Shown: positions 1 to 64,000 of the stretch, piece after piece
Layout of the letters: every line of letters begins with the position of its first letter
Numbering within the stretch: position 1 is the first letter of the stretch
Sequence record: OZ209057.1
Origin: Escherichia phage T4
Length of the DNA stretch: 64,000 nt
Strand: one strand, 5' to 3'
The notes under the pieces: generated by a model
What the model was told of the DNA's origin: nothing
Databases searched by the model: none
What the model saw: only the letters and a program-made list of their open reading frames with translations
Translations under genes and position numbers: made by a program

Positions 1-11
1 AATTTTCCTTA

Positions 12-2189
12 TTAGGCCGCAAGGGCCTTCATAGTTTTAGCGATTTGGGAAACTTCATCATCACTTAAAGAGTTGCGATAACCGATGAAGTCGGAAACAA
101 TACGGAATTTCTTGGTAAACTCAGCAACCATTTTATCACTGTTTTTTGAAGCATTATTTGATAATACATCAAAAAGATTAGTTACTGTCCAAATGTCATG
201 ACCGATGGTATCTTTTCCACCATTAAAATATACACCCTGTAATGAACTAACCATATTAGCGAGTCGTGTATATTCTTCAGAAACTTCATCTATACTGAAG
301 TACTTCATCATAAAATCTAACTCAGGATACTTGATAATTTTATCAATATATCGTTTAGCTGAACTTGAATAACCTACATACTTATCATAATCTACATCAT
401 CAAAAGCATCTACATATAAATCACGCAAAGCTTCAAAAATACATTGGCACTGACCGAGTTCTTTTACCTTTTTCTGTAAAAGCGGACGAATAACATAAAA
501 TTCATTAATGCCAATAAGATTAGCCATACGAATCAAAATATTCATAGATGGATGACAAAGAGATGTAGTACCATCCATAGAGAAAATATCAGAACGATGC
601 ATATACGCTACATAACCAGTAATTTCATCTGCTTCTGATGTGAGCGTAAATAATTCCTCTTTTTCCCAGCGCCCGTCTTTAATTTCAAACTTAAACGCTG
701 TAGCAGCTTTAGGACGAGGAGCTTTACTTTTAACTACCTTTGGAATATAACTTTTTACTAAAGCTTCAATTTCTGACAAATAATGAATGTTAACTTCATC
801 ACTTTCAAACATCGCCATAATATCAGGAAGCAAATCAATCTGCGATTCTACTTCTGGATTAATAAACAGAAGACGTTCGTTATGATGAATATTCAAAGTG
901 TTATTAAATTCACTATCATCTAACGCACGTGCTAATCCACGGACAATATTAACACGATTTTTAATATTATCAATAACGATATTAATTTTTGTTGTATTAA
1001 TACCAAACAGACGATAACTTGATGCAACGGCTGAAGTTTCATGACTTTGCTTAATGCGCTTCAGTCGAGGGTCAAGATTTACTTCATACACAACTCCCGC
1101 GTTGCATAACTTACTGTCAGGTTCAAACATGCTCTGCATCTTTTTATATGACAGATTTTTAGTCGTGAATTTGACTGAATTACTAATCATATAATCTCGA
1201 GCAGAATACCCCATCTTCATCAATTCACGATATGTGTGACGAGGAGATGTAGATTCTTTAAATCGTTTTACATCTTCATTAAATGCTTTCTCACTGAGTT
1301 CTTTAACTCGTTCAATAATATTTTTACGAGTGCGATCATCCAGTGAAAGAGCCTCGCGAGATGGAGCAATATCAAGTGAACCCATTGGAAACTTAATGTA
1401 ATTCACTTCATTGCGAATGCTTAGCCAGTTACGGTCTCTAATAACACCATCGATAGGATAAACAATACCACCGTAGATAGCATATAATCCACCACGATCA
1501 GGCCAGTATCTTTCTGGATTTACACCGTAATAGTCATCAAAATCCGGAAAATAATCAATTTCGCGGTCAAGACCATTAATGATAGCCAAATCTTTGAACG
1601 GTCGCATGATATAAGAAACTTCATAAGCAAAGTTTCTAAAGTCTTTTTCTTCAACTGGAACTACGATTTCAATACCAGTTTTATCATCTGGACCCATTTC
1701 TTTTACGAATGTAGGTTTAATCTGTGGACCATCACCATCCATGTAAGCTACATAACCACGAATTTCACCTTTATGATACGAAGTAATACTAAACGTATCA
1801 GTATAACTAAACGGAGATTTAGAACCTAAACCAAATCCGCCAATAAAGTCATTAGATTCAGCTTTAGATGAACTGAAGTATGAATTATACAACCCAGGAG
1901 AATTATCATCACCTTGAATATCAAAATCACTCATACCCGGACCAAAATCTCGACAAACAAATCGTGGGTCTAAACGTCCAGGAACTTGTATGATAAATTT
2001 TTCAGGATTTCCATTAAGTGCATGAGCATCAATCATGTTAGTAATCAATTCACGGACTACTGCGCGAATCTTGTTTGTATACAAATCAGATGACAGAATT
2101 TTAAATACTTTAGGAGATGCTGTGATGCTAAATGCTTTTGATTTAGAACCATTACCAAGAATTGTTTCTTTTTCAGTGGTGATAATCAT
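12..2189 (-). CDS. rIIA: rIIA protein (GHKL/Bergerat-fold ATPase-like N-terminus; rapid-lysis / Rex-exclusion phenotype)
   Basis: 725 aa ORF, the length I recall for T4 rIIA; N-terminal motifs [27 protein letters not shown] fit a GHKL ATPase fold. Confidence 0.93.
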
Positions 2190-2199
2190 AATTTCCTCA

Positions 2200-2403
2200 T
2201 TAATTCATATTACGCTTAATAACTTCAGCAACTTCTAGTAGTTCATCTTTAGTTGCGGTGTCGGATTGAATTTTATCTCTAATATCTTTAAAGCGGGTTT
2301 TAAATTCTTCGGCTTCTCCCATATCGAAAAAGCGTTGAATGATTCTATATTCTCGATGAACTGCTTTATCAAAAAGTTCTAAATTTACTTTATATGATTT
2401 CAT
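2200..2403 (-). CDS. small hypothetical protein downstream of rIIA (rIIA.1 position)
   Basis: 67 aa ORF with ATG start, between early promoter at 2429..2458 and rIIA. Confidence 0.6.
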
Positions 2404-2428
2404 TTCAATATCCTCATTTGCCCAATTA

Positions 2429-2458
2429 ATTATACCACATCCTTGTGGTAAAGTAAAC
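2429..2458 (-). promoter_or_regulatory. T4 early-type promoter (minus strand GTTTAC-N18-TATAAT)
   Basis: revcomp reads GTTTACTTTACCACAAGGATGTGGTATAAT; near-identical copy at 50093..50122. Confidence 0.7.
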
Positions 2459-2990
2459 TACTGGCTCATCCATTCTTTACGAAGGTCAGCATTATCTCCC
2501 ATGAGCATTTCAAAAAGCTCTTTCCAGTTCTCAGGAAGTTTAACAACATCATATACTGGGTTTTGAATCATCTCACGATATTCAGATTTTTCCAAAGAGC
2601 CAAGTCCCTTAATATAACGGATGCTATGTTTAGGTAGAGCATCTTTGGCACTCTCATATTCAGCGACTGTATAAAACCATTCTTGTTTTTTACCGACCTG
2701 AGCGATGATTACAGGAGTTTTGACAAAGCGAATTCGTCCTTGCTCAAACAATTCTGGCCAATTACTAAAAAATCCGAGCAGAGAAGGATAAATAGAACCT
2801 AATCCAATAATCTCTTAATTATGAGGTATTTCTATAGATAGCCCGAAGGCTATCCATCGTGATCTGCGTCTGTCATAATAGCGACATTCGCATAGTTCAT
2901 TGAAGAGGATTTAATAGAACGACGAACATTGTTCTGCAATTTATATTTTTTCATATCAACGCTAGAAGAATCAATTTTTACAAATTTCAT
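2458..2990 (-). CDS. 60: DNA topoisomerase II subunit gp60 (GyrB C-terminal-like), translated with a 50-nt ribosomal bypass: codons 1-46 = 2853..2990, codons 47-160 = 2461..2802, stop 2458..2460
   Basis: N-term MKFVKIDSSS...IMTDADHDG (TOPRIM DxD) ends at GGA followed by TAG; downstream frame LGSIYPSLLGFF...KEWMSQ resumes after a GGA; total 160 aa. Confidence 0.92.
2803..2852 (-). other. 50-nt coding gap of gene 60 (programmed translational bypass / ribosome hopping element)
   Basis: minus strand: GGA|TAG CCTTCGGGCTATC...TTATT GGA|TTA; take-off GGA 2853..2855, UAG stop, CUUCGG stem-loop, landing GGA 2803..2805, resume codon UUA 2800..2802. Confidence 0.88.
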
Positions 2991-3789
2991 TATACACCTC
3001 ATAGAACTTTTCATCAGGAATCCAACCGCGTTTAAATTCATTAAATGCTCGGCCGAATAATTTTGAATTCACAGTTATATTATTAACTGATTTCCATTTA
3101 GCAACTCCCGTTCGTTTATAATGATCGGGGTCATATTTCGTGACGTACCATTCATATAAATTTGGTATTAATTTTACAGCCTCTGGATTTGTCGCTGATT
3201 TATTATACCATGGTTTCGCTTTTTCAAGTTCAGCTGCTTTTGCAGTAGCAGCAACAGTATTTCCAATACCAACTAATTTTTCAGTTTTAATGCGTGGATC
3301 ATTAACATGAAGACGAAAAACTTCGCCCTTTTCATTTTTAAAGCATGTCATGCCTTTAATTCCAGGAAGCTTAACACCTTTATTAACACCGCACCATTCC
3401 TTTGGGTTAAATGATCCTTTAATTAATAAGGCGCATTTACCCGATTTAATACTTCTCATTAAAACTTTATCTTTCATAAAGTTTTTTGACCATTCAGATA
3501 CTGCTCTTTGATGGTAAATTCTAGCAATTTCATATAATTTACTAGAACGTAAATATTTTTCAGTGTTTAACATTCTATTCATCGCATATGCCATTTCACG
3601 ATTACGATGAATTTTATATAGTAGAAAATGTGCTAAAAAGTGTTCACGAAAAGTCAGTTTCACCAAATTTTCTTTATCATCAGAACCTCCCATTGATCTT
3701 GGAAGGATATGATGAATTTCACCCTTAAATTTAGAAACGCGGGTTTTACCCCGCACTATTAAGTCATTATAGATTTTTTCGTAATTCAC
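2971..3789 (-). CDS. mobA: HNH-family homing endonuclease (MobA-like) between genes 39 and 60
   Basis: 272 aa; EIHHILPRSMGGSDDKENLV HNH motif; paralogous to mobB/mobC/mobD in this window; first codon is GTG where paralogs have ATG; overlaps gene 39 end and gene 60 start. Confidence 0.8.
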   Translation of the reverse strand: MNYEKIYNDLIVRGKTRVSKFKGEIHHILPRSMGGSDDKENLVKLTFREHFLAHFLLYKIHRNREMAYAMNRMLNTEKYLRSSKLYEIARIYHQRAVSEWSKNFMKDKVLMRSIKSGKCALLIKGSFNPKEWCGVNKGVKLPGIKGMTCFKNEKGEVFRLHVNDPRIKTEKLVGIGNTVAATAKAAELEKAKPWYNKSATNPEAVKLIPNLYEWYVTKYDPDHYKRTGVAKWKSVNNITVNSKLFGRAFNEFKRGWIPDEKFYEVYNEICKN

Positions 3790-5317
3790 CTACTGTTATC
3801 CATTTACCATTAATCTGTACTTCATCATTTTCATTTACGATAATTGTATCGCCATTTAGCTCGAAAGTAAACCACTCGCCATCTTCTTTTTCTTCAAACG
3901 CTTTTTCACCGAGAACTAGACCAGTGATTGCGCAAATATCAAATAGTTCTTTGTTTTTAAGCATATCTGCATAAGACATACCCCAACTGTTGAGAACTTT
4001 ACCACGCAATGGATAACCACCGTGAAGTTCTTTATCACGAACATCAATAAGATATCCGATAGCCGAATCACCCTCAGTCAAGAAAAGAGTAGTATCAGCA
4101 TCTTTACCGCAAAGATTCGCTTTGATATGTTTATGAACCTTAGCTTTAGAAGCCTTTTTAGCTGCTTTAGTTTCTGCTGCTTTTTCTGCCGCCAATTTAC
4201 GAGCCAAAGCAGCTTCAATAATCGGCATTAGAATTGCTTCATTATTTAGAATAGCACGTGAAATCTTTTTAGCATCAAGTTGAATATGACTACGAATTTC
4301 GCCAAATGGAGAAGTCAAACGCTCTTTAGTTTGAGAATCAAATCGCATGTTTTTCATATCACGAACAAACATAACGATAGTCAAACATTCTTTGACACGT
4401 GCTTTAGTCACATCAATTTTGAACTTACGTTTGATTTGTGGAATAAGGTCTTCACAAATATCATCCATAGCGCAGTCAATGTGATGGCCACCATTCTTAG
4501 TATGAATGTTATTGACGTATGTTAATTGACGAAAACCATCCGGTGAACGACCAACCGCAATAGAACAATTTTCTTGCTCTTGAACAATAGCATGTTCATC
4601 ATACTGCCGTGCATATTTCTTAAAATTGCCCTGAACCTTTTTACCATTAAAGGTAAATTGAATATCAGGATAAACTACAGCAAGTGTCTGGAGACGATCC
4701 AGTGTAATGTCAAGATAAACTTGGGACAGCTCATTAGTTTCAAATGACATAAAATCAGGAATGAAAGTAACACGAGTTCCTTTCCATTTTCCAGGAATAT
4801 CTTCCCATGATTTATTTTCCATGCCATTTGAACAACGAACTACAATATTATTTTGACCGTCGCCAGTTTCACCGACAAACATCACAGAAAAAATGTTTGT
4901 CAAACTAGAACCAACACCGTTCATACCGCCGGTGACGCGTTCTTTATCATCACCAAAGTTACCACCTGCTTTTGGAATAGTCCATGCGGCAACAGGACCA
5001 GGAATTTCTTCACCGGTAGGTGTTTTAACCATCGCTTGTGGAATACCGCGACCGTTATCTTCAACTGTTACTTGATTGTTTTTAATAGTAACATTAATTT
5101 TATTCGCGAATTTAAACTTAGTACGAATACCTTCATCTACTGAGTTATCGATAATTTCATCAATAAGCTTAACAAGACCAGGTACATACTGAACACTTTC
5201 CCATTTACCAAACATAAAGCGCTCATGCGTTTCATTAGCAGAAGAGCCAATGTACATGCCACTACGCTTTTTGATATGTTCAATATCGCTCAGAATTTTA
5301 ATTTCATTCTTAATCAT
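3767..5317 (-). CDS. 39: DNA topoisomerase II large subunit gp39 (GyrB-like ATPase + start of TOPRIM)
   Basis: 516 aa from ATG at 5317; EDNGRGIP (ATP-lid G1), TEGDSA (TOPRIM) motifs; length matches T4 gp39 as recalled. Confidence 0.92.
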   Translation of the reverse strand: MIKNEIKILSDIEHIKKRSGMYIGSSANETHERFMFGKWESVQYVPGLVKLIDEIIDNSVDEGIRTKFKFANKINVTIKNNQVTVEDNGRGIPQAMVKTPTGEEIPGPVAAWTIPKAGGNFGDDKERVTGGMNGVGSSLTNIFSVMFVGETGDGQNNIVVRCSNGMENKSWEDIPGKWKGTRVTFIPDFMSFETNELSQVYLDITLDRLQTLAVVYPDIQFTFNGKKVQGNFKKYARQYDEHAIVQEQENCSIAVGRSPDGFRQLTYVNNIHTKNGGHHIDCAMDDICEDLIPQIKRKFKIDVTKARVKECLTIVMFVRDMKNMRFDSQTKERLTSPFGEIRSHIQLDAKKISRAILNNEAILMPIIEAALARKLAAEKAAETKAAKKASKAKVHKHIKANLCGKDADTTLFLTEGDSAIGYLIDVRDKELHGGYPLRGKVLNSWGMSYADMLKNKELFDICAITGLVLGEKAFEEKEDGEWFTFELNGDTIIVNENDEVQINGKWITVGELRKNL

Positions 5318-5369
5318 CACTTATCCTCGTTTGGTTTCGGGAATATTATACTCCGGTAATCATAAAGCT

Positions 5370-5388
5370 AAAGGCCCGAAGGCCTTTT
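5370..5388 (-). terminator. stem-loop with UUCG tetraloop in minus-strand transcript (RNA stability/terminator element)
   Basis: aaaggcc cgaa ggccttt palindrome between 39.1-like ORF and gene 39; weak U-run on minus strand. Confidence 0.5.
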
Positions 5389-5647
5389 ATTTAAAACGAA
5401 TAGTTGAATCCTTAAAGAACAGCCCAGAACATACTGTTCCTTCTACTTTCTGCCCGGTAGGTCCAATAGCACGAAATCCAGTATGCTGGAAATCATTTTC
5501 AGAGCAACCGAACCAATTATATCCAGTGATTTCAATATTAGTAAAACCACTTGAAGACAAAACTTTGGTTGCATTATCAGCATCAGTACATCCTATTAAA
5601 GACACTGCTAATACTAATGCTGCAATAGAACGATTAATATATTTCAT
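5387..5647 (-). CDS. predicted lipoprotein (39.1 position)
   Basis: 86 aa; signal peptide with lipobox LIGC (AALVLAVSLIGC). Confidence 0.6.
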   Translation of the reverse strand: MKYINRSIAALVLAVSLIGCTDADNATKVLSSSGFTNIEITGYNWFGCSENDFQHTGFRAIGPTGQKVEGTVCSGLFFKDSTIRFK

Positions 5648-5649
5648 AA

Positions 5650-5826
5650 TTACCCTTTAAGCAAGTCGTAAAATCCACCATTCACATGCTTAGGAGCGGA
5701 AACTAACCGAACAGCCAGCCGATGACAATCAGGACATACATCAGTATCTCTTTCAGAAATTTTCTTGATTTTTTCGTATTCTTTTGCACAGTCTTTGGAT
5801 TGACATTTATAATCATAAAGCGGCAT
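5650..5826 (-). CDS. 58-aa zinc-ribbon protein (CxxC...CPxC, FmdB-like)
   Basis: hand-translated ORF MPLYDYKCQSKDCAKEYEKIKKISERDTDVCPDCHRLAV...; below the 60-aa track cutoff. Confidence 0.5.
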   Translation of the reverse strand: MPLYDYKCQSKDCAKEYEKIKKISERDTDVCPDCHRLAVRLVSAPKHVNGGFYDLLKG

Positions 5827-5828
5827 AA

Positions 5829-6254
5829 TTATTCCTTAAAGTAAGCTTTCAACATCTGATATAAAGACCACGCCTGATCATTATTTTCAATAGTAACTTT
5901 CATGACTGGGAATTCTGTGAAATCTTCTATTTGTTCTTGCTCTTTCTCTTCCTGCTCTTGCTCTTCAACCGCCTGATATGGATTTTCCACTTCATCAAAG
6001 AACCCAGCTTCGTTAGTAGAGAGCCAGATAAAGTTTTCGTCAAGGATATCACCGCCGGCACAACGTTTGAGTACACCTATGGATGTCATAATTTTAGTAG
6101 GACGCCCAAGATAATCAGCATCTAAAATTTTAAAAGGCTCCATACCTAAACGTCGTGCATAGATTCCGTTATCAGTATGGTCTTTAATAAAATTTTCTTG
6201 AGCTTGTTTATTTTTAAATTGATACCATTTATTAACTTCAAATTTAATAGCCAT
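5829..6254 (-). CDS. goF: hypothetical protein, size/position consistent with T4 goF (comC-alpha)
   Basis: 141 aa ORF; acidic [11 protein letters not shown] stretch; assignment by size and synteny only. Confidence 0.5.
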
Positions 6255-6469
6255 TAATAAATTTCCTTCCAGTAAGTTGTGCCGTCTTCAGTAATTTCAC
6301 GAAATACACCATAAATTGGCTGTTTATCACCGACTTTCTCATACACATAAACAGAAGTCAAGTGAGTAAACTTGCTAGTATGTTCCTTTTGAACTACTAC
6401 CAAATTTGGATCAAATAATACATCTTCAAATTCATCATTAGTGCAATTCTGAACAATTTTACGTTTCAT
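6254..6469 (-). CDS. cef: hypothetical protein, size/position consistent with T4 cef
   Basis: 71 aa ORF with GAGGA Shine-Dalgarno; assignment by size and synteny only. Confidence 0.5.
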
Positions 6470-6568
6470 TACAATTTCCTCATTAATTGAACAGTGGAGC
6501 GATACGTTTCAGAAGAGTATCAACACCTTTAGCGAATTTTCCATTTTATTCTCCAAGTTGTTTTCTGT

Positions 6569-6611
6569 ATCAGTAGTTGATATTGATATAGTACCATAAT
6601 CAACTACTGAT
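6569..6611. repeat. perfect 13-bp inverted repeat (atcagtagttgat / atcaactactgat) flanking a 17-nt loop that contains a -10-like TACTATA element
   Basis: read directly; related to promoter-leader repeats at 26155.. and 54465.. Confidence 0.7.
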
Positions 6612-6639
6612 GTATATAGTTTTATGAAAAATTTAAACT

Positions 6640-7128
6640 TTATGCATAGAGAGCATTGCTATAGTGTTTAATCCAACTTTCAGGAATGACTTTGTATGTT
6701 CCTAAAAATACCACGTTGTACAACTTAACACCATCTTCTACCCATTGATCGGTAATGTATCCACACATAGCGCGAGTATAAACAACCCTTCCATCATCTT
6801 TAATAAAGTTAAATTCACAAGGAGCAATGAACTTGATAGCCTGACCGAGTTTCCACTTAAAGTCTACACCTACATGCGAAGTATCAATCGTTTCAATTCC
6901 TTTAGCAGGAACAGCTTTTAAAAACGCAGACTCAAGAAATTTCGCACGAACATAGCCAAACTGGGGTTTAGACTTTCCATCTTTAGGAATGATACGCACT
7001 TTTACTTCAGAATCTTCATCTTTAACACCATGCTTAAGCTGAATGCTTACAACTTCGACCAATTTTCCTGCTGCTTTAGAACGGGATTTATCAGATACAC
7101 GAGCTAATTCACCAATATTAATAATCAT
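6640..7128 (-). CDS. motB: hypothetical protein, size/position consistent with T4 motB
   Basis: 162 aa; C-terminus ITDQWVEDGVKLYNVVFLGTYKVIPES paralogous to the next ORF. Confidence 0.55.
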   Translation of the reverse strand: MIINIGELARVSDKSRSKAAGKLVEVVSIQLKHGVKDEDSEVKVRIIPKDGKSKPQFGYVRAKFLESAFLKAVPAKGIETIDTSHVGVDFKWKLGQAIKFIAPCEFNFIKDDGRVVYTRAMCGYITDQWVEDGVKLYNVVFLGTYKVIPESWIKHYSNALYA

Positions 7129-7172
7129 AGTTATCTCTCACTTGTTAAAAAGATTTTATACTCCACGGGACC

Positions 7173-7202
7173 ATTATACTCTGGTCCCAAGAGTTTGTAA
7201 AC
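7173..7202 (-). promoter_or_regulatory. early-type promoter GTTTAC-N18-TATAAT
   Basis: plus strand attata at 7173..7178 and gtaaac at 7197..7202; -10 sits between inverted repeat gggacc/ggtccc. Confidence 0.6.
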
Positions 7203-7204
7203 TA

Positions 7205-7636
7205 TTAATTCAAAATAGCTACCACTGCACTACGAGGAACTACGGAGTACTCTCCAGCATGAACTACGTTCAGAAGTTCAACGCCATCTTCAATCCATTG
7301 GTCAGTTACCCAACCACCAATCGGATTCGCAAATGGACGACGAATGTAAACTGCCTTACACAACAAATCAGTCGGGTCTTCAGGTTTTTCAATTTCTGTC
7401 AATAGATTAAAATCTTCTTCATAGATGATGAATGATGATACCCTTCCATAATAGTTTCTAATTTCCATGTACACTGTACCAATGAGAATTCCACTATTAA
7501 CACTAATGACAGTAAAAGGATATCCGCCAGTTGTACCAAGAAGTTCCCAAAATTTGCTATCAGTCGTATTCGACATTGTCTGAAAATCAATTTCAGATGG
7601 TTTTTTCATTTGATACGCAGTATTAATTTTAATCAT
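7205..7636 (-). CDS. hypothetical protein, paralog of the motB-like ORF (motB.1 position)
   Basis: 143 aa; shares VTDQWIEDGVELLNVV...Y.V.P with 6640..7128. Confidence 0.6.
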   Translation of the reverse strand: MIKINTAYQMKKPSEIDFQTMSNTTDSKFWELLGTTGGYPFTVISVNSGILIGTVYMEIRNYYGRVSSFIIYEEDFNLLTEIEKPEDPTDLLCKAVYIRRPFANPIGGWVTDQWIEDGVELLNVVHAGEYSVVPRSAVVAILN

Positions 7637-7646
7637 AATTTTCTCT

Positions 7647-8147
7647 TTAGTTTAAGGTAATAAAGCCTTTTAGTTCGGCATAGGATTTACGGAACATTAC
7701 TTGATGCCCGCCAATGATAACTTGGTCATCTGGTACTTCGTATACAGCAAGATAAAATCCTTTCGAAGCTAATTCTTCACGCTCTTCTCGTGTGAACCAT
7801 TTCATCATATCATATTCGCTAGCAAAAGCAAAATGATAAAGAGCTACAAACCATCCGGGAATATGATATTCTACTCCAACATAATCTTTCTTGAACTTAG
7901 TATTAATTACGATATTAGCATTTTTAACTAATAGTTTGTCTTCGTGCGGCACAGGAATTCTTTTATTATCATTACTATGATGCATAAAATTAGGTCTGTC
8001 ATAACCTACATGTAATAACCACTCTTCACTCCATGAATCTATTATACTTCTATACGGCGTTATTTGAACACAAAGATCTCGGCGTATTGTTATAGCGTCT
8101 TCATAATTAAGAATACTAAACGATGATTCAACACGATAAATTTTCAT
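7647..8147 (-). CDS. hypothetical protein (motB.2 position)
   Basis: ATG at 8147 downstream of promoter; track N-terminal extension is promoter read-through. Confidence 0.55.
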   Translation of the reverse strand: MKIYRVESSFSILNYEDAITIRRDLCVQITPYRSIIDSWSEEWLLHVGYDRPNFMHHSNDNKRIPVPHEDKLLVKNANIVINTKFKKDYVGVEYHIPGWFVALYHFAFASEYDMMKWFTREEREELASKGFYLAVYEVPDDQVIIGGHQVMFRKSYAELKGFITLN

Positions 8148-8174
8148 TTTATTATCCTCAGTAGCTATGGTGTT

Positions 8175-8204
8175 ATAGTACCACAACTAACCGAGGAAGT
8201 AAAC
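8175..8204 (-). promoter_or_regulatory. early-type promoter GTTTAC-N18-TACTAT
   Basis: plus strand atagta 8175..8180, gtaaac 8199..8204. Confidence 0.55.
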
Positions 8205-8210
8205 AACTTT

Positions 8211-8894
8211 TTATCGTTTTGTTGGAAGAGATAGAGGATCGCATTCTTCCTCTGATGGAGCATCTTCAAGACCCATAGCATATCGCAAAGCATACTTCAT
8301 CATCAGGATGTCTTTCGCACAGTCATGAATAGAATCATGTGCAACGAATCCATCTAAAGTTCCCTTTGGAAGAAGACACGTTGTCATATCACGAACAAGC
8401 AGAAGTGCTTCAATTCTAGTACGAATATCACGCTGATTCCAAAATTTACAAGGTTCTAACTTAAATGTATCAAGCTCATTCTCGGAAACGCCGTTAAGAC
8501 GTTGAATATCGCGAATAAGATCGACTAAAATTGGAAAATCAAACGACATTCCACGGCACCAGCCTTGAGATTTCCAAGGATCGATATTATGTGCATTGAT
8601 GTAATCATTAAATTTTGCAATACCGTCGATAGTGCTTACATCTTCATCGGATGGTGCAATATTTTTTCGAGCTTCAGGAGATTGATTCTTCCACCATTCG
8701 ATAGTACTTTTAGTAAAAAGACGGTGTCCTTTTTGGCTTTTTAAATCAAATTTGATTTTAATGCCACGTGAAACTAATTCATCGAATGTTTCAACTACTT
8801 CTGGATTAGGGTCAAAAGCAATTACAGCCAAATCAATAACCGCTGCTTTTTCACCACTTCCCATTGTTTCAAAATCTATAATAAAATCAAACAT
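8211..8894 (-). CDS. dexA: exonuclease A (DEDD-type 3'-5' exonuclease)
   Basis: 227 aa; N-term FIIDFETMGSG DEDD motif; size matches T4 DexA. Confidence 0.85.
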   Translation of the reverse strand: MFDFIIDFETMGSGEKAAVIDLAVIAFDPNPEVVETFDELVSRGIKIKFDLKSQKGHRLFTKSTIEWWKNQSPEARKNIAPSDEDVSTIDGIAKFNDYINAHNIDPWKSQGWCRGMSFDFPILVDLIRDIQRLNGVSENELDTFKLEPCKFWNQRDIRTRIEALLLVRDMTTCLLPKGTLDGFVAHDSIHDCAKDILMMKYALRYAMGLEDAPSEEECDPLSLPTKR

Positions 8895-9151
8895 TAAATT
8901 TTCCTCGCTAAATCACGAATTTGACCTACAGTATAGTCTTGAATATAAACTTTATTAATAGGCTCATCAATAAATTTTGCCATAGATTCAATATCTTTTT
9001 GTATTTCTTCAAGACTGTATACTATCTTTGAAGCTTTTTCGCGAATAGTGATATTTTCAGGACCCGGATTTTCTTGAATGACAACTTTAACATTTGTCAT
9101 AAGAGATTTAAACTGGTACCAACTTAATTCAATCATTAATAATCGCCTCAT
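8894..9151 (-). CDS. hypothetical protein (dexA.1 position)
   Basis: 85 aa; paralogous to next ORF (LEEIQKD / INKVYIQDYTVGQI). Confidence 0.55.
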   Translation of the reverse strand: MRRLLMIELSWYQFKSLMTNVKVVIQENPGPENITIREKASKIVYSLEEIQKDIESMAKFIDEPINKVYIQDYTVGQIRDLARKI

Positions 9152-9389
9152 AAAGATAGCTAATTTCGCCTAAAACATAATCATTGATTGTAACAGTTTT
9201 AACTTCACCGCAAAAGAATTCTAACGCAATTAAATCTCGTTCAATTTCTTCTAATTGAAGCATCAACTTACTAGATTCAATTTTTACAGTTTCACGATTT
9301 TTGCTATAAGCTATTTCATAAATTTCGCTTACTTTATCTTGAAGAAGATAAAACTGATCTTTAGTTATTTCCACGAATAGCTTCCTCAA
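9129..9389 (-). CDS. hypothetical protein (dexA.2 position)
   Basis: 86 aa; LEEIERD / TINDYVLGEI shared with 8894..9151. Confidence 0.55.
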   Translation of the reverse strand: MRKLFVEITKDQFYLLQDKVSEIYEIAYSKNRETVKIESSKLMLQLEEIERDLIALEFFCGEVKTVTINDYVLGEISYLYEAIIND

Positions 9390-9395
9390 ATTTAA

Positions 9396-10715
9396 TCATA
9401 CATAAAACACATCATAACGACCACGGGTGACACCAACATAAAGAAGTTGTTGAGCTAATTCAGCATCTGCATAATGAATACAAGGCGTATAAATGAAAGC
9501 ACGGTCTACAGACATACCCTGCGCTTTATGGAATGTTGATGTAGGAAGTGCTTTCACTTTACTAAACTGTGATTTAGCATCCCAAAAATCACTCCACGGA
9601 GCTTTTCCGCCTTTGTTCCAATTTTTATAAGTTTCTGCTGTTTTACCTAAAAATAGGTTAAACTTATACAATTCTTCGTCAGATGAAATTATTTTAATCT
9701 TTTCACGATAATATTCATCATCGCCATAAGTTTCTACTGTTAAATCCCAATGACGAATTAGATATTCTCCAGGAACACCACGGGCTTTAACAAACGTTGA
9801 TGTATACTCTGCTTCTATAATACGAACTAATTGTCCGTTATTAAAAATAATTTCTGACACAGGCTTTCCATCAATTTTATATGTTTTAATTAATGGTTCC
9901 TGCATTACAATAATTTCACCGACAATAAAATCTTTATCAGTTTCAAAAATCTTTTTACGAATAATGCTATTTAACTTGTCAACAGATTTATTCGTAAATG
10001 CCATTACGCGATTTTCAAACAAATCATCTAGTGATTTGACGATTGAAAAATAATTTACCATAAAATCGCGTAAAGCGGTATCACCAGTAAATCCACGTAC
10101 TCCATGCCCGTCAACAACTTTATCATAAATCCACTTACCGTTGCGAACGTCAGTAGCTACATCAATAATAGGAGCATTACTGCGTTTAACTTCAGTGAGT
10201 TCACACTGATAAAAATCTTTATGTGTAAAGAATGGACTGATATAAGCAGTATTTTCTCCTGGGTCAACAGGTCTGATTTGCTTATTATCCCCTATTCCAA
10301 TTATAGTACACCAAGGTGGAATAGTTGAAAGCAGAATTTTAAATAGCTTTCTATCATACATTGACACTTCGTCGCAGATTAATACTCTGCATTTGGCTAA
10401 ATCAGGTACTTCTTTTTGTTCAAAAAGAACATTTTCTTCATATGTTACTGGGTTAATTTTAAGAATACTATGAATAGTACTCGCTTCTTTCCCTGATAGT
10501 TTTGAAAGAATCTTTTTAGCTGCATGTGTAGGAGCTGCTAAAATAATACCAGTTTCACCCGTAGATATTAAAGCTTCAATGATGAACTTAGTAAGAGTAG
10601 TCTTACCGGTACCAGCAGGTCCATTAATAGTTACATGATGTTTCTTTTCTTTAATAGCCTTCATAACAATGTTAAAGGCATTTTTCTGGCCTTCGGTCAA
10701 ATCATCAAATGTCAT
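9396..10715 (-). CDS. dda: Dda SF1B DNA helicase
   Basis: 439 aa; Walker A GPAGTGKT; length and N-terminus match T4 Dda as recalled. Confidence 0.92.
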   Translation of the reverse strand: MTFDDLTEGQKNAFNIVMKAIKEKKHHVTINGPAGTGKTTLTKFIIEALISTGETGIILAAPTHAAKKILSKLSGKEASTIHSILKINPVTYEENVLFEQKEVPDLAKCRVLICDEVSMYDRKLFKILLSTIPPWCTIIGIGDNKQIRPVDPGENTAYISPFFTHKDFYQCELTEVKRSNAPIIDVATDVRNGKWIYDKVVDGHGVRGFTGDTALRDFMVNYFSIVKSLDDLFENRVMAFTNKSVDKLNSIIRKKIFETDKDFIVGEIIVMQEPLIKTYKIDGKPVSEIIFNNGQLVRIIEAEYTSTFVKARGVPGEYLIRHWDLTVETYGDDEYYREKIKIISSDEELYKFNLFLGKTAETYKNWNKGGKAPWSDFWDAKSQFSKVKALPTSTFHKAQGMSVDRAFIYTPCIHYADAELAQQLLYVGVTRGRYDVFYV

Positions 10716-11023
10716 CGTAAATTCCCTGCAATTGGTATACTAACAATACGCCCAGTATCTAAAATTCGCTGATATAATCTTTGCGTGTCTACGTCAGGCT
10801 TAACATGTTTAACTTCTATTTTATTAAACCAAAATTTACGTGGAGTCTCAACTAATCTTGGAATTCCCTTACCTAAAGCTAATCGATACTGCTCTTTAAG
10901 AGTGGTAAATACTTTATCAGCAATCTTCCATTCAAAAAATACAGCAGGACGATGTTCATCAAGCGGAACTGGCGCTGTAAATCCGTCTTTGTCTCGGTAA
11001 ACTATCGCATATACATAAACCAT
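10712..11023 (-). CDS. hypothetical protein (dda.1 position)
   Basis: 103 aa ORF, start overlaps dda stop region. Confidence 0.55.
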   Translation of the reverse strand: MVYVYAIVYRDKDGFTAPVPLDEHRPAVFFEWKIADKVFTTLKEQYRLALGKGIPRLVETPRKFWFNKIEVKHVKPDVDTQRLYQRILDTGRIVSIPIAGNLR

Positions 11024-11024
11024 A

Positions 11025-11771
11025 TTATCCTCGGATAAGTTTAAAAATTGAACAATTTAGCGGATATCCTCTTTTCAGTTTAAGTTTATCAATAAAAGAC
11101 AAATTTTGATACCGCTCTACACCTTGAATAATTTTATCACACATATCATATTGCATTTCTGCTTCTGACAACTTTTTCACAATTTTCCAATCCGAGCCTT
11201 TAAGAAGAACGTTCAATTTAACAACTTCAGCGCCTTCTGCTATGCGAGAACCATCAATACGTGCTTTAAGTGCTATAATTCTCAGCTTAATGTCAGAGGT
11301 CTGTTTTGATTTAGAAAGCTGAGAAATGTGTTCAATTCGATTTTCACGTTTTTTCTGTATAGCTTTAATTTGATTATAAGTCTTTTTGATTTTAGCCCAT
11401 TTCTTTTCATCTAAATTTAGTTTATGAACTTTTTTCGCAGATGAACGACCAATTCGCAAAGCAAATAAATCACGCTTTTCAATCAACTCTTCTAAAGTAT
11501 AATCAGAACGAAATGTATTATACTTTTTCTTTACTGCAATAACATTCCCTTTAATGTATCCAACGTTATTATCAAAACGTTCTAATGATAATTTCTCTCC
11601 TTCAATACGATTATCAAAAGGTTCTCCCGAGTAAGCACAAACTTTTTGATCTAAAATGTTCTTAATGTAATTGAAGTCTAAGTTAAAATCTTTAGAACGT
11701 CTTTTTGCAGATGCCTGAGTATGCTCTAAACGACGTTTAATTTTACGAATTTGGTTATTAGACAGCTTCAT
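11025..11771 (-). CDS. srd: Srd-like protein (sigma-factor-resembling early protein)
   Basis: 248 aa basic protein; size/position match T4 srd. Confidence 0.6.
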   Translation of the reverse strand: MKLSNNQIRKIKRRLEHTQASAKRRSKDFNLDFNYIKNILDQKVCAYSGEPFDNRIEGEKLSLERFDNNVGYIKGNVIAVKKKYNTFRSDYTLEELIEKRDLFALRIGRSSAKKVHKLNLDEKKWAKIKKTYNQIKAIQKKRENRIEHISQLSKSKQTSDIKLRIIALKARIDGSRIAEGAEVVKLNVLLKGSDWKIVKKLSEAEMQYDMCDKIIQGVERYQNLSFIDKLKLKRGYPLNCSIFKLIRG

Positions 11772-11893
11772 ATTTTTCTCACATCTTACGGACGGTTAAC
11801 TACTTATACTATAACATTTTTACTTTAACTTGTAAACAACTTTATGAAAAATGCTTTAAAACTTTCATGGTATAATGAATCTAAGTCCTTCCA

Positions 11894-12496
11894 TTATAGA
11901 TTAAATCCTTCAAAATCAAGAGTATAGATAGTGTATGTTGAACACTTTTTATACTCATATCTATCTGCAATTCTAAATACACTTCCAGCTGGTATCATTA
12001 CTTCTTGTTCATCTGAAACTAATTCCATATTACGATAACGATGACTATCCGGAAACTTAAAGTTTGGATTGTATTCTTTACAGCGTAGAGCTTTTATAGC
12101 ATACTCCTGGAAATTGAATACCATAGGAGCTTTGAATTCAAAAATAACTTGTGTGTTATACTCTAAACCAGAAGCAAAATGTAGAGCTATATTTTTATCA
12201 TATGAAGCTGATACGACTTTATCAAATGTAATAATATCAATTCCTTGATTTAATACTTGTTTAGTCTCAGCTGGAACACCTCTCCAAAGAGGTTTATCGT
12301 TTGGAACCAAACGAGATTTGATTATTTCATTTAACCAAGAATGGTCATCTGGTTTATTAGTAATACAATGAATTAAAAGTTCAATTTCAGATAAATTAAA
12401 CCCTTCAGAAAGTAATTCTTCACGAATAGAAGCACGCACCGATGCATCCATTGATTTTATTTTAAAATCTTTTAGTTGCATTACTGAGTATTTCAT
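11894..12496 (-). CDS. modA: ADP-ribosyltransferase ModA
   Basis: 200 aa; R...STS-like...EQEVMIP (R-S-ExE ART motifs). Confidence 0.8.
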   Translation of the reverse strand: MKYSVMQLKDFKIKSMDASVRASIREELLSEGFNLSEIELLIHCITNKPDDHSWLNEIIKSRLVPNDKPLWRGVPAETKQVLNQGIDIITFDKVVSASYDKNIALHFASGLEYNTQVIFEFKAPMVFNFQEYAIKALRCKEYNPNFKFPDSHRYRNMELVSDEQEVMIPAGSVFRIADRYEYKKCSTYTIYTLDFEGFNL

Positions 12497-13116
12497 TCAA
12501 CTACCTCAATATCATAAACTTTAAATGTTCCAAATGAATCGTGTAATTTTTCTTTTGAAATAGAAGTTATTTTATACTTTCCAATTGGAATCATCCATTC
12601 TTGTTCACGCACAATCATCATTAAGTTATCAGTACGCTCTGAATCTAATCCATCAGTATCTTCATACGTGTACTTAAACTCAGTATTAGGAGAAGAAAGT
12701 ATAATATCGCTGATATGGTCAGAATAATTAAAAGCTTTATCAGTTTTTAAACGAAGTATTGTTTCAGTGAAATATTCAGCATAAGAAAAAGAACACGCTG
12801 TATGCAAACTAGTAGTAAATGAATCTACCCTGTTCGTTGAAAACACTTCTCCAACTTGTAAATCTTTAATGAGTTCTTTTGTCGATTTTGATATACCACG
12901 ATATAATTGATAAGGCGATTTAGTTAAATGCTTTTTAATGATTTCATTTAAATGCTTATGAAGAGCTTCATTCTTTTTGGCTTCCATACATTGCCAAAGA
13001 ACAGACTGCTCAAAGTCAGTAAATTTTTCACAGACCTTTTTATACATATCATATTGAAAATCAACGCTTTCAGCTTTTATAGATAACTGTTCAACATCTG
13101 CAAGATTAATAATCAT
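12493..13116 (-). CDS. modB: ADP-ribosyltransferase ModB
   Basis: 207 aa; YRGISKS ... EQEWMIP ExE motif; paralog of ModA. Confidence 0.8.
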   Translation of the reverse strand: MIINLADVEQLSIKAESVDFQYDMYKKVCEKFTDFEQSVLWQCMEAKKNEALHKHLNEIIKKHLTKSPYQLYRGISKSTKELIKDLQVGEVFSTNRVDSFTTSLHTACSFSYAEYFTETILRLKTDKAFNYSDHISDIILSSPNTEFKYTYEDTDGLDSERTDNLMMIVREQEWMIPIGKYKITSISKEKLHDSFGTFKVYDIEVVE

Positions 13117-13142
13117 GATAGCCTCCGTATACTTCAGAAGCT

Positions 13143-13172
13143 ATCATATCATCGTTAGAAAGGAAAGTAAAC
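13143..13172 (-). promoter_or_regulatory. early-type promoter GTTTAC-N18-TATGAT
   Basis: plus strand atcata 13143..13148, gtaaac 13167..13172. Confidence 0.5.
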
Positions 13173-13183
13173 AACTTTTTGAA

Positions 13184-13366
13184 TTATTTTGCCCAGGGAG
13201 CCCAAGGCGGAGGGTCAAGATGGTATGAAGCTAGTTCTTCTAGAAGAGCATCTGGGGCTTCAATTCCATAATTCTGTAATACTATACGGTACTCTTTCTT
13301 ATAATCACTAGAATCATTCTGGTTATTCGTAGAATGATTATCTTCTAACATCTCAAATAAATCCAT
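13184..13366 (-). CDS. hypothetical small protein
   Basis: 60 aa ORF. Confidence 0.5.
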   Translation of the reverse strand: MDLFEMLEDNHSTNNQNDSSDYKKEYRIVLQNYGIEAPDALLEELASYHLDPPPWAPWAK

Positions 13367-13374
13367 ATTAATTC

Positions 13375-13845
13375 CTAGCGATAAAAACCAAATTTACGAT
13401 TAGTTTCAATGATCTTTCTTTCTTCTTCGGACATTCTCCAGCGTAGTCCAACATCAAAATGAGCCCAGACCATCCTAACAAATGCATTTATATCTTTAAT
13501 ATCTTCAATAATGAATGTTTTACTTTTAGAAGGTTGACTCGCTAATTTAACTTTATCGTCTTCAAACATGTCAAAAAGACCATATTCATGAGCTCTTTTA
13601 TAGCCTTTAATAGTTAAAGCTTCAGAAGAAGAAAATGGTGAATCTGTATTCTGCAAAATATCTTCAGTATGCTTTATAATTAGAATAATATTTTCTGGAT
13701 ATTTTCTTTCTTTTATATCTTTAATTAAAAAATCCGGATTTTCTGCTAAAGGAATAATTAATGAGCAATTTTTATCAAGTGTATTTACTGATTTACCTTC
13801 TTTAGACATAAATTCTATTGAATATAATTTTGCTACTTCAATCAT
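13375..13845 (-). CDS. hypothetical protein
   Basis: 156 aa ORF, ATG start. Confidence 0.55.
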
Positions 13846-14002
13846 GTGATTTCCTTTTGCCTACTAATGGACCGTCAGGAATTTTATTTTCCTGGATATA
13901 TTTCTCATTTTCTTCCATCATTTTACTGCCAATTTTAAGAAGCAAATCCATTGCTTCATTTGCTTTTGCTTTAGCTTCTTCTAACGTCATATCTTTGTTC
14001 AT
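13838..14002 (-). CDS. hypothetical 54-aa protein
   Basis: hand-translated [26 protein letters not shown]...; ATGA overlap with upstream stop, TGA overlaps next start. Confidence 0.45.
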
Positions 14003-14202
14003 GATTTATCACCATAGATGTCTCTCATCAATTTAAGCGCTGAGCGTTCTAGTTTCTTTTCTTTCTCAGCACTAATCATTGATTTCATCCATTCTTCTGA
14101 TTCATTCTGCATTTCTTTATTTGCTTGTTCAACCCAACCGTCATCAATATACATTGAGTTTGGTCTATTGAACCATTCAAGCATCTTCTTCAGAACTTTC
14201 AT
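13999..14202 (-). CDS. hypothetical small protein
   Basis: 67 aa ORF. Confidence 0.5.
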
Positions 14203-14674
14203 TCGTTTTACCTAAAACAATAGTAGGAGCATCGTCAAATTTATGAATTTTTAGCAAATTTGGATTTAAATTATTCCATAAAGAGGTAATAAAATATGAT
14301 AGCGCACTTTCGTCCGTAATTATAAATTTATTTCCTTTATCTATTTTCCAATCATATATTGAATCATATGAATAGAAGGATAACGGTTTATTATTATAAT
14401 ATGCTTCAGCAACATCAATATAGTTAGATTTAGTAAATGCTTGAATTGCCATAAATGGAGAATTTTGTACAGTTTCAATAATTCCGATCTTTTTAAGTTT
14501 TATTTCAACATCTTCTGGAATTGGCATTGAAATAAAATCTTCTACTAGATACATATTATTGTCATATCTTTTATCAATCATTACTGCTACAGTAATTGGA
14601 ACATCCTTGACAAACGCCATACTAATACTATTGATAGACATTTCAAACAAAATTGCTTCCATAATTTTCCTCAA
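14177..14674 (-). CDS. hypothetical protein
   Basis: 165 aa ORF. Confidence 0.5.
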
Positions 14675-15012
14675 TCACAAGATGTAGATGAACAACTAGA
14701 ATCACAAGAACTTCCACATGAATCACCTGCCCATACATGAACAGGAACATTAGTATCATATGAATCAGAACTAGACTGTGTATTCTGTGTGTTAGATGAT
14801 GTAGTAGGTGTTGACCAGCGCCAAGGATTTTTATAATATTCTTGGGCTTCTTCATAAGTCATAGTAACTGCTTCTACTGTTCCATCTCCCATATAAACAT
14901 ATTCAACTACAGTTAAAGGAAGGTAGTCATTTGAAATAGGAACTACACCTTCCCCAGGAGTTGTAGAGAAAAAATCCGTAAAGAAACTTTTAAACCAATT
15001 AAAGATAAACAT
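14671..15012 (-). CDS. hypothetical protein with Cys-rich C-terminal tail
   Basis: 113 aa; hydrophobic N-term; C-term [15 protein letters not shown]. Confidence 0.5.
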
Positions 15013-15218
15013 TACAAAAAGCCTCTTTTGAATTCGACTTGCTTCTCACCATAATCATATCGAATCTCTGCATTAAATTCGACAGAACCATCTGCGTACA
15101 TCATAAATGAATGCACAACAACTTCTGTAGACCATGGTTGTAGTTCATATTTCTTCATTACATGTCGTGAAATGATAATATCTAAATCTTCATTTGGTTT
15201 AATCCAACGATTTAACAT
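15012..15218 (-). CDS. hypothetical small protein
   Basis: 68 aa ORF downstream of early promoter 15245..15274. Confidence 0.5.
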   Translation of the reverse strand: MLNRWIKPNEDLDIIISRHVMKKYELQPWSTEVVVHSFMMYADGSVEFNAEIRYDYGEKQVEFKRGFL

Positions 15219-15244
15219 AGTACTCTCCTCTATAAGATAATTCT

Positions 15245-15274
15245 ATTATACCATACTCATTTTGGAAAGTAAAC
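15245..15274 (-). promoter_or_regulatory. early-type promoter GTTTAC-N18-TATAAT
   Basis: plus strand attata 15245..15250, gtaaac 15269..15274. Confidence 0.6.
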
Positions 15275-15290
15275 CATTTAAATGAAAAAA

Positions 15291-15308
15291 GGACTCCCGA
15301 AGGAGTCC
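15291..15308 (-). terminator. rho-independent terminator after soc (UUCG hairpin + U6)
   Basis: ggactcc cgaa ggagtcc preceded on plus strand by aaaaaa. Confidence 0.75.
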
Positions 15309-15316
15309 TTGAGTTA

Positions 15317-15559
15317 TTAACCAGTTACTTTCCACAAATCTTCATTTGCAGCAATCCATTCAGTACGTTGATTTTCTTCATATACTGTAGAATATGCTGC
15401 TTTTTCTGAAGGGAATGTCTGGTAATGAGCGCCAGAAATTTTGTGAACGTCAGAATAAAGAGGGAAAGCTACAGAAATTTCCTTTCCTTCAATTTTCTTA
15501 TTTCCATCTAATTTCTGCTCAAATGTTTTGATATTAACATAACCGCGAGTACTAGCCAT
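15317..15559 (-). CDS. soc: small outer capsid protein Soc
   Basis: 80 aa, begins MASTRGYVNIKTFEQ; matches T4 Soc as recalled. Confidence 0.92.
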   Translation of the reverse strand: MASTRGYVNIKTFEQKLDGNKKIEGKEISVAFPLYSDVHKISGAHYQTFPSEKAAYSTVYEENQRTEWIAANEDLWKVTG

Positions 15560-15588
15560 GTAATTCTCCTTTATTTAAATTACATGAT

Positions 15589-15596
15589 TATTTATA
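15589..15596 (-). promoter_or_regulatory. T4 late promoter TATAAATA upstream of soc
   Basis: minus strand TATAAATA about 29 nt upstream of soc ATG; AAAGGAGAA Shine-Dalgarno. Confidence 0.65.
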
Positions 15597-16281
15597 CATC
15601 TTCTTTTCTGAATAAGTAAATTAAATTCTTAAGAGCCGAACTTGTTACATCATATTTTCCTTTAAGCGCCTTTACAACCGGGCCTGTTGCTGGTTTACCT
15701 AAAGAAACCCATAACTCGTGTATTTCGCTTTTAAGTGGTTCATGCCAATGCGGTGCTTTTCTTTGCGCCCTTGAAGTTCCTTCTGAAATCTTTTTATTTC
15801 CGCCATTCGAATAAAACTTTTTCATTACTTCAGATTGCCGAGCTTTTCTTTCTGCCCTATTTTGGGCTATACGTTGTGAATTCTTCATCCGAGTTTTTGT
15901 TTCAGGATTGTTTAATCTAAGTTTATGTTCTAATCGTTGTTGCTCAGTCCATTTTCTTCCTTCTCCACCCTGACCACCAGGAGAAATATTAATGCAAGTA
16001 TCTGGGTGTTTACGTTTTAATGCAGATATTAGCTCACGTTCAACTTCATATGATTTTTCTCTAGAACCATGGCATTTTGACCATCGTATTTTATAATTAA
16101 ATCCATACTTACGATATATGTTCCATAGTATTTTACCTGAACCCGGATATTTATCATTATATGGATTTACAATAAATGATTCATGTTTCCCAGCGTACCA
16201 AAAGACGCCTTTCGGCGTCCTAACTTTTACTATATATGTTCTATAAAATTTTTGTTTAATATCCATTATCTTGACGTTCAA
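15592..16281 (-). CDS. segF: GIY-YIG-like homing endonuclease SegF
   Basis: 229 aa; position between gene 56 and soc as recalled for SegF; basic C-terminal DNA-binding region. Confidence 0.7.
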   Translation of the reverse strand: MNVKIMDIKQKFYRTYIVKVRTPKGVFWYAGKHESFIVNPYNDKYPGSGKILWNIYRKYGFNYKIRWSKCHGSREKSYEVERELISALKRKHPDTCINISPGGQGGEGRKWTEQQRLEHKLRLNNPETKTRMKNSQRIAQNRAERKARQSEVMKKFYSNGGNKKISEGTSRAQRKAPHWHEPLKSEIHELWVSLGKPATGPVVKALKGKYDVTSSALKNLIYLFRKEDV

Positions 16282-16771
16282 AATTATGTTTGTTCTTCAG
16301 ATAATAAAGTTTAAAGATTTCTTCCGCATTCATTCCAAGGCCAACAAACATATTTAATACGAAATGAAATATATCCACAAGCTCAAATTTAATTTCGAGC
16401 TGGTCTTCGGGGGACATTTCATCAATGCGTTTTTCTTGCGCTTCAATATAACGTGCTTTCCATTTTTTCCATACAGCAGAAGCTTCTTTTTCACCACGTG
16501 ACATTTCACCAAGAGAAGTCAGAAGTTCGCGGAATTCATCATCAATACAGTCTTTTTGTTCACGCATCCAAGAAACAACATCACCGGCAGTTTCTAATTT
16601 ATCTGGATGATAGCAGTATTCGCGGACATTAGCCAAACGAATCTGTAAAGACCGCTGCATATCAAGCATAACTTGCAGCGGATCTTTTTCATCACCGAGA
16701 ATATCCCAGTATTCATTTTGAGCTTTATCAACACCTTCGATCAAATGAGCACATTCATTAAAGTGAGCCAT
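16256..16771 (-). CDS. 56: dCTP/dCDP pyrophosphatase gp56 (MazG-like)
   Basis: 171 aa from ATG at 16771 (MAHFNECAHLI...). Confidence 0.85.
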   Translation of the reverse strand: MAHFNECAHLIEGVDKAQNEYWDILGDEKDPLQVMLDMQRSLQIRLANVREYCYHPDKLETAGDVVSWMREQKDCIDDEFRELLTSLGEMSRGEKEASAVWKKWKARYIEAQEKRIDEMSPEDQLEIKFELVDIFHFVLNMFVGLGMNAEEIFKLYYLKNKHNFERQDNGY

Positions 16772-16831
16772 TAGTTTTCCTTTCAATTCATTAATAAGTT
16801 AAATAATTATATCATTTGAGTATGTAAGCAA

Positions 16832-17620
<789 letters not shown>

Positions 17621-17723
17621 TCATTTATTGCAGCAAAAATGAATTATACAATTCTTCATCATATGTATTTGATAGTAATACTAACACGTTTTGCGATAAA
17701 TATTAATTTAAAGGAGGATATAT

Positions 17724-17924
17724 ATGGTACAAAAATTAATGGCACTTGTTAATGCCATAAAAGGTAATAAGAAACGTATAGCTTTTACTATTTCTGCTAT
17801 GGTAGGAATTTTACTCTGGAACTTTATTTTATCACCTGTTGCAATTGCACATGGTGTTAATATTCCAGTAGTTACTCTTGATACATTCGTAGATTTAGCA
17901 TTTGCTTTAGTTGGGTTAATTTAA
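17724..17924 (+). CDS. plus-strand small membrane protein (66 aa) in dam-61 intergenic gap
   Basis: AAAGGAGG 6 nt upstream of ATG; one predicted TM helix; exactly fills the gap, overlapping the gene 61 stop by 4 nt. Confidence 0.55.
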   Translation: MVQKLMALVNAIKGNKKRIAFTISAMVGILLWNFILSPVAIAHGVNIPVVTLDTFVDLAFALVGLI

Positions 17925-18949
17925 ATCTTAGCATATTTAGATAGCCGCATTTTAGCCATTAACCCCTGGGCAATATTATTTTTCATATATTCCATAATTT
18001 GTTCAGGGGTTGCACCTTCCTTTCTAATCATATCATTAACATCTTTTGATTTCCAGGGAGATTTATCCCAAAACATAACCCTTTCTCCTGCATCAACTAA
18101 TTTAGTCATTCGTTTAATAGTGTCAGGGTGACGAGGTTCATTATCTAAGACCCACACACGTCTATCTTTAAATGGAACAACTTCTAGGTCTAATTGACCG
18201 CCCGTAATAGCTATACCATTTTCAATAAAAAGTGAATCTATAGGTCCTTCTAGAACATATACATCACCATCTTTAACTCGTTCGACTCCATAGATTTTTG
18301 TTGCCTCAGGATAAGCTTTGATGGTGATATATTTTTGAGGAGCATCTTTCTTTAATGCACGTCCTTGAAAAGACTCAGCTTTTCCATTAGCATTATAAAT
18401 TGGAATAACAAGACGAGGCTCAGAAATTTCCTTTTTGTATGTTCCCGGTGCTATGCTATTAACTAATTTAGGCCATTCGGTTGTAAACCAAAGATATTTC
18501 CATTTATCCTTTGGAATACAACGAGCTTTTACGTATTTTATAATTGGATGGTCTTCCGCCAGTTTATCTAATCTAACACATGACGGAAGAGATTTAATTA
18601 TTTTCTTCTCGGGTTGTTTAGGAAGTTCTTTAGGTTTTTCTATTGGACGACTTTTACCTTTTTCTTTTCTTATTTCAAAGATATACTCACGATATAAATC
18701 GGGTTCAAACTCCTTTAAATATATTCCGATTGGTGCATGATAGTTACAGTTATAACAATGAATATTTCCTTCATTATTATCACCATAATACCATCCACGG
18801 GCTTTATTCTGGTCGGTTTTTGAATCTCCACAAACAGGGCATCTAAACCGTAATTTAAAAGTTGAACTATTATTTACTTGTGTGAATTTAGGTAAATGAG
18901 CTAATGCACGGTATGCAAACTCATTATCAATCCAAGGTATTGATGACAT
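17921..18949 (-). CDS. 61: DNA primase gp61
   Basis: 342 aa; zinc finger CPVCGDS...CYNC and TOPRIM EGPIDS. Confidence 0.92.
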   Translation of the reverse strand: MSSIPWIDNEFAYRALAHLPKFTQVNNSSTFKLRFRCPVCGDSKTDQNKARGWYYGDNNEGNIHCYNCNYHAPIGIYLKEFEPDLYREYIFEIRKEKGKSRPIEKPKELPKQPEKKIIKSLPSCVRLDKLAEDHPIIKYVKARCIPKDKWKYLWFTTEWPKLVNSIAPGTYKKEISEPRLVIPIYNANGKAESFQGRALKKDAPQKYITIKAYPEATKIYGVERVKDGDVYVLEGPIDSLFIENGIAITGGQLDLEVVPFKDRRVWVLDNEPRHPDTIKRMTKLVDAGERVMFWDKSPWKSKDVNDMIRKEGATPEQIMEYMKNNIAQGLMAKMRLSKYAKI

Positions 18950-18951
18950 TT

Positions 18952-19116
18952 TTACTCTTCTTTTTCTTTAGATTCCTCTTTTTTCTTTTTAGGAATCTGT
19001 TCAGGACCTTTATTTACTACAGCGCCTGATGTTGTTCCAGTAGAGATATTTTCAGGATTACCACCTGAATCTCCAGCGACCATATCTTCTTTGATAAATT
19101 CTTTAAATGTTTTCAT
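18952..19116 (-). CDS. hypothetical 54-aa protein (61.1 position)
   Basis: hand-translated MKTFKEFIKEDMVAGDSGGNPENIS...; K/E-rich tail. Confidence 0.45.
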   Translation of the reverse strand: MKTFKEFIKEDMVAGDSGGNPENISTGTTSGAVVNKGPEQIPKKKKEESKEKEE

Positions 19117-19117
19117 A

Positions 19118-19744
19118 TTAACCTCTATTCATAAAAGCATTAAAAATTTGGTCATCAATAGAAACATTTACTTTAGGCTGTTTTTCAGATGGCAATTCAT
19201 ATCCACATATTACAATTTTATGATCAATATCAAAATACACAGAAGCAATATGATTAATGATATTTTCAGTAAAGTCTAAATCAACATCAATATCTTTTTG
19301 ACCAAAGCCCAAAGGATAAATAATGCGAGTAATTCGATTATCTTTAACAAAGATTCCACCGACATACTCTGTGCTGCGTTTAAAGTCTACACGCCGACGA
19401 AATGAAAAATATTCAGGCTCTTTATGAGCTCGGCTCATAGGACACAACGAATAACTAGAATAAGAGATGTCAAATCCTACGCCTTCAATATGAACTAAAT
19501 TGTCATGATTAAACCAATTATAATCATATGCCAAGTCCATTAGATTGTCATATGTGAAAGGCACCGGATTAACATCATTGGTCACAAGCATATAATTAGC
19601 AACTGCTATAATTTCATTATTTTTAACGAATACAAACCGTGATTGATGCGAATGGCCTGGACCTGCGTTTTCACGATTAATGATATAACACTGGGCACCT
19701 TTATATTTGTACGTGTCTTTACACTTGTGCATTTGATAAAGCAT
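19118..19744 (-). CDS. hypothetical protein (61.2 position)
   Basis: 208 aa ORF. Confidence 0.55.
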   Translation of the reverse strand: MLYQMHKCKDTYKYKGAQCYIINRENAGPGHSHQSRFVFVKNNEIIAVANYMLVTNDVNPVPFTYDNLMDLAYDYNWFNHDNLVHIEGVGFDISYSSYSLCPMSRAHKEPEYFSFRRRVDFKRSTEYVGGIFVKDNRITRIIYPLGFGQKDIDVDLDFTENIINHIASVYFDIDHKIVICGYELPSEKQPKVNVSIDDQIFNAFMNRG

Positions 19745-20037
19745 TATTCACCTACCACTTCAGCGATGATATTTTTGTTATTAAAGTTTTTATCGAAATA
19801 CAGAACATAATTATACTGCATTACACCACCAGACTTAAGCTGTTTTTGCACTTCAGCTTTCATTTCAGGACGATCACGCTTAACGATATTCATAATATCT
19901 GCTTCAATTTGAGTTTCAACCTCAGTCTGATCCGCAGTCATAGACCATTCGCACAAATCTTTATCATAACCTGCCATAGCAGGCTGAGCAGCACAAGAAG
20001 CTAAAGCAAAAATTGTAGCAAAGATGAATTTTTTCAT
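19744..20037 (-). CDS. sp: Spackle (periplasmic superinfection-exclusion protein)
   Basis: 97 aa; signal peptide MKKFIFATIFALASCAAQPAMA; size matches T4 Sp. Confidence 0.8.
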   Translation of the reverse strand: MKKFIFATIFALASCAAQPAMAGYDKDLCEWSMTADQTEVETQIEADIMNIVKRDRPEMKAEVQKQLKSGGVMQYNYVLYFDKNFNNKNIIAEVVGE

Positions 20038-20065
20038 GATAATCTCCTCAGTAGTTTATGTTTAT

Positions 20066-20095
20066 ATAGTATCTCAATTTCCAACAAAAGTAAAC
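20066..20095 (-). promoter_or_regulatory. early-type promoter GTTTAC-N18-TACTAT
   Basis: plus strand atagta 20066..20071, gtaaac 20090..20095. Confidence 0.5.
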
Positions 20096-20097
20096 AG

Positions 20098-20355
20098 TTA
20101 TTTTAAAATTTCTGCGTAATCACATGTTACAAACTGTTTCTCTAACTTGACGATTTTACGAAAGTATCTTTTGCATTGGCGAATCTGCCTCTTCGTAGGG
20201 CGAACAGCAAACTTAATAAATTCCACTCGACCAAATGGAGGGCTTTCTTCTGCTGGAATATCTAACACCAATTCCCACGTATCTGCAATAAGTGCTTTGA
20301 ATTGCGTATTTTTCCTGACGTTATACGGAGTAGGTTTAAATAAAACAATATGCAT
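20098..20355 (-). CDS. tifA: 61.4-position protein, probably TifA (ToxN inhibitor) as I recall the T4 literature
   Basis: 85 aa from ATG at 20355 with GAGGA Shine-Dalgarno; basic protein next to dmd. Confidence 0.55.
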   Translation of the reverse strand: MHIVLFKPTPYNVRKNTQFKALIADTWELVLDIPAEESPPFGRVEFIKFAVRPTKRQIRQCKRYFRKIVKLEKQFVTCDYAEILK

Positions 20356-20356
20356 A

Positions 20357-20539
20357 TTATCCTCGGCAATCCACTTCACATACTTTCTTGTCATCAATGA
20401 AAGCTTTAACTAATGCTTTATTAACTTCAGCATATTGAGTAGTAGCCCATTGAACGTCATCTTTCATCATTGTGATTTCTTTAGTAAACATGCTTTCATT
20501 CTTAAACCACCCCATAAAAACTACCTTTACCAATTCCAT
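20357..20539 (-). CDS. dmd: Dmd antitoxin (discriminator of mRNA degradation; inhibits RnlA/LsoA)
   Basis: 60 aa MELVKVVFMGWFKNESMF...; matches T4 Dmd as recalled. Confidence 0.88.
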   Translation of the reverse strand: MELVKVVFMGWFKNESMFTKEITMMKDDVQWATTQYAEVNKALVKAFIDDKKVCEVDCRG

Positions 20540-20568
20540 AACAATCTCCTCATTTAACCGACAAGACT

Positions 20569-20598
20569 ACTATACCATAGTCTTGTCAGCTTGTAAAC
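20569..20598 (-). promoter_or_regulatory. early-type promoter GTTTAC-N18-TATAGT
   Basis: plus strand actata 20569..20574, gtaaac 20593..20598. Confidence 0.55.
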
Positions 20599-22025
20599 TA
20601 AAATTTTAATTCATTCGCCAAAGCATCTAACTGAGCTCGAGTCGATTCATTTCTTTGATAGCGATTCTGCTCAGCCTGAATCTGTTGTGAACCTGCTACT
20701 TCGTTCACTTCAGTTGGAGTAGAATCTTGTTCAATTTCTACCCATTTTTGATTTCCTTTTTGAACACCCATCAAAAACTTATTCCACTTATTCTTATCAC
20801 CATATCGTGATTTGATTTGCTTAATGAGTTGTTGTTCAGCAGCTGCTAGCTCCTCGGTTTCAATGACCGCAAGCATAAAATCGGCTGTTGCTGGAAGACC
20901 GGCAGATTCTGCAATATCGCTCATGTTAACATCGGAAGAGTCCCAAGCTTGTTTACCAACCTGTGCTGCAGTCCAAAGAACAGTTTCGGTTTCAACAGCC
21001 AGAGCACGTAATTCCTCTGCAATAGCTTTAACAGTTGTGTAACTATTTTCTGAATAAACTCTAATGCGGCAAGATTTACAAATACCTAGATAGTCGACAA
21101 TAATGATTGTTGGAACAAAATTCTTCTTGAGCTTCAATTCGTTTAAAAGTGATCGAAATGTATTAGCGTCTGCTCCACCAGTAGGATACTGTTTAACGAT
21201 TAAACGACCAAGAGTAGATTTCTCACGCCATTTTTCCATTTTTCCTTTATACTCAGCGTAAGAAATATGCCCATCATCAATGTCATCAAGAGAAACATCA
21301 AGCATATTAGCGTCAATACGTTTAGCACAGACTTCTTCTGCCATTTCCATGGAAATGTAAAGAACATTATGTCCGAGCTGTAAATAATCTGCCGCTAATG
21401 AACACAATCCTAATGATTTACCAACGTTAACGCCAGCCATTAAAACGTTCAGTGTTCCAGTTTCAGCTCCGCCTTTCGTAATTTTGTTCAGAATTCTGAG
21501 TTTAAATGGAACCTTACGAGCTTTATTCATATAAGATAGCCAACGTGCTTCGTAGTCATCCATCCAATCATGACCAACGTAACTATCAAATGAAATTGAT
21601 AATGCCTGGCGCATGATGTCAGGAATAGCACCAACATCCGGCATTTTCTTATTTCGTTTTTCCGGAGGAAGCTCAGCATTAGTTTGAATTTCGATTATTT
21701 TAGACGTAGCATTAAACATCGCCCTTTGCTGAACATATTTTTCTGTTTCTTTTACTAACCAGCTGTGGTCTTCCGGAGAATCAGCCAGTTTTGAAATAAG
21801 TGTTTTTACACCAGAATATTCTGTTTCAGTAAATGAACTATTTTCTAATGCAACATTTAACGCATTAATAGATGGAACGCTATGGTACTCATTAACATGA
21901 GATTTAATTAATTTGAATGTATTTTTAGCTGGACCACTTTCAAAATATTCTGAATCCATATATGGCCAAACTTTTGAAAAATAAGCTTGATCAAATATGA
22001 GATGAGAAAGAATAATTTCTACCAC
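20598..22025 (-). CDS. 41: replicative DNA helicase gp41 (DnaB-like)
   Basis: 475 aa; Walker A GVNVGKS; length matches. Confidence 0.92.
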   Translation of the reverse strand: MVEIILSHLIFDQAYFSKVWPYMDSEYFESGPAKNTFKLIKSHVNEYHSVPSINALNVALENSSFTETEYSGVKTLISKLADSPEDHSWLVKETEKYVQQRAMFNATSKIIEIQTNAELPPEKRNKKMPDVGAIPDIMRQALSISFDSYVGHDWMDDYEARWLSYMNKARKVPFKLRILNKITKGGAETGTLNVLMAGVNVGKSLGLCSLAADYLQLGHNVLYISMEMAEEVCAKRIDANMLDVSLDDIDDGHISYAEYKGKMEKWREKSTLGRLIVKQYPTGGADANTFRSLLNELKLKKNFVPTIIIVDYLGICKSCRIRVYSENSYTTVKAIAEELRALAVETETVLWTAAQVGKQAWDSSDVNMSDIAESAGLPATADFMLAVIETEELAAAEQQLIKQIKSRYGDKNKWNKFLMGVQKGNQKWVEIEQDSTPTEVNEVAGSQQIQAEQNRYQRNESTRAQLDALANELKF

Positions 22026-22034
22026 ACTTACTCC

Positions 22035-22397
22035 TTAAAAGAATTTAAATTTTTTCTTTGACCTTTTATTAAATGCATCTTGCAGTTGCATTGTAATACA
22101 TTTTTCTACATGAGGAGCTAACTCAGCTTTTCTTTCTTGGTCAAGAACAGCAAAGTCCATTACAACCTTTCCATCAACCCAATCCAGTTTAGTTACATAC
22201 ACTATATGCGTAGAACCATCTTCTAGTTTAATGACAATCTCCTGGATAACATTTTCCATAGCAGATTTAATTATCTTAAGAGACTCATTAAAAAGACGTT
22301 CTTTTCTTTCTTCTTCCCCCTCCGAAGAGGGGGATTCATCGATAATTTCTAGATCTAAATCTAAATCATCTTTATTCATTAAATTCTTCCATATCAC
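22035..22397 (-). CDS. 40: gp40 head-assembly membrane-associated protein
   Basis: 120 aa ORF between uvsX and 41. Confidence 0.65.
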   Translation of the reverse strand: MIWKNLMNKDDLDLDLEIIDESPSSEGEEERKERLFNESLKIIKSAMENVIQEIVIKLEDGSTHIVYVTKLDWVDGKVVMDFAVLDQERKAELAPHVEKCITMQLQDAFNKRSKKKFKFF

Positions 22398-23547
22398 TTA
22401 GCTGTTCGAGGTCAGTTTCTAAATCAGCAGCTGATTTACTTTTACTTTCTGGAGATTTAAATTTTTCAACCTTTGAGTTAATCAATTCATCAACTTCAGC
22501 TTCAACAATTTCATTACTATCAATAGCACCTAACTGATAAGCACGTTTAATAGCATCTCGGAATGGTTGATGCTTAAATAAAGGACCCCAGAATGTAGTG
22601 CAGTTGGTATCTTTTGCACGCCAAGATTTTTCTTCGCGAATCATCTCGCCAGTTTCTTCGTCAAGAAATTCACGAGCATACCAGCCATTTTTAGGTTTTA
22701 CCACGAATCCTAATTCTAGAGCCATATCTAACAATCCAGAATAAGGATCGATACCACCGTCAAATTTAACATCAATAAAGAATTTACTTTTTTCTTTAAC
22801 GGTACGAGATTTTTCTACATTTAGAACAAATTGATACCCCTGAAGATCAGAACCATCTTTAATCTGGCGTTTACCGATAATGAATACGGTATCAGCCGAA
22901 TACATCGGTCCAGTACCACCTCCCATAACTGTTTTACTAAACATTTCTTGTGTTTCGTATGTATGGTTAATAGCAATACATGGAATATTTTTAGTACTAA
23001 AATAGGGAGTTACGATACGAAATAAGCTTTTCATTGTTTTAGCTCTAGTCATATCACTAACAACTTTTTCATTTAAAGCATCTTCAGTTTCTTTCTTAGA
23101 AGCTAAGTTACCAAGTGAATCGATAAAAACGACTACCTTTTCGCCGCGTTCAATTGCATCCAATTGATTAACCATGTCAATACGTAATTGCTCAAGTGAT
23201 TGAACCGGAGTATGAATTACTCGTTCTGGATCGACTCCCATAGACCGCAAATAAGCAGGAGTAATACCAAATTCACTATCATAAAACAAACATACTGCAT
23301 CAGGATATTGACGCATGTAAGATGACACCATTGTTAATCCAAAGTTTGATTTAAATGATTTTGATGGACCTGCCAAAATTAACAGACCAGATTGCATACC
23401 ACCAGTAATTTCACCAGAAAGTGCAATATTCATCATAGGAATTTTTGTTCGAACTACATCTTTTTCATTAAAGAATTTAGATGCTGTTAATTCTGCAGTC
23501 AATTTAGAAGTAGAAGCTTTAATCAAACGAGATTTTAAATCAGACAT
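22372..23547 (-). CDS. uvsX: UvsX RecA-like recombinase
   Basis: 391 aa; Walker A GPSKSFKS; length matches. Confidence 0.92.
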   Translation of the reverse strand: MSDLKSRLIKASTSKLTAELTASKFFNEKDVVRTKIPMMNIALSGEITGGMQSGLLILAGPSKSFKSNFGLTMVSSYMRQYPDAVCLFYDSEFGITPAYLRSMGVDPERVIHTPVQSLEQLRIDMVNQLDAIERGEKVVVFIDSLGNLASKKETEDALNEKVVSDMTRAKTMKSLFRIVTPYFSTKNIPCIAINHTYETQEMFSKTVMGGGTGPMYSADTVFIIGKRQIKDGSDLQGYQFVLNVEKSRTVKEKSKFFIDVKFDGGIDPYSGLLDMALELGFVVKPKNGWYAREFLDEETGEMIREEKSWRAKDTNCTTFWGPLFKHQPFRDAIKRAYQLGAIDSNEIVEAEVDELINSKVEKFKSPESKSKSAADLETDLEQLSDMEEFNE

Positions 23548-23555
23548 ATAATACC

Positions 23556-24221
23556 TTATAGTAGTGTTCTTGTTCCACGAAATACTTCGAGCATTCTTGC
23601 ATAAGATTTATTTGGAAATCCAGCTTCAATTGCTAATTTTTTAAGCTTAATAGCACCGGGTTTTCCAGAGTTTTCCCATATTTCTTTAATCTTTTCAATG
23701 TTATCCCACATTATTGGGTCACGTTTATGTGATGGTTTATTTCTATTATAACCATATGGATTATTAAGCAAAGCTTCTTTTCGTTTTGCTTTAGTTTCTT
23801 CTGACTGCTTTTTGCCTAGCTGGGCTTTCCGGCAAACATCACTAAATCCAAGATGTTTTGGTTTTCCTTTTTGAGCTTTTGAAATTTTTTCTTTGGTTTC
23901 TGATGAAACTCTATAACCAATTCTTCTACCACCCTCTCCACCAATTTTTAAATTATAAGTCATAGGATCATTTACCACATCTATTGTTACTAATTCTCTT
24001 TCAGCATCACGGGCTGATTTAAAATCTTTATAAAACCCAAGAATGCTTAAATTAAAATTTTTCTTACCATACTTTTTCTTGGCTTGTGCTAATAAAGTTC
24101 CTGATCCCATATAACCATCATTTAAATCATCGGTTGAATGAGTTCCATAGTAAATTTTATTATTAACTAAATTAGTTATAACATAAGTATAATTATATTT
24201 CTTTTCTTTATGTCTTTTCAT
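23556..24221 (-). CDS. segA: GIY-YIG homing endonuclease SegA
   Basis: 221 aa from ATG at 24221; YTYVITNLVNNKIYYGTH ... YMGSG motifs. Confidence 0.85.
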   Translation of the reverse strand: MKRHKEKKYNYTYVITNLVNNKIYYGTHSTDDLNDGYMGSGTLLAQAKKKYGKKNFNLSILGFYKDFKSARDAERELVTIDVVNDPMTYNLKIGGEGGRRIGYRVSSETKEKISKAQKGKPKHLGFSDVCRKAQLGKKQSEETKAKRKEALLNNPYGYNRNKPSHKRDPIMWDNIEKIKEIWENSGKPGAIKLKKLAIEAGFPNKSYARMLEVFRGTRTLL

Positions 24222-24385
24222 GTCATTAATCAACTGCTATTCGATGAACTTCTCTCTTTTCTAATCAATATAACAAAAGAAGTCCCAAAAAGCAAACAGA
24301 CCTAAACCGATAATAAGCAATAAAGGTCCTAACATTTATTCCACCGGTTAAAGATAAATAACTTTCTAATAATAGTTCATAATTT

Positions 24386-24603
24386 TTATAAATCAATAGC
24401 TTTTTTGAACGCATCTTGCCATTCGGCTAATCATTAACATCTACTTCATCAAAAGATTTAGTGTAAACACCATTTTTAAGAGAAATAATGTCGACATTAA
24501 GACCCATTTCAGAAATAACTTTAAAAAGATAAATAGTTTCAGAAGATGGAACAGTTTTAAAATTAATAACATTATTACCCATATTAATTATAGCAATTTT
24601 CAT
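24386..24603 (-). pseudogene. bgt: beta-glucosyltransferase remnant: 58 N-terminal codons then TAG, joined out of frame to the last 13 codons (AEWQDAFKKAIDL)
   Basis: hand translation from ATG 24603 gives MKIAIINMGNNVINFKTVPSSETIYLFKVISEMGLNVDIISLKNGVYTKSFDEVDVND*; stop at 24427..24429; C-terminal codons present in a shifted frame. Confidence 0.8.
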
Positions 24604-24626
24604 ATTATTCCTTTTATGTTAAACGA

Positions 24627-25367
24627 TTAAGCGTATTTTCCTACATAATCTTTTTTCGAAATATGTGTTTCGCCAGTTTTCCACCAATGATCAACCAAAT
24701 AAAAATGACGAGAATACACATGTAGGCTTCCAACATTCCATATAATGGAACCTGCTTTATACTGGCGAGTTGAATCACCTGCATTCAAATCAGATACTAA
24801 TTTATCTAATACGTATTTTTGCCATGCATAATCATTACGGAATCCGAAGACCACGTCATTTGAGCGCATGTTAACAACCGCATTGATTTTCTTGTCACGA
24901 ATCAGGTATTGTACTGTATTCGTGCACATGAAATCTGACATACCATCTTTATTATAGTCAAACTGCATAGATGGACGAGTATAAATCATGATACCACGTC
25001 GAGAATCAGGATTTTGACCAAGTTCAGCTAAACACATGTCATACTGAGCATAGTTATCTTCTGACCAGATAGCCCAACCATAATTCGAGTTAATTTCACC
25101 TTTAGAAGATGCTACTTGTTGCCAAATCTTCGGTGTTTCACCCGGAATATCTTTAACGAACAAGCTTTTAGATTTATACCATTCAAGTTCACGCTGAATG
25201 TATTCATCATTAAGAGCGCCAAAAATAAACGGTTCATCTGCTACAAATGATGCGCCAATAATTTCAATAGTTTTAACACCTGTTTTATCAACTACGAAAT
25301 CTTTTTCTTTTAATGCAAGCCCCAAATGAAGACGGATTTCTTCAACTGTCATAGAGTCACTAATCAT
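24627..25367 (-). CDS. 42: dCMP hydroxymethylase gp42
   Basis: 246 aa; thymidylate-synthase-like fold protein; length matches. Confidence 0.9.
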   Translation of the reverse strand: MISDSMTVEEIRLHLGLALKEKDFVVDKTGVKTIEIIGASFVADEPFIFGALNDEYIQRELEWYKSKSLFVKDIPGETPKIWQQVASSKGEINSNYGWAIWSEDNYAQYDMCLAELGQNPDSRRGIMIYTRPSMQFDYNKDGMSDFMCTNTVQYLIRDKKINAVVNMRSNDVVFGFRNDYAWQKYVLDKLVSDLNAGDSTRQYKAGSIIWNVGSLHVYSRHFYLVDHWWKTGETHISKKDYVGKYA

Positions 25368-25374
25368 TTAAACC

Positions 25375-25524
25375 TCAATTGATACATTCATATTTAACTT
25401 GTAACAGTAATAAACTCCAACCTAAAATAATAGTTGGAATCATAAGAGGAACCGTTACACTATAGTATATACTTATTATAATCATCAAGATTAAAAGCAA
25501 TGCTGCTATAATTTTGCTTTTCAT
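25375..25524 (-). CDS. 49-aa hydrophobic membrane micro-protein
   Basis: hand-translated MKSKIIAALLLILMIIISIYYSVTVPLMIPTIILGWSLLLLQVKYECIN; ATG overlaps imm stop (ATGA). Confidence 0.4.
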   Translation of the reverse strand: MKSKIIAALLLILMIIISIYYSVTVPLMIPTIILGWSLLLLQVKYECIN

Positions 25525-25772
25525 TCCTTCTCTCTGATGATAATTACCTGATTTGGCTGCGCAGACTTTTTAGTTTCACCTGCAATTGACCAAATAAATG
25601 TAATAAACCAACCAATAATTGACCAGTTAAACAGTAAAGATGCGAAAAAGATTCCTACTGTCGATTTTGACCCACGCATCAAGGCGATAAACCATGGAAG
25701 CATGTATATAATAATAGCCAACACGCCTGAAACTAAAACCATAAAAATTGAACCTGCTACTAAAGTTTCCAT
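25521..25772 (-). CDS. imm: Imm superinfection immunity membrane protein
   Basis: 83 aa, two TM segments; matches T4 Imm as recalled. Confidence 0.88.
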   Translation of the reverse strand: METLVAGSIFMVLVSGVLAIIIYMLPWFIALMRGSKSTVGIFFASLLFNWSIIGWFITFIWSIAGETKKSAQPNQVIIIREKE

Positions 25773-25779
25773 GTTTTCC

Positions 25780-26160
25780 TCACTTAGTCAAATTTTTTAC
25801 ACATGAATTATAAGAATTCACTACATACTCCATCGGAGCGTTTTTACCTGTACGCCACTGGTAATTATTAGCCCAATTTGCCCAAAGCTCAGCGCAGTAG
25901 TTTTCAATTTTTTCTTCGCGTGTAATTACATCTGAATTACGATATGCTTGAGCAGATTCATTTGGACGAATAGCTTCGTCAAAATTCGCCTGCATTTGTT
26001 CTACTGTCTGTTTTGGAGCTTCTTTATAACACTTGACATTAGGATTATAAAATTTGCTTGAACAGTTTACAATTTTTCCTACATCAGACTGATTTACTAC
26101 CGGTCCTTGAGCTACACAACCAGCAAGACCTAATGCAATAACCAAAATAGCGATTTTCAT
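25780..26160 (-). CDS. predicted lipoprotein (imm.1 position)
   Basis: ATG at 26160; MKIAILVIALGLAGC lipobox; GGAG Shine-Dalgarno. Confidence 0.6.
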   Translation of the reverse strand: MKIAILVIALGLAGCVAQGPVVNQSDVGKIVNCSSKFYNPNVKCYKEAPKQTVEQMQANFDEAIRPNESAQAYRNSDVITREEKIENYCAELWANWANNYQWRTGKNAPMEYVVNSYNSCVKNLTK

Positions 26161-26248
26161 TTCATTCTCCAAATCCGTATCAGTAGTTGATAGTTGTATA
26201 GTACCATGGAAGAACAGTCTTGTAAACAGTTTTGTGAAAAAATTTTTA
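26155..26248. repeat. promoter-leader repeat, copy B (about 90 bp, near-identical to 54465..54553)
   Basis: shared string ttcattctccaaatccgtatcagtagttgatagttgtatagtaccat ... cttgtaaacagttttgtgaaaaaatttt; contains early promoter atagta 26198..26203 / gtaaac 26222..26227. Confidence 0.75.
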
Positions 26249-26325
26249 GGGAATCCAAAGGGTCCAGAATCATCTCTTTTTCATAAGTATAGATTTATAT
26301 TACTTGTATGAAAAAGGGACCTGGA

Positions 26326-26341
26326 GGTCCCTAGATTTATT
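26326..26341 (-). terminator. rho-independent terminator after gene 43
   Basis: gggacc tgga ggtccc hairpin, U5 run in minus-strand transcript. Confidence 0.7.
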
Positions 26342-26344
26342 CTA

Positions 26345-29041
26345 TCAGCCAAACAGGAAGTCTAACGAAGCTTTTTCTTCATAGTCCATGCCAGCCGATT
26401 CACACATACCCGCAAGCGGTTTAACAAACGATTTTTGGAACAAAGTTGAGTGGTCAATCCAAGATAGCACATCAGAACGAATTTCTTTTGGAAGTTCTGT
26501 ACCCGATGGCCAAGCAATGCACTTGTCACCAAATGGATTTCCTTCACGTAATGGAAGAACCATTACTTTATTTCCATCCAAAATTGGAGCTACACCTAAA
26601 CCGCTAACAGCTCGACGATAAGTTAGCACACCACGAATATGGAACGGGCATTTAAATCCTGGCCAACCTTTATCATCATATTTCGCTATATCGTTCGCAG
26701 TTTTTACTTCAGCAATAACTTTATAGTCAAGTTGACGATATTCTTTCTCGAAGTTCTTGTAGTATTCTTGGACAGACTCTTCACCTTCCTGAAGAATACG
26801 ACGAATACTTTCTTCGAGAGCTTCTTGCACTGCTTTTGGTGTTGAACTCTGCTGAGTTTCCATACCCATGATTTTTAGATGCGGTTCAGCAAATCGCTTA
26901 TCTTCCATATCATAAACGTTCAGAGCATAACGCTTTTTCGCTTTCCAAAATCCACCAACGCCCTTTGAACCAAGCGGAGGGCAAGAAATAGCTTCACGGT
27001 CCATATGCATCAGATGCTCGCGGTTATTCATATAATCACATAACTCACGATATGCAACATCAATCATAGGTTCCATCTTTTTCTTACCGAACTGATTCAT
27101 GAATTCAACCAAATCGTTCTGCTCTTTGAATCGGTCAAGACCAACTTTTTCAATAACTTTATCTACGCAAACATATACCGAATCAGTATCACCTGCTGCA
27201 ATGAAATCTTCATCATTAGTTCCGCATACTTTATTCAGATATTCATTAATTTTACGAGCAATCCACTGAATACCGACTTGGCCGAAAATTGTGATAGCAG
27301 TAGCATTTCGCAAATCATAGTAACGGAAATGAATATTACCAAGAGCACCATAAAGACTGTTAATGAGAATTTTACGGTTCAGCTGATTTGTATTAGCAAG
27401 TGTAGCTGCTTTTTCACATTCTTCAATCAGACTATTGAGAACAGATTCGGTGTAATTCGATAGTTCATTTAAGAAATCATCACTGAACTTAACATATCGT
27501 TCAACTTCTGGTTTAGTTGAACAAGACCCTGCGCCTTTCATAATAATCTTTTTAATAGCTTCGGCATTCATTTCTTCAGCGAACATTTTCTTTTTCCAGT
27601 CTTTACGCTGGAAAAATACTTTAGCGATTTCCTTTGGAATGATACCTTCTTGATGTTTATCATACATCCATCCATTCGGAGAACAAGAATATTCATCACT
27701 CGGTTTAGGAGCTGTTCCTGCGATATATTCATGAATTGGATGAACTTTAAACTGACCACGAATAGTTTCAGGACTAATGTTAACCTGGCGAATAATGCTC
27801 GGATACAGAGACGTCAAGTCAAAACTCATAATGTATCGACGTGCAATTGGTTTAGGTTCAAACACAAATGCACCCGGAAAACTCTGTTTAACGTGCGAAC
27901 CTTGTTGAGGAATAACCTTATGTTCACCTTTCAATGAGTTAAAAATAATAGCATCCCAAGTTTTAATAGGACTCATTACATCAGAAAAAGGCATTTTAGC
28001 GTAATAAGACATACTTAAAACTAGATCGATAAACCCACGAATTTTATCGATTGCTTGAACTGATTCTACGTCAATGATGTTATAACTAATGTATCGTTGA
28101 TGATTAGTCTCACGAAGTTTATTAATAGGACCGTCGTATGGTAATTTACCTTTTTTGGTTTCATGTTGAGCAACTGATTCCAAAGAGAATGACGGCAAAT
28201 TAGTAAAAGCGAATTTCTTGTACAAATCTAAATAATCAAGAATAGATACGCCATCAATAGAATAAATTTCTTTGCTACCGTACATATTTTGAATTAGTTT
28301 AGATTTTACCCGACCGATTGGAGAGAAACGTTTCATACTACGTTCACCCAGAATCATTTTAACACGATTCATGATATACGGAACGTCAAACCCCTCAATA
28401 TTCCAACCAGTAAAAATAGCAGGTCGTTTCTGTTCCCAAAGATTGATATATTCCATGAGCATATCACGCTCATTATCGAATGGCATATAAATTACTCGGT
28501 CAAGAATTTCTTGAGGAACTTCATCACCACCTTCACAGTCAAGCTTAGCAGCTAACTTTGCATCCCATTTTGATACTGAACCGTACATTGAATTCAAAAG
28601 GTCGAAAACATAAAAACGATCGTCAATTGAATCGTAATGAGTGATAGCATCAATTTCATATTCTGCTTTCATTGGGTCAGGAAATTTATCACCAGTAACC
28701 TCAATGTCACAGTTAGCTACACGAACAAATTTTCGGTCATAAACAATTTCTGAACCATATGTATCACTTATATAAGCGAGTTTAAAATCGTTCATACCGA
28801 GAGCTTCGAGACCGATGTCTTCCATTCGCTTCATCCAATCTCGAGCATCTTTCATTGATGGAAATTTTTGAGGAGCGCAGTTTTTACTATAGATGTCTTT
28901 GTATTTTGACTCTTCCTTACAATGCCTAAACATAGTTGGAAGATATTCTACTTCACGGGTACGTTCCTTTCCATTTTCATCAATATAACGTTCAACAATG
29001 TTATTTCCGACTGTTTCAATAGAGATATAAAATTCTTTCAT
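26345..29041 (-). CDS. 43: DNA polymerase gp43 (family B)
   Basis: 898 aa; DLTSLYPSII (motif A), KILINSLYG (motif B), GDTDS (motif C). Confidence 0.95.
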   Translation of the reverse strand: MKEFYISIETVGNNIVERYIDENGKERTREVEYLPTMFRHCKEESKYKDIYSKNCAPQKFPSMKDARDWMKRMEDIGLEALGMNDFKLAYISDTYGSEIVYDRKFVRVANCDIEVTGDKFPDPMKAEYEIDAITHYDSIDDRFYVFDLLNSMYGSVSKWDAKLAAKLDCEGGDEVPQEILDRVIYMPFDNERDMLMEYINLWEQKRPAIFTGWNIEGFDVPYIMNRVKMILGERSMKRFSPIGRVKSKLIQNMYGSKEIYSIDGVSILDYLDLYKKFAFTNLPSFSLESVAQHETKKGKLPYDGPINKLRETNHQRYISYNIIDVESVQAIDKIRGFIDLVLSMSYYAKMPFSDVMSPIKTWDAIIFNSLKGEHKVIPQQGSHVKQSFPGAFVFEPKPIARRYIMSFDLTSLYPSIIRQVNISPETIRGQFKVHPIHEYIAGTAPKPSDEYSCSPNGWMYDKHQEGIIPKEIAKVFFQRKDWKKKMFAEEMNAEAIKKIIMKGAGSCSTKPEVERYVKFSDDFLNELSNYTESVLNSLIEECEKAATLANTNQLNRKILINSLYGALGNIHFRYYDLRNATAITIFGQVGIQWIARKINEYLNKVCGTNDEDFIAAGDTDSVYVCVDKVIEKVGLDRFKEQNDLVEFMNQFGKKKMEPMIDVAYRELCDYMNNREHLMHMDREAISCPPLGSKGVGGFWKAKKRYALNVYDMEDKRFAEPHLKIMGMETQQSSTPKAVQEALEESIRRILQEGEESVQEYYKNFEKEYRQLDYKVIAEVKTANDIAKYDDKGWPGFKCPFHIRGVLTYRRAVSGLGVAPILDGNKVMVLPLREGNPFGDKCIAWPSGTELPKEIRSDVLSWIDHSTLFQKSFVKPLAGMCESAGMDYEEKASLDFLFG

Positions 29042-29101
29042 AGATATTCCTTAGTTTATAGCCCGAGTTATTAGGCTCTTGATATATTATACTCCAAATA
29101 A

Positions 29102-29115
29102 GGGGCCGAAGCCCC
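29102..29115 (-). terminator. UUCG-tetraloop hairpin between regA and gene 43
   Basis: ggggc cgaa gcccc; followed by U-rich tract on minus strand. Confidence 0.6.
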
Positions 29116-29119
29116 TTGC

Positions 29120-29488
29120 TTAATTACCAATCGTATATTTAGGAACGAGCTTCCATTCATGTTTTTGTTTAAAAGAAATAACTCGGAAGTTATTAGTTAA
29201 ATCTTTCATAAAAGTTCTTTGACCAGGAACGATTTCAATTAGTCCCCAATCTTCTAATAGCCATGCAATCGAATCACGACGAACTTCATCTTCTTCTGTC
29301 ATTTCAACTTGACGACCATCCATACGAAGCATTTCTTTAAAATGAACGATATAGTATAGTCCTTTTTTCTGAAGAATATGACAGGACTGATATAGAACTT
29401 TATCTTTATTATTAGCAATTCCCATACGAGTCAAAGTTTCTTTTACTTTCAGAAAATCTTCAGGTTTTTTAAGAGTAATTTCAATCAT
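29120..29488 (-). CDS. regA: RegA translational repressor
   Basis: 122 aa; length and synteny (downstream of gene 62). Confidence 0.85.
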   Translation of the reverse strand: MIEITLKKPEDFLKVKETLTRMGIANNKDKVLYQSCHILQKKGLYYIVHFKEMLRMDGRQVEMTEEDEVRRDSIAWLLEDWGLIEIVPGQRTFMKDLTNNFRVISFKQKHEWKLVPKYTIGN

Positions 29489-29489
29489 T

Positions 29490-30053
29490 TTACCATTCCA
29501 ATGCTAGTTTTTTGAGTTGTTTCTGTTCTTTTACGTTCTTAGTCACTTCTTTCAAAAAATCATCCGTGACTAAACCTTTTAGTTCTTTTAATACTAAAGG
29601 AAGTTTTCCATTTTTAGTAAGAATTGATTTATAGTTAATTGCATCATTTGTATTAACTTGATACCGCTTAGCAAGTAACTTAATAATCAATACTTCGGTG
29701 GAATCTTCAACCAGTTTTGCCCATTTACCATATCTTTTACCACGAGGAACTGCAGCCATTAGATAATTAAAATGAGCTTCATCACTTAAGCCTGATCCAA
29801 TTAAATTCATAGCATATACAGCTGGCATACACTCTGGAAATTGTGATAATGCATTTTCAACCATGAATTTTGAATAATCTTTTTGAGCAATAGAGCATTT
29901 AGTTTTATTATTAATAGCTCCAATTATTTCAAAAAATTCATTTTCTGCTTTTTCTTTAAAAGAATCAGCAGCGGATTGGACAGCTGTCCAATCTTTTGAA
30001 TACCAAGCAACTTGATGCTCGTTTAATTGAATATCATCTTTAAATAAGCTCAT
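29490..30053 (-). CDS. 62: clamp-loader subunit gp62
   Basis: 187 aa; synteny 44-62-regA-43. Confidence 0.85.
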
Positions 30054-30054
30054 A

Positions 30055-31014
30055 TCACTTCCACTGCATTTCGCATGCTAATTGAATGAAAAGATAAGCT
30101 AAATGCAATTCAGTATTAGCTGCAATACCATGATACTGATTATTTTCGCCGACAATTTCGTACATACGAATAATACTTTGTGGAGTTACACGTGAATAGA
30201 TTTCTTCGGCAAGTTTACCCACGAACCACGAATAATCAGCCGCATATTTTGGTGCTAAAGCTCTGAGTTGTTTAACATCTTTATTTTTGAGAGACTCAAG
30301 AACATCATCAATAGCACCACGATCGTTAGTAACCAGTGATAAAATACCAGCATCCAAAACACCTTTAGACGAATAACTATCGAGCTCGCCAATAGTTTTA
30401 CGAAAATCAGGAAAATTCTTTTTAACCAAAGCTGCTACAACTTTCATATCAGCTATAGCAATTCCTTCATGCTTGCAGATTTCAGTCAATCGACGAATCA
30501 TCTGCTTCATCATTTCAATTTTATCTTCATCAGTTGGTTGACCGAATGTAATAACTCGGCAGCGTGACTGAAGCGGTTTAATAATACCATCAATATTATT
30601 AGCAGTAATAATAATACTACAGTTTGAACTATAAGCTTCCATAAAGGAACGAAGATGTCGCTGAGACTCTGCTAACCCTGAACGGTCAAATTCATCAATA
30701 ACGATTACTTTTTGACGACCATCAAATGAAGCGGCGCTGGCAAAATTAGTCAAAGGACCACGAACGAAATCAATTTTACAATCTGACCCATTCACAAACA
30801 TCATATCAGCATTTACATCATGACATAATGCTTTTGCTACAGTTGTTTTACCTGTTCCTGGAGAAGGAGAATGAAGAATAATATGTGGAATCTTACCTTT
30901 ACTTGTAATAGATTTAAAGGTTTCTTTATCAAAGGCGGGAAGAATACATTCATCGATAGTAAATGGACGATATTTCTGTTCAAGAATGTGTTCTTTTTCA
31001 TTTACAGTAATCAT
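30055..31014 (-). CDS. 44: clamp-loader AAA+ ATPase gp44
   Basis: 319 aa from ATG at 31014; Walker [11 protein letters not shown]; SRC motif LQSRC. Confidence 0.92.
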
Positions 31015-31048
31015 AATTTCCTCATTCAAGTTTTAGTGTAAATTATAA

Positions 31049-31062
31049 AGGGCCGAAGCCCT
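31049..31062 (-). terminator. UUCG hairpin in 45-44 intergenic region
   Basis: agggc cgaa gccct. Confidence 0.5.
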
Positions 31063-31065
31063 CTA

Positions 31066-31752
31066 TTAAAAATCGTGGGTAGAATCAGCTTCAAGAGCTA
31101 CCACATAATTCGCGTGTTCACCTTCAAATTTAGCAGCACCTTGTTTACCTTTTGCCCAAAGCAGAAGTTTATAATTTCCTGGTTGCATTTTCATATTTGC
31201 CATATTGATAATGAAATTAAATGTATTTTCACCATCATAATCACCAAGAGTCAAAGAATATTTAACACGGGTCAGAGCAGAATCTTCTACTTTATTAAAA
31301 CCGTTAATTACGATTTTACCTTCTTTTACCGTGATAGCAATTGTATCAATTTGCAGACCACGAGATACACGCAACAGCTGTTGAAGGTCTTCAGCTTTAA
31401 TTTCAGTAACAGCAGATGCTACCGGGAATGGAATTGGTTTATTAGGAGCAACTACTGTACTCGGATCGGCTGCTGGCCAAAAAATTGTTGAGCGGGCATC
31501 AGCAATTTTAATATTTCCATCTTCTGACTGGGAAATTTCTGCATCATCATTAACTAAAGACAGAATACCGAGAAAACCGTTCAAATCGTAAATTGCTACA
31601 TCAAAATCAATAACGTCAGAAATATTTGCTTCCGCATAAGTTGTACCATTAACTGCGCGAGTCATAATAAATTGACCGGATTTAAGCATAATACCAGAGT
31701 TAATAGTAGCGAAATTTTTAAGCAGAGCAGTAGTATCTTTAGACAGTTTCAT
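31066..31752 (-). CDS. 45: sliding clamp gp45
   Basis: 228 aa; length/synteny. Confidence 0.9.
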   Translation of the reverse strand: MKLSKDTTALLKNFATINSGIMLKSGQFIMTRAVNGTTYAEANISDVIDFDVAIYDLNGFLGILSLVNDDAEISQSEDGNIKIADARSTIFWPAADPSTVVAPNKPIPFPVASAVTEIKAEDLQQLLRVSRGLQIDTIAITVKEGKIVINGFNKVEDSALTRVKYSLTLGDYDGENTFNFIINMANMKMQPGNYKLLLWAKGKQGAAKFEGEHANYVVALEADSTHDF

Positions 31753-31807
31753 GTAATTTCCTTCAATTCAAATGAGATTTAATTTTATAACTAATTTAAT
31801 AAAGCAA

Positions 31808-32197
31808 TTAACGATTAAAATCAGCCGCAATTGTTTCCGCAACAATTTGAGCAGCAACAATTAGACGTTCATCTGCATTACCGCAATAATCATCTTCAAG
31901 GCGTTCACCACATGAAGTCATAATAAATTTAGCACCGGCGTTTAGGGATTCTGTAGTATGTTTGCGCATTAGTTCAATCCATTTATTACTTACTTCACGA
32001 TCGATAGCTTCATAATACGCATGACGAGCAGGTGCAGATTTAATTTTGTTCTGAATAACTTCCATTGCGTTATCAGAAAGAGACAAAACCCATGCTCGAC
32101 GAATTTTATTTTGGTTTTGTGGATTTGATTCAGAACGCACGTGTTTTGGCTGAATATCTTTTACATCAACAGTATAATTCACAGTAATTTTAGTCAT
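31808..32197 (-). CDS. rpbA: RNA polymerase-binding protein RpbA
   Basis: 129 aa; length/synteny. Confidence 0.7.
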
Positions 32198-32206
32198 AAT
32201 ACACCT

Positions 32207-32395
32207 TTAGTCATAATAATCAGTAACAGTCCAAGCTTCATTTCTATTGGACATTATTTTTGTATATTCTGCTTTAAATGCATTCCTAAGCATAGATTCA
32301 GTAACTATATGCTCTTCATTAGAAAAATTATTTCTCAGAATATATCGTTTTATTTCAGGAATAGTTAATAGATGCTGTCCAGTTGAATATTCCAT
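32207..32395 (-). CDS. hypothetical protein (45.2 position)
   Basis: 62 aa ORF. Confidence 0.5.
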   Translation of the reverse strand: MEYSTGQHLLTIPEIKRYILRNNFSNEEHIVTESMLRNAFKAEYTKIMSNRNEAWTVTDYYD

Positions 32396-32412
32396 GTTTT
32401 TCCTCCATAGAG

Positions 32413-32436
32413 ATTATACTCTAATAAATTAAAGCA
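32413..32436 (-). promoter_or_regulatory. MotA-dependent middle promoter candidate (MotA box TGCTTTA - 11 nt - TATAAT)
   Basis: plus strand attata 32413..32418 and taaagca 32430..32436. Confidence 0.55.
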
Positions 32437-32450
32437 TAATCTCTTATAAA

Positions 32451-34133
32451 TTAAACCATTACAGTAAATCGACCAACTTTCTTCATTTGAAGATGCTGAC
32501 CATATTCTTGCGGGTCATGGTCTTTATGCGAAATTATAAAAACGTTAGTGTTTTTCATTGAATTTATAATATTAGCTACACCTTTAATACCTTCGGCATC
32601 AAATGACCCATCAAACACTTCATCAAGAATTAATGTACTAATACTAACACCAGATACGATAGAAGCAATATCACGCCAAGTAAATAAAAGAGCAATATCG
32701 ATTCGTGCCTTTTCACCTTCACTAAATGAAGCATAACTAAAATCTTCACGACCACGGGATTTAATTGTCTCATTAAATTCTTCATCTAATGTAAACACAT
32801 AATCCGCTTCCATTATTTTAAGATAATGGTTAATCTGCTTATTAAATAATGGAATGTACTTTTTAATAATAGCACCTTTAATACCAGAATCTTTGAGCAT
32901 ATCAGTCAAAATTCCTCGGTGGTATTTTTCCATTACTAAATTAGTTTTTGTCTTAACAATTTTATCAAGTTCTTCTTGAAGCAGTGCTATTTCATCAGCA
33001 TGGTCAATAAACTCAGAAGATGCTTTTTCTATAGCCGCTTTAACTTTTTTAGCTTTATCTACTGCTGCGATCAGAGATTGCTTTTTATTGCGAATATCAT
33101 TTGCCAACGACTGCTGGGTTTTAATATTATCTCGGTATTCATCAACAAGAACTTTTAAATTATCACGATGTGTTGAAAGCTGTTCAAACGAATGTGTGCA
33201 TTCAGAAACTTTATCTTTAATTTTAGAAACAACTTTATCACCGGAACTCAATTGTGACAAACAGGTTGGACATAATCCACCTTCGTGATACATATTAATG
33301 ACTTTATTATACGAGTCAATTTTTGATTTAATTAAAAATGCTTCTTGACCGATTTTATTAAATGCATCAGTCGGGTCTTCGTCCAAAACAATATTAACTA
33401 ATCTTTCGTTAGCTTCTTCTATTTCCGATTTTAGCGTTCTAGCTTCTTTTGCCAAATCATCATACATATTTTGTAGACGAGTAAGGTTGTCACCCGTTAA
33501 TTTTTTCTGGCGTTCAACATTATCATTATATATTTTAATTTGTTGGATAATACTATCTTTTTTAACATCAAGCACTTGGTTCTGCGAATTTAATTCACGT
33601 ATTAGTGCTTTATTAAGCTTATCCATTTCAGCTAATGTTCCTACCTCAAGCAGGTCTTCCACAAGCTTTCTTCGCGCAGGGGTCGACAAACCCATGAAAG
33701 GGGTATACCCTGCTGTACCAAGGACAACAATCTGCTTGAAACTGGCATATGACATTCCGATAAGCTGTTCAAATTCTGCTTGGAAATCTTTACTGCTGGC
33801 AGATTCATTAAGACGTGTACCGTTAACGGTGATTTCGAAAACGTTTGGTTTTTGTCCTCTTTTGATATAGTACTTTTTCTCATCATATTCCATCCACAGT
33901 TCAACTAAAAGTTCTTTCTTATTTGTGCTGTTTATTAATTGACCTTTCTTTACATCGCGAAATGGCTTACCAAAAAGCCCAAATGTGATGGCTTCTAGCA
34001 TAGTAGACTTACCACCGCCATTTCGTCCAGTAATAAGAGTTTTTTGAACCTTATCTAATTGAATGTCAATCCCATTTTGACCAACTGACATTATATTTTT
34101 ATATTTTACTCTATTAAGTTTAAAATTCTTCAC
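32451..34133 (-). CDS. 46: recombination nuclease subunit gp46 (Rad50/SbcC-like ATPase)
   Basis: 560 aa; Walker A GRNGGGKST, long coiled coil, CPTC zinc hook-like motif. Confidence 0.92.
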   Translation of the reverse strand: MKNFKLNRVKYKNIMSVGQNGIDIQLDKVQKTLITGRNGGGKSTMLEAITFGLFGKPFRDVKKGQLINSTNKKELLVELWMEYDEKKYYIKRGQKPNVFEITVNGTRLNESASSKDFQAEFEQLIGMSYASFKQIVVLGTAGYTPFMGLSTPARRKLVEDLLEVGTLAEMDKLNKALIRELNSQNQVLDVKKDSIIQQIKIYNDNVERQKKLTGDNLTRLQNMYDDLAKEARTLKSEIEEANERLVNIVLDEDPTDAFNKIGQEAFLIKSKIDSYNKVINMYHEGGLCPTCLSQLSSGDKVVSKIKDKVSECTHSFEQLSTHRDNLKVLVDEYRDNIKTQQSLANDIRNKKQSLIAAVDKAKKVKAAIEKASSEFIDHADEIALLQEELDKIVKTKTNLVMEKYHRGILTDMLKDSGIKGAIIKKYIPLFNKQINHYLKIMEADYVFTLDEEFNETIKSRGREDFSYASFSEGEKARIDIALLFTWRDIASIVSGVSISTLILDEVFDGSFDAEGIKGVANIINSMKNTNVFIISHKDHDPQEYGQHLQMKKVGRFTVMV

Positions 34134-34393
34134 AAAAGATTCCTTTTAATGTATCTTTTAGACCATTCTATCATATCATCATAATCTAAAAAGTATTCAT
34201 CAAATTCAGCCATGCAAACAACGCCTTGTGCTGTTTTTGATGTGATATAAATTATTCCAACATATCTAGAATCTTCTTCGGTATAATCAATATTTGCTAT
34301 GAATTCATCATTAATGTCAAATGTCGAAAACTTCACAGTATGCATCCTTAATACAAGATACAGCCATATCTCGTAATGATTTAGGTGTGTCAT
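34130..34393 (-). CDS. hypothetical protein (46.1 position)
   Basis: 87 aa ORF. Confidence 0.5.
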   Translation of the reverse strand: MTHLNHYEIWLYLVLRMHTVKFSTFDINDEFIANIDYTEEDSRYVGIIYITSKTAQGVVCMAEFDEYFLDYDDMIEWSKRYIKRNLL

Positions 34394-34580
34394 TATCTAA
34401 AATGTTGAAGTTAAAAGATACAGCCCAGTCAGTGCAGACAGTAACCTTTTTAATACAATTATCTTCAACCTCTAACGGTTCAAACCAGTATTCAATAATT
34501 TCTTTATGACCAATATCATCTTTTACTTCACATTTAAAATGCTGACTCATCATAACATTTTTAAATTCATCAAAAGTCAT
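34317..34580 (-). CDS. hypothetical protein (46.2 position)
   Basis: 87 aa ORF. Confidence 0.5.
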   Translation of the reverse strand: MTFDEFKNVMMSQHFKCEVKDDIGHKEIIEYWFEPLEVEDNCIKKVTVCTDWAVSFNFNILDNDTPKSLRDMAVSCIKDAYCEVFDI

Positions 34581-35596
34581 TGTGTTGCCTCTACATATAG
34601 CTGATTTGCATATTGAATAAGTGCTTCACGGTCAGAATCAGTGATGTCTGGAATTGCATTAATATACTCTTCCATTAATGTCTGAAGCGATTGAACTTCA
34701 ACTTCTTCACTGTCATCTGACTCGACAGAGTTATCAATCTTTGACACAACTCGTAATGAATGCACAACTTTTTCTAGTTCAGATTCGAACTTCGTCAGAT
34801 TTTTGTCTACTTCAGTTACTATAACACGTACTGATAGATTTGTAAAATCTTTATAGTCAATTTTTCCTTTAAATGGATAATGAATTCTACGATGCCAGGT
34901 AGTATTGTTTGGAATAAATTCCGTTCGTTCTGTTTCTGTATCAAACATCCAGAACCCACGAGGGTCATTCTCGTCACCTGCGGTTAGTGTCCATGGTGTC
35001 CCAATATATCTGACGTTTGCAGCCTCAGAAATAGTATGGAAGTGACCAGACCACACTTCTTTATAAGTCTTAAGGAAATCGGGTTCAAGACCATGAGATT
35101 TCATTCCTTTATAAAAATAAAATCCATTCAGTTCCCAGTGACCAACACAAAAAGAAGCAGATGAAGTTTTGATATGCTCAAGAATTTCACCAGTATTTTC
35201 TTCGCACATCCAAGGAATCAAATCAATCAAACACCCGTCAAAATCTACTGTAGTAGGCTTATCATACACTTTAACATTAGGATATTTAGCCAAAAGCTCA
35301 GTAGAAGCATTTGGATGCATTACATTTTTATAGTGGAGATCGTGATTTCCTACAATAGTGTGTAATGTAATTCCAGCATCATCAAGCGTTTGAACTATTT
35401 CACGGGCAAACTCCATAGTTTTATGTGTGATCGCTTTTCGCACATCAAAAATATCACCGTATTGAATCCAGGTAGTAATTCCATTTTTCTTAGAATATTC
35501 TATCGCTTGCTTAATTCCATCAATTTGAATACCGCGAATCCACTCATCATCAGCTTTAACGCCTAAATGCCAATCACCTAAATTTAAAATTTTCAT
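34577..35596 (-). CDS. 47: recombination nuclease subunit gp47 (Mre11/SbcD-like)
   Basis: 339 aa; phosphoesterase motifs GDWHLG, GNHD. Confidence 0.92.
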   Translation of the reverse strand: MKILNLGDWHLGVKADDEWIRGIQIDGIKQAIEYSKKNGITTWIQYGDIFDVRKAITHKTMEFAREIVQTLDDAGITLHTIVGNHDLHYKNVMHPNASTELLAKYPNVKVYDKPTTVDFDGCLIDLIPWMCEENTGEILEHIKTSSASFCVGHWELNGFYFYKGMKSHGLEPDFLKTYKEVWSGHFHTISEAANVRYIGTPWTLTAGDENDPRGFWMFDTETERTEFIPNNTTWHRRIHYPFKGKIDYKDFTNLSVRVIVTEVDKNLTKFESELEKVVHSLRVVSKIDNSVESDDSEEVEVQSLQTLMEEYINAIPDITDSDREALIQYANQLYVEATQ

Positions 35597-35756
35597 ATAT
35601 CAAGAACCGTCATTGAAATGCAAAATAAAATTATTGAAATAAATCCATCTGGAGTGCTAAAGAACCCAATCCAACATGCTCTAGTGAATAGATAAAATGC
35701 AAGAAAAAGTATCACATATCCAAGAAATATCATTATATCAAACTCCGTATAAAGCT

Positions 35757-35774
35757 AAAGGGCCGAAGCCCTTT
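35757..35774 (-). terminator. UUCG hairpin at alpha-gt 3' end
   Basis: aaagggc cgaa gcccttt overlapping stop codon. Confidence 0.5.
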
Positions 35775-36975
35775 ATTTTGTAATAATGTCAAACTGTTCT
35801 TTAAAGCAGAAGCTTGAATCTTGATGCTGATACAAAAATTCATATGCTTTTTCTCGCTCACGGTCATAAAGAGCTCGGTCAGATGACAGTTCTTTAATAC
35901 GTTCAAATGTTGATTCCATATCATTTTCATCAAACCAAATGATACCGCTATCATGCGAGGTCAAAGGAGTATTATCAACACGGAATTTTAAATTTTCGCC
36001 AGTAGATTTCCAAAATACCGGAATTGTTCCACATGCACCAAGCTCGAGATGAGTATATTCGAGTGAGCGTTGTAAGTATTTCTGGTTAAGTTTACTCAAC
36101 TGATATCCAAAGCCAGATTTACTCATTCGTTCAAGCATTTCACTATTAATATAACAATCTAGGATTTGTGCCGGTTGATTCGGCGCGAGATTCATTTTAT
36201 CAATCTCACGATTACCGTAATATTCATACGGAATACCTTTTTCCTTAATTGCAATAAAAGCAGGGGAACGTTCCAGACCTTCCATTACAGTGGATTTACC
36301 AGCAGGTTTTAAGAATTTTTCATGAAAATCAAACATCTGGTAAAAACCTTTCCATGTAGTCGTACGACCAATCCAACGGTTGATATTCATGTTAATTTCA
36401 GAAACATCTTTCCAATAAGTTGACCGAACCTTCACAATATCCATAGGAGGCTGAAAATTATATACTGTCGGTGCTTCTTCAATATCATCAAACAGAGAAA
36501 CAGTTTCTGGATACCATTCTTTCATCAGAACTTTATTAAAATCACCATTATCAGAATGGCTAAAAATAACATCAGCTCGACGAACAGTTTCTTCTAATCC
36601 CAAATTTCGACGCAAAGAAAGAACAGAATGATCATGCTGATAAACTACAACACGAATAGAAGGTTTAATATTATCTAAAAGTTTTTTATAGTTATTAATC
36701 GTAGCTTCTTGAACGGAAGTAGCAGGAACAGAATTAATAATTAGAATATCACAATCATTTACTAGCTTAAGTGCTTTATCGTATTCTTTAGCTAAAATAA
36801 CTGGAATTGAAAATGATTTGTGGTCATGAGAACTTGTACGAGTAAATGATTTATCTTTAGCATAAACCAAAGTTACTTCATGACCATTTTTAATAAACCA
36901 ATCACGTTGCTCGAGTGAGAATTTTGTTACACCACAACCTTCAAGACCTCGAGCCATAAAAATGCAAATACGCAT
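35773..36975 (-). CDS. agt: alpha-glucosyltransferase (HMC-DNA alpha-glucosylation)
   Basis: 400 aa intact ORF; length matches T4 alpha-gt. Confidence 0.88.
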   Translation of the reverse strand: MRICIFMARGLEGCGVTKFSLEQRDWFIKNGHEVTLVYAKDKSFTRTSSHDHKSFSIPVILAKEYDKALKLVNDCDILIINSVPATSVQEATINNYKKLLDNIKPSIRVVVYQHDHSVLSLRRNLGLEETVRRADVIFSHSDNGDFNKVLMKEWYPETVSLFDDIEEAPTVYNFQPPMDIVKVRSTYWKDVSEINMNINRWIGRTTTWKGFYQMFDFHEKFLKPAGKSTVMEGLERSPAFIAIKEKGIPYEYYGNREIDKMNLAPNQPAQILDCYINSEMLERMSKSGFGYQLSKLNQKYLQRSLEYTHLELGACGTIPVFWKSTGENLKFRVDNTPLTSHDSGIIWFDENDMESTFERIKELSSDRALYDREREKAYEFLYQHQDSSFCFKEQFDIITK

Positions 36976-37033
36976 AGTTTTCCTCTTTTCATTTAATAAA
37001 TCATGTAAATAATATTTTATTTTCTATAAAACG

Positions 37034-37828
37034 CTACGAATAGGCCCAAACATATCCATAAGCAATTTTGCTTTTTCCAGATATGCACTTTTTAATATTA
37101 GACATGCATCCTTTAACGGATACAGCTGCGTCTTTAATTCTAGGAAATACTCGTAATAATTTTCCAGTAGTATCATATTGAAATACTGGCACATTTCTTT
37201 TCTGAGTTATCCCACGTTTAGATTTAGACATTTTTTGTTTAGTTGCATTAGACATCCTAGAGGGCTTTCCTATGTTATCAGAATAATAATATTTCCATTG
37301 AAATCCTCCAGCGGTTTTCCTTTTACCATCTACACATTGTTTAATTGAAGTTGAACAGCTATATGACATATCTTCTGCAGCATCTGTAATACATCTATAT
37401 TTGCGAATAAAATTTCCATTTAAATCATATTGATAAATTGGTTTTCCAGCATTTCGTCTAGCGTTAGACATGTATTTTTTATTATCATCATCTTTCCAGA
37501 ACTCTTTCATGCTTTCCGATATTGAAGAAGATACAGCTGTTTTAATCCATCCATACATTTTATTATTTAGTCTTGTTCCGTCAGAACTATAACACATCAT
37601 ACGAATAGCTAAAGCCAATTTAGGAAGTCTATAAATTTTAAATAATAATAAATGCGCGGTAAAATGTTCTTCTGGTGTCAAAAGAACTAAATTAGTTTTA
37701 TCATCTGTACCACCCATACATCTAGGAATTATATGATGTGTTTCAGTATAGTATGTCAAAAGACTTTTATCATTGTCTCTGTTTAGTCCTTTTTCGATCA
37801 GTAAATTATATATGTTTAAATAATTCAT
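37034..37828 (-). CDS. mobB: HNH homing endonuclease MobB
   Basis: 264 aa; ETHHIIPRCMGGTDDKTNLV HNH motif. Confidence 0.8.
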   Translation of the reverse strand: MNYLNIYNLLIEKGLNRDNDKSLLTYYTETHHIIPRCMGGTDDKTNLVLLTPEEHFTAHLLLFKIYRLPKLALAIRMMCYSSDGTRLNNKMYGWIKTAVSSSISESMKEFWKDDDNKKYMSNARRNAGKPIYQYDLNGNFIRKYRCITDAAEDMSYSCSTSIKQCVDGKRKTAGGFQWKYYYSDNIGKPSRMSNATKQKMSKSKRGITQKRNVPVFQYDTTGKLLRVFPRIKDAAVSVKGCMSNIKKCISGKSKIAYGYVWAYS

Positions 37829-37879
37829 TTTAGTTTATTTTACCAAAAAATTTATAAAGCAATATAAGAGCCGAAGCTC

Positions 37880-38071
37880 CTATCCACATAATACGCCATA
37901 CAGAGGCTCGTTAGAACTTTTAAATTTTATGCGCTTATATGTTATAGTTCCTTCTGCTTTAGCTTTATCATGAGCCTCTTTAAAGCGTCTCATCATTTCC
38001 TCTCTAGAGGAACGAATTTTATTATAATCTATTTCAGAAGTCGGATGTTCATCTTTCACAGTTGCCACCAT
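37880..38071 (-). CDS. hypothetical small protein
   Basis: 63 aa ORF. Confidence 0.45.
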   Translation of the reverse strand: MVATVKDEHPTSEIDYNKIRSSREEMMRRFKEAHDKAKAEGTITYKRIKFKSSNEPLYGVLCG

Positions 38072-38262
38072 TTTTTGACTTGATAAGAATCAACCCACAC
38101 TTTCATATTAGGGTCTGCTCTTACAATAGGAGGATTAACTTCTTTGATTGAACTATCACGGTATTCTTTTTCAGAAATTTTCACGCAAAGATGACCATTC
38201 AAAGATTCAGTAAATCCTGCATTAATTTTAAGACGCTTGAATTTTACGTGTGTAAGCATCAA
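38056..38262 (-). CDS. hypothetical small protein
   Basis: 68 aa ORF. Confidence 0.45.
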   Translation of the reverse strand: MMLTHVKFKRLKINAGFTESLNGHLCVKISEKEYRDSSIKEVNPPIVRADPNMKVWVDSYQVKKWWQL

Positions 38263-38545
38263 TCATATCCTCAATCTGCGATCTAGTAGTCTTCCAAAGA
38301 ATACTGATGAGTTCATCGTTATATGGCTGTTTTAGAATATCCCGACTTTTCTTGATAGCATATTCGTATTGAGCAAAATTATTATTTTCAGCTGCGATCT
38401 GAGCGTGCTTATAAAGACGATTCAGTTCGCGTTTGTTTTTAGACAATAACTTATTTGCTTTTCTTTCTGCTTCAAGACGGTTCTTTTCTTCAATAGAAGA
38501 AATAAGCTTTTCCACTTCATCATTAATTTCGGGTTTATCAGTCAT
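38228..38545 (-). CDS. hypothetical protein
   Basis: 105 aa ORF. Confidence 0.5.
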   Translation of the reverse strand: MTDKPEINDEVEKLISSIEEKNRLEAERKANKLLSKNKRELNRLYKHAQIAAENNNFAQYEYAIKKSRDILKQPYNDELISILWKTTRSQIEDMIDAYTRKIQAS

Positions 38546-38546
38546 A

Positions 38547-38792
38547 TTATTTCTCTAATATAAAATAAAAATCATCATCTGTTAAATGATACCGATAGTT
38601 TAATTCTACACCATTAGATTTAAAAGCGGTATCATACGGATTTTCTGGATCAATATCAATGTCAAGAGCTAAAACTTCCCTGAGATACATTTTAAGTAAA
38701 TAGGGAATAGCTTCAACTTCAGGTATTTCTTCCAAGAATCCGGAGAGGTTAATCGTTAGCCTCATATAAAAAATCCAAACTAGGAGAATCAT
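38547..38792 (-). CDS. hypothetical protein
   Basis: 81 aa ORF. Confidence 0.5.
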
Positions 38793-39306
38793 CTACAACA
38801 CTTTTCTTTTCAGCCCCCGGTGTTCTATAGGTTGATTCTTCGTAATGCGTCATTTTATCATAGATGTCTTGAATAAAAGTTTCATCTACTAACGCAACCA
38901 TATCGTCGTCACGGCTGTCATAGACATTGTGAACGAAGTAACTATATTTCTTTGCAACTTCCTTACGTTCTTTTTTAATACGTTGGACGAATGCATTAAA
39001 ACAAGCTTGAGTTATATACGCATGTGGGTTTTTATATTTCGTTTCATCAAAATTGTGAAGCCCCTTAATAGAAGCTTCTATACCATCTGCAATCATTTCT
39101 TGTTTCCAAGACTGGGTGTATCCTGAAAAGTTGAAACGTTTAGATAAGCCTTCTGCAATAAGCATAATGGCTAATCCGATAGTATCATTCTGACGAACTA
39201 CTTTATTTGGGTCTTTATTATTTGCTAATTCTGTTTTCCAATCAATAATAGCTTGTAAAAGCTCTTTATTGTTTACGTAATTATATTTAGGCTTAGTTTC
39301 TGACAT
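38749..39306 (-). CDS. 55: late sigma factor gp55
   Basis: 185 aa from ATG at 39306 ([20 protein letters not shown]...). Confidence 0.9.
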
Positions 39307-39388
39307 TTTCACCTCTTAGCTCAATTCATAGATCTATTATATCATAATATTTGAAGACCTATCTTAAAGCATAGAGGATGAATCAATT

Positions 39389-39604
39389 TCAAGCATTCAT
39401 CAGATTAGCCGCTCCAAGAGCTGCATCTAGTGAATCAAATTGGTCAACATATTCAATTAATTCGCCGTAATTAGCGTATAACCACCATTGGCTAAATTCA
39501 TACTCAAGGATGAATCCATTTCCTTCAATTTGAGTTAAACCAATGCCATTTGTATTTACTTCATACCCAGCGAGACGTAAATCGTTAATAAGAGCTTCGT
39601 TCAT
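39389..39604 (-). CDS. hypothetical protein (55.1 position)
   Basis: 71 aa ORF. Confidence 0.5.
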   Translation of the reverse strand: MNEALINDLRLAGYEVNTNGIGLTQIEGNGFILEYEFSQWWLYANYGELIEYVDQFDSLDAALGAANLMNA

Positions 39605-39606
39605 AA

Positions 39607-39933
39607 TTATACCTTAGTAATTTTCAGGTCTGCAAATTTTTTCTTGCGTTGATTTTTCATGCGACGAATAGTTTTATCGGAAATTTCATGCTTTTGATAA
39701 GCTTTAGATTCTACACCAAAAGCTTTAACATCAAATTCTGACAAGATATATTGAACCAACAATTCACGGACAGTATTGCGTCCAATCTTCTGATCATTCT
39801 GTTTCATCGTCTGATGAAGCTCTTTTTCCCATTTATCCAAAATTTGAGGAGTTACAATATCGCCTTTTTCTAGCAAAGAAACTACTTTATCATATGCGTA
39901 AGAATTGATGGCGTTTTTAATTTGAATAGTCAT
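39607..39933 (-). CDS. hypothetical protein (55.2 position)
   Basis: 108 aa ORF. Confidence 0.5.
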   Translation of the reverse strand: MTIQIKNAINSYAYDKVVSLLEKGDIVTPQILDKWEKELHQTMKQNDQKIGRNTVRELLVQYILSEFDVKAFGVESKAYQKHEISDKTIRRMKNQRKKKFADLKITKV

Positions 39934-39971
39934 ACATTATCCTCAATTACGTTAAAATTTTATTATCCAAA

Positions 39972-39988
39972 AAGGGCCGAAGCCCTTA
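39972..39988 (-). terminator. UUCG hairpin + U-run
   Basis: aagggc cgaa gccctt; minus-strand transcript followed by UUUUUGG. Confidence 0.55.
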
Positions 39989-40186
39989 GCTAAACTTTTT
40001 GGCACCCTTCCAGCCTTCGTACATCATTGCGACTGACAATGACAAAGCTCCTTCACATGCTGCATACTTATTATTCCAGAACCAATTTAGAAAAACTTCA
40101 TCCTCAATACCGTTGTGTTTCATGTTCTGGAAAAATTTGGCGCGTTCTTCAGCAATTCGCTGCGATAATTTAGATTCAGGATTCAT
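39986..40186 (-). CDS. hypothetical small protein
   Basis: 66 aa ORF. Confidence 0.5.
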   Translation of the reverse strand: MNPESKLSQRIAEERAKFFQNMKHNGIEDEVFLNWFWNNKYAACEGALSLSVAMMYEGWKGAKKFS

Positions 40187-40402
40187 TTAAATTTCCCAAT
40201 TGCCATTTTCATCAATAAATTTAATCCAGTCATTTACTGACCACTTGGTCGTATCGCCTTTTGGAGTAACATTTAAAGTGTATAGCCCTTGCTTAAAAAG
40301 CATGCGTTTGATATTCATATTTTCCTCAGCTGTAACGATAACACTCGTTTGATTTACGTTTAGCAACTCGTTGAGAAGTATTATAATCAAAATCATCATC
40401 AA
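40187..40402 (-). CDS. hypothetical small protein (true start probably internal ATG at 40318)
   Basis: ORF track 71 aa; hydrophobic N-term likely out-of-gene. Confidence 0.4.
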   Translation of the reverse strand: MMMILIIILLNELLNVNQTSVIVTAEENMNIKRMLFKQGLYTLNVTPKGDTTKWSVNDWIKFIDENGNWEI

Positions 40403-40664
40403 TGTAAACTGATTTTTTCAACTTTCTTACTTCACCGCGTAATTGACGATTTAACTCATCTTTAACTTCTGAATCAATACCTTTCATTCTACGCCATTTA
40501 TCTGAGCGAAAAATGTTTTCAACCATATCTTTATGACTTACCCCATCAGGAGCTTTACGCTTTCCGAAATAGTCATAATCACGCACTTTTAAGTCTTTAC
40601 GACGATACGTTTTACCCATGGAGTTTAATTTCCTTAGCAACTGAACTAAATACAGCACGATCAC
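40326..40664 (-). CDS. hypothetical basic protein (true start possibly internal ATG at 40619)
   Basis: 112 aa ORF, K/R-rich. Confidence 0.45.
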   Translation of the reverse strand: MIVLYLVQLLRKLNSMGKTYRRKDLKVRDYDYFGKRKAPDGVSHKDMVENIFRSDKWRRMKGIDSEVKDELNRQLRGEVRKLKKSVYIDDDFDYNTSQRVAKRKSNECYRYS

Positions 40665-40794
40665 AAATCATACGTTTATGTAACTTGAGTATAAGATAGT
40701 AAACATCAAAACCATTTACATAAGTAACACGAACAACATTACCATTCACGAGATAATACTGTCCCTTTTTAATCTCTTTATCAACCACAACCAT
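40612..40794 (-). CDS. hypothetical small protein
   Basis: 60 aa ORF downstream of promoter 40825..40854. Confidence 0.5.
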   Translation of the reverse strand: MVVVDKEIKKGQYYLVNGNVVRVTYVNGFDVYYLILKLHKRMICDRAVFSSVAKEIKLHG

Positions 40795-40824
40795 ATCAAT
40801 TCCTCAAAGGTAATTCATATGTTA

Positions 40825-40854
40825 ATAATACCACGGTTTGAACTTGTTGTAAAC
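40825..40854 (-). promoter_or_regulatory. early-type promoter GTTTAC-N18-TATTAT
   Basis: plus strand ataata 40825..40830, gtaaac 40849..40854; upstream tract related to repeat B. Confidence 0.5.
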
Positions 40855-40935
40855 AACTTTGTGAAAAATATTTTAGGGAATGATAAGAAAGGAACGATAG
40901 CTTAGAATGGTAATATACAGAATGTGAGAAAGAAA

Positions 40936-40948
40936 GGCCCAGAGGGCC
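40936..40948 (-). terminator. hairpin terminator after nrdH
   Basis: ggccc aga gggcc then U-rich on minus strand. Confidence 0.55.
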
Positions 40949-40952
40949 CGTC

Positions 40953-41261
40953 TTAATCTTCTATGATATCTCTATCATATCCAAGTGAAATGAGAGTTTC
41001 TTTGAAGTGTTTAATGTTCTTTTGTCTAGAATCATTAATGAAAATGACTGGATAACGAATGTTAAGAGATGTGAATCCAGCGCGTTTAGCAAGAGATACA
41101 ATCAGCGGACGATCATACTCAATCTTACCATTATTTGTAAGAACTTTATAGAAAGTAAAAGGAGCATTGAGCTCCTTTAGAAGTTTTGTAACTGATTGAC
41201 ATCCAGGACAACGACCTACTTCATCTGGAATTCCATAGACTTCAATCTTATTTTGTTTCAC
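40953..41261 (-). CDS. nrdH: glutaredoxin-like protein NrdH
   Basis: 102 aa; CPGC redox motif. Confidence 0.75.
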   Translation of the reverse strand: MKQNKIEVYGIPDEVGRCPGCQSVTKLLKELNAPFTFYKVLTNNGKIEYDRPLIVSLAKRAGFTSLNIRYPVIFINDSRQKNIKHFKETLISLGYDRDIIED

Positions 41262-41263
41262 AA

Positions 41264-41476
41264 CTATTCCTTACTAAGAGCAGCATTCAGCTTGTTAGTA
41301 ATTTTATCCAGACGCTCATTGAATTCACTAGAAGATAAGCCCTTTTCTGGAGAAATCAAACTAATCACGAAAAATATAGCAATAAAAGGAATAAGGAAAA
41401 TAGCTCCAACTGCCATAAACAGAAAGAATGTTACAGTTGTAAGAAAATCAGCTAAACCTTTACGAAATTTATACAT
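41264..41476 (-). CDS. small membrane protein
   Basis: 70 aa; central TM helix. Confidence 0.5.
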   Translation of the reverse strand: MYKFRKGLADFLTTVTFFLFMAVGAIFLIPFIAIFFVISLISPEKGLSSSEFNERLDKITNKLNAALSKE

Positions 41477-41594
41477 TTACATTTACCTTTAATTGATTAA
41501 CCAAGCATTGATAAGCACTAAACTATACTGCGAATAAAATTCTGGATCAAAATGAAAAATCATATCATTTATAGTATCCATAATGTAATTCAAT

Positions 41595-42065
41595 TTAATC
41601 ATGTTTCCACACCCCATCGGTATTTGACCAAAGTCGCTGATTATCTGATCCTCGCCACAGCTTTTTGGTCGGAAGATTTTTCTCATACTTCCCATCAATA
41701 ATAACATCAACATATTTAAGCATTTCTAGTTGTTTAATATCTTCAAACTTATATCCTGTCCACAACCAGATATCTTTCTCCGGAAATCTTGCTTTAACCC
41801 AAGAAACTAAATTTGAAATCTCTTCTCGGTTCTGTGGATAAAGTGGGTCACCGCCGGTTAAGGTAAGGCCTTGGATATACGATTTGCTTAAATGGGACGC
41901 AAGTTCTTTAACGGTATTCATAGTGAATAACTGTCCGTTACGAGCATTCCAAGTACTACGATTATAACAACCTTCGCATTTATGCAAACATCCAGTGACG
42001 AAGAGAACGACCCTACATCCAGGGCCGTTAACGAAATCGCATGGATAAATTCTATCATAATTCAT
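41595..42065 (-). CDS. nrdG: anaerobic ribonucleotide reductase activating protein NrdG (radical SAM)
   Basis: 156 aa from ATG at 42065; CLHKCEGC radical-SAM cluster motif. Confidence 0.88.
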   Translation of the reverse strand: MNYDRIYPCDFVNGPGCRVVLFVTGCLHKCEGCYNRSTWNARNGQLFTMNTVKELASHLSKSYIQGLTLTGGDPLYPQNREEISNLVSWVKARFPEKDIWLWTGYKFEDIKQLEMLKYVDVIIDGKYEKNLPTKKLWRGSDNQRLWSNTDGVWKHD

Positions 42066-42687
42066 CTTTATATTTCCAAGTATATCCCTTATGAATAGAT
42101 TGAATTCCTTTGCAACATTTATAAACAGCAGAATGAAAAAATCCTGCATTTCTTATTTCAGTTGCTCCAGTTAGTTCTATTGTATTTCCGTCTGGTGAAT
42201 AGCCAATAACCGTTTTGGTGTTAAAGCGATTTCTAGAACTATTTTTGATATGCTCTTTATGATTAGTAGACAAAGTTCTTCCTGTTAGCCCATCAGATAT
42301 CCTTTTTCCAAAATCATCAGGAAGAGTTACTTTAGACCTAGCTATGCTCATTAGCTTCTTAGTTTTATCGCTTCTTTTTGCGCCACGCTGATTTTCAAAT
42401 TTCTTAGCTTTTGCATACGCGTATTGTGAAGAAGTAACTTTTCTATGCTTACTATTACTCATTATCCAATATGCATCATACATCTTTCCACCATATATTT
42501 TAGCCAATAAATGGTGAGCAGTATAGTGGGCCTTATAAGTTAAAAATACTAAGTTGTCTAAATCATCTGAACCACCCATACTTCTTGGAATTATATGATG
42601 AAGTTCATACCCGGCTTTAGTTTGACGGGGCTTAGATGGGTGTTCAGCAGAATTAACTAGATTTGAATAGATTCTGTCATAATTCAT
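42055..42687 (-). CDS. mobC: HNH homing endonuclease MobC
   Basis: 210 aa; ELHHIIPRSMGGSDDLDNLV. Confidence 0.8.
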   Translation of the reverse strand: MNYDRIYSNLVNSAEHPSKPRQTKAGYELHHIIPRSMGGSDDLDNLVFLTYKAHYTAHHLLAKIYGGKMYDAYWIMSNSKHRKVTSSQYAYAKAKKFENQRGAKRSDKTKKLMSIARSKVTLPDDFGKRISDGLTGRTLSTNHKEHIKNSSRNRFNTKTVIGYSPDGNTIELTGATEIRNAGFFHSAVYKCCKGIQSIHKGYTWKYKDEL

Positions 42688-43957
42688 TGGTGCTTAACCC
42701 TATGCATGATTTCTTTATTTTTACCGAGATTAAATCCGCGTTCGTTCGGATTTCCCAAATAACCACATGTTCTTCTTATGGTATTCATCTTTTTAGGATC
42801 AGTTTCTCCACAAATAGAACAAACAAATCCGTTTTCAGTAGGAGTCATTTCATGGGTACTTCCACATGTAAAACATTTATCTACTGGCATATTAACACCA
42901 AAATAATCTAAATGCTGTGCAGCATAATCCCACACGGCCTCAAGACCTTTTAAGTTATTTTTCATATCAGGAAGTTCAACATAAGAAATGTGACCACCTG
43001 TCGCAATGAAATGATATGGCGCTTCACGAGAAATCTTTTCAAACGGAGTAATATTTTCTTCTACTGAAACATGGAAACTGTTAGTGTACCAGCCTTTATC
43101 GGTAACATCTTTTACGCTTCCATATTTTTCTGTATCGAGTTTACAGAAGCGATAACACAGGTTTTCAGCAGGAGTCGAATATAAACTAAAAGCAAATCCG
43201 GTTCTTTCAGTCCACTGTTTAAGATGAGCATTCATTTTAGTTAAAATTTCTCGTCCAATATCACGACCGACAAGAATATTCAATTCGTGAATACCAATGT
43301 ATCCTAAAGACACTGAACTTCTACCGTTTTTAAATAACTCAATTATGTCGTCATCAGGTTTAAGACGAACCCCGAATGCACCTTCTTGGTAAAGAATAGG
43401 AGCAACAGTAGCTTTAACTCCTTTTAAGGAACTAATTCTACACATCAAAGCTTCAAAACATAAATCCATTCGTTCATTAAATAGCTCAACAAATTTCTGT
43501 TCATTGAACTGTGTTCCAATATAAGAATCTAACGCGATGCGAGGAAGATTCAGTGTTACAACACCAAGATTATTGCGTCCATCAAGAATTTCATTGCCAG
43601 TCGAATCTTTCCATACGCTCAAGAAACTACGGCAACCCATCGGAGAAACAGGAACAGATGAACCAGTGATAGCTTTATTGTTCTTAGCTGAAATAATATC
43701 AGGATACATCCTTTTGCTTGCGCACTCTAGAGCAAGCTGTTTAATATCATAGTTCGGATCGTCTTTATAAAGATTAACACCTTCTTCAACGAACATAACA
43801 AGCTTAGGGAAAATAGGAGTTATCCCATCACGACCAAGACCTTTAATACGATTTTTCAGAATTGCTTTCTGAATCATTCGTTCAGTCCAGTCAGTTCCCG
43901 TACCAAATGTAATTGTTACAAAAGGAGTCTGTCCGTTTGAACTGAATAACGTGTTCA
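42687..43957 (-). CDS. nrdD: anaerobic ribonucleotide reductase NrdD, exon 2
   Basis: C-terminal zinc ribbon CFTCGSTHE...CSICGETD and glycyl-radical motif RRTCGYLG; joins exon 1 in frame if a 1033-nt intron is removed. Confidence 0.8.
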
Positions 43958-44990
43958 CTTCATCAATGTGTTCAGTAGAGTTCGCTACTTCTCTACCCGT
44001 TTATATGAAACAATGTAATTTGGATAATTGTCATCTAAACACAAATCTTTAATACGACTTGGGTGGAGTTTTAAATCTTTAGCAGCATCCACAAATGATT
44101 TATAGATATTGTCATTTATTTTAACATATTCTGGGACGGGATGAATTGTTATTTTTATATCTATAACATTTGGATGATTACTAACCTGTTCTTCAGAGCA
44201 TTTAAGAAATTTTGCAGCTGATTTAAAACTTCTAAATTTATTTCCGGATTTTAAAGCTATAGAAACAGTCTTTTTAGCCGTTCTACTACCAATATTATTT
44301 TTAACATGAGCTTCACTTCTACTATTATTTTTATAATGCTCAATCAATTTCTCTCGTATCTTATCTTTATGTTTTAAAGATAAGATTTTACCTTTATGGG
44401 CATTACTAAGTTTTTGCTTATGTTCTTCTGAATCCGGATATTTGTTAAATTTATATCCACCTATAGATTTATTAAGAATAAATTCGTTATTAAAATATTT
44501 CCTAATAAGCATTTCTTCATGTTTAAGGGCCGATTCATAAGAATCAAAAACTTGAAGAATTATCCACTTAGCTTTATAATCTTTAAGCTTTTCTTTAACA
44601 AGCTTAGATGACGAATTGTATTCTTTCCAATTTGTATCTTTACCATATATAGTTTTGAATTTTTTAAAACCTATATAAAAAGACTTATCAGGAAATCTTA
44701 CCATATAGGTAAATGCTACAGAATTGGCAATTTTTAAGCTTTTTCTTAATTTCCATTTCATCGTTTCACCTCGTATTCATATTTATACGAGGATAAACAG
44801 CTGCATGTCACCATGCAGTTCAGACTATATCTTCAACTCTTAGAGTTGTCTGCCGTTTCGGGTCGCTTGACCCTACTCCCTTACATTCATCAGGGATAGT
44901 CGTTGGGCATTTACAGCTACTGCTGATTTAGCAACGGATTGTCTCAGTGAGAGTTTCCCGTTTTAGGCAGATTTTACATGAGCTTGACTT
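43958..44990 (-). mobile_element. group I intron in nrdD (1033 nt) carrying I-TevII
   Basis: exon 1 frame ends at U (44991), proposed intron ends with G (43958); 5' part has no long ORF, consistent with structured RNA; boundaries inferred, not proven. Confidence 0.7.
43985..44761 (-). CDS. I-TevII: intron-encoded homing endonuclease I-TevII (GIY-YIG)
   Basis: 258 aa ORF inside the intron; FTYMVRFPDKSFYIGF GIY-YIG-like motif. Confidence 0.85.
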   Translation of the reverse strand: MKWKLRKSLKIANSVAFTYMVRFPDKSFYIGFKKFKTIYGKDTNWKEYNSSSKLVKEKLKDYKAKWIILQVFDSYESALKHEEMLIRKYFNNEFILNKSIGGYKFNKYPDSEEHKQKLSNAHKGKILSLKHKDKIREKLIEHYKNNSRSEAHVKNNIGSRTAKKTVSIALKSGNKFRSFKSAAKFLKCSEEQVSNHPNVIDIKITIHPVPEYVKINDNIYKSFVDAAKDLKLHPSRIKDLCLDDNYPNYIVSYKRVEK

Positions 44991-45534
44991 ACGTTAACTC
45001 ATAAGCTTGGAATGCATCGTATACGTCTTTTTCTGTTTTAGATTGAGCATAATTCAACGCATCAGCGATTTGCCATTTTTCTGCATCCTCAATATGTTTT
45101 GCATAGGTGCGTTTAACATAAGGAGAAAGTACTTTATCTACATTCGCAAAAGTCGTTCCGCCGTATTGGTGAGAAGCAACTTGCGCAGTAATTTGTGCCA
45201 TAATTGCAGTAGCAACTCCAATTGATTTAGGAGTTTCAATCTGCGCATTACCAAGCTTAAATCCGTTTTCAAGCATTCCTTTTAAATCTACTAAACAGCA
45301 ATTAGTAAATGGAAGAGCAGGGGAATAATCAATATCATGCACGTGAATAATTCCGCTTTCATGCGCTTTCATAATAAAAGACGGGACCATATTTTTGGCA
45401 ATGTGTTTAGACACAATACCAGCCATAAGGTCCCGTTGAGTTGGAAAAACACGAGAATCTTTATTAGCATTCTCGTTTAAAAGGTCTTTATTAGTTTTAT
45501 GAATTAATCCTTCAATTTCTTTTTCAATTGTCAT
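44991..45534 (-). CDS. nrdD: anaerobic ribonucleotide reductase NrdD, exon 1
   Basis: 181 codons from ATG at 45534; exon 1 + exon 2 total 605 aa as recalled for T4 NrdD. Confidence 0.8.
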
Positions 45535-46004
45535 TTTAAACTCTTTCTAAGCTGCTTCTTGAATGAAGCTATTAATTGTGTTTTGGTGTCAGATTCATTA
45601 TATTCAAATCCTCTTTGAAGCATCTCGGCCATCATTTCCTCTTTTCCTAAACGAGAAAATTCCTTTGATTTATCTCCAACAAAGTTAGGGTGAATATTAT
45701 TTTGGGTGTAATCGGATTTTAAATAAGTAAGTAAATTTTCTAACCATTCAAGATAATCAACACCTTGTCCCTTTAAGCCAGAACGATTAAATTTATGCTT
45801 CATTTGACCTTCTGCAGCATTGCATAGATTACAAAGCAATCCACGCACCTTTCCTGCTTTTGGTCCATTTAATTCATGGTCATGGTCGAGGTGATTAGCT
45901 TGAACATCAGGATTTAGTTCTCGTTGGCAAATTAAGCATTTACCGTTTTGTGCATCATAAAATTTCTGTTTTTCTTCTTTGTATAATTTGCCAGTCAATA
46001 ACAT
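45531..46004 (-). CDS. 49: endonuclease VII (Holliday junction resolvase) gp49
   Basis: 157 aa; zinc site CLICQ...HLDHDH...CNLCN. Confidence 0.9.
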   Translation of the reverse strand: MLLTGKLYKEEKQKFYDAQNGKCLICQRELNPDVQANHLDHDHELNGPKAGKVRGLLCNLCNAAEGQMKHKFNRSGLKGQGVDYLEWLENLLTYLKSDYTQNNIHPNFVGDKSKEFSRLGKEEMMAEMLQRGFEYNESDTKTQLIASFKKQLRKSLK

Positions 46005-46045
46005 AATAAACCCTTACCTTAAATAGATAAGGGTATTTATTATTT

Positions 46046-46531
46046 TCAAGTATTGTAAAACATTTGATGCAATCGCTTATATTGCTGAATCATTCGGTCA
46101 GAAAAAGAAATTTGAGTTTCAAGCCATTCAATGTACTCTGCGGCAGCTTGCATTAAATTTCCTTCATAGCCATCGTTATTTTCTTGTGCAGCTAATTTAG
46201 CTAATGCGTATGAAATACGTTCACCTTGAAAATCGGCTTTAGGCTTCTGAACAACTTGATTAGTTCGCTCTACAACTTCTTCAATTTCGCCATTTTCTAC
46301 TGATTCAGTATTCCACAAACACCAATACGTAATTGGCTTATCGTAGATGTTAATAATCTTTCCATCAGAAAGTTCAATTTCAATAATTCCAGTGTCAGGC
46401 TCTATATCATCTTCACATTCTTTTACAAGTTCACGAACTTTAAAGACAGTACCTGCACTAAGTTCCGGCCAGTAATTACACAGCCCTGTATCAGCACGAT
46501 TAATTCTAAACCATTTATCTACTGTAATCAT
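46046..46531 (-). CDS. pin: hypothetical protein, position/size consistent with Pin (Lon protease inhibitor)
   Basis: 161 aa from ATG at 46531; assignment by synteny only. Confidence 0.45.
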   Translation of the reverse strand: MITVDKWFRINRADTGLCNYWPELSAGTVFKVRELVKECEDDIEPDTGIIEIELSDGKIINIYDKPITYWCLWNTESVENGEIEEVVERTNQVVQKPKADFQGERISYALAKLAAQENNDGYEGNLMQAAAEYIEWLETQISFSDRMIQQYKRLHQMFYNT

Positions 46532-46654
46532 GTCCCATCTCCATATCAATTAAGTCATTTATCGTTGGTTCATTATACACCGTTTCTTCATCAGTGTAAA
46601 CCGGTTCTTCCGGCTCTGGCTCTACAGTTTCCCATCTAGCCGCCCACCAAGGTT

Positions 46655-46975
46655 TTATAGCGTAATCCATTCTCGTACTGTCTGAGTTACTACACGTTCT
46701 CGAAGCTCAACCAGTTCAACAGTAGGAACTGCATAATACCAGTCAGAATGGTAAGAACCTGAGCGAGATTCATTTACAGCCACATGTACATTATGTTTTG
46801 GACTAAAATAAACACACTGACGATATTGGCATTTACCATCTTGCACCCAGTCTTCTATTTCGATAGGTTTAAGATAGTCGGAAAAATCGAAATCATAGTT
46901 TTCCGAAAATGCATCATGGTCTTCAATGATTTCGCTCAGAACTGCATCAACATCTAATTTATTTTCAATATTCAT
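46655..46975 (-). CDS. hypothetical protein
   Basis: 106 aa ORF. Confidence 0.5.
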   Translation of the reverse strand: MNIENKLDVDAVLSEIIEDHDAFSENYDFDFSDYLKPIEIEDWVQDGKCQYRQCVYFSPKHNVHVAVNESRSGSYHSDWYYAVPTVELVELRERVVTQTVREWITL

Positions 46976-47280
46976 TTTTCACACCACCAACTGCTTACTT
47001 CAAAATCGGGTTCGCCATGTTCCCAGAACCAGGGGCCGATAGGAATCCACTTACCTTCATCGGTGACGTCATATTCTTCGGATTTAAGCCCAACGTATCG
47101 CCATTCGACTTCATAAGCGGTACCACCGATTACAACTGTGTTCTCGCCATACGGGTTAGACACAACAAAGTCTATACCTTCTGCTTTAGCTAACCAAATC
47201 ATGTATTCATAGAGTTTATATTCCAGGTCGCCTTCTGTTCCATCGCCTAGAAAAATAATTTGTTCATTTAATTCTATCAT
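46972..47280 (-). CDS. hypothetical protein
   Basis: 102 aa ORF. Confidence 0.5.
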   Translation of the reverse strand: MIELNEQIIFLGDGTEGDLEYKLYEYMIWLAKAEGIDFVVSNPYGENTVVIGGTAYEVEWRYVGLKSEEYDVTDEGKWIPIGPWFWEHGEPDFEVSSWWCEK

Positions 47281-47540
47281 TTAAAGTATTCCCGCAATTG
47301 GTCAAATCCACCAATATGACTTCCATCAGGAGCAAATACCTGAGGCATTGTTAAGCCGATTTGAGTATCACGACCTAGTTTAGTCAGAAGCTCAGCAATT
47401 TTCTCATCATCAAAAACACCTTTTTCCGGCATAATGTTGATAAATTCAAACGGCTGTTTCTTCACAGTCAAAAGACGTTTTGCATTATCGCAATACACAC
47501 ATTTATGAATGTTGCTATCATAACCATATACTTTAAACAT
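47277..47540 (-). CDS. nrdC: thioredoxin/glutaredoxin NrdC
   Basis: 87 aa; MFKVYGYDSNIHKCVYCDNA CxxC motif. Confidence 0.9.
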   Translation of the reverse strand: MFKVYGYDSNIHKCVYCDNAKRLLTVKKQPFEFINIMPEKGVFDDEKIAELLTKLGRDTQIGLTMPQVFAPDGSHIGGFDQLREYFK

Positions 47541-47541
47541 A

Positions 47542-47784
47542 TTATTCCTTAATTCCTAGTACTTGTTTAAAAGTCTCGTCGTAATCAAGACTTTGGCCCG
47601 TTTGTTCTTTATGCTTGTATATAATATCACTTACTTCTGATAGCATATTTTTATATGAACGAGTTAAAGCAGATTTAAGCACGCTGTATCTATCAGGAAA
47701 TTTACCGTGTTCATTATAATAAGCTATTGCTAATTCACGGACTGCCTTTTCAGCAGTCTCCATATATTCTTTACGCTTTGTCAT
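47542..47784 (-). CDS. hypothetical protein (start moved to internal ATG)
   Basis: track ORF 47542..47925 overlaps upstream gene by 155 nt; internal start MTKRKEY removes most of the overlap. Confidence 0.45.
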
Positions 47785-48085
47785 TTTCTTCTCGGTCAAA
47801 TCGGTGTTTACAATGGCGACATTTATAACGAAGATTATTAGTCTGCCAATGGACCAATTGCACCTGTTCAGTTCCACATTCAGGGCAATTAGGAACGTTT
47901 TTAGAAGCCCTTTCGCGACGTTCAACCATGACCATTACAGAATCCCAATTAACAGGAGGGCTATAATCATCACAACCATAAATCTTTCCACGCATTTCCA
48001 GATCGTCTTCTTCACCAGCCATAATAATTTTAATTAGACTAGAATTACTTGAAGCTGCAATGTCTTCTAATAGACGCTTTTTCAT
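47771..48085 (-). CDS. zinc-ribbon protein
   Basis: 104 aa; CPECG...CRHCKH. Confidence 0.55.
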
Positions 48086-49008
48086 TTCAATACCTCAATA
48101 GCATTACGTAAACCATTTGCTTTGGCGGTTAAATCCTTAAGAACTTTAGTATGCTCTTCAATCTGTTTTTCAACTTCAATCAAACGGGTACTGAGATATT
48201 CGCGTTCTTCTTTCATAGTATCATTCCCATGATTGGGCTTTGGCGTAGGTTTAAATTTATTAGGGTCCTTTAACTTAATAACAACTTTAGTTTCAAACAG
48301 TGAAAGACCATAATTCGTATTATCATCAAAGGATTCAACTACGTCCATTTTAGACAATAACGTACGAAGATTATAAGTCAAAGAACGAATCGTTTTATTA
48401 TGTTTATTAGCTTCACATGGTTTCATATATGGAAGATTTTTATATATTTCATGCGGAGCACAAACAATAATTAACAATTCAAATGGTCCATTCTGTGATG
48501 ATGGAATGAATTTAGCCGTAACCCAATCTTTTACATTTACATTAATAGTACGATCATCGCCATGACAAAACAGTCTACGAGAATGCTTAAAAAGCATATT
48601 CACATTATTATTAAATTCGTGTGAAAACTCACTGGCAAATTTTTCTTTACTATCTTTAGAAAACCATTCTTCTAAATAAGTTCTTTTCACGTCGTTAATA
48701 ATATTAAATGTAACAACATTATCATTTGATACATTAGTCTCAATGTAGCTTGGATACATAAATTTTTTAACATTATTAACAGCTATCACAGAAGATAGTA
48801 ATCGGGAACGTTTGAACCACTCGAGCAAAGAACCAAGAGAATGTGAATACGCATTTTGTGTATCTTTACAAATATGGTTTTCCCATCCAATATAGTCTAA
48901 AAAATCACGAAGAATATTATTGATTACTTCTCTATGTCCTTTCTGATAATCACGATGTTTAGTAATAAGACTGTCAAAATAATCAATATAATGTTTACGA
49001 GTTTTCAT
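48082..49008 (-). CDS. coiled-coil protein, member 1 of a 4-gene paralog array
   Basis: 308 aa; C-terminal coiled coil; shared motif around SRRLF. Confidence 0.55.
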   Translation of the reverse strand: MKTRKHYIDYFDSLITKHRDYQKGHREVINNILRDFLDYIGWENHICKDTQNAYSHSLGSLLEWFKRSRLLSSVIAVNNVKKFMYPSYIETNVSNDNVVTFNIINDVKRTYLEEWFSKDSKEKFASEFSHEFNNNVNMLFKHSRRLFCHGDDRTINVNVKDWVTAKFIPSSQNGPFELLIIVCAPHEIYKNLPYMKPCEANKHNKTIRSLTYNLRTLLSKMDVVESFDDNTNYGLSLFETKVVIKLKDPNKFKPTPKPNHGNDTMKEEREYLSTRLIEVEKQIEEHTKVLKDLTAKANGLRNAIEVLK

Positions 49009-49062
49009 GTTCTTCTCACTTGGTTAATGATTTATACTCCGAGCCATCCTTGGCTTTAAATT

Positions 49063-50064
49063 TTACTTAATTAACTGCAAAGCTTGTTCTAGACGATCAA
49101 GACGATTAACGGATTCTTCCCAAATCTTTTTAGCCTGCTCATATTCTTTCTGCGCTTTATTAGAAATTTCTAGAACTTCTTTATAAGCTTTTTCTAGTGC
49201 AATAACTTCTGGACGAATTTCTATCGGTTCAGGTGAATCATCAAGACATTCCATTAGTTCCTCAAGGGTAGTTTCTTCTTTAGGAGTATTCACAATTTCA
49301 TCACATTTTTGTTGGTAAATTTCTTTACTAGTAGGTGAATAAGCACATTTCACTTCACGAAGGCTAATTACGAGTTTATATCCTTCCCAACCGCATATAT
49401 TCTTAAAAGGATATGTATGAATATTTTCTACTGTTTCCATACAAAGTAATGCGGTCTCTAATTGACGAGTTATAGTGCTAGCAATTGAGAAAAATTTATT
49501 AATATTCTTTTGGTTAGTTTCTGGTGTAAAAAATCCATAATTCACAAAAATAGATACTTTATTTTTATCAAGTTCATATTCTTTTATGATAATCATATCA
49601 GAAGCCAAAGGATGAATTTGACGATAATCGCCATAACATAATTTAGAAGCTGATTTTAGAATTTGCTTCTTGAAAAGTCTGAAATTACTAATCCAACGAC
49701 GAGTAAAAATATTCTCAGGGTCTTCTTTATTATTGAGATGATAAGAATTAACATCACCGAACCAATTATATCCTACTACATCTTTAGTTCGTTTAATTTC
49801 TTTCCCAAAATTACCAAGAATATCCCGATTAACCAAATATGAAAGAAGACGAGACTCTTTAAAGGTTTTCTTGATAACATCTTTATCTACACGGCTAGAA
49901 ATTTTACGAATTTCATGAATAAATTTAGTAGAAGAAACAATACTTGCATCAACACTATTGAGCCACTGATTGATAATAGAAAGAACGCTATTTTGGCCAA
50001 ACATCGGTATAGCTTTATCATCAATAACGCTATTGAATGATTTGATATATTCGTTACGAGTCAT
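49063..50064 (-). CDS. coiled-coil protein, member 2 of paralog array
   Basis: ATG at 50064 after GAGGAG; motif FRLFKKQILKSASKL; track N-terminal 17 aa are promoter read-through. Confidence 0.55.
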   Translation of the reverse strand: MTRNEYIKSFNSVIDDKAIPMFGQNSVLSIINQWLNSVDASIVSSTKFIHEIRKISSRVDKDVIKKTFKESRLLSYLVNRDILGNFGKEIKRTKDVVGYNWFGDVNSYHLNNKEDPENIFTRRWISNFRLFKKQILKSASKLCYGDYRQIHPLASDMIIIKEYELDKNKVSIFVNYGFFTPETNQKNINKFFSIASTITRQLETALLCMETVENIHTYPFKNICGWEGYKLVISLREVKCAYSPTSKEIYQQKCDEIVNTPKEETTLEELMECLDDSPEPIEIRPEVIALEKAYKEVLEISNKAQKEYEQAKKIWEESVNRLDRLEQALQLIK

Positions 50065-50092
50065 ATTAATCTCCTCAGTAGAAAGTAAGAAC

Positions 50093-50122
50093 ATTATACC
50101 ACATCCTTGTGGCAAAGTAAAC
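50093..50122 (-). promoter_or_regulatory. early-type promoter GTTTAC-N18-TATAAT
   Basis: near-identical to promoter at 2429..2458 (attataccacatccttgtgg.aaagtaaac). Confidence 0.7.
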
Positions 50123-51144
50123 TAGTTCAGTGCATTTAGTGCATTGTTCAGTTTAGAACGTTGCTTTGTCAGATTTTGAACCCTTGACTGAGCTTGTTCT
50201 AACGCCTTTTCAGCTTCTAGCACTTCATTGGTCGCTTTAACTAATTCAGCATCTACTGCCTTAAGAGACTTCTCAATCGCATCCGCGTGCCATTTTTCAA
50301 CAGGTTTAAGACTTGGATTTTCAACAGGAAGAAAATTCACTTTATTGAATTTCCATGCATCTTTATTACCTGAGCTATACATCCAAAATTTAGGATCGTT
50401 TGATAAGTAATTAGATAAATTTAAGTTATCTTGCACTTCTTGCTTTTTCTCTTGTGTGACTTCGTCCTTTCTCAAAAATTCATATTTAAATGAAACGATC
50501 ATATCAAGTTCATATGATGTTGTATCTAACTTAAATCGTTCAAAACGAGGTAAAATCTTAGATTGAACAGCAGCAACAACATCCATATACTTAAATGCTT
50601 CTGTCAACTGCGATTTAAGGCATTCGCAAATTGAAAGAGAATTTTTTGTATTAGGTTTAAAGCTAATTCGTGCAGTTCTATTATTTTCTTTTAACGGTCT
50701 TACTTCCATCTGAAGAGTATAACCATCAAATTTCAGATTCTTTAAGTTAATGTCAGAGCCTTTTAATCGACTAGCAGTAGACAAAATTTGCTTTAATTGT
50801 CTACGGAACAGAGCAATAAATCTCCATTCAATACGATAATGATTTGGATTGAAAAATCCAGATGATAAATCGACCTTACTTTGACCAACGCCTTGAACAA
50901 ATAGAGGATTTTTATAATCAATAGTTTTACAGAAATCGGTGAGCTGTTCACGAGCAGTCATTTGAGTAATATACCCTGCTTTACTAAAATTACGCACCCA
51001 TTCACTGCTATTCGTATACTTAAAGTGATGAATAACACGATTAACTTTATCAGGGTCTAAATTATTTTCACACAAAAATGTCATAACATCACGAGTATAG
51101 CTGGCATTACGAACCATATCTTCAATTTGAGAACGAGTTTTCAT
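50122..51144 (-). CDS. coiled-coil protein, member 3 of paralog array
   Basis: 340 aa; motif FRRQLKQILSTASRLKG; C-terminal coiled coil. Confidence 0.55.
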   Translation of the reverse strand: MKTRSQIEDMVRNASYTRDVMTFLCENNLDPDKVNRVIHHFKYTNSSEWVRNFSKAGYITQMTAREQLTDFCKTIDYKNPLFVQGVGQSKVDLSSGFFNPNHYRIEWRFIALFRRQLKQILSTASRLKGSDINLKNLKFDGYTLQMEVRPLKENNRTARISFKPNTKNSLSICECLKSQLTEAFKYMDVVAAVQSKILPRFERFKLDTTSYELDMIVSFKYEFLRKDEVTQEKKQEVQDNLNLSNYLSNDPKFWMYSSGNKDAWKFNKVNFLPVENPSLKPVEKWHADAIEKSLKAVDAELVKATNEVLEAEKALEQAQSRVQNLTKQRSKLNNALNALN

Positions 51145-51152
51145 GGTGTTCC

Positions 51153-52067
51153 TTAAGATTTAAGTAAATCAACAATTTTAATTAACTTTTCACGCTCAGA
51201 TTTAGCTTTACTACTCAATCCAGATAGTCTGAAAATTTCATCATCATATTGTTGAATAGAAATATTCAGCTCTTCAATTTGCTTATTAAAATAATCAATT
51301 TGTTCAGAATGTTTTTCGTTACTACGAACTGGTACAGGTTTTGTAGGCAATTTAGTTGAACTGGATTCATTCGGGCGATAAATTAAAATGCAATTTGAAC
51401 CAATCGGGCATTTAGCACCAGATGAATATTCTAACGTTCCAGCTTCTTTTAAAACTTCAAAAGCTAAACAGAGATGATGCCCCATATTAACATAATCAGT
51501 AGAGCGAGCTCTGATGTAATAATCATCTCCACGAGTGCTAAATTTAAAGCATTTAAGGTCTTCTGTATTATTAGTTTTAAAAATCATTTGTTTATCTAGA
51601 CCTTTAGCCAATCGAGCACCTAATGCTAATAATCGTCGTTGATTTTCCCACAAATCTGCGATCATTTGGTCAAATGATAATTTCGGCATTAGCCGACCAT
51701 AAAGGTCATATCCTTTATTATAATTGCGAAGGATTTCACTCGCATTAATACGAGACAACGCTCCAATTTTATTAAGGGCTTTCATAATACGATTAGATAA
51801 ACTCATTCCAGACCCGTTTGTTCGCTGTAAATGTTTTTCTAATCCAAATCCAATATCAACTTTAAATTTATCTAAAATTTCAGCATGAACATCTCTGTCA
51901 ATAACATTCAAATCCAAAGTTGGGTTAAATCTATGAAAAAATTTATCTGGCTCTCCACGACGTAAAACAGTCCATTCATTCATCATTTTTTTATTAACTA
52001 AAGATTTAATTACTGCGTTGACATTATTAATTACTACTGACATATTTTCCTCACTCAATTTTACCAA
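51153..52067 (-). CDS. coiled-coil protein, member 4 of paralog array
   Basis: 304 aa; motif QRRLLALGARLAKGL; C-terminal coiled coil. Confidence 0.55.
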   Translation of the reverse strand: MVKLSEENMSVVINNVNAVIKSLVNKKMMNEWTVLRRGEPDKFFHRFNPTLDLNVIDRDVHAEILDKFKVDIGFGLEKHLQRTNGSGMSLSNRIMKALNKIGALSRINASEILRNYNKGYDLYGRLMPKLSFDQMIADLWENQRRLLALGARLAKGLDKQMIFKTNNTEDLKCFKFSTRGDDYYIRARSTDYVNMGHHLCLAFEVLKEAGTLEYSSGAKCPIGSNCILIYRPNESSSTKLPTKPVPVRSNEKHSEQIDYFNKQIEELNISIQQYDDEIFRLSGLSSKAKSEREKLIKIVDLLKS

Positions 52068-52452
52068 TTACGCGGAATAAGATTGAACAGACTATATAAG
52101 TACCACATATAGATTGAACTAATGCCATTCCAAAGAACCAAACAATATTATCAAACCATGTCTGTTTTACGTCGAAAGGACGTAAACTTACAGTAATATT
52201 ATCACCTTTTTCTATTGAAGAATACATCTCTGGGGAAATATATTCACTAAATCTATAACCGTCTTTGAGTTCATATACAGCAATAAACGATAAACTAGAC
52301 CCCTTTCCTTGAGTTCCTGTAAGGGTATTAACTACAGTAACATCATAATCTTTATAATGCATATAATCATTAATTGCGTAATAACCATATGCAATTACTA
52401 TACATAAACAACATATCAATAAATTCAATCTTTTAATTATCAACTGTTTCAT
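52051..52452 (-). CDS. membrane protein (two predicted TM segments)
   Basis: 133 aa; hydrophobic N- and C-terminal segments. Confidence 0.5.
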   Translation of the reverse strand: MKQLIIKRLNLLICCLCIVIAYGYYAINDYMHYKDYDVTVVNTLTGTQGKGSSLSFIAVYELKDGYRFSEYISPEMYSSIEKGDNITVSLRPFDVKQTWFDNIVWFFGMALVQSICGTYIVCSILFRVIGKIE

Positions 52453-52507
52453 AATAATCTCAATTAAAAGGGCTTAGAACCATTATACCATCCTTGGTAT
52501 AAAGCGG

Positions 52508-53035
52508 TTATGCGAGTACCGTATTTAACCGTTCTTCAAACTTCCGAAGAGTGTTCTGGCGTTCAGCTCTTTGCTTTTTGTAAGTTTCAATACGCTCTGA
52601 AATGAGAGTGTATCGTTCATTTACTGATTCTTTCATAAAATCAGGAATTTCACGAGAAGCTTTAATCTCGTCAAATTTATCAATAACAGCTTGCTCTTCA
52701 GCAATTAAGTTATCATACATCAAAATATCTTTCTTGATGAACTCAATATCTTCTTGAGTTACACGAGATAATTTAGATGCTTTATCCTTTTTGTACTGTT
52801 CGTTAGTATCACGAGACCAGTGTAATGTACGATTTTTATTCGTATTCTTGTAAATTTCTACAATACCAATCTCATCGATAATAACGATCCAATTCCAACG
52901 GGATTTGTAAATTTGTCCTCCATTAACAGTGATTTCACCTCCGATTGAGATGTCATTAAAGAACTTGCTTTGTGCTTCTGATTTAAATTTACCATCGTTG
53001 TAATTTACCAGGTTGAAAATATCTTTAGCGTTCAT
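52508..53035 (-). CDS. hypothetical protein
   Basis: ATG at 53035 after GGAGG, downstream of promoter 53064..53093. Confidence 0.5.
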   Translation of the reverse strand: MNAKDIFNLVNYNDGKFKSEAQSKFFNDISIGGEITVNGGQIYKSRWNWIVIIDEIGIVEIYKNTNKNRTLHWSRDTNEQYKKDKASKLSRVTQEDIEFIKKDILMYDNLIAEEQAVIDKFDEIKASREIPDFMKESVNERYTLISERIETYKKQRAERQNTLRKFEERLNTVLA

Positions 53036-53063
53036 TTTGTGTTCCTCCGTAGTTGATAGTTGT

Positions 53064-53093
53064 ATAGTACCACAGAGGAACGGTCTTGTAAAC
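53064..53093 (-). promoter_or_regulatory. early-type promoter GTTTAC-N18-TACTAT
   Basis: plus strand atagta 53064..53069, gtaaac 53088..53093; flanked by inverted repeat gttcctc/gaggaac. Confidence 0.5.
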
Positions 53094-53095
53094 AA

Positions 53096-53410
53096 CTAAA
53101 AGAAACTTCTTTCACAATTTTTTCCACTGAACCAAGCGCTCACTGCTTTCTTAGTTTCAGGAGCAGTGTTATCCATAAACCATTCAAAGGCAGCCTTTTT
53201 ATGATTCTGGAGGGCTTCTCGGGCTTTAATCTGCTCACGGTCTATTAACACTAACATATGAGCCTTTCTTGTCACCAGGGGCTTCTTATGATTTTTTGAA
53301 TACTCCCAATCATTTGTCCATCGCATCGTTGTTGCGAATTGAAATACAGCTTCTTTAATCTTAGTTTCGTAAATTTCACGAGCCTTTGAGTATAACATCA
53401 TTACCTCCAT
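53096..53410 (-). CDS. hypothetical protein
   Basis: 104 aa ORF. Confidence 0.5.
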   Translation of the reverse strand: MEVMMLYSKAREIYETKIKEAVFQFATTMRWTNDWEYSKNHKKPLVTRKAHMLVLIDREQIKAREALQNHKKAAFEWFMDNTAPETKKAVSAWFSGKNCERSFF

Positions 53411-53500
53411 TTACCAGTTTAATTCTAGTCATCTTTTTGATGGCAGTCCATATAATCTATTTCTGAACTGCCTTTTTGTCTTAGAAGGCCTCTTATGAAT

Positions 53501-54469
53501 TTATTTCAGAAGAGTAACCGTAGCGATTTCTTCCCAACCGTTTTTGTCGGTCATAATAAAGTCAGCAAGATAAAGTGCAGTACGCAGTGAAACATTACGT
53601 AAACGGTTAACATTGACTTTCATCCATGATAATGCTTTATAAGTTTCTTCATCAGAAAGACCACGCTTTTGCATCATGTCGGTTGAAAGAATAACATCTT
53701 CAACCCTGACCATAATTTCTTCATTAGTGTGAACACCCAAATCCAAATAAACTGAGCGGGACACTAATGCTTGTAAATGTGGAGCAAGTTTAGTACCACG
53801 GTCTAATTCGCGGTCAATGTCAACGTTTGTGATAAAAACAATTGTTCCTTTAAATTCAAACTCACGCTCAATGCCTTTTTCTTCTAAGTAAGAAGATGCA
53901 GTGCTCCAGCAGACTTTACGGGTCTCTCCAGTGTCCAGAGCAGCTTTCAGAAGATTAAGAATGTCCATATCAGAGAAAACATCCACATCATCAATCAAAA
54001 GGACAGAATTCTCTTCACGATTATTCCAAAGCTGTTCATAAAGACCGATACCAGAGATTTTACCGTTAATGCTTTTATACTCAATGTATCCAATATCATT
54101 TGCTTTATTCAAAGCTTTATCTAAAGAATATGTTTTACCAATACCCGCCGCACCAGAGATAATTAATGAACGAATATTTCCGTTAATAATACCATTCGTC
54201 ATCATTCCCATAACATTAAATCTTTTATTAATGCGGGTTTTCATATCTTCATATGATTCTTTAACTTCTTCAACTTTTACACCATCATATGAAATGTCTG
54301 ATTTGTAAACCCAAACACCGCGACGTTTACCGTCAATTTCAACAAAAACTTTACCATCTCCTTGTGCATCTACCGGAGCATTATCAGGGAACCATTCACC
54401 TAAGAGCTCAAAAGTTCCAGAGATTTCTTTACCGAAGTAGATACCCTTATTGATAGTTACAGTTTTCAT
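53501..54469 (-). CDS. P-loop ATPase (AAA-like), nrdC.10 position
   Basis: Walker A GAAGIGKTYS, Walker B LLIDDVD; ATG at 54469 after GGAG. Confidence 0.65.
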   Translation of the reverse strand: MKTVTINKGIYFGKEISGTFELLGEWFPDNAPVDAQGDGKVFVEIDGKRRGVWVYKSDISYDGVKVEEVKESYEDMKTRINKRFNVMGMMTNGIINGNIRSLIISGAAGIGKTYSLDKALNKANDIGYIEYKSINGKISGIGLYEQLWNNREENSVLLIDDVDVFSDMDILNLLKAALDTGETRKVCWSTASSYLEEKGIEREFEFKGTIVFITNVDIDRELDRGTKLAPHLQALVSRSVYLDLGVHTNEEIMVRVEDVILSTDMMQKRGLSDEETYKALSWMKVNVNRLRNVSLRTALYLADFIMTDKNGWEEIATVTLLK

Positions 54470-54553
54470 TTTATTCTCCAAATCCGTATCAGTTGATAGT
54501 TGTATAGTACCATAAAGCTTTATGCTTGTAAACCGTTTTGTGAAAAAATTTTG
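54465..54553. repeat. promoter-leader repeat, copy C (near-identical to 26155..26248)
   Basis: contains early promoter atagta 54504..54509 / gtaaac 54528..54533 and the ttattctccaaatccgtatcag leader. Confidence 0.75.
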
Positions 54554-54563
54554 AAATAAAAAA

Positions 54564-54581
54564 GGGAGCCCGAAGGCTCCC
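54564..54581 (-). terminator. rho-independent terminator (UUCG hairpin + U6)
   Basis: gggagcc cgaa ggctccc preceded on plus strand by aaaaaa. Confidence 0.75.
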
Positions 54582-54583
54582 TA

Positions 54584-55630
54584 TCATTTATAATAACTTC
54601 GATGGTTTTCAAGATAAACCCTCTCAAGGAAGTCATCCCAGAAACTCATGTCTACTTTTTGCTGCATACCGTTCTTAGAAGCTTCAGTAGATGCTGCTTC
54701 TACTTGATCGACCACATCTTCCAAAAACTCTTGAACGGTTTTAAATGGATGCTTACCCAACTTCACGTCGAGAATAAATGGAGCATCTTGGAGTGGATAA
54801 ACCAAGTCACCAGTTTTGTAAATTTCCAATAGTTGAAGTCCACCACGACAAGCATGGCTCAGAGCTTTCCAGTCAATGCCTTCATTGGCTTCGGCCTTAC
54901 GAGCACGTTCGCCGTATTCAGCATCTAATTTGTTCAGTGACTGCTTAAGCTCAATAAGAGAAAGCGTTGTCTGATATTTACGACCCAACACTGTGTAAAA
55001 CGTTTGTGGGCCTGTTTTCTCATGATTATGGAACACCCATTCACAGAATTCGTTTTCTGGAAGACGATGCTTAATATCTTCAACTTTAGTACGACGCTGC
55101 TTAATGGAACCATCTTCTTGGTAATCAACCCATTGCTCAGGGATTTGATTAACTACTTTCAATACATCGCGTAATGCAGCCAAACGAGAACCCTTGACGC
55201 CGTATTTAGAAGCTTGCTTGCGGACATATCCTAAATATGATTTCATGTTAGTCGTATAAAAACGAGAACGGTTGTCTTGAATAAACTTCCACACATCAGG
55301 CAAATCGGATTTAACCACTAGTTCAGGTGGAGTGTGGAGCATATCCAATGCTACAGTTTCACCATCTGCTGCTAATTTAAAGAAATACTTAAGACTATAC
55401 AATTCGTGGTCAATATCATCTTTAGTGTTTTTAGATGATGTGTTGTTGGTATTTTTACTCATGTGCTCTTTGACGTTTCCAATAAGAATATCGCGAGCAG
55501 GAGGAACAAAGATTTCTTTAAAATCTACATCAGATTCTGGAGTAGAAGTTCCATAAAGATGACTACCAAAATAAGACTTAACTACAGTTTTCATTATTAG
55601 ACCTTTCATAATCTTCATTAAATTGTACAA
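54584..55630 (-). CDS. predicted nucleotidyltransferase-fold protein, nrdC.11 position
   Basis: 348 aa; N-terminal FGSHLYGTSTPESDVDFKEIF resembles pol-beta-type NTase GS...DxD motif. Confidence 0.5.
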   Translation of the reverse strand: MYNLMKIMKGLIMKTVVKSYFGSHLYGTSTPESDVDFKEIFVPPARDILIGNVKEHMSKNTNNTSSKNTKDDIDHELYSLKYFFKLAADGETVALDMLHTPPELVVKSDLPDVWKFIQDNRSRFYTTNMKSYLGYVRKQASKYGVKGSRLAALRDVLKVVNQIPEQWVDYQEDGSIKQRRTKVEDIKHRLPENEFCEWVFHNHEKTGPQTFYTVLGRKYQTTLSLIELKQSLNKLDAEYGERARKAEANEGIDWKALSHACRGGLQLLEIYKTGDLVYPLQDAPFILDVKLGKHPFKTVQEFLEDVVDQVEAASTEASKNGMQQKVDMSFWDDFLERVYLENHRSYYK

Positions 55631-56357
55631 TCAATCGATGATAATTAGATTTTGGATATCCTAATTTACTTATATAAGTTCCGAATGACCCACGTTTAGG
55701 TCTATTTAATTTAATCCATAACTTATAAAGTAAGTCATAGTCTTGCCAATGTTTACCAGTTCTTTGTCTAATTTTAGATGAATTTGATTGTTTCTTTTTA
55801 GTTTCAAAATTATTCAAAGATTTTTTGACTGCAGCAGAGTGTTTTTCTTTAACTCCCGGTCGTTTAAAAGCAGCTTTCACCCCTTTAGATATTTTTTCTT
55901 TAACTTCCGGTTTGTTTTGTGCTTCTAACTGGGATTCTGAAATTTTAGCCCTTATTTCAGGAAGACTTAATGTTATCGAACGTTTTTCTCTGTATTCATT
56001 AGACTTCCACATTTCTTTCATTGTATTAGAATGTATTTTTGAAAATTTTTCTCTAACTAACTGATATCCTCTTGAAGTTAATTTGAGATTTCTTCCTAAA
56101 GAATCTTCTCCAAAATTATAAAATGACCACCATGCATAAATTAATCCAGGCGAATTGTAATGAATTTTAGCTAAAAGCCAATGGGCTATAAAATGCTCTC
56201 TAGCTGTTAATAAAACTAGATTATCAGAATCATCATTACCACCAATACAAGATGGAATAATATGATGCTTTTCCGTATAAAAATTTAATTTAGATTTATC
56301 TAATTTTCTGAGTTTTCCTTTCTTAATTAAATTATTATATACTTTAGTATAATTCAT
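55578..56357 (-). CDS. mobD: HNH homing endonuclease MobD
   Basis: 259 aa; EKHHIIPSCIGGNDDSDNLV. Confidence 0.8.
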   Translation of the reverse strand: MNYTKVYNNLIKKGKLRKLDKSKLNFYTEKHHIIPSCIGGNDDSDNLVLLTAREHFIAHWLLAKIHYNSPGLIYAWWSFYNFGEDSLGRNLKLTSRGYQLVREKFSKIHSNTMKEMWKSNEYREKRSITLSLPEIRAKISESQLEAQNKPEVKEKISKGVKAAFKRPGVKEKHSAAVKKSLNNFETKKKQSNSSKIRQRTGKHWQDYDLLYKLWIKLNRPKRGSFGTYISKLGYPKSNYHRLIVQFNEDYERSNNENCS

Positions 56358-56431
56358 TGGTTCTTCGTCTCATTTAATTTTGCTTTGCATTTATAACACA
56401 TGTCTGTTCCACTTGAAATAAACATATTTCC

Positions 56432-56977
56432 TCACTTTGAAATCATAGTTGGAATAACAGAATCAAGATAAGTCTTTAGTGCAATAGCTTCGTCTTTGTT
56501 TAATGTAATGATATGTGATCGAAAATCATCAATTTGACGAATAGATACTACATCTCCCTCTTCATAGCATTTTGAAACATTTAAAATAGTTTCATCATTC
56601 TGATTACAGGAGTTAGTAATAATAGCATTACATTTTTTAAACCATTTTAAATTATGTTTTCTTTTAGTAGAATCATAAAAATATTTAATGTTAGTTATAA
56701 AATTATCCCAATTATTAATTGATAAGCACATTGACTCGCTTTTAATATTAAATCCTGGGCATGAAGAATAAAAATGAATTTTATGCTCATCATTAATGCT
56801 TACAATTTTATCAGTGTAAGCATATTCAATTTGGGTTAAACGAACAATTTCGCTAGGCGTAAAATATAGCATGTCATCTTCTTGCGTCAAACGATACATG
56901 TTATTTACTTTTTCTATAGCCAATTCACCAAAAAGTGGACTAACTTCTAATACTAGTCGTTTCGCCTCGCTCATCAT
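56432..56977 (-). CDS. hypothetical protein
   Basis: 181 aa ORF downstream of promoter 57110..57139. Confidence 0.5.
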   Translation of the reverse strand: MMSEAKRLVLEVSPLFGELAIEKVNNMYRLTQEDDMLYFTPSEIVRLTQIEYAYTDKIVSINDEHKIHFYSSCPGFNIKSESMCLSINNWDNFITNIKYFYDSTKRKHNLKWFKKCNAIITNSCNQNDETILNVSKCYEEGDVVSIRQIDDFRSHIITLNKDEAIALKTYLDSVIPTMISK

Positions 56978-57109
56978 TACATACTCCTCTGAATCATATT
57001 AATAATGTTATTCACCAGATTATAAGTAAACATTGGGTAATTATATTGAATCATCACATATATAACAAACAAAACTTTCATTCTCTTCTCCTTGGCAGTT
57101 GACAAGATT

Positions 57110-57139
57110 ACTATACCATAATCTTGTCAACTTGTAAAC
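57110..57139 (-). promoter_or_regulatory. early-type promoter GTTTAC-N18-TATAGT
   Basis: plus strand actata 57110..57115, gtaaac 57134..57139. Confidence 0.5.
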
Positions 57140-57304
57140 CATTAAATGACGTTTTCGATAAAATTTTGAAGCTTTGTATGAGCATCAACCATGATTTTCA
57201 TTTCTTCCTTGGCAAAAGCTGTGCCTCTTTCCCGAGAAGAACATTCATAGTCAGAAACTGCATTAGCATATTCTTCAATTAGCTTCATTAAAAACATCTG
57301 TTTT

Positions 57305-57499
57305 TCAGTTTTCATTATTCCACCTAATCATTTCAAGATATTGAACTAACTTAGCTTTGGATTTATCCAAATCCCTTTTAGCTGCTTCTATACCGTCGTA
57401 TGAATATCCTTCACAATGCTCAACTGCTAATTGATATGAATCTATTTCAATATCATGCGCTAATTTAATGATTTTTTCAAACTGTTCGCGTGTTAGCAT
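57305..57499 (-). CDS. hypothetical small protein
   Basis: 64 aa ORF. Confidence 0.5.
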   Translation of the reverse strand: MLTREQFEKIIKLAHDIEIDSYQLAVEHCEGYSYDGIEAAKRDLDKSKAKLVQYLEMIRWNNEN

Positions 57500-57501
57500 A
57501 C

Positions 57502-57720
57502 TTAAACTCTCGTATTATGATCGATAATTTCATCAAGAAACATATCTAACGCTTCTACAGCATTATTAACTTTAGCTTCAAATTCTTCAATACCTGATAA
57601 GGCAAAGTTAATGCGTTCCTCATCTGCTTTACGAATTAAAGCTACCAATTCCTTAATTTTATCCGCTTGTTCGATACTAATCATTATTCCACCACATATG
57701 AAAGAGAGAATATTGCACAC
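57502..57720 (-). CDS. hypothetical small protein
   Basis: 72 aa ORF. Confidence 0.5.
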
Positions 57721-57872
57721 GCCATGTGAGTTGCAACTTCATCACACATATTATAACGTTTCTTAAGAAGTTCTACAAGTTCTTCACTAGTAACTTCATC
57801 CATGTCGACGAAAAAATCACCATTAATGATGACGTAGATATTTCCTTCTTGATTGAGTGCTTCAATTTTCAT
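57684..57872 (-). CDS. hypothetical small protein
   Basis: ATG at 57872 after AGAGGAG; track start lies upstream of promoter -10. Confidence 0.5.
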
Positions 57873-57900
57873 GATGTTCTCCTCTTTATCCGATGGTTGT

Positions 57901-57930
57901 ATAGTACCACAGCTCAAACGGAAAGTAAAC
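57901..57930 (-). promoter_or_regulatory. early-type promoter GTTTAC-N18-TACTAT
   Basis: plus strand atagta 57901..57906, gtaaac 57925..57930. Confidence 0.5.
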
Positions 57931-57946
57931 CGGTAAAATGAAAAAA

Positions 57947-57963
57947 GTCTCCCGAAGGAGACT
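57947..57963 (-). terminator. rho-independent terminator (UUCG hairpin + U-run)
   Basis: agtctcc cgaa ggagact preceded on plus strand by aaaaaa. Confidence 0.7.
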
Positions 57964-57967
57964 AATG

Positions 57968-58189
57968 TTATTCGAGGGAAAGAAGATACTTACTCTGGTA
58001 AAACATTCCAGTAATATCATCTATCGTGCTTTGGATGGCTGGAGGCATTTCTTTATAAATGCTGTTAGATTGGTCTAGTATGCGATCAATCATTTTAATT
58101 GTGTCGGTAGGAAGTTTACTGGCATCTGGAATTGAAGGCGTGTATTTTCGACCAGAATACCCCAAATATTGCTCACCCAAATTTATCAA
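57968..58189 (-). CDS. hypothetical small protein
   Basis: 73 aa ORF. Confidence 0.5.
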
Positions 58190-58355
58190 TCAAATCTGGC
58201 AACTCGGAAAAAATAAAATCGTATGCTTTGGGTCTAGCATAACTTTTAGTTTCAAAATGTGCAGAATGAAAATAAGCTTGTGCAGCCATTAATAAACCTA
58301 AGTATTCATCTGCCTTTGAAGGTTTTCCACTTTGTGAAAAGTCGCTGAATTTCAT
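58173..58355 (-). CDS. hypothetical small protein (rI.-1 position)
   Basis: 60 aa ORF. Confidence 0.5.
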   Translation of the reverse strand: MKFSDFSQSGKPSKADEYLGLLMAAQAYFHSAHFETKSYARPKAYDFIFSELPDLIDKFG

Positions 58356-58645
58356 TCAGTCTCCAATTTAATGTTCATAATTCTAGCGTATGATTGTGCC
58401 ATCTCCGCGCCTCGCTCTATACATTCAAAATCAGAAGAGCACGGGTCATTTTTATAGGTCGTTCTCATAAAACTATAGAATTGTTCAGACGATTCTACGC
58501 TTTTATTTTCAAAAAGCATATAAACGTGCCTAATACCAGATTCCATAAATTTATCAAAATGAGGATCGACATTCGCTTCAATCGATGGAGATAAAACAAA
58601 TGACAATCCTAGCATGGCAAAAAGTGCTGTTGCTTTTAAGGCCAT
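58352..58645 (-). CDS. rI: lysis-inhibition regulator RI
   Basis: 97 aa; N-terminal signal-anchor MALKATALFAMLGLSFVLSPSIEA; matches T4 RI as recalled. Confidence 0.85.
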   Translation of the reverse strand: MALKATALFAMLGLSFVLSPSIEANVDPHFDKFMESGIRHVYMLFENKSVESSEQFYSFMRTTYKNDPCSSDFECIERGAEMAQSYARIMNIKLETE

Positions 58646-58657
58646 AAAGGCCTCCTA

Positions 58658-58870
58658 TCATTTTTGTCCTGTATTTACTTTGTGCCGATGCACGGCCTTA
58701 ACTTTATCAAGGTATTTTTCAAAATTTCGCAATCTAGTATAGTCTGCCGGAGATTGGTTGAGTGATACTTCTCGACGCAAAGCTGAAATGATATTTCCAA
58801 CTTCCCTACGAATTTCATCTAATTGAAGAACAGTAAGATTGCGAAGTTGCTTTTCAGTTAATTGTAGCAT
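58658..58870 (-). CDS. hypothetical small protein (rI.1 position)
   Basis: 70 aa ORF. Confidence 0.5.
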
Positions 58871-58912
58871 ATATACCCCTTTAGTTAGATAAACCTATTT
58901 ATAACTTTTGCA

Positions 58913-59494
58913 CTAACCGAGCTTTTTAGTTAATTCATTCCAATGTTTTCTACACAAAGAAACATAAATTTCATCACCAATACAAATTTGATTACCTTCT
59001 TTAACTGGTGTTCCATCTTCCATTAATCGAGCTGTCATAATCGCTTTTTTACCACAATGACAAACTGCTTTTAGTTCAATAAGTTTATCTGCAATCGCTA
59101 AAAGTTCTTTAGAACCTTCAAATAATTTTCCAGCGAAATCAGTCCTTAGCCCATAAGCCATAACAGGAACATTATATGTATCAACAATTCGGCTCAATTG
59201 ATGCACCTGTTCAGTTTTTAAAAACTGAGCTTCATCTACAAATACGCAATGAATATCTTTTTGTGCTTCAGCCCATTTATAGAACTCGAAAATATCCATA
59301 TCATCTGTAATAATATTCGCTTCCTGCTTAATTCCAATGCGAGAAACGACTTCACAGACAGAATCGCGAGTATCAATAGCAGGCTTAAGAACTAATACAC
59401 TCATTCCACGTTCTTTATAATTATGTGCAGCAGTCAAAAGAGAAGCAGATTTTCCAGCATTCATTGCTGCATAAGTAAAAATTAAACTCGCCAT
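58913..59494 (-). CDS. tk: thymidine kinase
   Basis: 193 aa; P-loop AMNAGKSASL; zinc-binding CHCGKKA...C. Confidence 0.9.
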   Translation of the reverse strand: MASLIFTYAAMNAGKSASLLTAAHNYKERGMSVLVLKPAIDTRDSVCEVVSRIGIKQEANIITDDMDIFEFYKWAEAQKDIHCVFVDEAQFLKTEQVHQLSRIVDTYNVPVMAYGLRTDFAGKLFEGSKELLAIADKLIELKAVCHCGKKAIMTARLMEDGTPVKEGNQICIGDEIYVSLCRKHWNELTKKLG

Positions 59495-59495
59495 C

Positions 59496-59684
59496 TTAGT
59501 CCTTAGTTAAATTTTCTAAATATGTTTCTAAATCATTTTCAGCTTTATCGATAGATTTTACTAATTCGTAATATGTTTCGGCATCTCCATATTCAGAAGA
59601 TATTTCAAAAGACAAATCCTTTTCTAAACTAATAATTTCACCAACTAAAAATAATATTTCGTTCTTTTGTTCGCGAGTAATCAT
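59496..59684 (-). CDS. hypothetical small protein (tk.1 position)
   Basis: 62 aa ORF. Confidence 0.5.
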   Translation of the reverse strand: MITREQKNEILFLVGEIISLEKDLSFEISSEYGDAETYYELVKSIDKAENDLETYLENLTKD

Positions 59685-59872
59685 AAGGAATTTATATAAT
59701 CAATGAGTTCTTGTTCTTTATTATCGAATTCTTTAGAAAGTTCTTCGTACTCGTTTGCGCTAAAAGGACCGCATTCATTACAAACTTTTTCCAATTCACT
59801 ATTTTTATCCATAACTTCGTGGATAAGAGAAAAGAGTGTGTCTTTTTGTTCTTTGCTTAAACTCATAACCAT
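59681..59872 (-). CDS. hypothetical small protein (tk.2 position)
   Basis: 63 aa ORF; related to tk.1-position ORF (EKDLSFEI / ELEKVCNE acidic helical). Confidence 0.5.
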   Translation of the reverse strand: MVMSLSKEQKDTLFSLIHEVMDKNSELEKVCNECGPFSANEYEELSKEFDNKEQELIDYINSL

Positions 59873-60090
59873 GTCACCTTTAAGCAGTATTCTTCTACAT
59901 GCTGTTTACGACCTTTCTTATCAATAAAGGTATATTCAACGAATGTTCCAATGTAGTCTTTATCTACATCATGTGGACTATTAATTGGACATTTAGTGCG
60001 ACAAATGCGTTCCCATTGACGAATAATTACTGCCTTATTCTTTGGGTCATATGGATGTGGATAATGTATATTCATAATAATGGTTCCCAA
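59863..60090 (-). CDS. hypothetical small protein (tk.3 position)
   Basis: 75 aa ORF. Confidence 0.5.
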   Translation of the reverse strand: MGTIIMNIHYPHPYDPKNKAVIIRQWERICRTKCPINSPHDVDKDYIGTFVEYTFIDKKGRKQHVEEYCLKVTWL

Positions 60091-60539
60091 TCAACAATCA
60101 CAATTTCTAATTTAGAGGAATATGTATCTAAAATCCCCTCAATAATATCCCAGTTCCCTTTACCTATGCCTGCACCAATCCTAGGCATATAGATTGTAGG
60201 TTTAATCAGTTTATTTTCACCAAACTCATTTAATTCTAACATACAATTCATTAAAGCGGAATACTCAAAATTTGGCCCTGGTTGAAATTGAGTATAAAGA
60301 TTGAAGCAGTAAGCTTTATGAGTCCTAAAGTATTTTTCATAGACTGAGTAAGAACCGAGTTTAGTTACATCACCCCATTCAGTCTGTAATTTATCAGCTT
60401 CCAAAATTTTAGGGAAAGCTTTGGTTAATTGACCCGCTACGCCTGAACCCATAGTATGAAAACAATTACATCCATGTGCAATATTTTTACCTTCAGCGAA
60501 AAGGGCGACAATATCGCCCTTGATATATTTTACAATCAT
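60072..60539 (-). CDS. macro-domain protein (ADP-ribose binding/processing), tk.4 position
   Basis: 155 aa; GDIVALFAEGKNIAHGCNCFHTMGSGVAGQL macro-domain signature. Confidence 0.7.
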   Translation of the reverse strand: MIVKYIKGDIVALFAEGKNIAHGCNCFHTMGSGVAGQLTKAFPKILEADKLQTEWGDVTKLGSYSVYEKYFRTHKAYCFNLYTQFQPGPNFEYSALMNCMLELNEFGENKLIKPTIYMPRIGAGIGKGNWDIIEGILDTYSSKLEIVIVDWEPLL

Positions 60540-60883
60540 CTAGTACTCAATCCTCGATTATAAGAATCTACCAAACGGTCAACCATTGAATGACAAGCGG
60601 CTTTATCTTTCTCCTCCGCAACTGAACATTCTAAGGTATTCCACTTTTTAGCATATCGTTTTAACAATGTATCGTTTTTGTATCTGCTTGATTTATCTCT
60701 TTCTCCGTCTTTATATGCATATATTAATTTCTGTGCAAATTCAGCTTGGCATGCCTTATTTTTCCCACAATAATCTGCCGCAGTGCGGTTTACATATTCT
60801 CTAATTTCAGTATATGATGTATCTGCTGACGCAGAAGCAGAAAATGAAATTAATCCTATACATAAAACCAAAATTTTAGTCAT
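60536..60883 (-). CDS. vs: secreted small protein, position/size consistent with Vs (valyl-tRNA synthetase modifier)
   Basis: 115 aa; N-terminal signal peptide; assignment by synteny. Confidence 0.45.
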   Translation of the reverse strand: MTKILVLCIGLISFSASASADTSYTEIREYVNRTAADYCGKNKACQAEFAQKLIYAYKDGERDKSSRYKNDTLLKRYAKKWNTLECSVAEEKDKAACHSMVDRLVDSYNRGLSTR

Positions 60884-61421
60884 TTACTATTTCCAAAAGT
60901 TTATTATTTTTAAGGTAATTAGCCTTTTCTAGGACTTCAGAAGCATATTTAGAACCTGCTTTAACATTCCATCCCGAATTATAAGAGGATATTGCTTTTC
61001 TTATATCGCCCTTATGTATATTTAACCAATAAGAAAGTTCAATGTACGCCCAGGAAGCTGAATTGGATCGTTTATTCAACATTCTTTTTATTTCAGCATC
61101 GGTCATATTATAACCAAGTTCCTTAACTCTTGCTCGCATAGTAGGCAAATAATTTTGGAACATTCCGTAGGCGTGATGCTTTGGTTTAGATTTTAAATTA
61201 ACTCCGCCAGAGCTTTCTTGCCATAAAATGGCAGCCATTATATGACCTAATCCGCTCTTGTGGATATTTTTGTGTGTTTTATATTTTCCATCCTTAGAAA
61301 ATTGTTCCCCGAATTGATACGCGTAACGCATGTTATCGAGTTGGACATTACTGAAAGTATGCTCGGAGCTATGTGCCATCATTGAAATGGCCAATAGACC
61401 AGCGAGTAGTGCTTTTCTCAT
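60876..61421 (-). CDS. periplasmic lytic transglycosylase-like protein (vs.1 position)
   Basis: 181 aa; signal peptide; ILWQESSGG ... YGMFQ SLT-domain motifs. Confidence 0.65.
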   Translation of the reverse strand: MRKALLAGLLAISMMAHSSEHTFSNVQLDNMRYAYQFGEQFSKDGKYKTHKNIHKSGLGHIMAAILWQESSGGVNLKSKPKHHAYGMFQNYLPTMRARVKELGYNMTDAEIKRMLNKRSNSASWAYIELSYWLNIHKGDIRKAISSYNSGWNVKAGSKYASEVLEKANYLKNNKLLEIVND

Positions 61422-61428
61422 GCTTACC

Positions 61429-61890
61429 TCATTGAGTTTTAATTACTGCTTTAGAAGCCTTTCCTGGTAAACGACGACTGTTGATAATTGCCATCCTACA
61501 TTGAAGTGACGGGTCTTTGAACTTCTCGTTAGGTTTACAAACTGTAAATCCAAGCCAAAGATTTCCATCTGTGATTTCTAAACGTCCAGGACGATATTCA
61601 ACCCCATCAATAAAATCCTCGTCAATGTCAGGACGCGGAGGCATACTCAGGAATTCATTAACTTCTAAAACATGGTCTTTTATTTTATGGAATAATTCAA
61701 AAACGTATGTCTCATCAATCTCCCGTTGAATTGCGCGATCAAGAAGATGTTGAGAATATTTTAGATGAAACGATGAGACTCCTGCTGCTTTTGATGCCTC
61801 ACGAATCTCATTGTTAATTTGACGAAACTCCGACTCAAAGTGACGACGAAGCTTATTTCGACGGATAAAAACTTCTGTATTGATAGTCAT
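61429..61890 (-). CDS. regB: RegB site-specific endoribonuclease
   Basis: 153 aa; size and synteny match T4 RegB. Confidence 0.8.
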   Translation of the reverse strand: MTINTEVFIRRNKLRRHFESEFRQINNEIREASKAAGVSSFHLKYSQHLLDRAIQREIDETYVFELFHKIKDHVLEVNEFLSMPPRPDIDEDFIDGVEYRPGRLEITDGNLWLGFTVCKPNEKFKDPSLQCRMAIINSRRLPGKASKAVIKTQ

Positions 61891-61926
61891 GTTATTCTCC
61901 TCTTAACTGATAGAAAAATTATACCA

Positions 61927-61956
61927 CAGTCAAGAGGAAAAGTAAACAGTTATTCT
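61927..61956 (-). promoter_or_regulatory. early-type promoter GTTTAC-N18-TATAAT upstream of regB
   Basis: plus strand attata 61927..61932, gtaaac 61951..61956. Confidence 0.6.
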
Positions 61957-62270
61957 TTAAATCTAATCAATTTATTCATAGACTTTGAAACTTCGGCACG
62001 AACCTCATGTAGATTTTTGAGCTGTTCAAGACGCTGCGTATAGTAAGCAATTTCATCTTCTTCGAGACAGTCCTGCGAATCTTCTTTAAGATAACGTGCA
62101 TAGTCCTGGAAAGCGTTACGGACTACTTCCTGGAAGTCATCAAGACTTTGAATTTTCTTAGGAGCAACAGATACACGACGAGGGGCAGTATAATACTCAT
62201 AACCAAACCCTGCGCTTAATTGAGCCATTAGTATTTTTCCTCTGGTTGGAACACTGCACGACAAGCCCAC
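61950..62270 (-). CDS. hypothetical protein (vs.3 position)
   Basis: 106 aa ORF. Confidence 0.5.
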
Positions 62271-62530
62271 ATACTGGCTTCTTTGAGTTTCGTTTTAGCA
62301 ATAGTTAACTGATCGAGACTTTCAGCATAATTCTTCGCGAATTCACAGTCTTCGCAATTATCTAGTGCTTCCCAGAATTCATCATATAAAGCATCAAAGA
62401 TAAGTCCTAAACGAACTTCAGCGTCTTTAATAGCATTTACTTTACCGATTTTCTCTTCAGTATGTGGTTTATAACCCTTAATATCTTCAATCATATTTGA
62501 CTTCCTCACCAGTACATAAATCGTATTCAA
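62228..62530 (-). CDS. acb2: vs.4-position protein; I recall T4 Vs.4 being Acb2, a cyclic-oligonucleotide sponge that counters CBASS
   Basis: about 90-100 aa ORF at the vs.4 position counted from regB; identity rests on synteny and recollection. Confidence 0.5.
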
Positions 62531-62708
62531 CTAAACGAATAGGTTCATGAATGCCATAGCCTTGAACAGAAATTTCTGTCGTAGGATAAATTCCATCAAT
62601 ATCACCCATATTCCACGCTTCATTAAATTGCTGTTCGCCTGAGTTACTAAACCACTCGGCGAAAGCATTTAGCACATCTTCAGAACCTTCAATAATTATC
62701 TTTGCCAT
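62487..62708 (-). CDS. hypothetical small protein (vs.5 position)
   Basis: 73 aa ORF. Confidence 0.5.
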   Translation of the reverse strand: MAKIIIEGSEDVLNAFAEWFSNSGEQQFNEAWNMGDIDGIYPTTEISVQGYGIHEPIRLVEYDLCTGEEVKYD

Positions 62709-63070
62709 TACAAACTTTCAGTAAAGGTACGAGCGATAACGTCGCGCTGCTGTTCCGGAGTCAGAGAGTTAAAGCGAACTGCATAACCGGATACACGGAT
62801 GGTCAGCTGCGGATATTTTTCCGGATGCTTAACTGCATCTTCCAGAGTTTCACGACGCAGAACGTTAACGTTCAGGTGTTGACCACCTTCAATTTTAACT
62901 GTAGGTTGTGGCTCAATTTCAATTTCACGGGCATGCAAACCATAGAAAATTTCTGGGTCTACAAAAGAGTCCTCTTTAAAGGTTTTAGAGACAATAATTC
63001 GTGCTTGAATACCATCTTCAAAATAAATAGTACCTTTATGTGTGCCTTCAAGAATTTGATATGCTTTCAT
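62708..63070 (-). CDS. autonomous glycyl-radical domain protein (GrcA/YfiD-like 'spare part' for pyruvate formate-lyase), vs.6 position
   Basis: 120 aa; C-terminal [25 protein letters not shown] glycyl-radical motif. Confidence 0.75.
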
Positions 63071-63077
63071 ATAAACC

Positions 63078-63458
63078 TCAATTAGAAAATAAATTTATCC
63101 AAGATTGTTCTTTAATTAAAAATGGCTCAGAATCATATGCCATTAAACTTTGCGTAATTAATCCTTTAAAAGGTCCATCAATAAATTCCATGGTAAAATA
63201 TGGAATTTTATTCATTAGCCGTGCATTAGGAGCAGTGCACAAAACTCTGCATCCTTTGAATACGCCTTTTTGTAATTTGTATTGCTTGGGATAAAATTCG
63301 CTCAAAATGTTATTTTTTGCCAAAATTTCAAAATGATTCACCAATTTATTTTTAATAGTTTTTGGCGAAAAATAAAGATATTCGAAAAGCTGAGTGTCTG
63401 TCATCATTGCATTCCGATTACGAAAAACTGTGGACGAGTAATACCACCAATGCAACAT
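63078..63458 (-). CDS. hypothetical protein (vs.7 position)
   Basis: 126 aa ORF. Confidence 0.5.
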
Positions 63459-63979
63459 TTACTATTACAGCAGTAGTGTACGGTGTCAATATGGACACTA
63501 TAAATCTTATCCATATCAGGAGATTTGACAGGCTCATCAATTATATACAAAATTCGCGAAAGCTTTAAACCTCTGAACTTGCTTCCTTTATTACCAATAA
63601 AACTGCGTACAGAATCAGTAAATAAACGAAAACGTATATCATCATTAGAATAACGCGAAAATTCCTTTTTGATGTTATTTGCAGAAATTTTAGCATAAGC
63701 TGAAGTATTAGAAAGAACAATAACTGTTCCGCCATCATACAACCAATTAGCAGCAAAGTTAGTCACAGCAATTGATTTACCGGATTGACGTCCACCATCT
63801 AGTCGAAGTGTACAATACTGTTTAAGTAAGTCTTCAAATGGCGGGATATATTCGTTTTTACAAATTTCTTCTACTCTAGCATCAGAATGGTGTGTAAAAG
63901 CATTCATCAGGGATAGATAAGGACCAGTTAAAAATGTTCTCATTTCTTCTCTATAAGTTTGGGCCATTCCGTGGCGCAT
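63404..63979 (-). CDS. P-loop-containing hypothetical protein (vs.8 position)
   Basis: 191 aa; DGGRQSGKS Walker-A-like motif. Confidence 0.5.
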   Translation of the reverse strand: MRHGMAQTYREEMRTFLTGPYLSLMNAFTHHSDARVEEICKNEYIPPFEDLLKQYCTLRLDGGRQSGKSIAVTNFAANWLYDGGTVIVLSNTSAYAKISANNIKKEFSRYSNDDIRFRLFTDSVRSFIGNKGSKFRGLKLSRILYIIDEPVKSPDMDKIYSVHIDTVHYCCNSKCCIGGITRPQFFVIGMQ

Positions 63980-64000
63980 GAATTGTCCATTTCTGTATTT

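Follow-up and report, generated by a model that had tools for sequence, protein, structure and literature searches.

The DNA analysed here (the window) comprises the first 64 kb of phage T4, and its positions 2400–5400 were 100% identical to the phage T4 records OZ209023.1 and HM137666.1. An ORF listing of this region placed gene 39, mobA and gene 60 on the minus strand, on which all features of the locus given below also lie. A preliminary description had read positions 2458–5320 as a topoisomerase II gene split into genes 39 and 60 with mobA between them, and the ORFs together with a comparison against phages T2 and T6 confirmed this reading. Gene 39 overlaps mobA by 23 nt (3767..3789) and mobA overlaps gene 60 by 20 nt (2971..2990), both as had been claimed; the extent of the locus also stood, except for the beginning of gene 39, which is more likely to be ATG 5317 than GTG 5320.

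Gene 39 (3767..5317) is an ORF of 516 codons plus a stop codon, annotated with the same coordinates in OZ209023 and HM137666. The in-frame GTG at 5320 is also present in the ORF; however, the Shine-Dalgarno (SD) sequence GAGGA is located 6 nt from ATG 5317 and only 3 nt from GTG 5320. Based on this spacing, and on the start at 5317 annotated in public records, ATG 5317 is most likely the start of the gene. The encoded gp39 consists of the N-terminal 473 residues of a GyrB-like topoisomerase II large subunit followed by a tail of 43 residues. A GHKL ATPase domain at residues 47–149 (4871..5179; Pfam PF02518 HATPase_c, 38.8 bits against a cut-off of 26.4) and the TOPRIM motif TEGDSA at residues 414–419 (4061..4078), the first of two such motifs, bore out their earlier assignment to gp39. 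The contiguous T2 protein likewise has this motif at position 414, and a transducer domain of gp39 was found at residues 249–384 (4166..4573; Pfam PF00204 DNA_gyraseB, 49.3 bits against a cut-off of 27). A search of the PDB with gp39 retrieved 8yo3_C (E=0) and 8ylu_C, the gp39 of phage T6, which aligned to residues 1–473, as well as ATPase structures of GyrB, ParE and Top2. In the T4/T2 alignment, collinearity stops after residue 473, and the C-terminal extension of residues 474–516 (FEEKEDGEW...GELRKNL; 3770..3898) is encoded by the inserted element described below. This tail was kept in the other MobA clades. The final residues of the tail (G/S-E-L...) are, for T4 and the Proteus phages, read from the first codons of mobA in another frame.

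Gene 60 comprises 46 codons (2853..2990) and, beyond a gap, 114 codons plus a stop (2458..2802). Its SD sequence GAGGTG (2995..3000) is contained in the C-terminal ‘YEV’ codons of MobA and pairs strongly with the anti-SD, with a duplex energy of −9.5 kcal/mol; four of the five clades have GAGGT at this place ahead of gene 60, and the Aeromonas phage has GGAGT. Codons 1–30 (2901..2990) form an element-specific N-terminal extension with no counterpart in T2 and hold most of the nascent-peptide signal for ribosome bypassing, the head being identical to the nascent peptide represented by the 46-amino acid chain 5np6_C. Codons 31–46, termed homR (MNYANVAIMTDADHDG; 2853..2900), are the element's own copy of the topoisomerase segment that it replaced. 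The second TOPRIM motif, IMTDADHDG (gp60 residues 38–46; 2853..2879), falls within this segment and ends exactly at the take-off codon GGA (2853..2855), which is codon 46.

Directly after the take-off GGA there is a UAG stop (2850..2852), the beginning of an untranslated coding gap of 50 nt (2803..2852) that is absent from T2 and T6 and that NC_000866 and HM137666 mark as the bypass region. The landing GGA (2803..2805) matches the take-off GGA. The centroid structure contained a take-off stem-loop (2834..2857) with a 10-bp stem and a UUCG tetraloop that takes in both the GGA and the UAG, the z-score of the whole folded stretch of 91 nt being only −1.5. The core of the hairpin, GCCTTCGGGC, occurs three times in the window, with 0.04 occurrences expected. 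Codons 47–160 encode the rest of the TOPRIM domain and the C-terminal domain (Pfam TOPRIM_C, 34.2 bits against a cut-off of 29), which, like the second TOPRIM motif, had correctly been attributed to gp60. All 114 residues of this part (47–160) are identical to the C-terminus of the T2 protein, and when the frames are joined across the gap the resulting sequence, ...DADHDG followed by LGSIYPSLL, is that of T2. The joined gp60 of 160 amino acids matched 8yo3_C from end to end. Bypassing of the gap by ribosomes has been established experimentally for the gene 60 sequence (summarised in Manning and Atkins 2022).

Against the solved chains of T4 gp39-gp60 and T6 gp39, the two proteins gave E-values from 0 to 1e-84. 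In cellular homologs, gp39 and gp60 abut at a single point, as expected for halves of one GyrB-like protein: in yeast Top2 (4gfh) gp39 reaches residue 512 and gp60 begins at 510, in human TOP2A the junction is at 527/527, and in Escherichia coli GyrB it is at 481/486; the two proteins also abut in the coordinates of 6zy5 and 6rks. As judged by these alignments, the similarity of gp39 and gp60 to type IIA enzymes lies beyond chance. Residues 1–473 of gp39 and 31–160 of gp60 are collinear with residues 1–605 of T2 gp39. The conserved glutamate of the TOPRIM domain is in EGDSA on gp39, and the acidic cluster DADHD constitutes residues 41–45 of gp60. Pfam Toprim did not match gp39 alone; with the T4 halves rejoined (the C-terminal part of gp39 to residue 473 and gp60 from residue 31) it scored 19.2 bits, below the cut-off of 23.1, and with the T2 protein a likewise sub-threshold 17.6 bits, the weak match crossing the junction only when the two halves were joined. 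The TOPRIM membership thus rests on the motifs and the PDB alignments, not on the Pfam Toprim score. By cryo-EM, the gp39 tail and the gp60 head form an insertion of ~70 amino acids in the TOPRIM domain that leaves activity unaltered, in an enzyme assembled with the GyrA-like cleavage subunit gp52 (PMC11461880).

Phages T2 and T6, the T-even relatives proposed for comparison, have a single uninterrupted gene of 605 codons. Alignment of T4 with T2 and a junction search delimited a MobA element of 1106 nt (2794..3899) that is absent from T2 and T6, which have 64 nt in its place; the junctions were clean and T6 gave the same outcome. The element contains the gp39 tail, mobA, the gp60 head and the 50-nt gap. 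The published T4 39/mobA/60 cassette (Bonocora, Zeng, Abel and Shub 2011; Manning and Atkins 2022) is the same locus, with the same 1106 nt, 64 nt replaced, a 43-amino acid tail, a head of 30+16 amino acids and a 50-nt gap, the published range for the MobA element being 1097–1106 nt with a 64-nt deletion (Manning and Atkins 2022). At the protein level homR is homologous to T2 residues 476–491, whereas its 48 nt of DNA are only 76.6% identical to T6, compared with 97–99% in the flanks. The divergence of homR and the 50-nt insert that follows it would fit an altered target site in the carrier allele. As cited in later papers, Bonocora 2011 reported that MobA transfers the split gene together with the insert to T2 and that nicking is prevented by the insert.

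The element was detected in about 41 of 532 related phage records (those matching at least 80% of the query), with a patchy distribution, and most of the others matched with the block missing. In phage e11/2 the cassette is 99–100% identical to that of T4, compared with 95–96% in the adjoining gene 39, a step of the kind that lateral transfer would leave. The corresponding step between cassette and flank was weak in HY03 and pSe_SNUABM_01, in which the tail region is only 94–95.5% identical to T4. The contiguous gene of T2 and T6, the discreteness of the block, its patchy distribution and the identity step in e11/2 agree with the mobile-cassette reading put forward in the preliminary description. 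The opposite polarity, in which T-even phages originally had the split form and T2 and T6 acquired a contiguous gene by a later deletion and fusion, would be compatible with the cryo-EM study, which allows ‘gene-fusion or gene-separation’ as the origin of the split (PMC11461880), and loss does occur, since the endonuclease and the bypass have been lost and the ORF re-fused in some clades (Manning and Atkins 2022). However, the re-fused genes described in the literature retain the tail and the head, and T2 and T6 have neither. Furthermore, all cellular and eukaryotic homologs are contiguous across the junction point, about 490 of the 532 related records are without the block, the block brings with it a homing endonuclease as well as a second version, diverged in sequence, of the 16 codons that it replaced, and the e11/2 cassette is closer to T4 than its flanking gene 39. 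We therefore consider an ancestral split very improbable.

The mobA gene (2971..3789, with the same coordinates in HM137666) is an intact ORF of 272 codons with a GTG start, encoding an HNH homing endonuclease. MobA matched PHROG 655 ‘homing endonuclease’ with E=2e-57, and the Pfam HNH score of 20.1 bits was just under the cut-off of 21.4. Alignment located the HNH catalytic motif at residues 24–54 (3628..3720), with E24, H26, H27, N41, H50 and H54, columns that were invariant in eight sequences (five MobA orthologs together with MobB, MobC and MobD). Searches of the PDB with MobA returned short HNH-motif matches only (E about 0.01–0.8), with local ones to a group II intron maturase and to Cas8-HNH, and no homing endonuclease structure. 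MobA has been reported to nick its target and to be inherited at high frequency, and its gene to be promoter-less, with a GUG start and a 23-bp overlap (PMC2988022).

The records NC_000866.4 and AF158101.6 annotate a ‘MobA homing endonuclease pseudogene’ together with a gene ‘60.1’, and the pseudogene label has been repeated (Uzan and Miller 2010; Manning and Atkins 2022). If this label were correct, mobA would be dead and the cassette in T4 an immobile relic. Compared with the window, NC_000866 has 11 scattered single-base insertions within 220 nt, which break mobA. These insertions were found only in AF158101/NC_000866 and in the 1980s entry X06220, and are missing from eleven other records of T4, RB55 and RB59, which were 100% identical to the window. 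As judged by this comparison, the pseudogene and ‘60.1’ of NC_000866 are almost certainly a sequencing artefact. The window holds one intact ORF of 272 codons in which the HNH residues are intact, and codon differences in mobA within the T4 clade were mostly synonymous (12, against 4 non-synonymous). The ‘hypothetical protein gp60.1’ of proteomic studies is the C-terminus of MobA (residues 147–272), and in published T4 proteomics it was detected in infected cells, accumulating from 5–12 min of infection (PMC9697503 supplements), in line with expression of mobA. A dead mobA is thus hard to credit.

The GTG start of mobA (3787..3789), which has an in-frame TAG directly upstream, is 20 nt upstream of the gene 39 stop and is the sole possible start of the complete ORF. 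As claimed earlier, it occupies the position of the ATG of the paralogs, GTGAATTAC in mobA aligning with ATGAATTAT, and it likewise aligns with the ATG of orthologs from other clades. On an identity tree of MobA, the polarity of GTG versus ATG required two steps either way. Pairing of the 22 nt upstream of mobA with the anti-SD amounted to −3.1 kcal/mol, the median of random positions. Scans of the cassette for Sigma-70, MotA-box and late-promoter consensus sequences gave nothing convincing, with counts at or below shuffle expectation, and as weak negative evidence this fits a promoter-less mobA. A start-occluding hairpin at mobA was rejected as a candidate because the fold was no stronger than those of shuffled sequences (z = −1.5). 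Since mobA is without its own promoter or a useful SD sequence and its GTG is located inside the end of gene 39, ribosomes in the course or at the end of gene 39 translation probably produce MobA from this message in small amounts.

The peptides detected by proteomics all map to the C-terminal half of MobA (limited to residues 147–272), and therefore do not give the place of the translation start. This, and a GTG with SD pairing no better than random, would accommodate synthesis from an internal ATG (Met33 or Met147) or as a gp39-MobA fusion. For the latter, the 23-nt overlap contains a run of six A residues, read as CGA AAA AAT in the gene 39 frame and GAA AAA ATC in the mobA frame, on which a +1 slip of Lys-tRNA on AAA AAA would join the two frames. 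However, the N-terminus MNYxxIY is conserved from exactly the GTG codon in all orthologs and paralogs, and a start at Met33 would drop H26 and H27 of the HNH motif. Neither a hungry codon nor a stop follows the slip site, and the frameshift fusion was rejected as the A-run is missing in the S16 and Pm5461 orthologs, which have ATGA or short overlaps instead. There is little likelihood that MobA is translated from anywhere other than the GTG. A separate suggestion, which we regard as possible but doubtful, is that the GTG of T4 and the Proteus phages is a by-product of dual coding: the first base of the mobA start codon would be G because the codon of the gp39 tail is xGT. Both with this layout and with the ATGA stop-start overlap of the three other clades, MobA synthesis would be slaved to and throttled by translation of gene 39. 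If true, this would explain why ‘gp60.1’ appears later than gp39 and gp60 despite the same early transcript.

Orthologs of MobA are present at the same site in phages of Salmonella, Proteus, Acinetobacter and Aeromonas, representing four other clades; in every case the topoisomerase is split and a stop follows ...TDAD(V/P/H)D(G). In the Straboviridae S16, Pm5461, fHyAci03 and 50AhydR13PP, the insertion site and the order of tail, HNH gene and head are the same as in T4, and MobA is homologous to T4 MobA over its full length with 39–61% identity. As in T4, a strong SD of the downstream half is placed within the C-terminal codons of MobA in these elements. Unlike in T4, the ATG start of mobA in S16, fHyAci03 and 50AhydR13PP shares the four nucleotides ATGA with the stop codon of gene 39, whereas T4, with its 23-nt overlap, and Pm5461, with a 14-nt overlap, have GTG. 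Three other HNH ORFs in the window (37034..37828, 42055..42687 and 55578..56357) all start with ATGAATTAT (MNY). MobB, MobC and MobD of T4, all encoded in the window, share with MobA the MNYxxIY N-terminus, the HNH core and weak SD pairing (−2.9 to −3.8 kcal/mol), but start with ATG, are situated between genes, have unrelated C-terminal regions and are only 27–32% identical to MobA overall. MobE, a free-standing HNH protein encoded between nrdA and nrdB in T4 and T6, is ~47% identical over MobA residues 1–118. Like mobA, its gene is promoter-less and overlaps the upstream ORF, and its product nicks its target; in Aeromonas phage Aeh1 it splits nrdA, an essential gene, the halves of which reassemble (PMC2988022). 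MobE differs from MobA in an unrelated C-terminal, presumed DNA-binding, domain, in its target and in the lack of translational bypass.

Taken together, the locus very probably represents a selfish cassette of 1.1 kb that was copied into the TOPRIM part of a once-contiguous gene for the topoisomerase II large subunit, and nothing in the sequence contradicts this model. The cassette would consist of mobA and a 43-codon tail closing the upstream half (gene 39), and would supply the downstream half (gene 60) with a ribosome-binding site, a start codon and a 30-codon head; it would also hold the 50-nt insert and, in a diverged version of its own, the 16 codons that it replaced. Based on the literature, during mixed infection MobA would nick the unsplit gene of a phage such as T2, the cassette would then be copied into the nicked genome by recombinational repair, and the carrier would be protected by the 50-nt insert, which breaks the MobA recognition site. 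Ribosomes leave at the GGA of codon 46, pass over 50 nt and resume at the GGA that matches it, so that gp60 is produced in frame, and the tail and head may help gp39 and gp60 to reassemble as an active enzyme with gp52.

The interpretation given in the preliminary description is correct, and its elements have already been published: the GTG start and 23-nt overlap of mobA by Edgell, Gibb and Belfort (2010; PMC2988022), and the cassette model in Bonocora 2011, as cited in later papers, in Manning and Atkins 2022 and in the 2024 cryo-EM study (PMC11461880). Confirmation of the 39-mobA-60 locus adds no new biology, and the by-products are modest. One of these is that the widely used RefSeq record of T4 mis-annotates mobA, a label that recent papers carry on. 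Another is that start codon and overlap architecture differ among the MobA clades, which could be of use for studying how expression of homing endonucleases is restrained. Programmed translational bypassing as a phenomenon goes back to this classic locus, which also illustrates clearly how a homing endonuclease can split an essential gene and bring with it the parts that keep this gene working.

The window corresponds to the left end of the phage T4 genome: rIIA lies at 12..2189, as in T4, and positions 2400-5400 are 100% identical to the T4 records OZ209023.1 and HM137666.1. The genes of the split topoisomerase locus are all on the minus strand. Gene 39 (3767..5317) is an ORF of 516 codons, mobA (2971..3789; annotated with identical coordinates in HM137666) is an ORF of 272 codons with a GTG start, and gene 60 consists of 46 codons (2853..2990), the last being GGA followed by UAG, a 50-nt gap (2803..2852) with a second GGA at its end, and a further 114 codons plus stop (2458..2802). 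mobA overlaps gene 39 by 23 nt (3767..3789) and gene 60 by 20 nt (2971..2990), as a preliminary description had reported. The locus had been placed there at 2458-5320, which was borne out except at the right end, where 5320 marks a GTG in the same frame, one codon before the ATG at 5317. The start was taken as 5317, because the spacing of the GAGGA Shine-Dalgarno sequence of gene 39 is 6 nt to this ATG and just 3 nt to the GTG, and because T4 records annotate it there. Upstream of gene 39, at 5575-5753, the window differs from NC_000866.4 by indels and substitutions additional to those in mobA (below); 39.1 (5387..5647) has 86 codons in the window versus 65 in the reference annotation, and 39.2 (5650..5826) has 58 versus 45.

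Several lines of evidence identify genes 39 and 60 as pieces of one topoisomerase gene. The GyrB-like ATPase ascribed to gp39 was confirmed by matches to the GHKL ATPase and transducer domains, both above Pfam cut-offs, and the first TOPRIM motif, TEGDSA, was located at residues 414-419; gp60 gave a Pfam TOPRIM_C match, agreeing with the C-terminal domain assigned to it, and carries the second motif, IMTDADHDG, at residues 38-46, whose last codon is the take-off codon. Each protein matched the solved T4 gp39-gp60 fusion (8yo3) and T6 gp39 (8ylu). In unrelated enzymes the gp39 end and the gp60 start adjoin (yeast Top2 512/510, human TOP2A 527/527, E. coli GyrB 481/486). A weak, sub-threshold Toprim Pfam match crossed the junction both in T2 and in the T4 halves rejoined after removal of the element-encoded C-terminal residues of gp39 (the tail) and the unique N-terminal residues of gp60 (the head); it was not found with the C-terminal part of gp39 alone. 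Comparison with T-even relatives, as had been suggested, gave one uninterrupted protein of 605 residues for both T2 and T6. Residues 1-473 of gp39 are collinear with the T2 protein, with 9 mismatches in the first 478 aligned positions (including the first five tail residues), and the final 114 residues of that protein recur unchanged as gp60 residues 47-160.

Alignment of T4 with T2 showed near-perfect identity to window position 3900, after which 1106 nt (3899..2794) replace 64 nt of T2 before identity returns. This block comprises the 43-codon gp39 tail, mobA, the unique 30-codon gp60 head, a 48-nt copy of the replaced segment (76.6% identity to T6 versus 97-99% in the flanks), the 50-nt gap and another 9 diverged bases. 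Its sizes agree with those of the MobA element described by Manning and Atkins (2022), in which 1097-1106 nt accompany the loss of 64 nt and supply a tail of ~43 aa and a 30+16-aa head. Just 41 of 532 matching phage records covered 80% or more of the 3-kb query; in most of the others coverage was 63%, with the block missing. Phage e11/2 is 99.2-100% identical to T4 in the block and 95.2% identical over the 500 nt of gene 39 next to it, an abrupt change such as would be expected after lateral transfer; the contrast is weaker in HY03 and pSe_SNUABM_01. Automatic annotation is inconsistent among cassette-bearing records: mobA of pSe_SNUABM_01 (NC_054937.1, 2888-3706) is annotated short, from an internal ATG, the e11/2 record labels mobA 'MobE', and gene 60 usually appears as two separate 'DNA topoisomerase II' ORFs or as one of them only.

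In the reading already favoured in the preliminary description, invasion of a once-contiguous gene by a mobile cassette, the steps shown by the sequence are that the ancestor was contiguous, that the block is discrete, that the HNH gene is intact, and that gene 60 has bypass signals and a strong internal ribosome-binding site. An ancestral split state is argued against by cellular homologues, which are all contiguous, by T2 and T6, which have no remnant of tail or head, and by the second copy of the replaced codons inside the block. As to how the cassette moves, passages in Manning and Atkins (2022) and PMC2988022 describe nicking of the uninterrupted allele by MobA and copying of the block into T2 in mixed infection, with self-nicking blocked by the 50-nt insert and not by silent substitutions. 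Tail and head together form a pendant TOPRIM insertion that leaves activity unchanged and probably assists assembly (PMC11461880).

MobA matched PHROG 655 'homing endonuclease' (E=2e-57), its Pfam HNH score being slightly below the cut-off. It was aligned with orthologues from Salmonella phage S16, Proteus phage Pm5461, Acinetobacter phage fHyAci03 and Aeromonas phage 50AhydR13PP and with MobB, MobC and MobD from the window; H26, H27, N41, H50 and H54 were invariant in all eight sequences. The orthologues are homologous over their full length (39-61% identity), whereas MobB, MobC and MobD have the N-terminal third alone in common with MobA. All four orthologue genes sit between the halves of a split topoisomerase gene, the second half opening with a short ORF that ends ...TDADxD(G)-stop. 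Elsewhere in the window, mobC and the adjacent nrdG start nearly alike (42043-42065 and 42665-42687, minus strand; 21 of 23 nt identical), both encoding MNYDRIY, which suggests that insertion of mobC duplicated the nrdG 5' end or proceeded by recombination through it.

In NC_000866.4 (AF158101.6) the mobA stretch is annotated as '60.1' plus 'MobA pseudogene', and pseudogene status has been repeated in reviews and papers up to 2022 (including Manning and Atkins, 2022). Relative to the window (3449-3656), that record (3450-3667) has 11 single-base insertions scattered through 220 nt, confined to NC_000866.4/AF158101.6 and the 1980s entry X06220. Because eleven further records (of T4, RB55 and RB59) match the window exactly here, the pseudogene looks like an artefact of sequencing in the compiled reference, apparently dating from the 1980s. 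This artefact pattern and the intact ORF argue against a dead mobA in T4. Codon differences in mobA within the T4 clade were synonymous in 12 cases and non-synonymous in 4.

The GTG start proposed for mobA held, as the conserved MNYxxIY N-terminus opens at exactly this codon; mobB, mobC and mobD, all in the window, begin ATGAATTAT, and mobA has GTGAATTAC at the aligned place. The preceding in-frame codon is a stop, TAG (in one relative TAA), which excludes an upstream start, and initiation at the first in-frame ATG, Met33, would remove H26 and H27. mobA is the sole free-standing T4 endonuclease gene with a predicted GUG start; it is promoter-less, has a 23-bp overlap with the upstream ORF, and scanning ribosomes have been proposed to re-initiate there to a limited extent (Edgell, Gibb and Belfort, 2010; PMC2988022). 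A consensus scan found no MotA-box or late-promoter consensus within the block. The 22-nt stretch before the GTG pairs with the 3' end of 16S at -3.1 kcal/mol, equal to the median for random positions, and the gene 60 ribosome-binding site GAGGUG pairs at -9.5 kcal/mol. In S16, fHyAci03 and 50AhydR13PP mobA starts with ATG, which overlaps the stop codon of gene 39 as ATGA, whereas in T4 and Pm5461 it starts with GTG and overlaps gene 39 by 23 and 14 nt, respectively. In the latter two the first mobA codons encode, in the other frame, the gp39 tail residues G/S-E-L; since the tail codon is xGT, the mobA start codon must have G first, and this dual coding may be the reason for the GTG. An A6 run on the coding strand (T6 on plus) at 3764-3769, within the overlap, could in principle give a frameshift fusion, a +1 slip of Lys-tRNA shifting ribosomes from the gene 39 to the mobA frame, but it has no conserved counterpart in the orthologues of S16 or Pm5461 and is therefore probably without function.

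Gene 60 has the signals for bypass, namely a pair of matched GGAs, the UAG and a hairpin with a 10-bp stem and a UUCG loop. The 10-mer GCCTTCGGGC, a C(UUCG)G tetraloop hairpin core, has three copies in the window (2841-2850, 5374-5383 and 54568-54577, minus strand) versus 0.04 expected, one being the gene 60 take-off hairpin and another lying directly upstream of gene 39. Hairpins of the C(UUCG)G type are a familiar feature of T4 intercistronic regions. Of the five clades examined, four encode the gene 60 Shine-Dalgarno sequence (GAGGT; 2995-3000) in conserved 'YEV' codons close to the C-terminus of MobA, the exception being the Aeromonas phage with GGAGT within 'VEF' codons. The conserved C-terminal motif FYEVxNEI of MobA is therefore dually constrained, since it shares its sequence with the ribosome-binding site, start codon and MKF of gene 60.

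The preliminary observation is thus accurate and its interpretation right, and the entire picture, GTG start and overlap included, is already published. MobA would be translated at a low level, coupled to gene 39. 'gp60.1' (P39487) corresponds to MobA residues 147-272 (2971-3351, minus strand). In a T4 infection time course it was absent at up to 3 min, present in some replicates at 5-8 min, on the rise from 5-12 min after infection and at ~2e8 LFQ by 20-30 min, being classed as 'early RNA, late protein', with gp39 and gp60 classed as 'early RNA, middle protein' (Wolfram-Schauerte et al., 2022; PMC9697503). Given the identity of '60.1' with this part of MobA, a MobA polypeptide is therefore made, later than its neighbours, which also speaks against a dead gene. 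The proteomics of PMC9697503 (Tables S2-S4; 'hypothetical protein gp60.1') is unrecognised evidence for MobA translation.

Follow-up and report, generated by a model that had tools for sequence, protein, structure and literature searches.

The gene 60 locus of bacteriophage T4

On the minus strand of the 64,000-nucleotide stretch of DNA that we analysed (the window), gene 39 is followed by mobA and by a gene 60 whose coding sequence is interrupted by 50 nt. The genes, and the mobile cassette that runs across them, are arranged as follows:

3767..5317, minus strand: gene 39, N-terminal part of a split GyrB-like subunit (Pfam HATPase_c and DNA_gyraseB)
about 2794..3899, minus strand: MobA mobile cassette, ~1.1 kb, its boundaries set where identity to AR1 gene 39 switches from ~99% to 44-73%
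3770..3898, minus strand: C-terminal extension of gp39, first part of the MobA cassette
2971..3789, minus strand: mobA, HNH-family homing (nicking) endonuclease, an intact 272-codon ORF with a GTG start
2853..2990, minus strand: gene 60 ORF1, codons 1-46, starting at the ATG at 2990 and ending with the take-off codon; an annotated CDS piece
2803..2852, minus strand: 50-nt coding gap, UAG through landing GGA; a GenBank misc_feature, with stops in three frames, absent from AR1 gene 39
2458..2802, minus strand: gene 60 ORF2, codons 47-160 and stop, resuming at UUA (Leu47)

Since a 701-nt query (2400..3100) is 100% identical, at the same coordinates, to the T4 records AF158101.6, NC_000866.4, HM137666, KJ477684 and others, the window is phage T4 genome in reference numbering. 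In T4 records gene 60 is a CDS joined from two pieces (2458..2990), and 2803..2852 carries a misc_feature, 'non-coding translational bypass region in mRNA'. The feature, well studied and no discovery, is the textbook example, and the original one, of programmed translational bypassing; it was discovered in the late 1980s (Manning & Atkins 2022, their refs 16-17). The window has the same sequence, coordinates and cis elements as the known T4 gene 60 bypass, without any difference in the bypass region, which is already known in every respect and adds no new biology. Automated annotation splits gene 60 into two ORFs in many phage records.

Relative to the T4 reference AF158101.6, the window is a re-sequenced version of T4 in which the adjacent mobA is intact, as it is also annotated in HM137666. 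The gene shares 23 nt with gene 39 and 20 nt with gene 60; Edgell et al. 2010 give both its GUG start and the 23-bp overlap. The match of MobA to Pfam HNH is weak, falling just under the cut-off (20.1 vs 21.4 bits). In AF158101.6, where the segment is labelled 'mobA pseudogene + 60.1', mobA differs from that of the window by 11 single-base indels, all of them extra bases in AF158101.6 and 8 of the 11 a C; these look like old sequencing error.

Take-off site, gap and landing site

The elements at and around the gap, in the direction of translation, are:

2901..2951, minus strand: nascent-peptide bypass signal KKYKLQNNVRRSIKSSS, codons 14-30, as quoted in Wills et al. 2024
2865..2892, minus strand: predicted 5' stem-loop, from the MFE and centroid folds of 2740..2935
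2853..2855, minus strand: take-off codon GGA (Gly46, codon 46), read from the sequence
2834..2857, minus strand: take-off stem-loop, 10 bp with a UUCG tetraloop (loop 2844..2847; arms 2857..2848 and 2843..2834)
2850..2852, minus strand: UAG stop directly after the take-off GGA, in the A site at take-off
2842..2844, minus strand: unscanned GGG, gap nt 9-11 (the published numbering fits the sequence)
2832..2834, minus strand: second in-frame UAG, within the gap
2806..2833, minus strand: A+U-rich 3' part of the gap, 79% A+U as computed
2815..2821, minus strand: UAAuUAA, within the gap
2812..2814, minus strand: mini Shine-Dalgarno GAG, at gap nt 39-41 and, as published, 6 nt 5' of the landing codon
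2803..2805, minus strand: landing codon GGA, gap nt 48-50, read from the sequence
2797..2799, minus strand: GGU 54-56, matching the published numbering
2773..2775, minus strand: GGA 78-80, matching the published numbering
2741..2780, minus strand: candidate 3' stem-loop where ORF2 begins ('forward slippage barrier'), predicted in MFE and centroid folds

The codons for take-off and landing match, are read by the same tRNA, and flank a non-coding gap; 47 nt separate the two GGA codons, giving a 50-nt gap if UAG through landing GGA is counted, and the gap numbering of the literature fits the window sequence at every base. An earlier note on this DNA had named the take-off GGA at 2853..2855, the UAG behind it, a UUCG hairpin, the landing GGA at 2803..2805 and resumption at UUA; each of these assignments, on the minus strand, proved correct. 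The hairpin that it described, GAUAGCC-UUCG-GGCUAUC, is confirmed, and its stem extends to 10 bp. Take-off GGA and UAG both sit within the 5' arm of this stem-loop, which is closed by a stable tetraloop and whose apical part is the 'A-site SL'.

The 66-nt stretch containing the hairpin (2797..2862) has a folding energy of -17.5 kcal/mol (z = -2.81), matched by 2 of 200 shuffles, and the take-off stem-loop has the longest stem of all UUCG-loop hairpins in the window. CUUCGG hexamers are enriched in the window (27 vs 12.2 expected, 12 of them with stems of at least 6 bp): such hairpins are common in the T4 genome, so the hairpin alone is not diagnostic, and the diagnostic value lies in the combination of features. 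Among the other members of this combination, the GAG lies 6 nt 5' of the landing codon, within the 5-7 nt expected of a mini Shine-Dalgarno, in an A+U-rich context.

ORF1 is preceded by GAGGUG ahead of its ATG at 2990 and translates over 46 codons as MKFVKIDSSSVDMKKYKLQNNVRRSIKSSSMNYANVAIMTDADHDG. It consists of an element-encoded N-terminal extension and the 'HomR' stretch, which restores the Toprim motif IMTDADHDG. The nine residues that contact the exit tunnel in the cryo-EM structure of Agirrezabala 2017 (PMC5462505), K5, I6, Y16, R24, S28, Y33, M39, T40 and H44, are all found at their named ORF1 positions, and the nascent-peptide signal in ORF1 includes Y16, Q19, V22, R24 and T40. The predicted 5' stem-loop ends exactly 9 nt before the take-off codon, in agreement with Wills et al. 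2024.

From the UUA at 2802, ORF2 reads LGSIYPSLLGFF / LGSIYPSLLGFFSNWPELF... and continues for 114 codons to the stop at 2458..2460, encoding the C-terminal part of the Toprim region of a GyrB-like topoisomerase II subunit. The literature places a 3' stem-loop at the beginning of ORF2 (Manning & Atkins 2022; PMC11194080); the 77-nt stretch holding our candidate for it folds no better than shuffles (z = -0.67). Taken together, the functional bypass element spans roughly 2741..2990. The earlier note had placed all canonical cis elements within 2800..2860: they are indeed all present within 2741..2990, but the nascent-peptide signal and the 5' stem-loop lie outside that narrower span.

Closed frames and a colinear joined protein

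All three frames are closed in the gap: the zero frame by the UAG at 2850..2852 and again at 2832..2834, the others by UAA at 2819..2821 and at 2815..2817. From the last of these stops (2815..2817) the ORF2 frame contains no ATG, GTG or TTG until the TTG at 2751, codon 64. With the frames closed and no early start codon, a complete protein would be made neither by read-through, nor by a simple frameshift, nor by re-initiation.

It is accordingly extremely improbable that the ORFs are joined by splicing of a mini-intron, by ordinary +1/-1 frameshifting or by UAG read-through. T4 does have self-splicing group I introns, one of them in the window at 44801..45032 (RF00028, 105 bits), but a search of 2300..3200 against Rfam matched no family, intron or other, even at E <= 1 (there is no curated model for the bypass element), and 50 nt is far under group I intron size. 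Read-through is formally possible in the copies of Proteus phages, whose gap of 51 nt is in frame and contains a single UAG; in T4 a second zero-frame UAG (2832..2834) follows the first, ORF2 lies in a different frame and the other frames hit UAA. With stops in every frame, the ORFs are joined neither by reading through the UAG nor by one frameshift close to the take-off site, and according to the literature (including PMC5462505) the mRNA contains the 50 nt and read-through is negligible.

Phage AR1 carries an unsplit 605-aa gene 39 product, to which the hop-joined T4 protein is identical across the junction (...AIMTDADHDG/LGSIYPSLLGFF..., the slash marking the junction), and in the nucleotide alignment of T4 with AR1 gene 39 the latter has a gap of exactly 50 nt. 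When the joined gp60 was used as a tblastn query, 1,937 phage records matched, 1,612 of which cover at least 80% of the joined protein; among the 40 matches listed, the 39 below the top T4-like match align across the junction uninterrupted, most of them over residues ~27-160. Joined gp60 matches Pfam TOPRIM_C (6.4e-08) and gave no Pfam match to the Toprim model itself, because the DxDxDG stretch is too near the N-terminus; we therefore judged the junction by colinearity with unsplit homologues in place of the Toprim model.

Two structures bear on the products. The nascent peptide in the ribosome take-off complex (PDB 5np6_C, 46 aa) is identical to ORF1, and PDB 8yo3 is active T4 topoisomerase II with the 160-aa joined gp60, expressed there from a codon-optimised fusion, which demonstrates that the joined sequence is functional and not that it arises by bypassing.

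Termination at the UAG followed by re-initiation, with release of the 46-aa peptide and synthesis of a separate downstream protein as two unrelated products, would fit the annotation of two separate CDSs around the gap in Proteus phages Pm5461 and SJ_PmiM and of 'DNA topoisomerase (x2)' in several T4-like records, and it could draw on the observation that roughly half of the ribosomes drop off, their product being the same as the 46-aa peptide made by termination (Wills 2024; PMC11194080). We nevertheless consider it highly unlikely. A product initiated at codon 64, the first start codon available, would miss LGSIYPSLLGFFSNWPE, which is 100% conserved with the unsplit homologues, and would be cut off from the DxDxD acidic motif on ORF1; furthermore, mass spectrometry detects the joined product and shows GGA 48-50 as the sole landing site (Manning & Atkins 2022; Wills 2024).

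That the 50 nt and the stop are a sequencing or assembly artefact, or a disabling insertion in a decaying pseudogene, is scarcely conceivable. The many single-base errors in the adjoining mobA of AF158101.6, relative to the window, might invite this reading, but in the gap region the window and AF158101.6 do not differ, and the 81 nt around the gap are identical in 28 phage records and 97.5-98.8% identical in 13 others. As for decay, ORF2 stays open and is 98.9% identical to the unsplit gene, and the T4 topoisomerase containing gp60 is enzymatically active. Sequencing error, re-initiation, read-through, frameshifting and splicing were thus all rejected on frame, identity, Rfam and homologue evidence.

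The interruption is, close to certainly, the programmed translational bypass of 50 nt in gene 60 of bacteriophage T4. The earlier note's identification of it as such is borne out by the 100% identity to T4, the annotated bypass and the 50-nt difference from AR1, and the window contains no sequence evidence against bypassing. In our analysis the assignment rests on the anatomy of the site, T4 identity, the closed frames, colinearity with unsplit homologues and the cassette boundaries; the hop itself, its ribosomal mechanism and its efficiency come from literature on the exact same sequence, and the immunity function of the MobA cassette from a paper cited second-hand.

The gap as part of a MobA cassette

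The bypass site falls at the invariant Asp/Gly of the Toprim DxDxDG motif, in a split topoisomerase II gene and with the MobA HNH gene adjoining. T4 gp39 consists of ATPase and transducer domains and, at its C-terminus, an extension of 43 aa encoded by the element; up to residue 473 it is colinear with AR1 gp39, and the unrelated tail follows. On the gene 60 side, nucleotide identity between T4 and AR1 is 73% over codons 32-46, 44% over the 9 nt after landing, where every change is synonymous, and 98.9% from 2793 downstream. These identity switches against the unsplit AR1 gene 39 delimit an insert of ~1.1 kb (about 2794..3899), in agreement with the 1097-1106 nt reported for the MobA element (Manning & Atkins 2022). 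It opens with the gp39 C-terminal extension and continues with mobA, the N-terminal extension of gene 60 (with HomR), the 50-nt gap and, after landing, 9 recoded nt. The gap thus belongs to a selfish MobA cassette of ~1.1 kb that divided the ancestral gene for the topoisomerase large subunit, giving genes 39 and 60.

In the account of Bonocora et al. 2011, as relayed in Manning & Atkins 2022, MobA makes a nick in the unsplit gene and drives the homing of the entire cassette, and it is the 50-nt insert, not the silent HomR changes, that shields the carrier from self-nicking. The hop allows this insert to sit inside the invariant Toprim motif with the protein left unaltered.

Conservation of the bypass site and the Proteus phage copies

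While 498 phage records share part of the stretch with the window, only 41 of them cover at least 80% of the 701-nt query (the end of mobA, the gap and gene 60). With the 81 nt around the gap as query, a sensitive search found 46 records, comprising 41 at 97.5-100% identity, in which the 28 identical ones include several separately deposited T4 genomes, and five from Proteus phages (Bragavirus) at ~80%. The 50-nt gap is beyond chance, given the exactly 50-nt difference from the uninterrupted AR1 gene 39 and this conservation across phage records. Scanning viral contigs for the take-off context ATGACNGAYGCNGAYNNNGAYGGNTAG returned a single locus and no new variants.

The Proteus phage cassettes (Pm5461, PM2 and SJ_PmiM) resemble that of T4 in insertion point and in the order of gene 39, mobA and gene 60; they have UAG after the take-off codon, a CC-UUCG-GG hairpin and the GAG, which, like its 6-nt spacing to the landing codon, is invariant. 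Their ORF1 peptide retains KYK.Q..V.R and MTDAD.DG, keeping Y16, Q19, V22 and T40 as in T4. They differ from T4 in ~20% of nucleotides, in the single stop and in the take-off codon, a GGG wobble-matched to a landing GGA. The gap in these copies measures 51 nt, in frame, and contains only one UAG.

Pairing in the take-off stem is kept in 40 of 40 cells across T4 and the three Proteus phage copies: the third base of the take-off codon changes from A to G with its partner going from U to C, and two neighbouring pairs swap G-C and G-U. The shuffle control for covariation was not beaten (116 of 500 shuffles), because these four sequences represent only two lineages. The covariation in the Proteus stem is therefore supportive of the predicted hairpin, short of decisive or independent statistical proof; both the GGG/GGA pairing and the compensated stem had already been reported by Manning & Atkins 2022 (bioRxiv 10.1101/2022.08.31.505936).

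Mechanism and efficiency of the hop

For this exact sequence, published work has established the following course of events. After 46 codons have been translated, the nascent chain, through KKYKLQNNVRRSIKSSS and its other contacts, grips the exit tunnel and slows elongation, anchoring peptidyl-tRNA-Gly and locking, or inactivating, the peptidyl-transferase centre. When the P site holds GGA and the A site UAG, the upper part of the UUCG hairpin forms in the A site, where it bars release factor 1 and near-cognate tRNAs, and hence read-through (PMC5462505). EF-G with GTP then pseudo-translocates the A-site hairpin and begins the sliding, at a cost of ~1.8 GTP per nucleotide, with peptidyl-tRNA-Gly leaving GGA and remaining on the ribosome. 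Refolding of the 5' stem-loop and of the take-off stem-loop behind the ribosome favours directional forward sliding, during which the hidden GGG is not scanned. At the far end, pairing of the GAG mini-SD with 16S rRNA sets the tRNA on the GGA 47 nt downstream, with decoding restarting at UUA; the 3' stem-loop and the mini-SD both favour landing. About half of the ribosomes complete the hop and yield the 160-aa gp60.

The experiments behind this scheme were done on the exact sequence found in the window. Mass spectrometry and in vitro translation show one polypeptide from the two ORFs (Manning & Atkins 2022; Wills 2024; PMC11194080), the take-off complex has been solved by cryo-EM (PDB 5np6; Agirrezabala 2017, PMC5462505), and published work also includes in vitro reconstitution and mutants in the nascent-peptide signal, the mini-SD and the landing codon. 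Sliding kinetics are the subject of a 2024 NAR paper (PMC11194080): take-off and landing are each near 100% efficient, and a drop-off of ~1% per nucleotide results in ~50% overall (Wills 2024). The checks that the earlier note had proposed, mass spectrometry of the junction peptide and mutation of the landing codon, are already in the literature. Since the 46-aa product coexists with full-length gp60, finding the 46-aa peptide would be no refutation of bypassing.

Bypassing is reversibly blocked at low temperature in vitro (PMC5462505), and Manning & Atkins 2022 raise the possibility that limited or regulated bypassing was selected. That the ~50% efficiency and strong temperature dependence constitute a regulatory device, one that tunes gp60 against gp39/gp52 or gives the 46-aa peptide a role of its own, strikes us as unlikely; if true, the inefficiency would be more than a tolerated cost of the selfish MobA immunity insert. 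The window itself is neutral on this point, holding nothing for it or against it.

The gene 60 hop is the classic proof that a ribosome can keep its peptidyl-tRNA while sliding across 50 nt of mRNA and then take up translation in another frame. Work on tunnel-peptide signalling, on mRNA structures in the A site and on sliding driven by EF-G has made use of it. The hop also illustrates that a non-collinear gene is recognisable from raw sequence, as it was to the first-stage reader.

Related bypass and mobile elements

The earlier note counted the site among very few known cases, a view now out of date given the dozens of homologues and the 81 byps of yeast mitochondria in the literature. MobA-element bypass cassettes occur in T4-like (Straboviridae) phages as clades 1-6 and in metagenomes (Manning & Atkins 2022), the same study (bioRxiv 10.1101/2022.08.31.505936) giving 28 genomic cassettes plus the metagenomic ones. 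In other clades Asp codons, GNRA loops, a 'hungry' AGG replacing the stop, or a 20-nt gap are found (Manning & Atkins 2022).

The byps of Magnusiomyces capitatus mitochondria, inserts of 27-55 nt numbering 81 in 12 genes (as cited in Manning & Atkins 2022), share with T4 an efficient programmed bypass, matched codons, a slow A-site codon and mobile-element behaviour. Unlike T4, they appear to spread like GC-cluster elements; they lack a homing endonuclease, are not known to have a nascent-peptide signal, and use a sense codon lacking a tRNA rather than a stop, relying on some feature of mitochondrial translation in that yeast.

Within T4 itself, the intron- or intein-borne homing endonucleases I-TevI/II/III resemble MobA in being selfish endonucleases whose genes sit in an essential gene together with a device that restores the host protein and disrupts the endonuclease's target. 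The two differ in how restoration is achieved: by RNA or protein splicing for I-TevI/II/III, and by a gene split combined with a 50-nt ribosomal hop for the MobA cassette.

Proteus phage bypass cassettes with an in-frame gap

Diverged bypass cassettes are found in three Proteus phages, at the same coordinates in each:

L003:2369-2560, Pm5461, diverged bypass cassette
L004:2369-2560, PM2, diverged bypass cassette
L005:2369-2560, SJ_PmiM, diverged bypass cassette

In these cassettes GGG serves as the take-off and GGA as the landing codon, and the gap is 51 nt long and in frame, as compared to the 50 nt of T4 gene 60. Since the only zero-frame stop within this in-frame gap is a UAG, its read-through would insert 17 additional residues inside the Toprim motif rather than end the protein. 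The GenBank records of all three phages give each half its own CDS, with no annotation of the bypass. The GGG/GGA pairing has already been published (Manning & Atkins 2022, bioRxiv 10.1101/2022.08.31.505936), and we found no mention of the in-frame 51-nt gap length in the passages of that preprint consulted.

CUUCGG hairpins on the strand of gene 60

Hairpins of the CUUCGG type, with 6-9 bp stems, occur repeatedly on the strand that encodes gene 60:

5370..5387 (-), hairpin 1
15289..15310 (-), hairpin 2
22315..22334 (-), hairpin 3
29100..29117 (-), hairpin 4
31045..31066 (-), hairpin 5
35756..35775 (-), hairpin 6
37864..37883 (-), hairpin 7
39972..39987 (-), hairpin 8
54563..54582 (-), hairpin 9
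57946..57963 (-), hairpin 10

The CTTCGG hexamer is found 27 times in the window (12.2 +/- 3.4 expected). The recurring hairpins probably correspond to stable tetraloop hairpins already described in T4 transcripts; Manning & Atkins 2022 mention the motif as recurrent in T4. Among the UUCG-loop hairpins returned by our scan of the window, the longest stem is that of the gene 60 take-off hairpin.

mobA and other differences from the old T4 reference

The mobA gene of the window is a single intact ORF of 272 codons with a GTG start, and the annotation of T4T (HM137666) likewise has it intact. In the old T4 reference annotation (AF158101.6 / NC_000866.4) it is broken into a 'mobA pseudogene' and '60.1'. 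The segments compared were:

2971..3789 (-), window, mobA
2971..3767, AF158101.6, mobA region

Between window positions 3449 and 3656 we detected 11 single-base indels, every one an extra base in AF158101.6 and eight of them C. Judging by this sequence comparison, the split looks like a legacy sequencing error and not a true pseudogene. T4 mobA is still termed defective or a pseudogene in reviews and in Manning & Atkins 2022.

The window also departs from AF158101.6 by clustered indels and substitutions at 643..660 (rIIA), 4254..4340 (gene 39) and, in the 39.1/39.2 region, 5575..5753 (L001, i.e. AF158101.6, 5587..5766), and ORF calls are altered as a result:

5387..5647, 39.1, 86 aa, window and T4T
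5398..5595, 39.1, AF158101.6

Start of gene 60 ORF1 and a group I intron

The ORF1 frame can be extended 5' from its annotated start codon, the ATG at 2990, without a break as far as another ATG, which lies within mobA at 3041 (span 2850..3041 (-)), and a mechanical ORF call therefore yields 63 aa, not 46. GAGGUG precedes the annotated start, not the ATG at 3041. To our knowledge, all experimental work on gene 60 uses the annotated start.

Elsewhere in the window, Rfam RF00028 (group I catalytic intron) has a full-length match (105.3 bits, E = 2.8e-26):

44801..45032 (-), group I intron, presumably that of nrdD (sunY) from the T4 map

Follow-up and report, generated by a model that had tools for sequence, protein, structure and literature searches.

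What does a segment of fewer than a thousand base pairs in the early region of a T4 genome contribute to the protection of the infecting phage, and are the genes in it read separately or together? The question is raised by the interval 19744–20539 of the 64-kb stretch of DNA analysed here (the window). A preliminary description, made from the sequence alone, had taken this interval to be a packed locus of three counter-defence or exclusion functions, consisting of dmd, an ORF at the 61.4 position taken to be TifA and the gene of the periplasmic protein Spackle.

The interval contains three consecutive minus-strand genes, dmd, 61.4/tifA and sp, the last encoding Spackle. The preliminary description had left their strand unstated. 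The interval extends from dmd, whose ATG starts at 20539, to the final stop-codon base of sp at 19744, and 92% of its 796 bp are coding. In a megablast search of 50,697 phage records the surrounding region 19100–20700 gave a 100% match to OZ209023.1 and 99.9% identity to the remaining T4 records. OZ209023.1 is a record from France of an Escherichia phage T4 mutant with T4MUT_ALPHAGT locus tags. AF158101, HM137666 and MT984581 carry the same ORFs under the names dmd, 61.4 and sp, in matching order and at matching coordinates, with gene 41 as the upstream flank and 61.2, 61.1 and 61 downstream. The interval is almost certainly T4's dmd–tifA–sp segment, which belongs to the early region lying between genes 41 and 61, both of them replication genes, and we met no evidence contradicting the gene identities. 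Several ORFs are also open on the plus strand, for example 20147–20413 (88 aa) and 19643–19810 (55 aa); they are unannotated in T4 records and were taken as antisense shadows.

The first gene, dmd (gene 61.5; 20357–20539, minus strand), encodes an acidic protein of 60 aa according to the ORF list and is preceded by a strong Shine–Dalgarno sequence, GAGGAG. The protein is a full-length member of Pfam PF17587 (E = 1.6e-46) and is the same at 60 of 60 residues as chain B of PDB entry 5HY3 ('Antitoxin Dmd'), that is, without any difference from the Dmd of the Dmd–LsoA complex. These two matches bear out its designation as the antitoxin against RnlA and LsoA. The preliminary description had named altered RnlA-binding residues as a point that would speak against this designation; because the identity to 5HY3 chain B extends over all 60 positions, the binding residues cannot differ. 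RnlA and LsoA are HEPN RNase toxins of the host; Dmd binds to them and blocks their action, and thereby stands in for the labile host antitoxin (PMC9391042, PMC8266594). Its binding site on both toxins is the groove lying between the N-repeated domain and the HEPN domain (PMC8266594).

The second gene, tifA (gene 61.4; 20098–20355, minus strand), is 258 nt long and encodes 85 aa from its ATG, upstream of which lies a GAGGA Shine–Dalgarno sequence. An exact look-up returned the sequence of T4 gp61.4 (AAD42511.1 / ADJ39754.1). The protein is basic (K+R 17 vs D+E 9, pI 9.83) and matches PF23945 DUF7279 with E = 2.3e-20, while no PDB structure was found for it at E ≤ 1; homologues of tifA are present in 674 phage records. 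Guegler et al. (NAR 2023, PMC10853763) mutated F41, R52, P53, T54, K55, R56 and R59 of TifA and assigned F41 to the ToxN interface, P53-T54 to a helix cap and R52, K55, R56 and R59 to a basic set. All seven residues are at their published positions in the window ORF. The exact match to AAD42511.1, together with the presence of all residues that the TifA studies single out, establishes that the ORF at the 61.4 position is TifA, the ToxN inhibitor, as had been proposed. The tifA mRNA also contains a GAAAU motif at nt 244.

Srikant, Guegler & Laub (eLife 2022, PMC9391042) described TifA as an inhibitor of ToxN, a type III toxin, and found that TifA acts as a protein and not as an RNA and that ToxN co-immunoprecipitates with it. 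Its basic C-terminal helix, P53–R59, binds RNA and ToxN together, and the toxin becomes trapped in a ribonucleoprotein complex in which 16S rRNA is abundant (PMC10853763). A single native copy of tifA protects against chromosomal toxIN and fails against plasmid-borne toxIN (PMC9391042). The segmental amplification of dmd–tifA that T4 undergoes under selection can be understood from this, because one copy does not suffice against the plasmid system. The cluster was also studied in later work on SegB-dependent amplification. In T2, T6 and RB69 tifA likewise adjoins dmd (PMC9391042).

How the two genes join differs from the first account, in which dmd was said to overlap the start of the 85-aa ORF. 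On the minus strand the junction reads GGA TAA T ATG CAT, with the dmd stop codon at 20359–20357 and the tifA ATG at 20355–20353, so the two are separated by a gap of 1 nt and the overlap is absent. A true overlap is found at the other end of the interval, between sp and 61.2, where the ATG of the downstream gene lies over the sp stop codon in the sequence TAATG at 19746–19742.

The third gene, sp (gene 61.3; 19744–20037, minus strand), encodes Spackle, 97 aa, here in a C81F allele. The protein matches Pfam PF25676 (E = 2.2e-42) and is identical to PDB 6X6O at 96 of 97 residues, the sole difference being residue 81; the family match and this identity confirm the periplasmic Spackle that had been proposed for the position. 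The T4 Spackle structures (6X6O / 6XC0 / 6XC1 / 7CN6 / 7CN7) share with the window protein the signal peptide, the Pfam family and 96 of 97 residues but have at position 81 a disulfide-forming Cys where the window has Phe. The signal peptide is readily recognized as MKK followed by a hydrophobic core and AMA|G, an AxA site after residue 22, and N-terminal sequencing places cleavage at exactly this point, leaving a mature protein of 75 aa (PMC7677548 / PMC7650644). The wild-type protein binds the gp5 lysozyme domain 1:1 and acts as an inhibitor of gp5 while leaving T4 lysozyme uninhibited, and Cys29–Cys81 is the sole disulfide of its mature form (PMC7677548 / PMC7650644). Exported wild-type Spackle loses its 22-residue signal peptide and engages the lysozyme domain of gp5, and this binding blocks digestion of the cell wall, whether by free gp5 or by the tail tips of phages that superinfect. 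Kanamaru et al. favoured a role chiefly in the inhibition of free gp5 rather than in exclusion, and overexpression of Spackle left the titre unchanged in their hands (PMC7677548 / PMC7650644).

The difference at residue 81 deserves a closer look. Over 17600–22200 the window departs from T4T and MT984581 at one base only, 19796, within sp codon 81 (minus-strand gene; on the plus strand A in the window vs C elsewhere), which changes TGC to TTC and Cys81 to Phe. The surrounding 60-mer is present in 393 phage records, and a single one of them, OZ209023.1, has the C81F allele. The exact C81F protein is also held under a second NCBI accession and encoded on 38 contigs assembled from public runs, and because of these occurrences we regard C81F as a real lineage marker and not as a one-off sequencing error. 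Cys29 and Cys81 are kept in all 19 aligned relatives, down to 52% identity. Searching 1.84 billion representatives with a profile gave further homologues, and all of those covering position 81 have Cys there, including the most distant one, P0072 (E = 1.8e-10). The window protein lacks the conserved Cys29–Cys81 disulfide of the Spackle family, its residue 81 being Phe; it is a family member in mutant form and not a non-member.

It follows from C81F that the C29–C81 disulfide cannot form and that C29 is left unpaired. Might Spackle then be defective here? In that case the substitution would destabilize or misfold the exported protein, and the stock would be an sp mutant that keeps its anti-toxin functions but has no exclusion or anti-gp5 activity. 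The loss of the only disulfide of Spackle argues for this, as does the conservation of C81 throughout the other homologues with coverage at this site. Phe is moreover a large, non-conservative replacement, C29 would stay unpaired in an oxidizing periplasm, and the allele is as rare as its single occurrence among the phage records with the segment indicates. On the other hand, DTT does not prevent Spackle and gp5 from forming their complex in vitro, the disulfide was judged to be without a role in complexing, and it is ~40% reduced in the crystal of the complex (PMC7677548 / PMC7650644). The 38 contigs also suggest that a stock with this allele propagates well, a weak point given that sp is non-essential. 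On balance a defective Spackle is a distinct possibility towards which we do not lean, and we give functional impairment of the C81F protein about a third of the weight.

The many other mutations in the same strain are a further consideration in favour of a defect. Relative to T4T the whole 64 kb contains 17 substitutions (ten are G:C>A:T transitions, and most of the 17 are non-synonymous), two single-base indels near rI.-1 and an 838-bp deletion inside the β-glucosyltransferase (β-gt) gene. The window lineage looks mutagenized and/or engineered in the laboratory, and C81F may be a passenger mutation.

The preliminary description had also given each of the three genes an early promoter of its own. 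We searched for the shape of T4 early promoters, GTTTAC-N18-TANNNT, i.e., a GTTTAC(A/T) −35 element and a TAnnnT −10 element at a spacing of ~17 nt. The pattern has 19 matches in the 64-kb window, all on the minus strand, vs 0.97 expected, and just two of them are inside the locus. The first, at 20569–20598 (minus strand) before dmd, reads GTTTACA ... TGGTATAGT and begins on the final base of the gene 41 stop codon, which supplies its first G; a sigma-70 scan detects the same site as TTTACA-17-TATAGT with 10/12 matches and a TG upstream. The second, an early-type promoter match at 20066–20095 (minus strand), reads GTTTACT ... GATACTAT and lies within the 60-nt tifA–sp spacer; its 8/12 matches leave it below the cut-off of the generic sigma-70 scan. 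PMC9391042 mentions 'a promoter downstream of tifA'. Between the dmd ATG and the tifA ATG (minus strand, 20356–20539) no promoter shape was found in T4-early, sigma-70 or MotA-box scans, and no MotA-box-shaped site occurs inside 19744–20539. A separate promoter for tifA was rejected on these negative scans, a GTTTACT within dmd (20490–20484) being without a usable −10. Two early promoters were thus found, before dmd and before sp, and tifA has none of its own. The dmd–tifA pair is a published two-gene operon (PMC9391042).

Sequence and literature together suggest that dmd and tifA are transcribed as one bicistronic message from the early promoter right after gene 41 and that the promoter in the tifA–sp spacer adds transcription of sp, adfA, 61.1 and 61. 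A structured RNA or a terminator within the locus was considered and discarded: 18800–20800 shows no terminator shape and no Rfam match at E ≤ 1. Because there is no terminator and the intergenic gaps downstream of sp measure 0–2 nt, read-through from both promoters into the following genes is likely. As far as the sequence allows one to say, transcripts from both would probably continue through adfA, 61.1 and 61.

The gene that overlaps the sp stop codon, adfA (gene 61.2; 19118–19744, minus strand), encodes anti-DarT factor A. It lies outside the interval 19744–20539 and had been missed at first. Its product of 208 aa is a full-length match to PF23813 AdfA (E = 3.8e-137), and 61.2 is, as adfA, a member of the same published island (PMC9391042). 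T4 encodes an active AdfA allele, which blocks DarT1 when supplied in trans, since ectopic expression restores the infectivity of RB69 on DarTG1 cells; T4 lacking adfA is still resistant to DarTG1, even when adfN is missing as well, i.e., no phenotype was detected for the deletion (PMC11257639). The substitution R164H, in RB69 numbering, enables AdfA to neutralize DarT1 (PMC11257639). The window protein has N164 and H165, and equating H165 with position 164 of RB69 AdfA would assume a one-residue numbering offset.

To what extent do these genes form a functional unit? They are small, closely packed accessory genes that each neutralize a different threat soon after infection, and the same five-gene string is found on independent contigs. 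Of the packed counter-defence and exclusion locus that had been proposed, the three assignments and the packing hold, whereas the dmd/tifA overlap and the three promoters have to be given up. The published mutant phenotypes are a block of T4 Δdmd on rnlAB+ hosts, a block of T4 ΔtifA on hosts with chromosomal toxIN and, for sp mutants, a loss of resistance to lysis from without. Srikant et al. grouped dmd, tifA and adfA as a possible 'anti-TA island' (PMC9391042). The locus is this known T4 system itself, with the same DNA, genes, order, sizes and operon and with 100% identical Dmd and TifA; the published island counts dmd, tifA and adfA and omits sp, and only the strain background differs.

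The word 'island' could still be a bookkeeping label for neighbouring early accessory genes with unrelated jobs, brought together by the general packing between replication genes. The targets do differ, being an HEPN RNase, a type III RNase, the phage's own tail lysozyme and an ADP-ribosyltransferase that acts on DNA. Spackle, which is no anti-toxin, works in the periplasm on a phage protein rather than on a host defence. Every gap between the replication genes of the region is filled by small ORFs of unknown function, and co-transcription has been shown for dmd and tifA only (PMC9391042). Against this, three of four consecutive genes (dmd, tifA and adfA) each neutralize the toxin of a TA defence, an arrangement that the authors of the island found suggestive (PMC9391042), and the adjacency of dmd and tifA extends to T2, T6 and RB69. 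We therefore consider a mere label somewhat unlikely and keep to the clustered counter-defence genes described above, with the proviso that co-location of genes is no proof of functional coupling.

Such clusters have a parallel elsewhere. Anti-CRISPR and anti-restriction islands likewise bring together small early inhibitors of different immune systems, with a content that varies between relatives. Unlike anti-CRISPR loci, the T4 cluster has no evident Aca-like dedicated regulator, and its targets are the toxins of toxin-antitoxin systems. A further difference from anti-CRISPR and anti-restriction islands is Spackle, whose site of action is the periplasm and whose target is a phage protein. 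The analogy itself is that of PMC9391042.

The amino terminus of Spackle offers a separate observation. Its signal peptide carries a lipobox, L-A-S-C15, after MKK and a short hydrophobic stretch. The classical lipoprotein pattern (PROSITE PS00013) fits the window allele and the 19 relatives aligned with it, and Ser14-Cys15 is invariant in these 20 while adjacent positions of the signal peptide vary. On this sequence evidence some of the native Spackle might be lipid-anchored at Cys15, and because the +2 position is without Asp the anchored form would be routed to the outer membrane. The inhibitor would then be placed where the incoming tail tip presents gp5, and the soluble form starting at Gly23 would be the product recovered after overexpression. 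This is improbable, however, since N-terminal sequencing puts the cleavage after residue 22 (PMC7677548 / PMC7650644), two laboratories recovered soluble protein, and the P0072 signal peptide has no Cys and yet keeps AxA|G and both disulfide cysteines. No link between Spackle and lipidation was found in the searchable literature. Export of Spackle by way of the AxA site after residue 22 is the reading that we retain.

Finally, a start of tifA at an in-frame TTG (20397) or ATG (20394), giving a 98–99-aa protein that overlaps the end of dmd, can be set aside as very improbable for want of a Shine–Dalgarno sequence before either codon and because deletion of the tifA ATG abolishes activity while a recoded 258-nt gene is fully active (PMC9391042): the ORF is indeed open back to the TTG at 20397, some gene calls of 93 and 98 aa occur among clusters of TifA-like proteins and a second, lower band was seen on the TifA-FLAG western blot (PMC9391042), but GAGGA is well spaced before the 85-aa ATG, all T4 records compared annotate 61.4 with 85 aa, and the additional band runs smaller than TifA, not larger.

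The locus adds no new biology and duplicates published work. The C81F allele of Spackle is the single detail of it for which we found no published description in the literature searched; the remainder is already known. For a genome bearing this allele the Spackle part of the functional description may be untrue, and work on superinfection exclusion, lysis inhibition or lysis from without that employs a C81F stock would do well to check it for the behaviour of an sp mutant.

The Spackle protein encoded by this T4 stock carries a phenylalanine in place of Cys81 (sp codon 81, window 19796), which removes one partner of the sole disulfide of the protein, Cys29–Cys81. A cysteine at this position is kept in all other homologues found that cover it. 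The Phe81 allele occurs in 1 of 393 phage records and on 38 contigs assembled from public runs. At the other end of the protein, the signal peptide (first 15 sp codons, window 19993–20037) contains a canonical lipobox, L-A-S-C15, whose Ser14-Cys15 pair is invariant in all 20 aligned sequences, while the motif is missing from the most distant Spackle homologue. Lipidation of Spackle is nevertheless disfavoured by published N-terminal sequencing, which placed the cleavage after residue 22.

Over the 64 kb of the window, 17 substitutions separate this phage from T4T (HM137666), most of them non-synonymous and 10 of them G:C>A:T transitions. The changes relative to HM137666 include dexA P174L (window 8374), dda A392T (9542) and imm.1 D67N (25962); the DNA polymerase, gene 43, has two non-synonymous changes, G354D (27981) and G52S (28888), and the clamp loader gene 44 has one, S18F (30962). 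Such a spectrum of changes is suggestive of a laboratory lineage that went through chemical mutagenesis, although part of the differences may instead be peculiar to T4T. Around rI.-1 (window 57941 and 58176–58231), the window has an intergenic 1-nt deletion relative to T4T and, inside the gene, a T>G change together with a 1-nt insertion that would shift the reading frame. A different situation applies to two positions where window and T4T agree against the older reference AF158101.6, namely Pro62 versus Leu in adfA (window 19118–19744) and Thr26 versus Ile in 61.1; here the errors or strain differences probably lie on the side of the old reference and not of the window.

Gene 61.1 (window 18952–19116) is a 54-aa ORF whose product has a tail rich in Lys and Glu. 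It matched no Pfam family, and the PHROGs it matched are all of unknown function, making it the sole gene in the string from dmd to 61 without an assigned role; neighbours such as 61.1 have been named as anti-toxin candidates (Srikant, Guegler & Laub 2022, PMC9391042). MotA-box-shaped, middle-promoter-like sites occur on the minus strand in two places: where adfA ends, ahead of 61.1 (19115–19139), and where gene 41 ends, upstream of the early promoter of dmd (20603–20625). The pattern is poorly specific, with 45 matches against 24.6 expected.

The β-glucosyltransferase gene (b-gt) has suffered an internal deletion of 838 bp, the junction at window 24419–24430 corresponding to HM137666 24429–25266, and its TGA stop codon has become TGG through a T>C change in the window. 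In the window, α-gt is unchanged relative to T4T, and yet the matching record, OZ209023.1 from a T4 laboratory mutant, uses T4MUT_ALPHAGT in its locus tags. A possible meaning of this tag is that the phage retains α-glucosylation alone.

Follow-up and report, generated by a model that had tools for sequence, protein, structure and literature searches.

An 838-bp beta-glucosyltransferase deletion in a bacteriophage T4 genome very probably marks the engineered laboratory strain T4Δβ-gt

The stretch of DNA analysed here (the window, 64,000 nucleotides numbered from its first letter) carries a beta-glucosyltransferase gene (beta-gt) that has lost 838 bp of its interior. We conclude with high confidence that the window represents the opening 64 kb of the genome of T4Δβ-gt (OZ209057), a laboratory strain, and that the deletion was engineered by plasmid-templated recombination with Cas13b selection. 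T4Δα-gt and T4Δβ-gt were both built by plasmid recombination and Cas13b counter-selection (Bhoobalan-Chitty, Stouf & De Paepe, Front Genome Ed 2024, INRAE Micalis; PMC11693715), and the data statement of that paper gives OZ209023 (alpha-gt) and OZ209057 (beta-gt) as the mutant genomes. The beta-gt deletion has thus been published, deposited and phenotyped, and is already known.

A base-by-base exact comparison with NC_000866.4 showed that beta-gt in the window is short of exactly 838 bp, corresponding to NC_000866 24443-25280, and that the sequences match exactly over 529 bases to the left and 573 bases to the right of the deletion. The left match stops at 24428 and the right one begins at 24428; this overlap of 1 base (T/A at 24428), common to both flanks, leaves a corresponding positional ambiguity in the junction, which is placed at 24428|24429 on the plus strand. 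The kept 5' part of the gene (24429..24603, minus strand), preceded by the native ribosome-binding site, comprises codons 1-58, beginning with the start codon, together with one base of codon 59 (Tyr, TAT), its first, and is identical to nt 1-175 of NC_000866 beta-gt. The minus-strand open reading frame 24603..24427 encodes the 58-aa peptide MKIAIINMGNN...DEVDVND and ends at a TAG (24427..24429, minus strand; frame 0 reads ...DEVDVND*), a stop codon made by the junction because the TA of codon 59 (TAT) now abuts the G of codon 339 (GCC). The kept 3' end (24386..24427, minus strand) holds codons 339-351 (AEWQDAFKKAIDL, translated in frame 2) and the TAA; the reference beta-GT protein ends in ...KKAEWQDAFKKAIDL (NC_000866). 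The coding DNA for residues 1-58 and 339-351 is identical to wild type, codons 59-338 are gone, the frame is shifted, and the two stubs are unequal, at 176 and 42 nt. Lying in a different frame from the 5' part, the 3' codons are not translated as beta-GT. An earlier reading made from the sequence alone had described an internal deletion of roughly 0.84 kb with a junction near 24427..24429, leaving 58 residues, a TAG and, in a shifted frame, the final 13 codons with their TAA, and had taken it for a clean deletion rather than divergence; exact comparison with NC_000866.4, the identical flanks, alignment to the T4 reference and minus-strand translation agree with that description throughout.

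The 58-aa peptide matches the Pfam model PF09198 (T4 beta-glucosyltransferase; 167 positions) over positions 1-59 (E = 9e-29), whereas the full 351-aa reference beta-GT covers all of PF09198 and has a C-terminal glycosyltransferase-like domain as well. Roughly two thirds of the N-terminal domain model fall within the deletion, and with the TAG after codon 58 and the tail out of frame, the C-terminal glycosyltransferase domain is lost entirely. The allele is a null, encoding a 58-residue N-terminal stub devoid of the catalytic C-terminal domain. A scan around the remnant for sites resembling promoters or terminators gave fewer of them than shuffled sequence does and was uninformative. Beta-gt and segA are separated by a 164-bp spacer, which contains a 24-codon hydrophobic open reading frame (MLGPLLLIIGLGLFAFWDFFCYID; 24261..24335, minus strand), with GGTGGA 4 bases 5' of its ATG; this frame is unannotated in NC_000866.

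To place the deletion among other T4 genomes, window positions 23900-25000 were compared by megablast with 50,697 phage records, a collection that does not include OZ209057. All 15 T4-type records covering the query, among them NC_000866, AF158101, KJ477684-6, MT984581, T4T, RB55 and RB59, matched it in two pieces and span 1,939 bp where the window has 1,101 bp; beta-gt is therefore truly full length (351 codons) in the reference, as the sequence-only reading had stated. The deletion junction itself was present in 0 of the 505 matching phage records in this search; no searched record carries the deletion, because OZ209057 lies outside the collection. The earlier reading had also named an assembly artefact as a possible refutation; in that case the assembler would have collapsed a full-length beta-gt. 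We regard this as exceedingly improbable, since no repeats able to cause such a collapse lie at the endpoints, since the strain's makers found missing coverage together with junction reads in their breseq analysis and confirmed the deletion by PCR with external and internal primers (PMC11693715), and since LC-MS/MS detected no beta-glucosyl-hmC in T4Δβ-gt (PMC13216743).

The identity of the strain follows from its published markers. The breseq table for T4Δβ-gt (Supp. Fig. 5, PMC11693715) lists 'MC JC 24,429 Δ838 bp [bgt]', a T→G change at 59,069 that causes H42P (CAC→CCC) in a hypothetical protein, and an A→G change at 84,622 that causes N528S in gp7, the last at a position beyond the 64-kb window. 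In the window, the deletion measures 838 bp and its first missing base is 24,429. The base at 58231 is G (plus strand), whereas OZ209023 and NC_000866 have T; on the minus strand this changes CAC to CCC, giving H42P in the rI.-1 open reading frame 58173..58355, which reads ...SYARPKAYDF, with ARPKAY in place of the reference ARHKAY. Adding the deleted 838 to 58231 gives 59069, the published position of the T→G marker. Compared in this way through the published table, the window is like T4Δβ-gt (OZ209057) in deletion size, deletion position and private SNP, with no difference seen within the window. As to rI.-1 itself, a 1-base insertion (GG→GGG) splits the gene into 60-aa and 73-aa open reading frames (58173..58355 and 57968..58189, minus strand) by creating an immediate TGA, where NC_000866 has a single 129-aa frame. 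The insertion is common to OZ209023 and KJ477684/KJ477685 and absent from most other T4 records, and therefore reflects variation from stock to stock.

The genetic background points to the same laboratory. The best-matching record is OZ209023.1, a French submission with locus tags 'T4mut_alphagt' whose coordinates start at the same point as those of the window. Over the 64 kb compared, the two are 100.000% identical across 24,428 + 11,455 + 27,053 bp, and the exceptions are three: the 838-bp beta-gt deletion, a 1,065-bp alpha-gt deletion in OZ209023, and one SNP, at 58231, which is the sole mismatch. Outside the edited loci and this SNP, the window is thus isogenic with the INRAE T4 stock. Against NC_000866.4, by comparison, 66 mismatches and 33 gap openings were counted over the 64 kb; one example of a difference from NC_000866 is an 819-nt homing-endonuclease frame annotated in OZ209023 that spans 60.1 and mobA. 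Near-total identity with OZ209023, set against the dozens of mismatches and indels that separate both from NC_000866, implies that the window and OZ209023 are siblings of one laboratory stock. In the two regions checked (23900-25000 and 58120-58400), the window is closer to resequenced T4 genomes such as KJ477684 than to NC_000866, and because of this better fit many of the differences from NC_000866 probably stem from mistakes in that older record or from variation among stocks.

The sibling T4Δα-gt (OZ209023) resembles the window in its stock and numbering, in its 100% identity outside the edited loci, and in having an unmarked deletion with near-zero homology at the junction. It differs in the gene removed: 1,065 bp of alpha-gt are deleted in frame (window 35883-36947 is absent), and the beta-gt DNA is full length. 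At position 24463 of OZ209023.1, however, beta-gt codon 327 is changed from CAA to TAA (C979T, Q327*), a change private to this record among the T4 genomes compared and absent from the breseq table of PMC11693715. The affected base directly adjoins the beta-gt Cas13b protospacer of Table S1 (OZ209023 24464-24493), and codon 327 falls inside the window's own deletion. T4Δα-gt is reported to be 99% beta-glucosylated (PMC13216743); with Q327* present, it follows that either the truncated enzyme of 326 aa is functional or the phage used does not have the sequence that was deposited.

The genes surrounding the deletion are undisturbed. Gene 42 (dCMP hydroxymethylase; 24627..25367, minus strand), whose promoter also drives beta-gt (PMC11693715), is intact and encodes a protein identical to that of NC_000866, as does uvsX. 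Alpha-gt (35773..36975, minus strand; 400 aa) is intact as well, as the sequence-only reading had stated; its protein is identical to NC_000866 alpha-GT, and it is the only glucosyltransferase gene left. On the other side of beta-gt lies segA (23556..24221, minus strand), which encodes a GIY-YIG homing endonuclease and is intact. SegA differs by one amino acid from the older NC_000866 record only and is identical to that of OZ209023; apart from the deletion, the 1,101 bp of window 23900-25000, including the first 322 bp of segA, are 100% identical to resequenced T4 genomes.

Homing endonucleases can trigger local repair events. With an intact segA adjoining the remnant, one may consider that the deletion arose naturally or spontaneously in some T4 stock, perhaps after a double-strand break made by SegA, and the earlier reading had named SegA as one possible driver and implied a natural origin. 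Neither suggestion survives the comparison. The isogenic sibling OZ209023 has the same segA next to full-length beta-gt DNA, the deletion endpoints lie within beta-gt, 207 bp separating the segA start codon from the junction, the junction is lacking from all 505 matching phage records, and the window carries the two published markers of the engineered strain that fall within its 64 kb. We give this origin next to no credence; it is effectively ruled out by the strain match.

We return to the engineered deletion and to how it was made. According to its makers, overlap PCR joined two arms of ~80 bp, one from either end of beta-gt, and the product was inserted into pBAD24; E. coli DH10B with this plasmid served as host for wild-type T4, and the lysate was passed to DH10B expressing Bergeyella zoohelcum Cas13b (BzCas13b) with a spacer directed at beta-gt mRNA (PMC11693715). 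By this account, phage recombination copied the fused plasmid arms into the T4 genome, and Cas13b blocks each phage still transcribing the beta-gt target; because such phages are stopped, only those that have lost the target survive. The outcome is visible in the sequence as an unmarked 838-bp deletion with a 58-codon stub ending in a junction-made TAG. The published reagents map accordingly on the genome: the deleted 838 bp contain all three Cas13 spacers for beta-gt and the two internal check primers, and the external pair brackets the deletion (24327-24348 and 24705-24726). Tables S1 and S2 give different Cas13b spacers for beta-gt, with both versions inside the deleted region.

Whether the exact junction is the designed one is a separate matter. 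The designed beta-gt junction is printed in neither PMC11693715 nor PMC13216743, and when 10-18-mers from either side of the junction were sought in the supplements of both papers, the only match was an unrelated beta-gt insertion primer. The oligos printed as pBAD24-HA(beta-gt) in Supplementary Table 2 (T4 beta-gt_HA_for and _rev) have no match in the first 66 kb of T4; they are flanks of denB (endonuclease IV), at OZ209023 166041-166124 and 166545-166630, in what looks like a mislabelled row of Supplementary Table 2 of PMC11693715. Because the printed arm oligos map to denB, the step from an engineered strain to a designed junction depends on the report of the authors that their sequencing 'revealed the expected deletions' (PMC11693715) and on the anatomy of the junction, which is free of microhomology; from these we infer that the exact junction is the one designed. 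The alpha-gt junction of OZ209023 has 0 bp of microhomology and agrees over its full length with the homology-arm oligos printed for it, so junctions of this kind are indeed a product of the method. Unlike the in-frame alpha-gt deletion, the beta-gt deletion is out of frame and leaves stubs of unequal length, a somewhat unusual choice for a designed allele but one without harm.

These particulars leave some room for a variant in which the strain is the same, and the 838 bp were lost through spontaneous illegitimate recombination, which took the Cas13b target with it and yielded a phage chosen for its plausible PCR size. We consider this unlikely, although it is better supported than either an artefact or a natural origin. 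In its favour are the printed 'beta-gt' arm oligos being denB arms, the frame of the deletion, and the 'unattended deletions' and larger number of escapers that the makers report for beta-gt compared with alpha-gt (PMC11693715). Documented Cas13b escapers in T4 beta-gt likewise remove a protospacer in the gene (Supp. Fig. 10, PMC11693715), but these untemplated deletions measure 369 bp and formed through the 9-bp repeat TTGCCAWAA, a type of repeat that the window junction lacks. The earlier reading had suggested looking for microhomology at the junction: a microhomology-mediated deletion has a direct repeat of several bases at both ends, one copy of which is kept, and here the overlap amounts to a single base. 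No direct repeat was found in wild-type beta-gt at the deletion endpoints or with 838-bp spacing, though longer repeats are available. In addition, the authors report both the expected deletion and the expected PCR size (PMC11693715), and 80-bp arms meeting at 24428|24429 agree with the arms described as coming from the gene ends. If the deletion were nevertheless spontaneous, it would show that T4 can form deletions without homology when selected by an RNA-targeting system.

The consequences of the engineered deletion have been measured. The sequence-only reading had predicted DNA with alpha-glucosyl and without beta-glucosyl groups, and LC-MS/MS on T4Δβ-gt found just this, with 80% of 5-hmC alpha-glucosylated, 0% beta-glucosylated and the remaining 20% bare 5-hmC, compared with 66% alpha and 33% beta in wild-type T4 (PMC13216743). 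The accompanying prediction, an altered sensitivity to modification-dependent restriction, proved correct in one setting only. For McrA and McrBC of E. coli it does not hold, since the virulence of T4Δβ-gt on the McrA/McrBC-proficient strain MG1655 equals that of wild type and these enzymes restrict only the double mutant (PMC13216743). It does hold in the context of Brig1, a DNA glycosylase defence against T-even phage DNA: T4Δβ-gt gives fewer Brig1 escapers, and none were detectable when type IV restriction was also present (PMC13216743).

The biology raised by the sequence-only reading has therefore already been measured on T4Δβ-gt by its makers (PMC13216743), and genome scans should read this locus as a man-made knockout in a deposited laboratory strain; it reflects neither naturally varying DNA hypermodification nor a homing-endonuclease rearrangement. 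For the phage, alpha-GT alone, with 80% glucosylation, is enough against E. coli McrA and McrBC, and the loss of beta-GT removes a route by which the phage gets out of Brig1 while remaining shielded from type IV restriction (PMC13216743).

Follow-up and report, generated by a model that had tools for sequence, protein, structure and literature searches.

Early-region cassettes of T4 and the two copies in the window

Among the closest described counterparts of the sequences analyzed here are the PeSLs (promoter-early stem-loops), composite elements that consist of a stem-loop, an AT-rich tract, -35 and -10 hexamers, a Shine-Dalgarno (SD) sequence and a start codon (Arbiol et al., 2010, PMC2839356; Comeau et al., 2014, PMC4122927). 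PeSLs adjoin small, plastic open reading frames (ORFs) and provide homology for modular shuffling (PMC2839356, PMC4122927). The PST/T4 PeSL consensus is TTTACW-N17-TAYWAT, and the T4 ndd.4/.5 cassettes serve as an example in the 2014 PeSL paper (PMC4122927); earlier observations on T4, by Repoila (1994) and Mosig (1998), are cited in the 2010 paper (PMC2839356). T4 early promoters are of a UP/-35/TGn/-10 type with further consensus regions and out-compete host promoters right after infection (PMC2988021), and the consensus of their -35 element, at -36 to -31, is GTTTAC (PMC1524935). The target of RegB/S1 is an 11-nt single-stranded site, GGAGAAUAAAA in T4 and GGAGRAYARAA generally, which in most cases doubles as the Shine-Dalgarno sequence of an early mRNA (Durand et al., 2006, PMC1702504). 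In that study 68 intergenic GGAG motifs were tested, and its text names neither imm.1 nor nrdC.10.

Here we describe two copies of a cassette of this kind in a window of 64,000 nucleotides from Escherichia phage T4 (record OZ209057.1), the window being the whole stretch of DNA that was analyzed. Both loci are 99.7-100% identical to bacteriophage T4 records by megablast, and the window is collinear with positions 1-64,858 of AF158101.6, except for an 838-bp gap within b-gt; the ends of this deletion were checked for promoter repeats, and no repeat was found at either end. The genes at both loci lie on the minus strand, and comparison of the window with itself shows the two copies to be direct repeats spaced 28,309 bp apart. 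The imm.1/nrdC.10 pair represents two members of the known T4 early promoter/PeSL family, and the feature is already known, because its architecture and behaviour match the PeSL of Arbiol et al. (2010) and Comeau et al. (2014). We suggest that the two sequences very probably belong to a dispersed family of T4 early-promoter and translation-initiation cassettes, the members of which are alike through selection together with patch transfer. The two copies and their parts are the following:

26158-26247, minus strand: copy 1, imm.1 leader with its predicted early promoter, between imm.1 and gene 43 (DNA polymerase), just 3' of the latter
26315..26332, minus strand: copy 1, intrinsic-terminator hairpin (AGGGACCTCCAGGTCCCT, then a T-run) after gene 43, from a terminator scan
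26228..26247, minus strand: copy 1, A/T-rich UP-like tract AAAAATTTTTTCACAAAACT, from the sequence
26198..26227, minus strand: copy 1, core early promoter of imm.1, with GTTTAC at 26227-26222, TGG at 26206-26204 and TACTAT at 26203-26198
26158..26197, minus strand: copy 1, leader ACAACUAUCAACUACUGAUACGGAUUU, then an SD/RegB-like 11-mer GGAGAAUGAAA at 26170-26160 and the imm.1 ATG at 26160-26158, from the CDS annotation
54467-54552, minus strand: copy 2, promoter and leader of nrdC.10, between nrdC.11 and nrdC.10
54563..54582, minus strand: copy 2, terminator hairpin (AGGGAGCCTTCGGGCTCCCT, then a T-run) after nrdC.11, from the scan and the U76612 annotation
54534..54552, minus strand: copy 2, A/T-rich UP-like tract AAAATTTTTTCACAAAACG, from the sequence
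54504..54533, minus strand: copy 2, core promoter "Pe 54.4" of nrdC.10, with GTTTAC at 54533-54528, TGG at 54512-54510 and TACTAT at 54509-54504
54467..54503, minus strand: copy 2, leader, then the SD/RegB-S1 consensus GGAGAAUAAAA at 54479-54469 and the nrdC.10 ATG at 54469-54467, from the sequence

Every sequence element of a T4 early promoter (GTTTAC, TGn, spacing, -10 and UP tract) is present in both copies. Each contains TTTACA-17 nt-TACTAT with a TG ahead of the -10 hexamer (an extended -10), and the UP-like tract AAAA(A)TTTTTTCACAAAAC is common to the two, at 26228-26247 and 54534-54552. Both are oriented toward early-region ORFs, and the start codons of imm.1 and nrdC.10 follow 34-37 nt downstream. 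In GenBank record U76612, copy 2 already bears terminator, -35 and -10 features, with the label "early promoter 54.4", and nrdC.8 bears a -35 and a -10. The description of both loci as promoter plus leader in an earlier note on this DNA is therefore borne out by the two hexamers, their 17-nt spacing, the TGn and the annotation of copy 2. A literature search on the mapping of T4 transcription start sites found no relevant paper; the imm.1 and nrdC.10 copies appear to be T4 early promoters, the strength of which we infer from their sequence.

The hairpins upstream of the promoters have 7 and 8 bp with 5-6 G-C pairs, are each followed by a T-run, and are on the same strand as the promoter; their distance to the -35 hexamer is 30 nt at copy 2 and ~88 nt at copy 1. 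Downstream, the leaders of imm.1 (37 nt) and nrdC.10 (34 nt) end in GGAGAAUGAAAUG and GGAGAAUAAAAUG, respectively, and both have the arrangement GGAG-6 nt-ATG. Neither leader is more stably folded than its shuffled versions (z = 0.0 and +1.0), so that a structured RNA or riboswitch within them is ruled out. Searches of Rfam gave no family match at the leaders, the sole match in the window being the nrdD group I intron.

At the start of nrdC.10 the sequence GGAGAAUAAAA agrees with the RegB/S1 consensus at 11 of 11 positions, and at the start of imm.1 GGAGAAUGAAA agrees at 10 of 11, the exception being a G at position 8, which shows a strong preference for A. Only two sites in the whole window conform to the strict consensus, and the GGAG region of both leaders is unpaired in the minimum free energy (MFE) structures. 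Cleavage by RegB at the imm.1 and nrdC.10 leaders is thus predicted from the consensus match. The same promoter and initial transcribed region are carried by motA, a classic RegB substrate.

The earlier note had described the pair as a near-identical repeat of ~90 bp with 85-95% identity. The repeat is present where it was placed, with an identity at the low end of that range: 79 of 95 columns (83%) are identical in a global alignment of 26155-26248 with 54465-54553 on the minus strand. The similarity is block-wise and comprises three exact blocks of 18-25 nt each, namely block 1, AAAATTTTTTCACAAAAC[T/G]GTTTAC, which is exact in both copies save for one variable base, and blocks 2, TGGTACTATACAACTATCAACT, and 3, GATACGGATTTGGAGAAT, which are exact in the imm.1 and nrdC.10 copies; after these, both copies continue with [G/A]AAATGAAAA. 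In dinucleotide-preserving shuffles with 3 mismatches allowed, the chance expectation for blocks 1, 2 and 3 is 0.00, 0.00 and 0.08 matches, respectively, and the repeat pair is real and non-random. The longest block of perfect identity is only ~23-25 nt. Only 9 of 18 positions match in the stretch from GTTTAC to TACTAT, and the imm.1 leader has a 3-nt insertion (ACT) relative to that of nrdC.10. The DNA similarity stops 6-7 nt past the ATG, and by BLASTP the imm.1 protein is unrelated to that of nrdC.10 (E = 5.9). As for the first codons that the two genes had been said to share, "MEN.MK", the likeness holds for those 6-7 nt, and MEN.MK itself belongs to a mechanically called ORF started at TTG; the annotated starts are the ATGs at 26160 (imm.1) and 54469 (nrdC.10).

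A dispersed and mosaic family

The imm.1/nrdC.10 pair is not special within its family. When repeat positions were compared among relatives with the 99-nt imm.1 repeat as query, each Tequatrovirus genome gave 6-9 matches, and complete T4 contains ~9 copies, located before imm.1, nrdC.10, ndd.6, e.8, motA, frd.3, nrdC.8, ndd.4 and cef. Over ~105 nt, the pairwise identity of 27 T4 early promoters has a median of 0.57, and the closest six (motA, frd.3, nrdC.10, ndd.6, imm.1 and e.8) have a mutual identity of 0.70-0.80; the imm.1/nrdC.10 pair, at 0.78, ranks 5th of the 351 pairs that these 27 promoters form. A comparison of the window with itself recovered the pair and, in addition, the first two of the following features; the third is a related tract reported earlier:

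53033..53093, minus strand: third copy, the nrdC.8 early promoter, with GTTTAC at 53093-53088, TACTAT at 53069-53064, a shorter leader ACAACUAUCAACUACGGAGGAACACAAA, and ATG
6542..6617, minus strand: degenerate copy between motB and cef, in which ATATAC replaces GTTTAC, with TGGTACTAT, an e.8-type leader, GGAGAAUAAAA and an 11-codon mini-ORF
40825..40880, minus strand: early promoter of gene 55.6, with a UP tract, GTTTAC at 40854-40849, TATTAT at 40830-40825, and an unrelated leader

The nrdC.8 copy is 90% identical to that of imm.1 over 49 nt, including the spacer, which is imm.1-like; it is closer than the nrdC.10 copy and had been overlooked, as had the degenerate copy upstream of cef (the fourth in the window) and the ~9-copy family of T4. 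The tract at 40831-40880, which had been called related to the repeat, is 82% identical to it over 28 nt and stands as the UP and -35 part of the gene 55.6 early promoter; the relation does not extend to the leader. The e.8 copy is retained in the Mosigvirus phage PhAPEC2, in whose genome blastn gives no other match to the imm.1 repeat, and because of this conservation e.8 may be the oldest member of the family.

Within the family, spacers and leaders are combined in different ways. The nrdC.10 spacer is that of frd.3 (18 of 18 positions; frd.3 lies outside the window), but the nrdC.10 leader is shared with imm.1 and ndd.6. The imm.1 spacer agrees with that of ndd.4 at 17 of 18 positions, and the imm.1 leader with that of ndd.6 at 39 of 40 (97% identity within T4); imm.1 and ndd.6 also have their first four codons in common. 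Comparison of T4 with RB14 shows the orthologous leaders of nrdC.10, nrdC.8 and e.8 to be 98-100% identical, whereas the imm.1 leaders are only 83% identical and differ by a multi-base block and a 6-nt change in length. The RB14 imm.1 leader is 98% identical to that of RB14 e.8, that is, of the e.8 type. This swap of leaders at imm.1, seen when T4 is set beside RB14, indicates patch exchange, and we infer the direction and mechanism of such transfers from comparisons of this kind.

At the site 3' of gene 43, the IMG/VR contigs of relatives have leaders of at least four kinds and spacers of at least three, and the same cassette stands before different ORFs at ndd.6 and at nrdC.10/frd.3-type sites in the IMG/VR loci. 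The IMG/VR pattern scan yielded 6 T4-like contigs, which serve as examples and are too few for statistics. Because the scan demanded that a portion of the leader match exactly, the invariance of that portion among these loci is circular. In phage U115 and related phages an extra 78-codon ORF directly follows the shared leader, at ATGAAAAT, and in U115 imm.1 comes after this ORF with another ribosome-binding site. Searches of sequenced genomes gave no product of crossing-over among the family members, and the evidence for exchange is comparative, consisting of patches and swaps.

Explanations for the likeness

Each cassette runs, in order, from a terminator hairpin through a UP-like tract, GTTTAC, a 17-nt spacing with TGn, TACTAT, a ~35-nt unstructured leader and GGAG in an A-rich stretch to ATG AAA. 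Its promoter would be fired by the host sigma-70 RNA polymerase immediately after infection, and its leader would provide efficient translation initiation; later inactivation of the early mRNAs could follow from GGAGAAU(A/G)AAA in the leader, which, judged by its match to the consensus, is the type of site cut by T4 RegB/S1. The copies would resemble one another in part through selection on these stacked signals and in part through occasional transfer of patches between copies by the very active homologous recombination of the phage. The outcome is a set of mosaic cassettes before unrelated genes, as in PeSL modular shuffling.

The similarity might instead be due wholly to selection, convergent or purifying, for function in transcription start, leader and ribosome binding, with no transfer of sequence. 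All of the conserved blocks do overlap the UP tract, the -35, the TGn/-10 or the SD/RegB site, the spacer, as the least constrained part, is the part that differs between imm.1 and nrdC.10, and the nrdC.10, nrdC.8 and e.8 cassettes of T4 differ little from their RB14 orthologues, that of e.8 being kept even in PhAPEC2. We nevertheless consider selection alone unlikely, given that unconstrained spacers are still shared (nrdC.10 with frd.3, imm.1 with ndd.4), that the T4 and RB14 variants of the imm.1 leader each have a nearly identical counterpart elsewhere in their own genome, and that at least four leader variants occur 3' of gene 43 in relatives. The chance that the pair is instead the remnant of a segmental duplication of a gene with its promoter, which would make imm.1 and nrdC.10 paralogues, seems to us close to nil. 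The similarity does run past the start codon (ATGAAAA), and imm.1 and ndd.6 share ATGAAAATCGCT, but it ends 6-7 nt into the ORFs, the RegB/S1 consensus and the preferences of translation initiation account for the A-rich stretch after GGAG and for the ATG AAA, and duplication of the imm.1 and nrdC.10 genes is ruled out by their unrelated proteins. A further possibility concerns the initial transcribed block ACAACUAUCAACUACUGAUAC, which might be a specific cis-element, for example a site bound by a phage or host factor, through which a subclass of early transcripts would be co-ordinated in escape, stability or shut-off. This block is identical in at least six T4 copies (imm.1, nrdC.10, ndd.6, e.8, motA and nrdC.8) and in RB14, where spacers and distal leaders vary, and it falls outside the classical promoter and SD elements; moreover, T4 early promoters have extra consensus regions (PMC2988021), and their shut-off is not understood (PMC2988021, PMC3014915). 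On the other hand, ACAACUAUCAACUACUGAUAC has no predicted RNA structure and no Rfam match, other strong T4 early promoters lack it, and shared descent with patch transfer accounts equally well for its conservation, so that a dedicated element here is quite improbable. That ACAACUAUCAACUACUGAUAC marks an early regulon of six to eight members including the master regulator motA, under control of promoter escape, Alt responsiveness or shut-off, and is more than a passenger in a recombining cassette, is a speculation to which we would give the same low weight. No factor is known to act on this block.

The earlier note had pointed to a different consequence, namely homologous recombination of the pair, by which about 28 kb would be deleted or duplicated. 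On this reading the pair would matter mainly as a substrate for unequal recombination that gives rise to structural variants of the phage in stocks. Such an exchange is formally possible between direct repeats 28,309 bp apart with exact blocks of 18-25 nt in both copies, and patches of <50 bp can suffice for recombination in T4 (Singer et al., 1982, cited in PMC2839356). A precedent exists in T4 strain 147, where a 2,081-bp deletion that removes a-gt and mobB has its crossover in an 8-nt match, GCCGAAGC, common to two terminator hairpins, not promoters; in T4, then, non-essential DNA does get deleted by way of short regulatory repeats. The interval between the present copies, however, holds genes 43, regA, 62, 44, 45, 46, 47, 55, nrdD and 49, and because 43, 62, 44, 45, 46, 47 and 55 are among them, the product of a 28-kb deletion would be without essential replication and late-transcription genes. 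A 28-kb duplication, for its part, far exceeds the few kb of terminal redundancy permitted by T4 headful packaging. The identity of the two copies is also broken by the dissimilar spacer and the indel. Synthetic junctions (nrdC.11|imm.1, 43|nrdC.10 and nrdC.11|nrdC.8) were used as queries, with coverage of at least 80% of the query as the criterion: the deletion junction nrdC.11|imm.1 and the duplication junction 43|nrdC.10 were absent among 531 and 524 matching T4-like records, respectively, and no record covered at least 80% of the query for the short-range deletion junction nrdC.11|nrdC.8. The general idea of the repeats as substrates for recombination thus holds, in keeping with the PeSL model (PMC2839356, PMC4122927) and with the mosaic and swap data, whereas the specific 28-kb deletion or duplication fails on the essential genes, on packaging and on the missing junctions. 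We regard recombination of that kind as the main role of the pair as very unlikely, and the specific 28-kb consequence is biologically unimportant.

Comparison with known systems

The result matters little beyond correct annotation, in that a T4 cassette and its family likeness have been rediscovered from raw sequence. The likeness of T4 early cassettes has been documented since the 1980s-2000s and was formalized as PeSL-mediated modular shuffling in 2010 and 2014. What is added here is the T4/RB14 leader swap at imm.1, the exact RegB/S1 consensus at the nrdC.10 start, and the lack of a 28-kb crossover in ~525 genomes; these three points illustrate the known PeSL model and do not extend it.

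As compared with the T4 early promoters (Pe), both copies share GTTTAC, the 17-nt spacing, TGn, a -10 of the TAnnAT type, the UP tract and location on the early strand, and there is no essential difference, copy 2 being the annotated Pe 54.4 itself. The tight subfamily described here is set apart from other T4 Pe by a common initial transcribed region and a partly common leader. The likeness to the RegB/S1 targets of T4 early mRNAs lies in the same SD-overlapping, single-stranded 11-nt site, from which imm.1 deviates at position 8.

The composite order of the PeSLs, made up of stem-loop terminator, AT-rich tract, -35, -10, SD and start codon is present in both copies, which also match the consensus TTTACW-N17-TAYWAT. 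A PeSL has the SD and start codon at its 3' end, and here too the similarity ends just past the ATG. The association of PeSLs with small non-essential ORFs and indels has its parallel in the U115 insertion. Exchange between the present copies is supported by the mosaic blocks and the T4/RB14 leader swap, and no crossover junction was found in genomes. Two differences can be noted. The imm.1 hairpin lies ~88 nt upstream of the -35 and does not abut it, an arrangement looser than that of the typical compact PeSL, and the PeSL exchanges that are productive take place among neighbouring cassettes of hyperplastic regions, whereas the present pair is 28 kb apart and spans core replication genes. More distantly, the "linker" sequences that Botstein and Campbell associated with modular phage evolution and the "morons" of lambdoid phages, both discussed in PMC2839356, are likewise cases in which short conserved regulatory sequences flank exchangeable modules with a promoter and a terminator. 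For morons, movement by way of their own regulatory sequences is not assumed, whereas in the T4 cassette the regulatory part is itself the shared homology.

Members and relatives of the cassette family

The promoter-leader cassette shared by imm.1 and nrdC.10 has further copies both within the window and outside it, and relatives of T4 differ in what follows the leader.

AF158101.6 ~167011-167098 (outside the window): ndd.6 cassette, compared with the imm.1 copy at window 26149-26197
PhAPEC2 locus 601-696: e.8 cassette of this Mosigvirus phage, with UP tract, GTTTAC, spacer, TACTAT and leader
Window 6542-6617, - strand: cassette copy in the motB-cef interval
U115 locus 672-1006: insertion region, with its counterpart at window ~26160

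The entire leader and the first four codons, ATGAAAATCGCT (MKIA), are common to ndd.6 and imm.1, and in relatives the cassette at the ndd.6 site stands ahead of another ORF (MKFKFYY...). The e.8 cassette is kept across genera, from T4 to PhAPEC2. When the imm.1 repeat is compared by blastn with the PhAPEC2 genome, this cassette alone matches, which suggests that the multi-copy family expanded within Tequatrovirus.

The copy between motB and cef is degenerate, with GTTTAC replaced by ATATAC, and its -10 is bracketed by a perfect 13-nt inverted repeat (ATCAGTAGTTGAT / ATCAACTACTGAT). It carries an exact match to the RegB consensus, GGAGAAUAAAA, a putative target of the RegB/S1 endoribonuclease, and only an 11-codon mini-ORF (MENSLKVLILF) lies downstream.

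In phages U115, EC101, MLP2, ZCEC15 and sutha, approximately 247 bp of extra sequence separates the shared leader from imm.1. The U115-type insertion starts exactly at the shared ATGAAAAT and encodes a small ORF (MKIVMGCLAV...) whose predicted product looks membrane-bound or secreted.

Two further early-promoter pairs in the window have cores more alike (97% and 92%) than those of the imm.1/nrdC.10 pair.

Window 2429-2460 and 50093-50124: early-promoter pair
Window 20560-20598 and 57101-57139: early-promoter pair

One of these pairs has CCACAAGGATGTGG in the spacer, and in the other the -10 is bracketed by the inverted repeat GACAAGA..TCTTGTC.

Deletions in strain 147 and in b-gt

In T4 strain 147 (KJ477685), a-gt and mobB have been lost via a 2,081-bp deletion.

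Window 35747-35772 and 37853-37878: repeats at the strain 147 deletion
Strain 147 locus 10587-10612: corresponding repeat

The crossover lies within the 8-nt GCCGAAGC, common to two terminator hairpins with TATAAAGC flanks. The deletion was mediated by a stem-loop-type repeat, not a promoter repeat.

The window itself is missing 838 bp within b-gt (beta-glucosyltransferase), at 24428/24429, equivalent to AF158101.6 24443-25280. The junction reads CATTCGGCT|AATCATTAAC, with microhomology of at most 1-2 bp, and the gap is not divisible by 3. The junction is absent from every record of the phage collection searched, so the source of the window is a T4 derivative that lacks b-gt.

nrdC.10 length and the nrdD intron

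Window 53504-54469, - strand: nrdC.10 ORF, 322 codons counted from the ATG
Window 44801-45032, - strand: group I intron in nrdD (Rfam RF00028, 105 bits)

The annotation of AF158101.6 (54343-55320) implies 325 codons for nrdC.10, and the difference from 322 is a small one in length between T4 sequence versions. The group I intron in nrdD corresponds to the I-TevII intron already described for T4.
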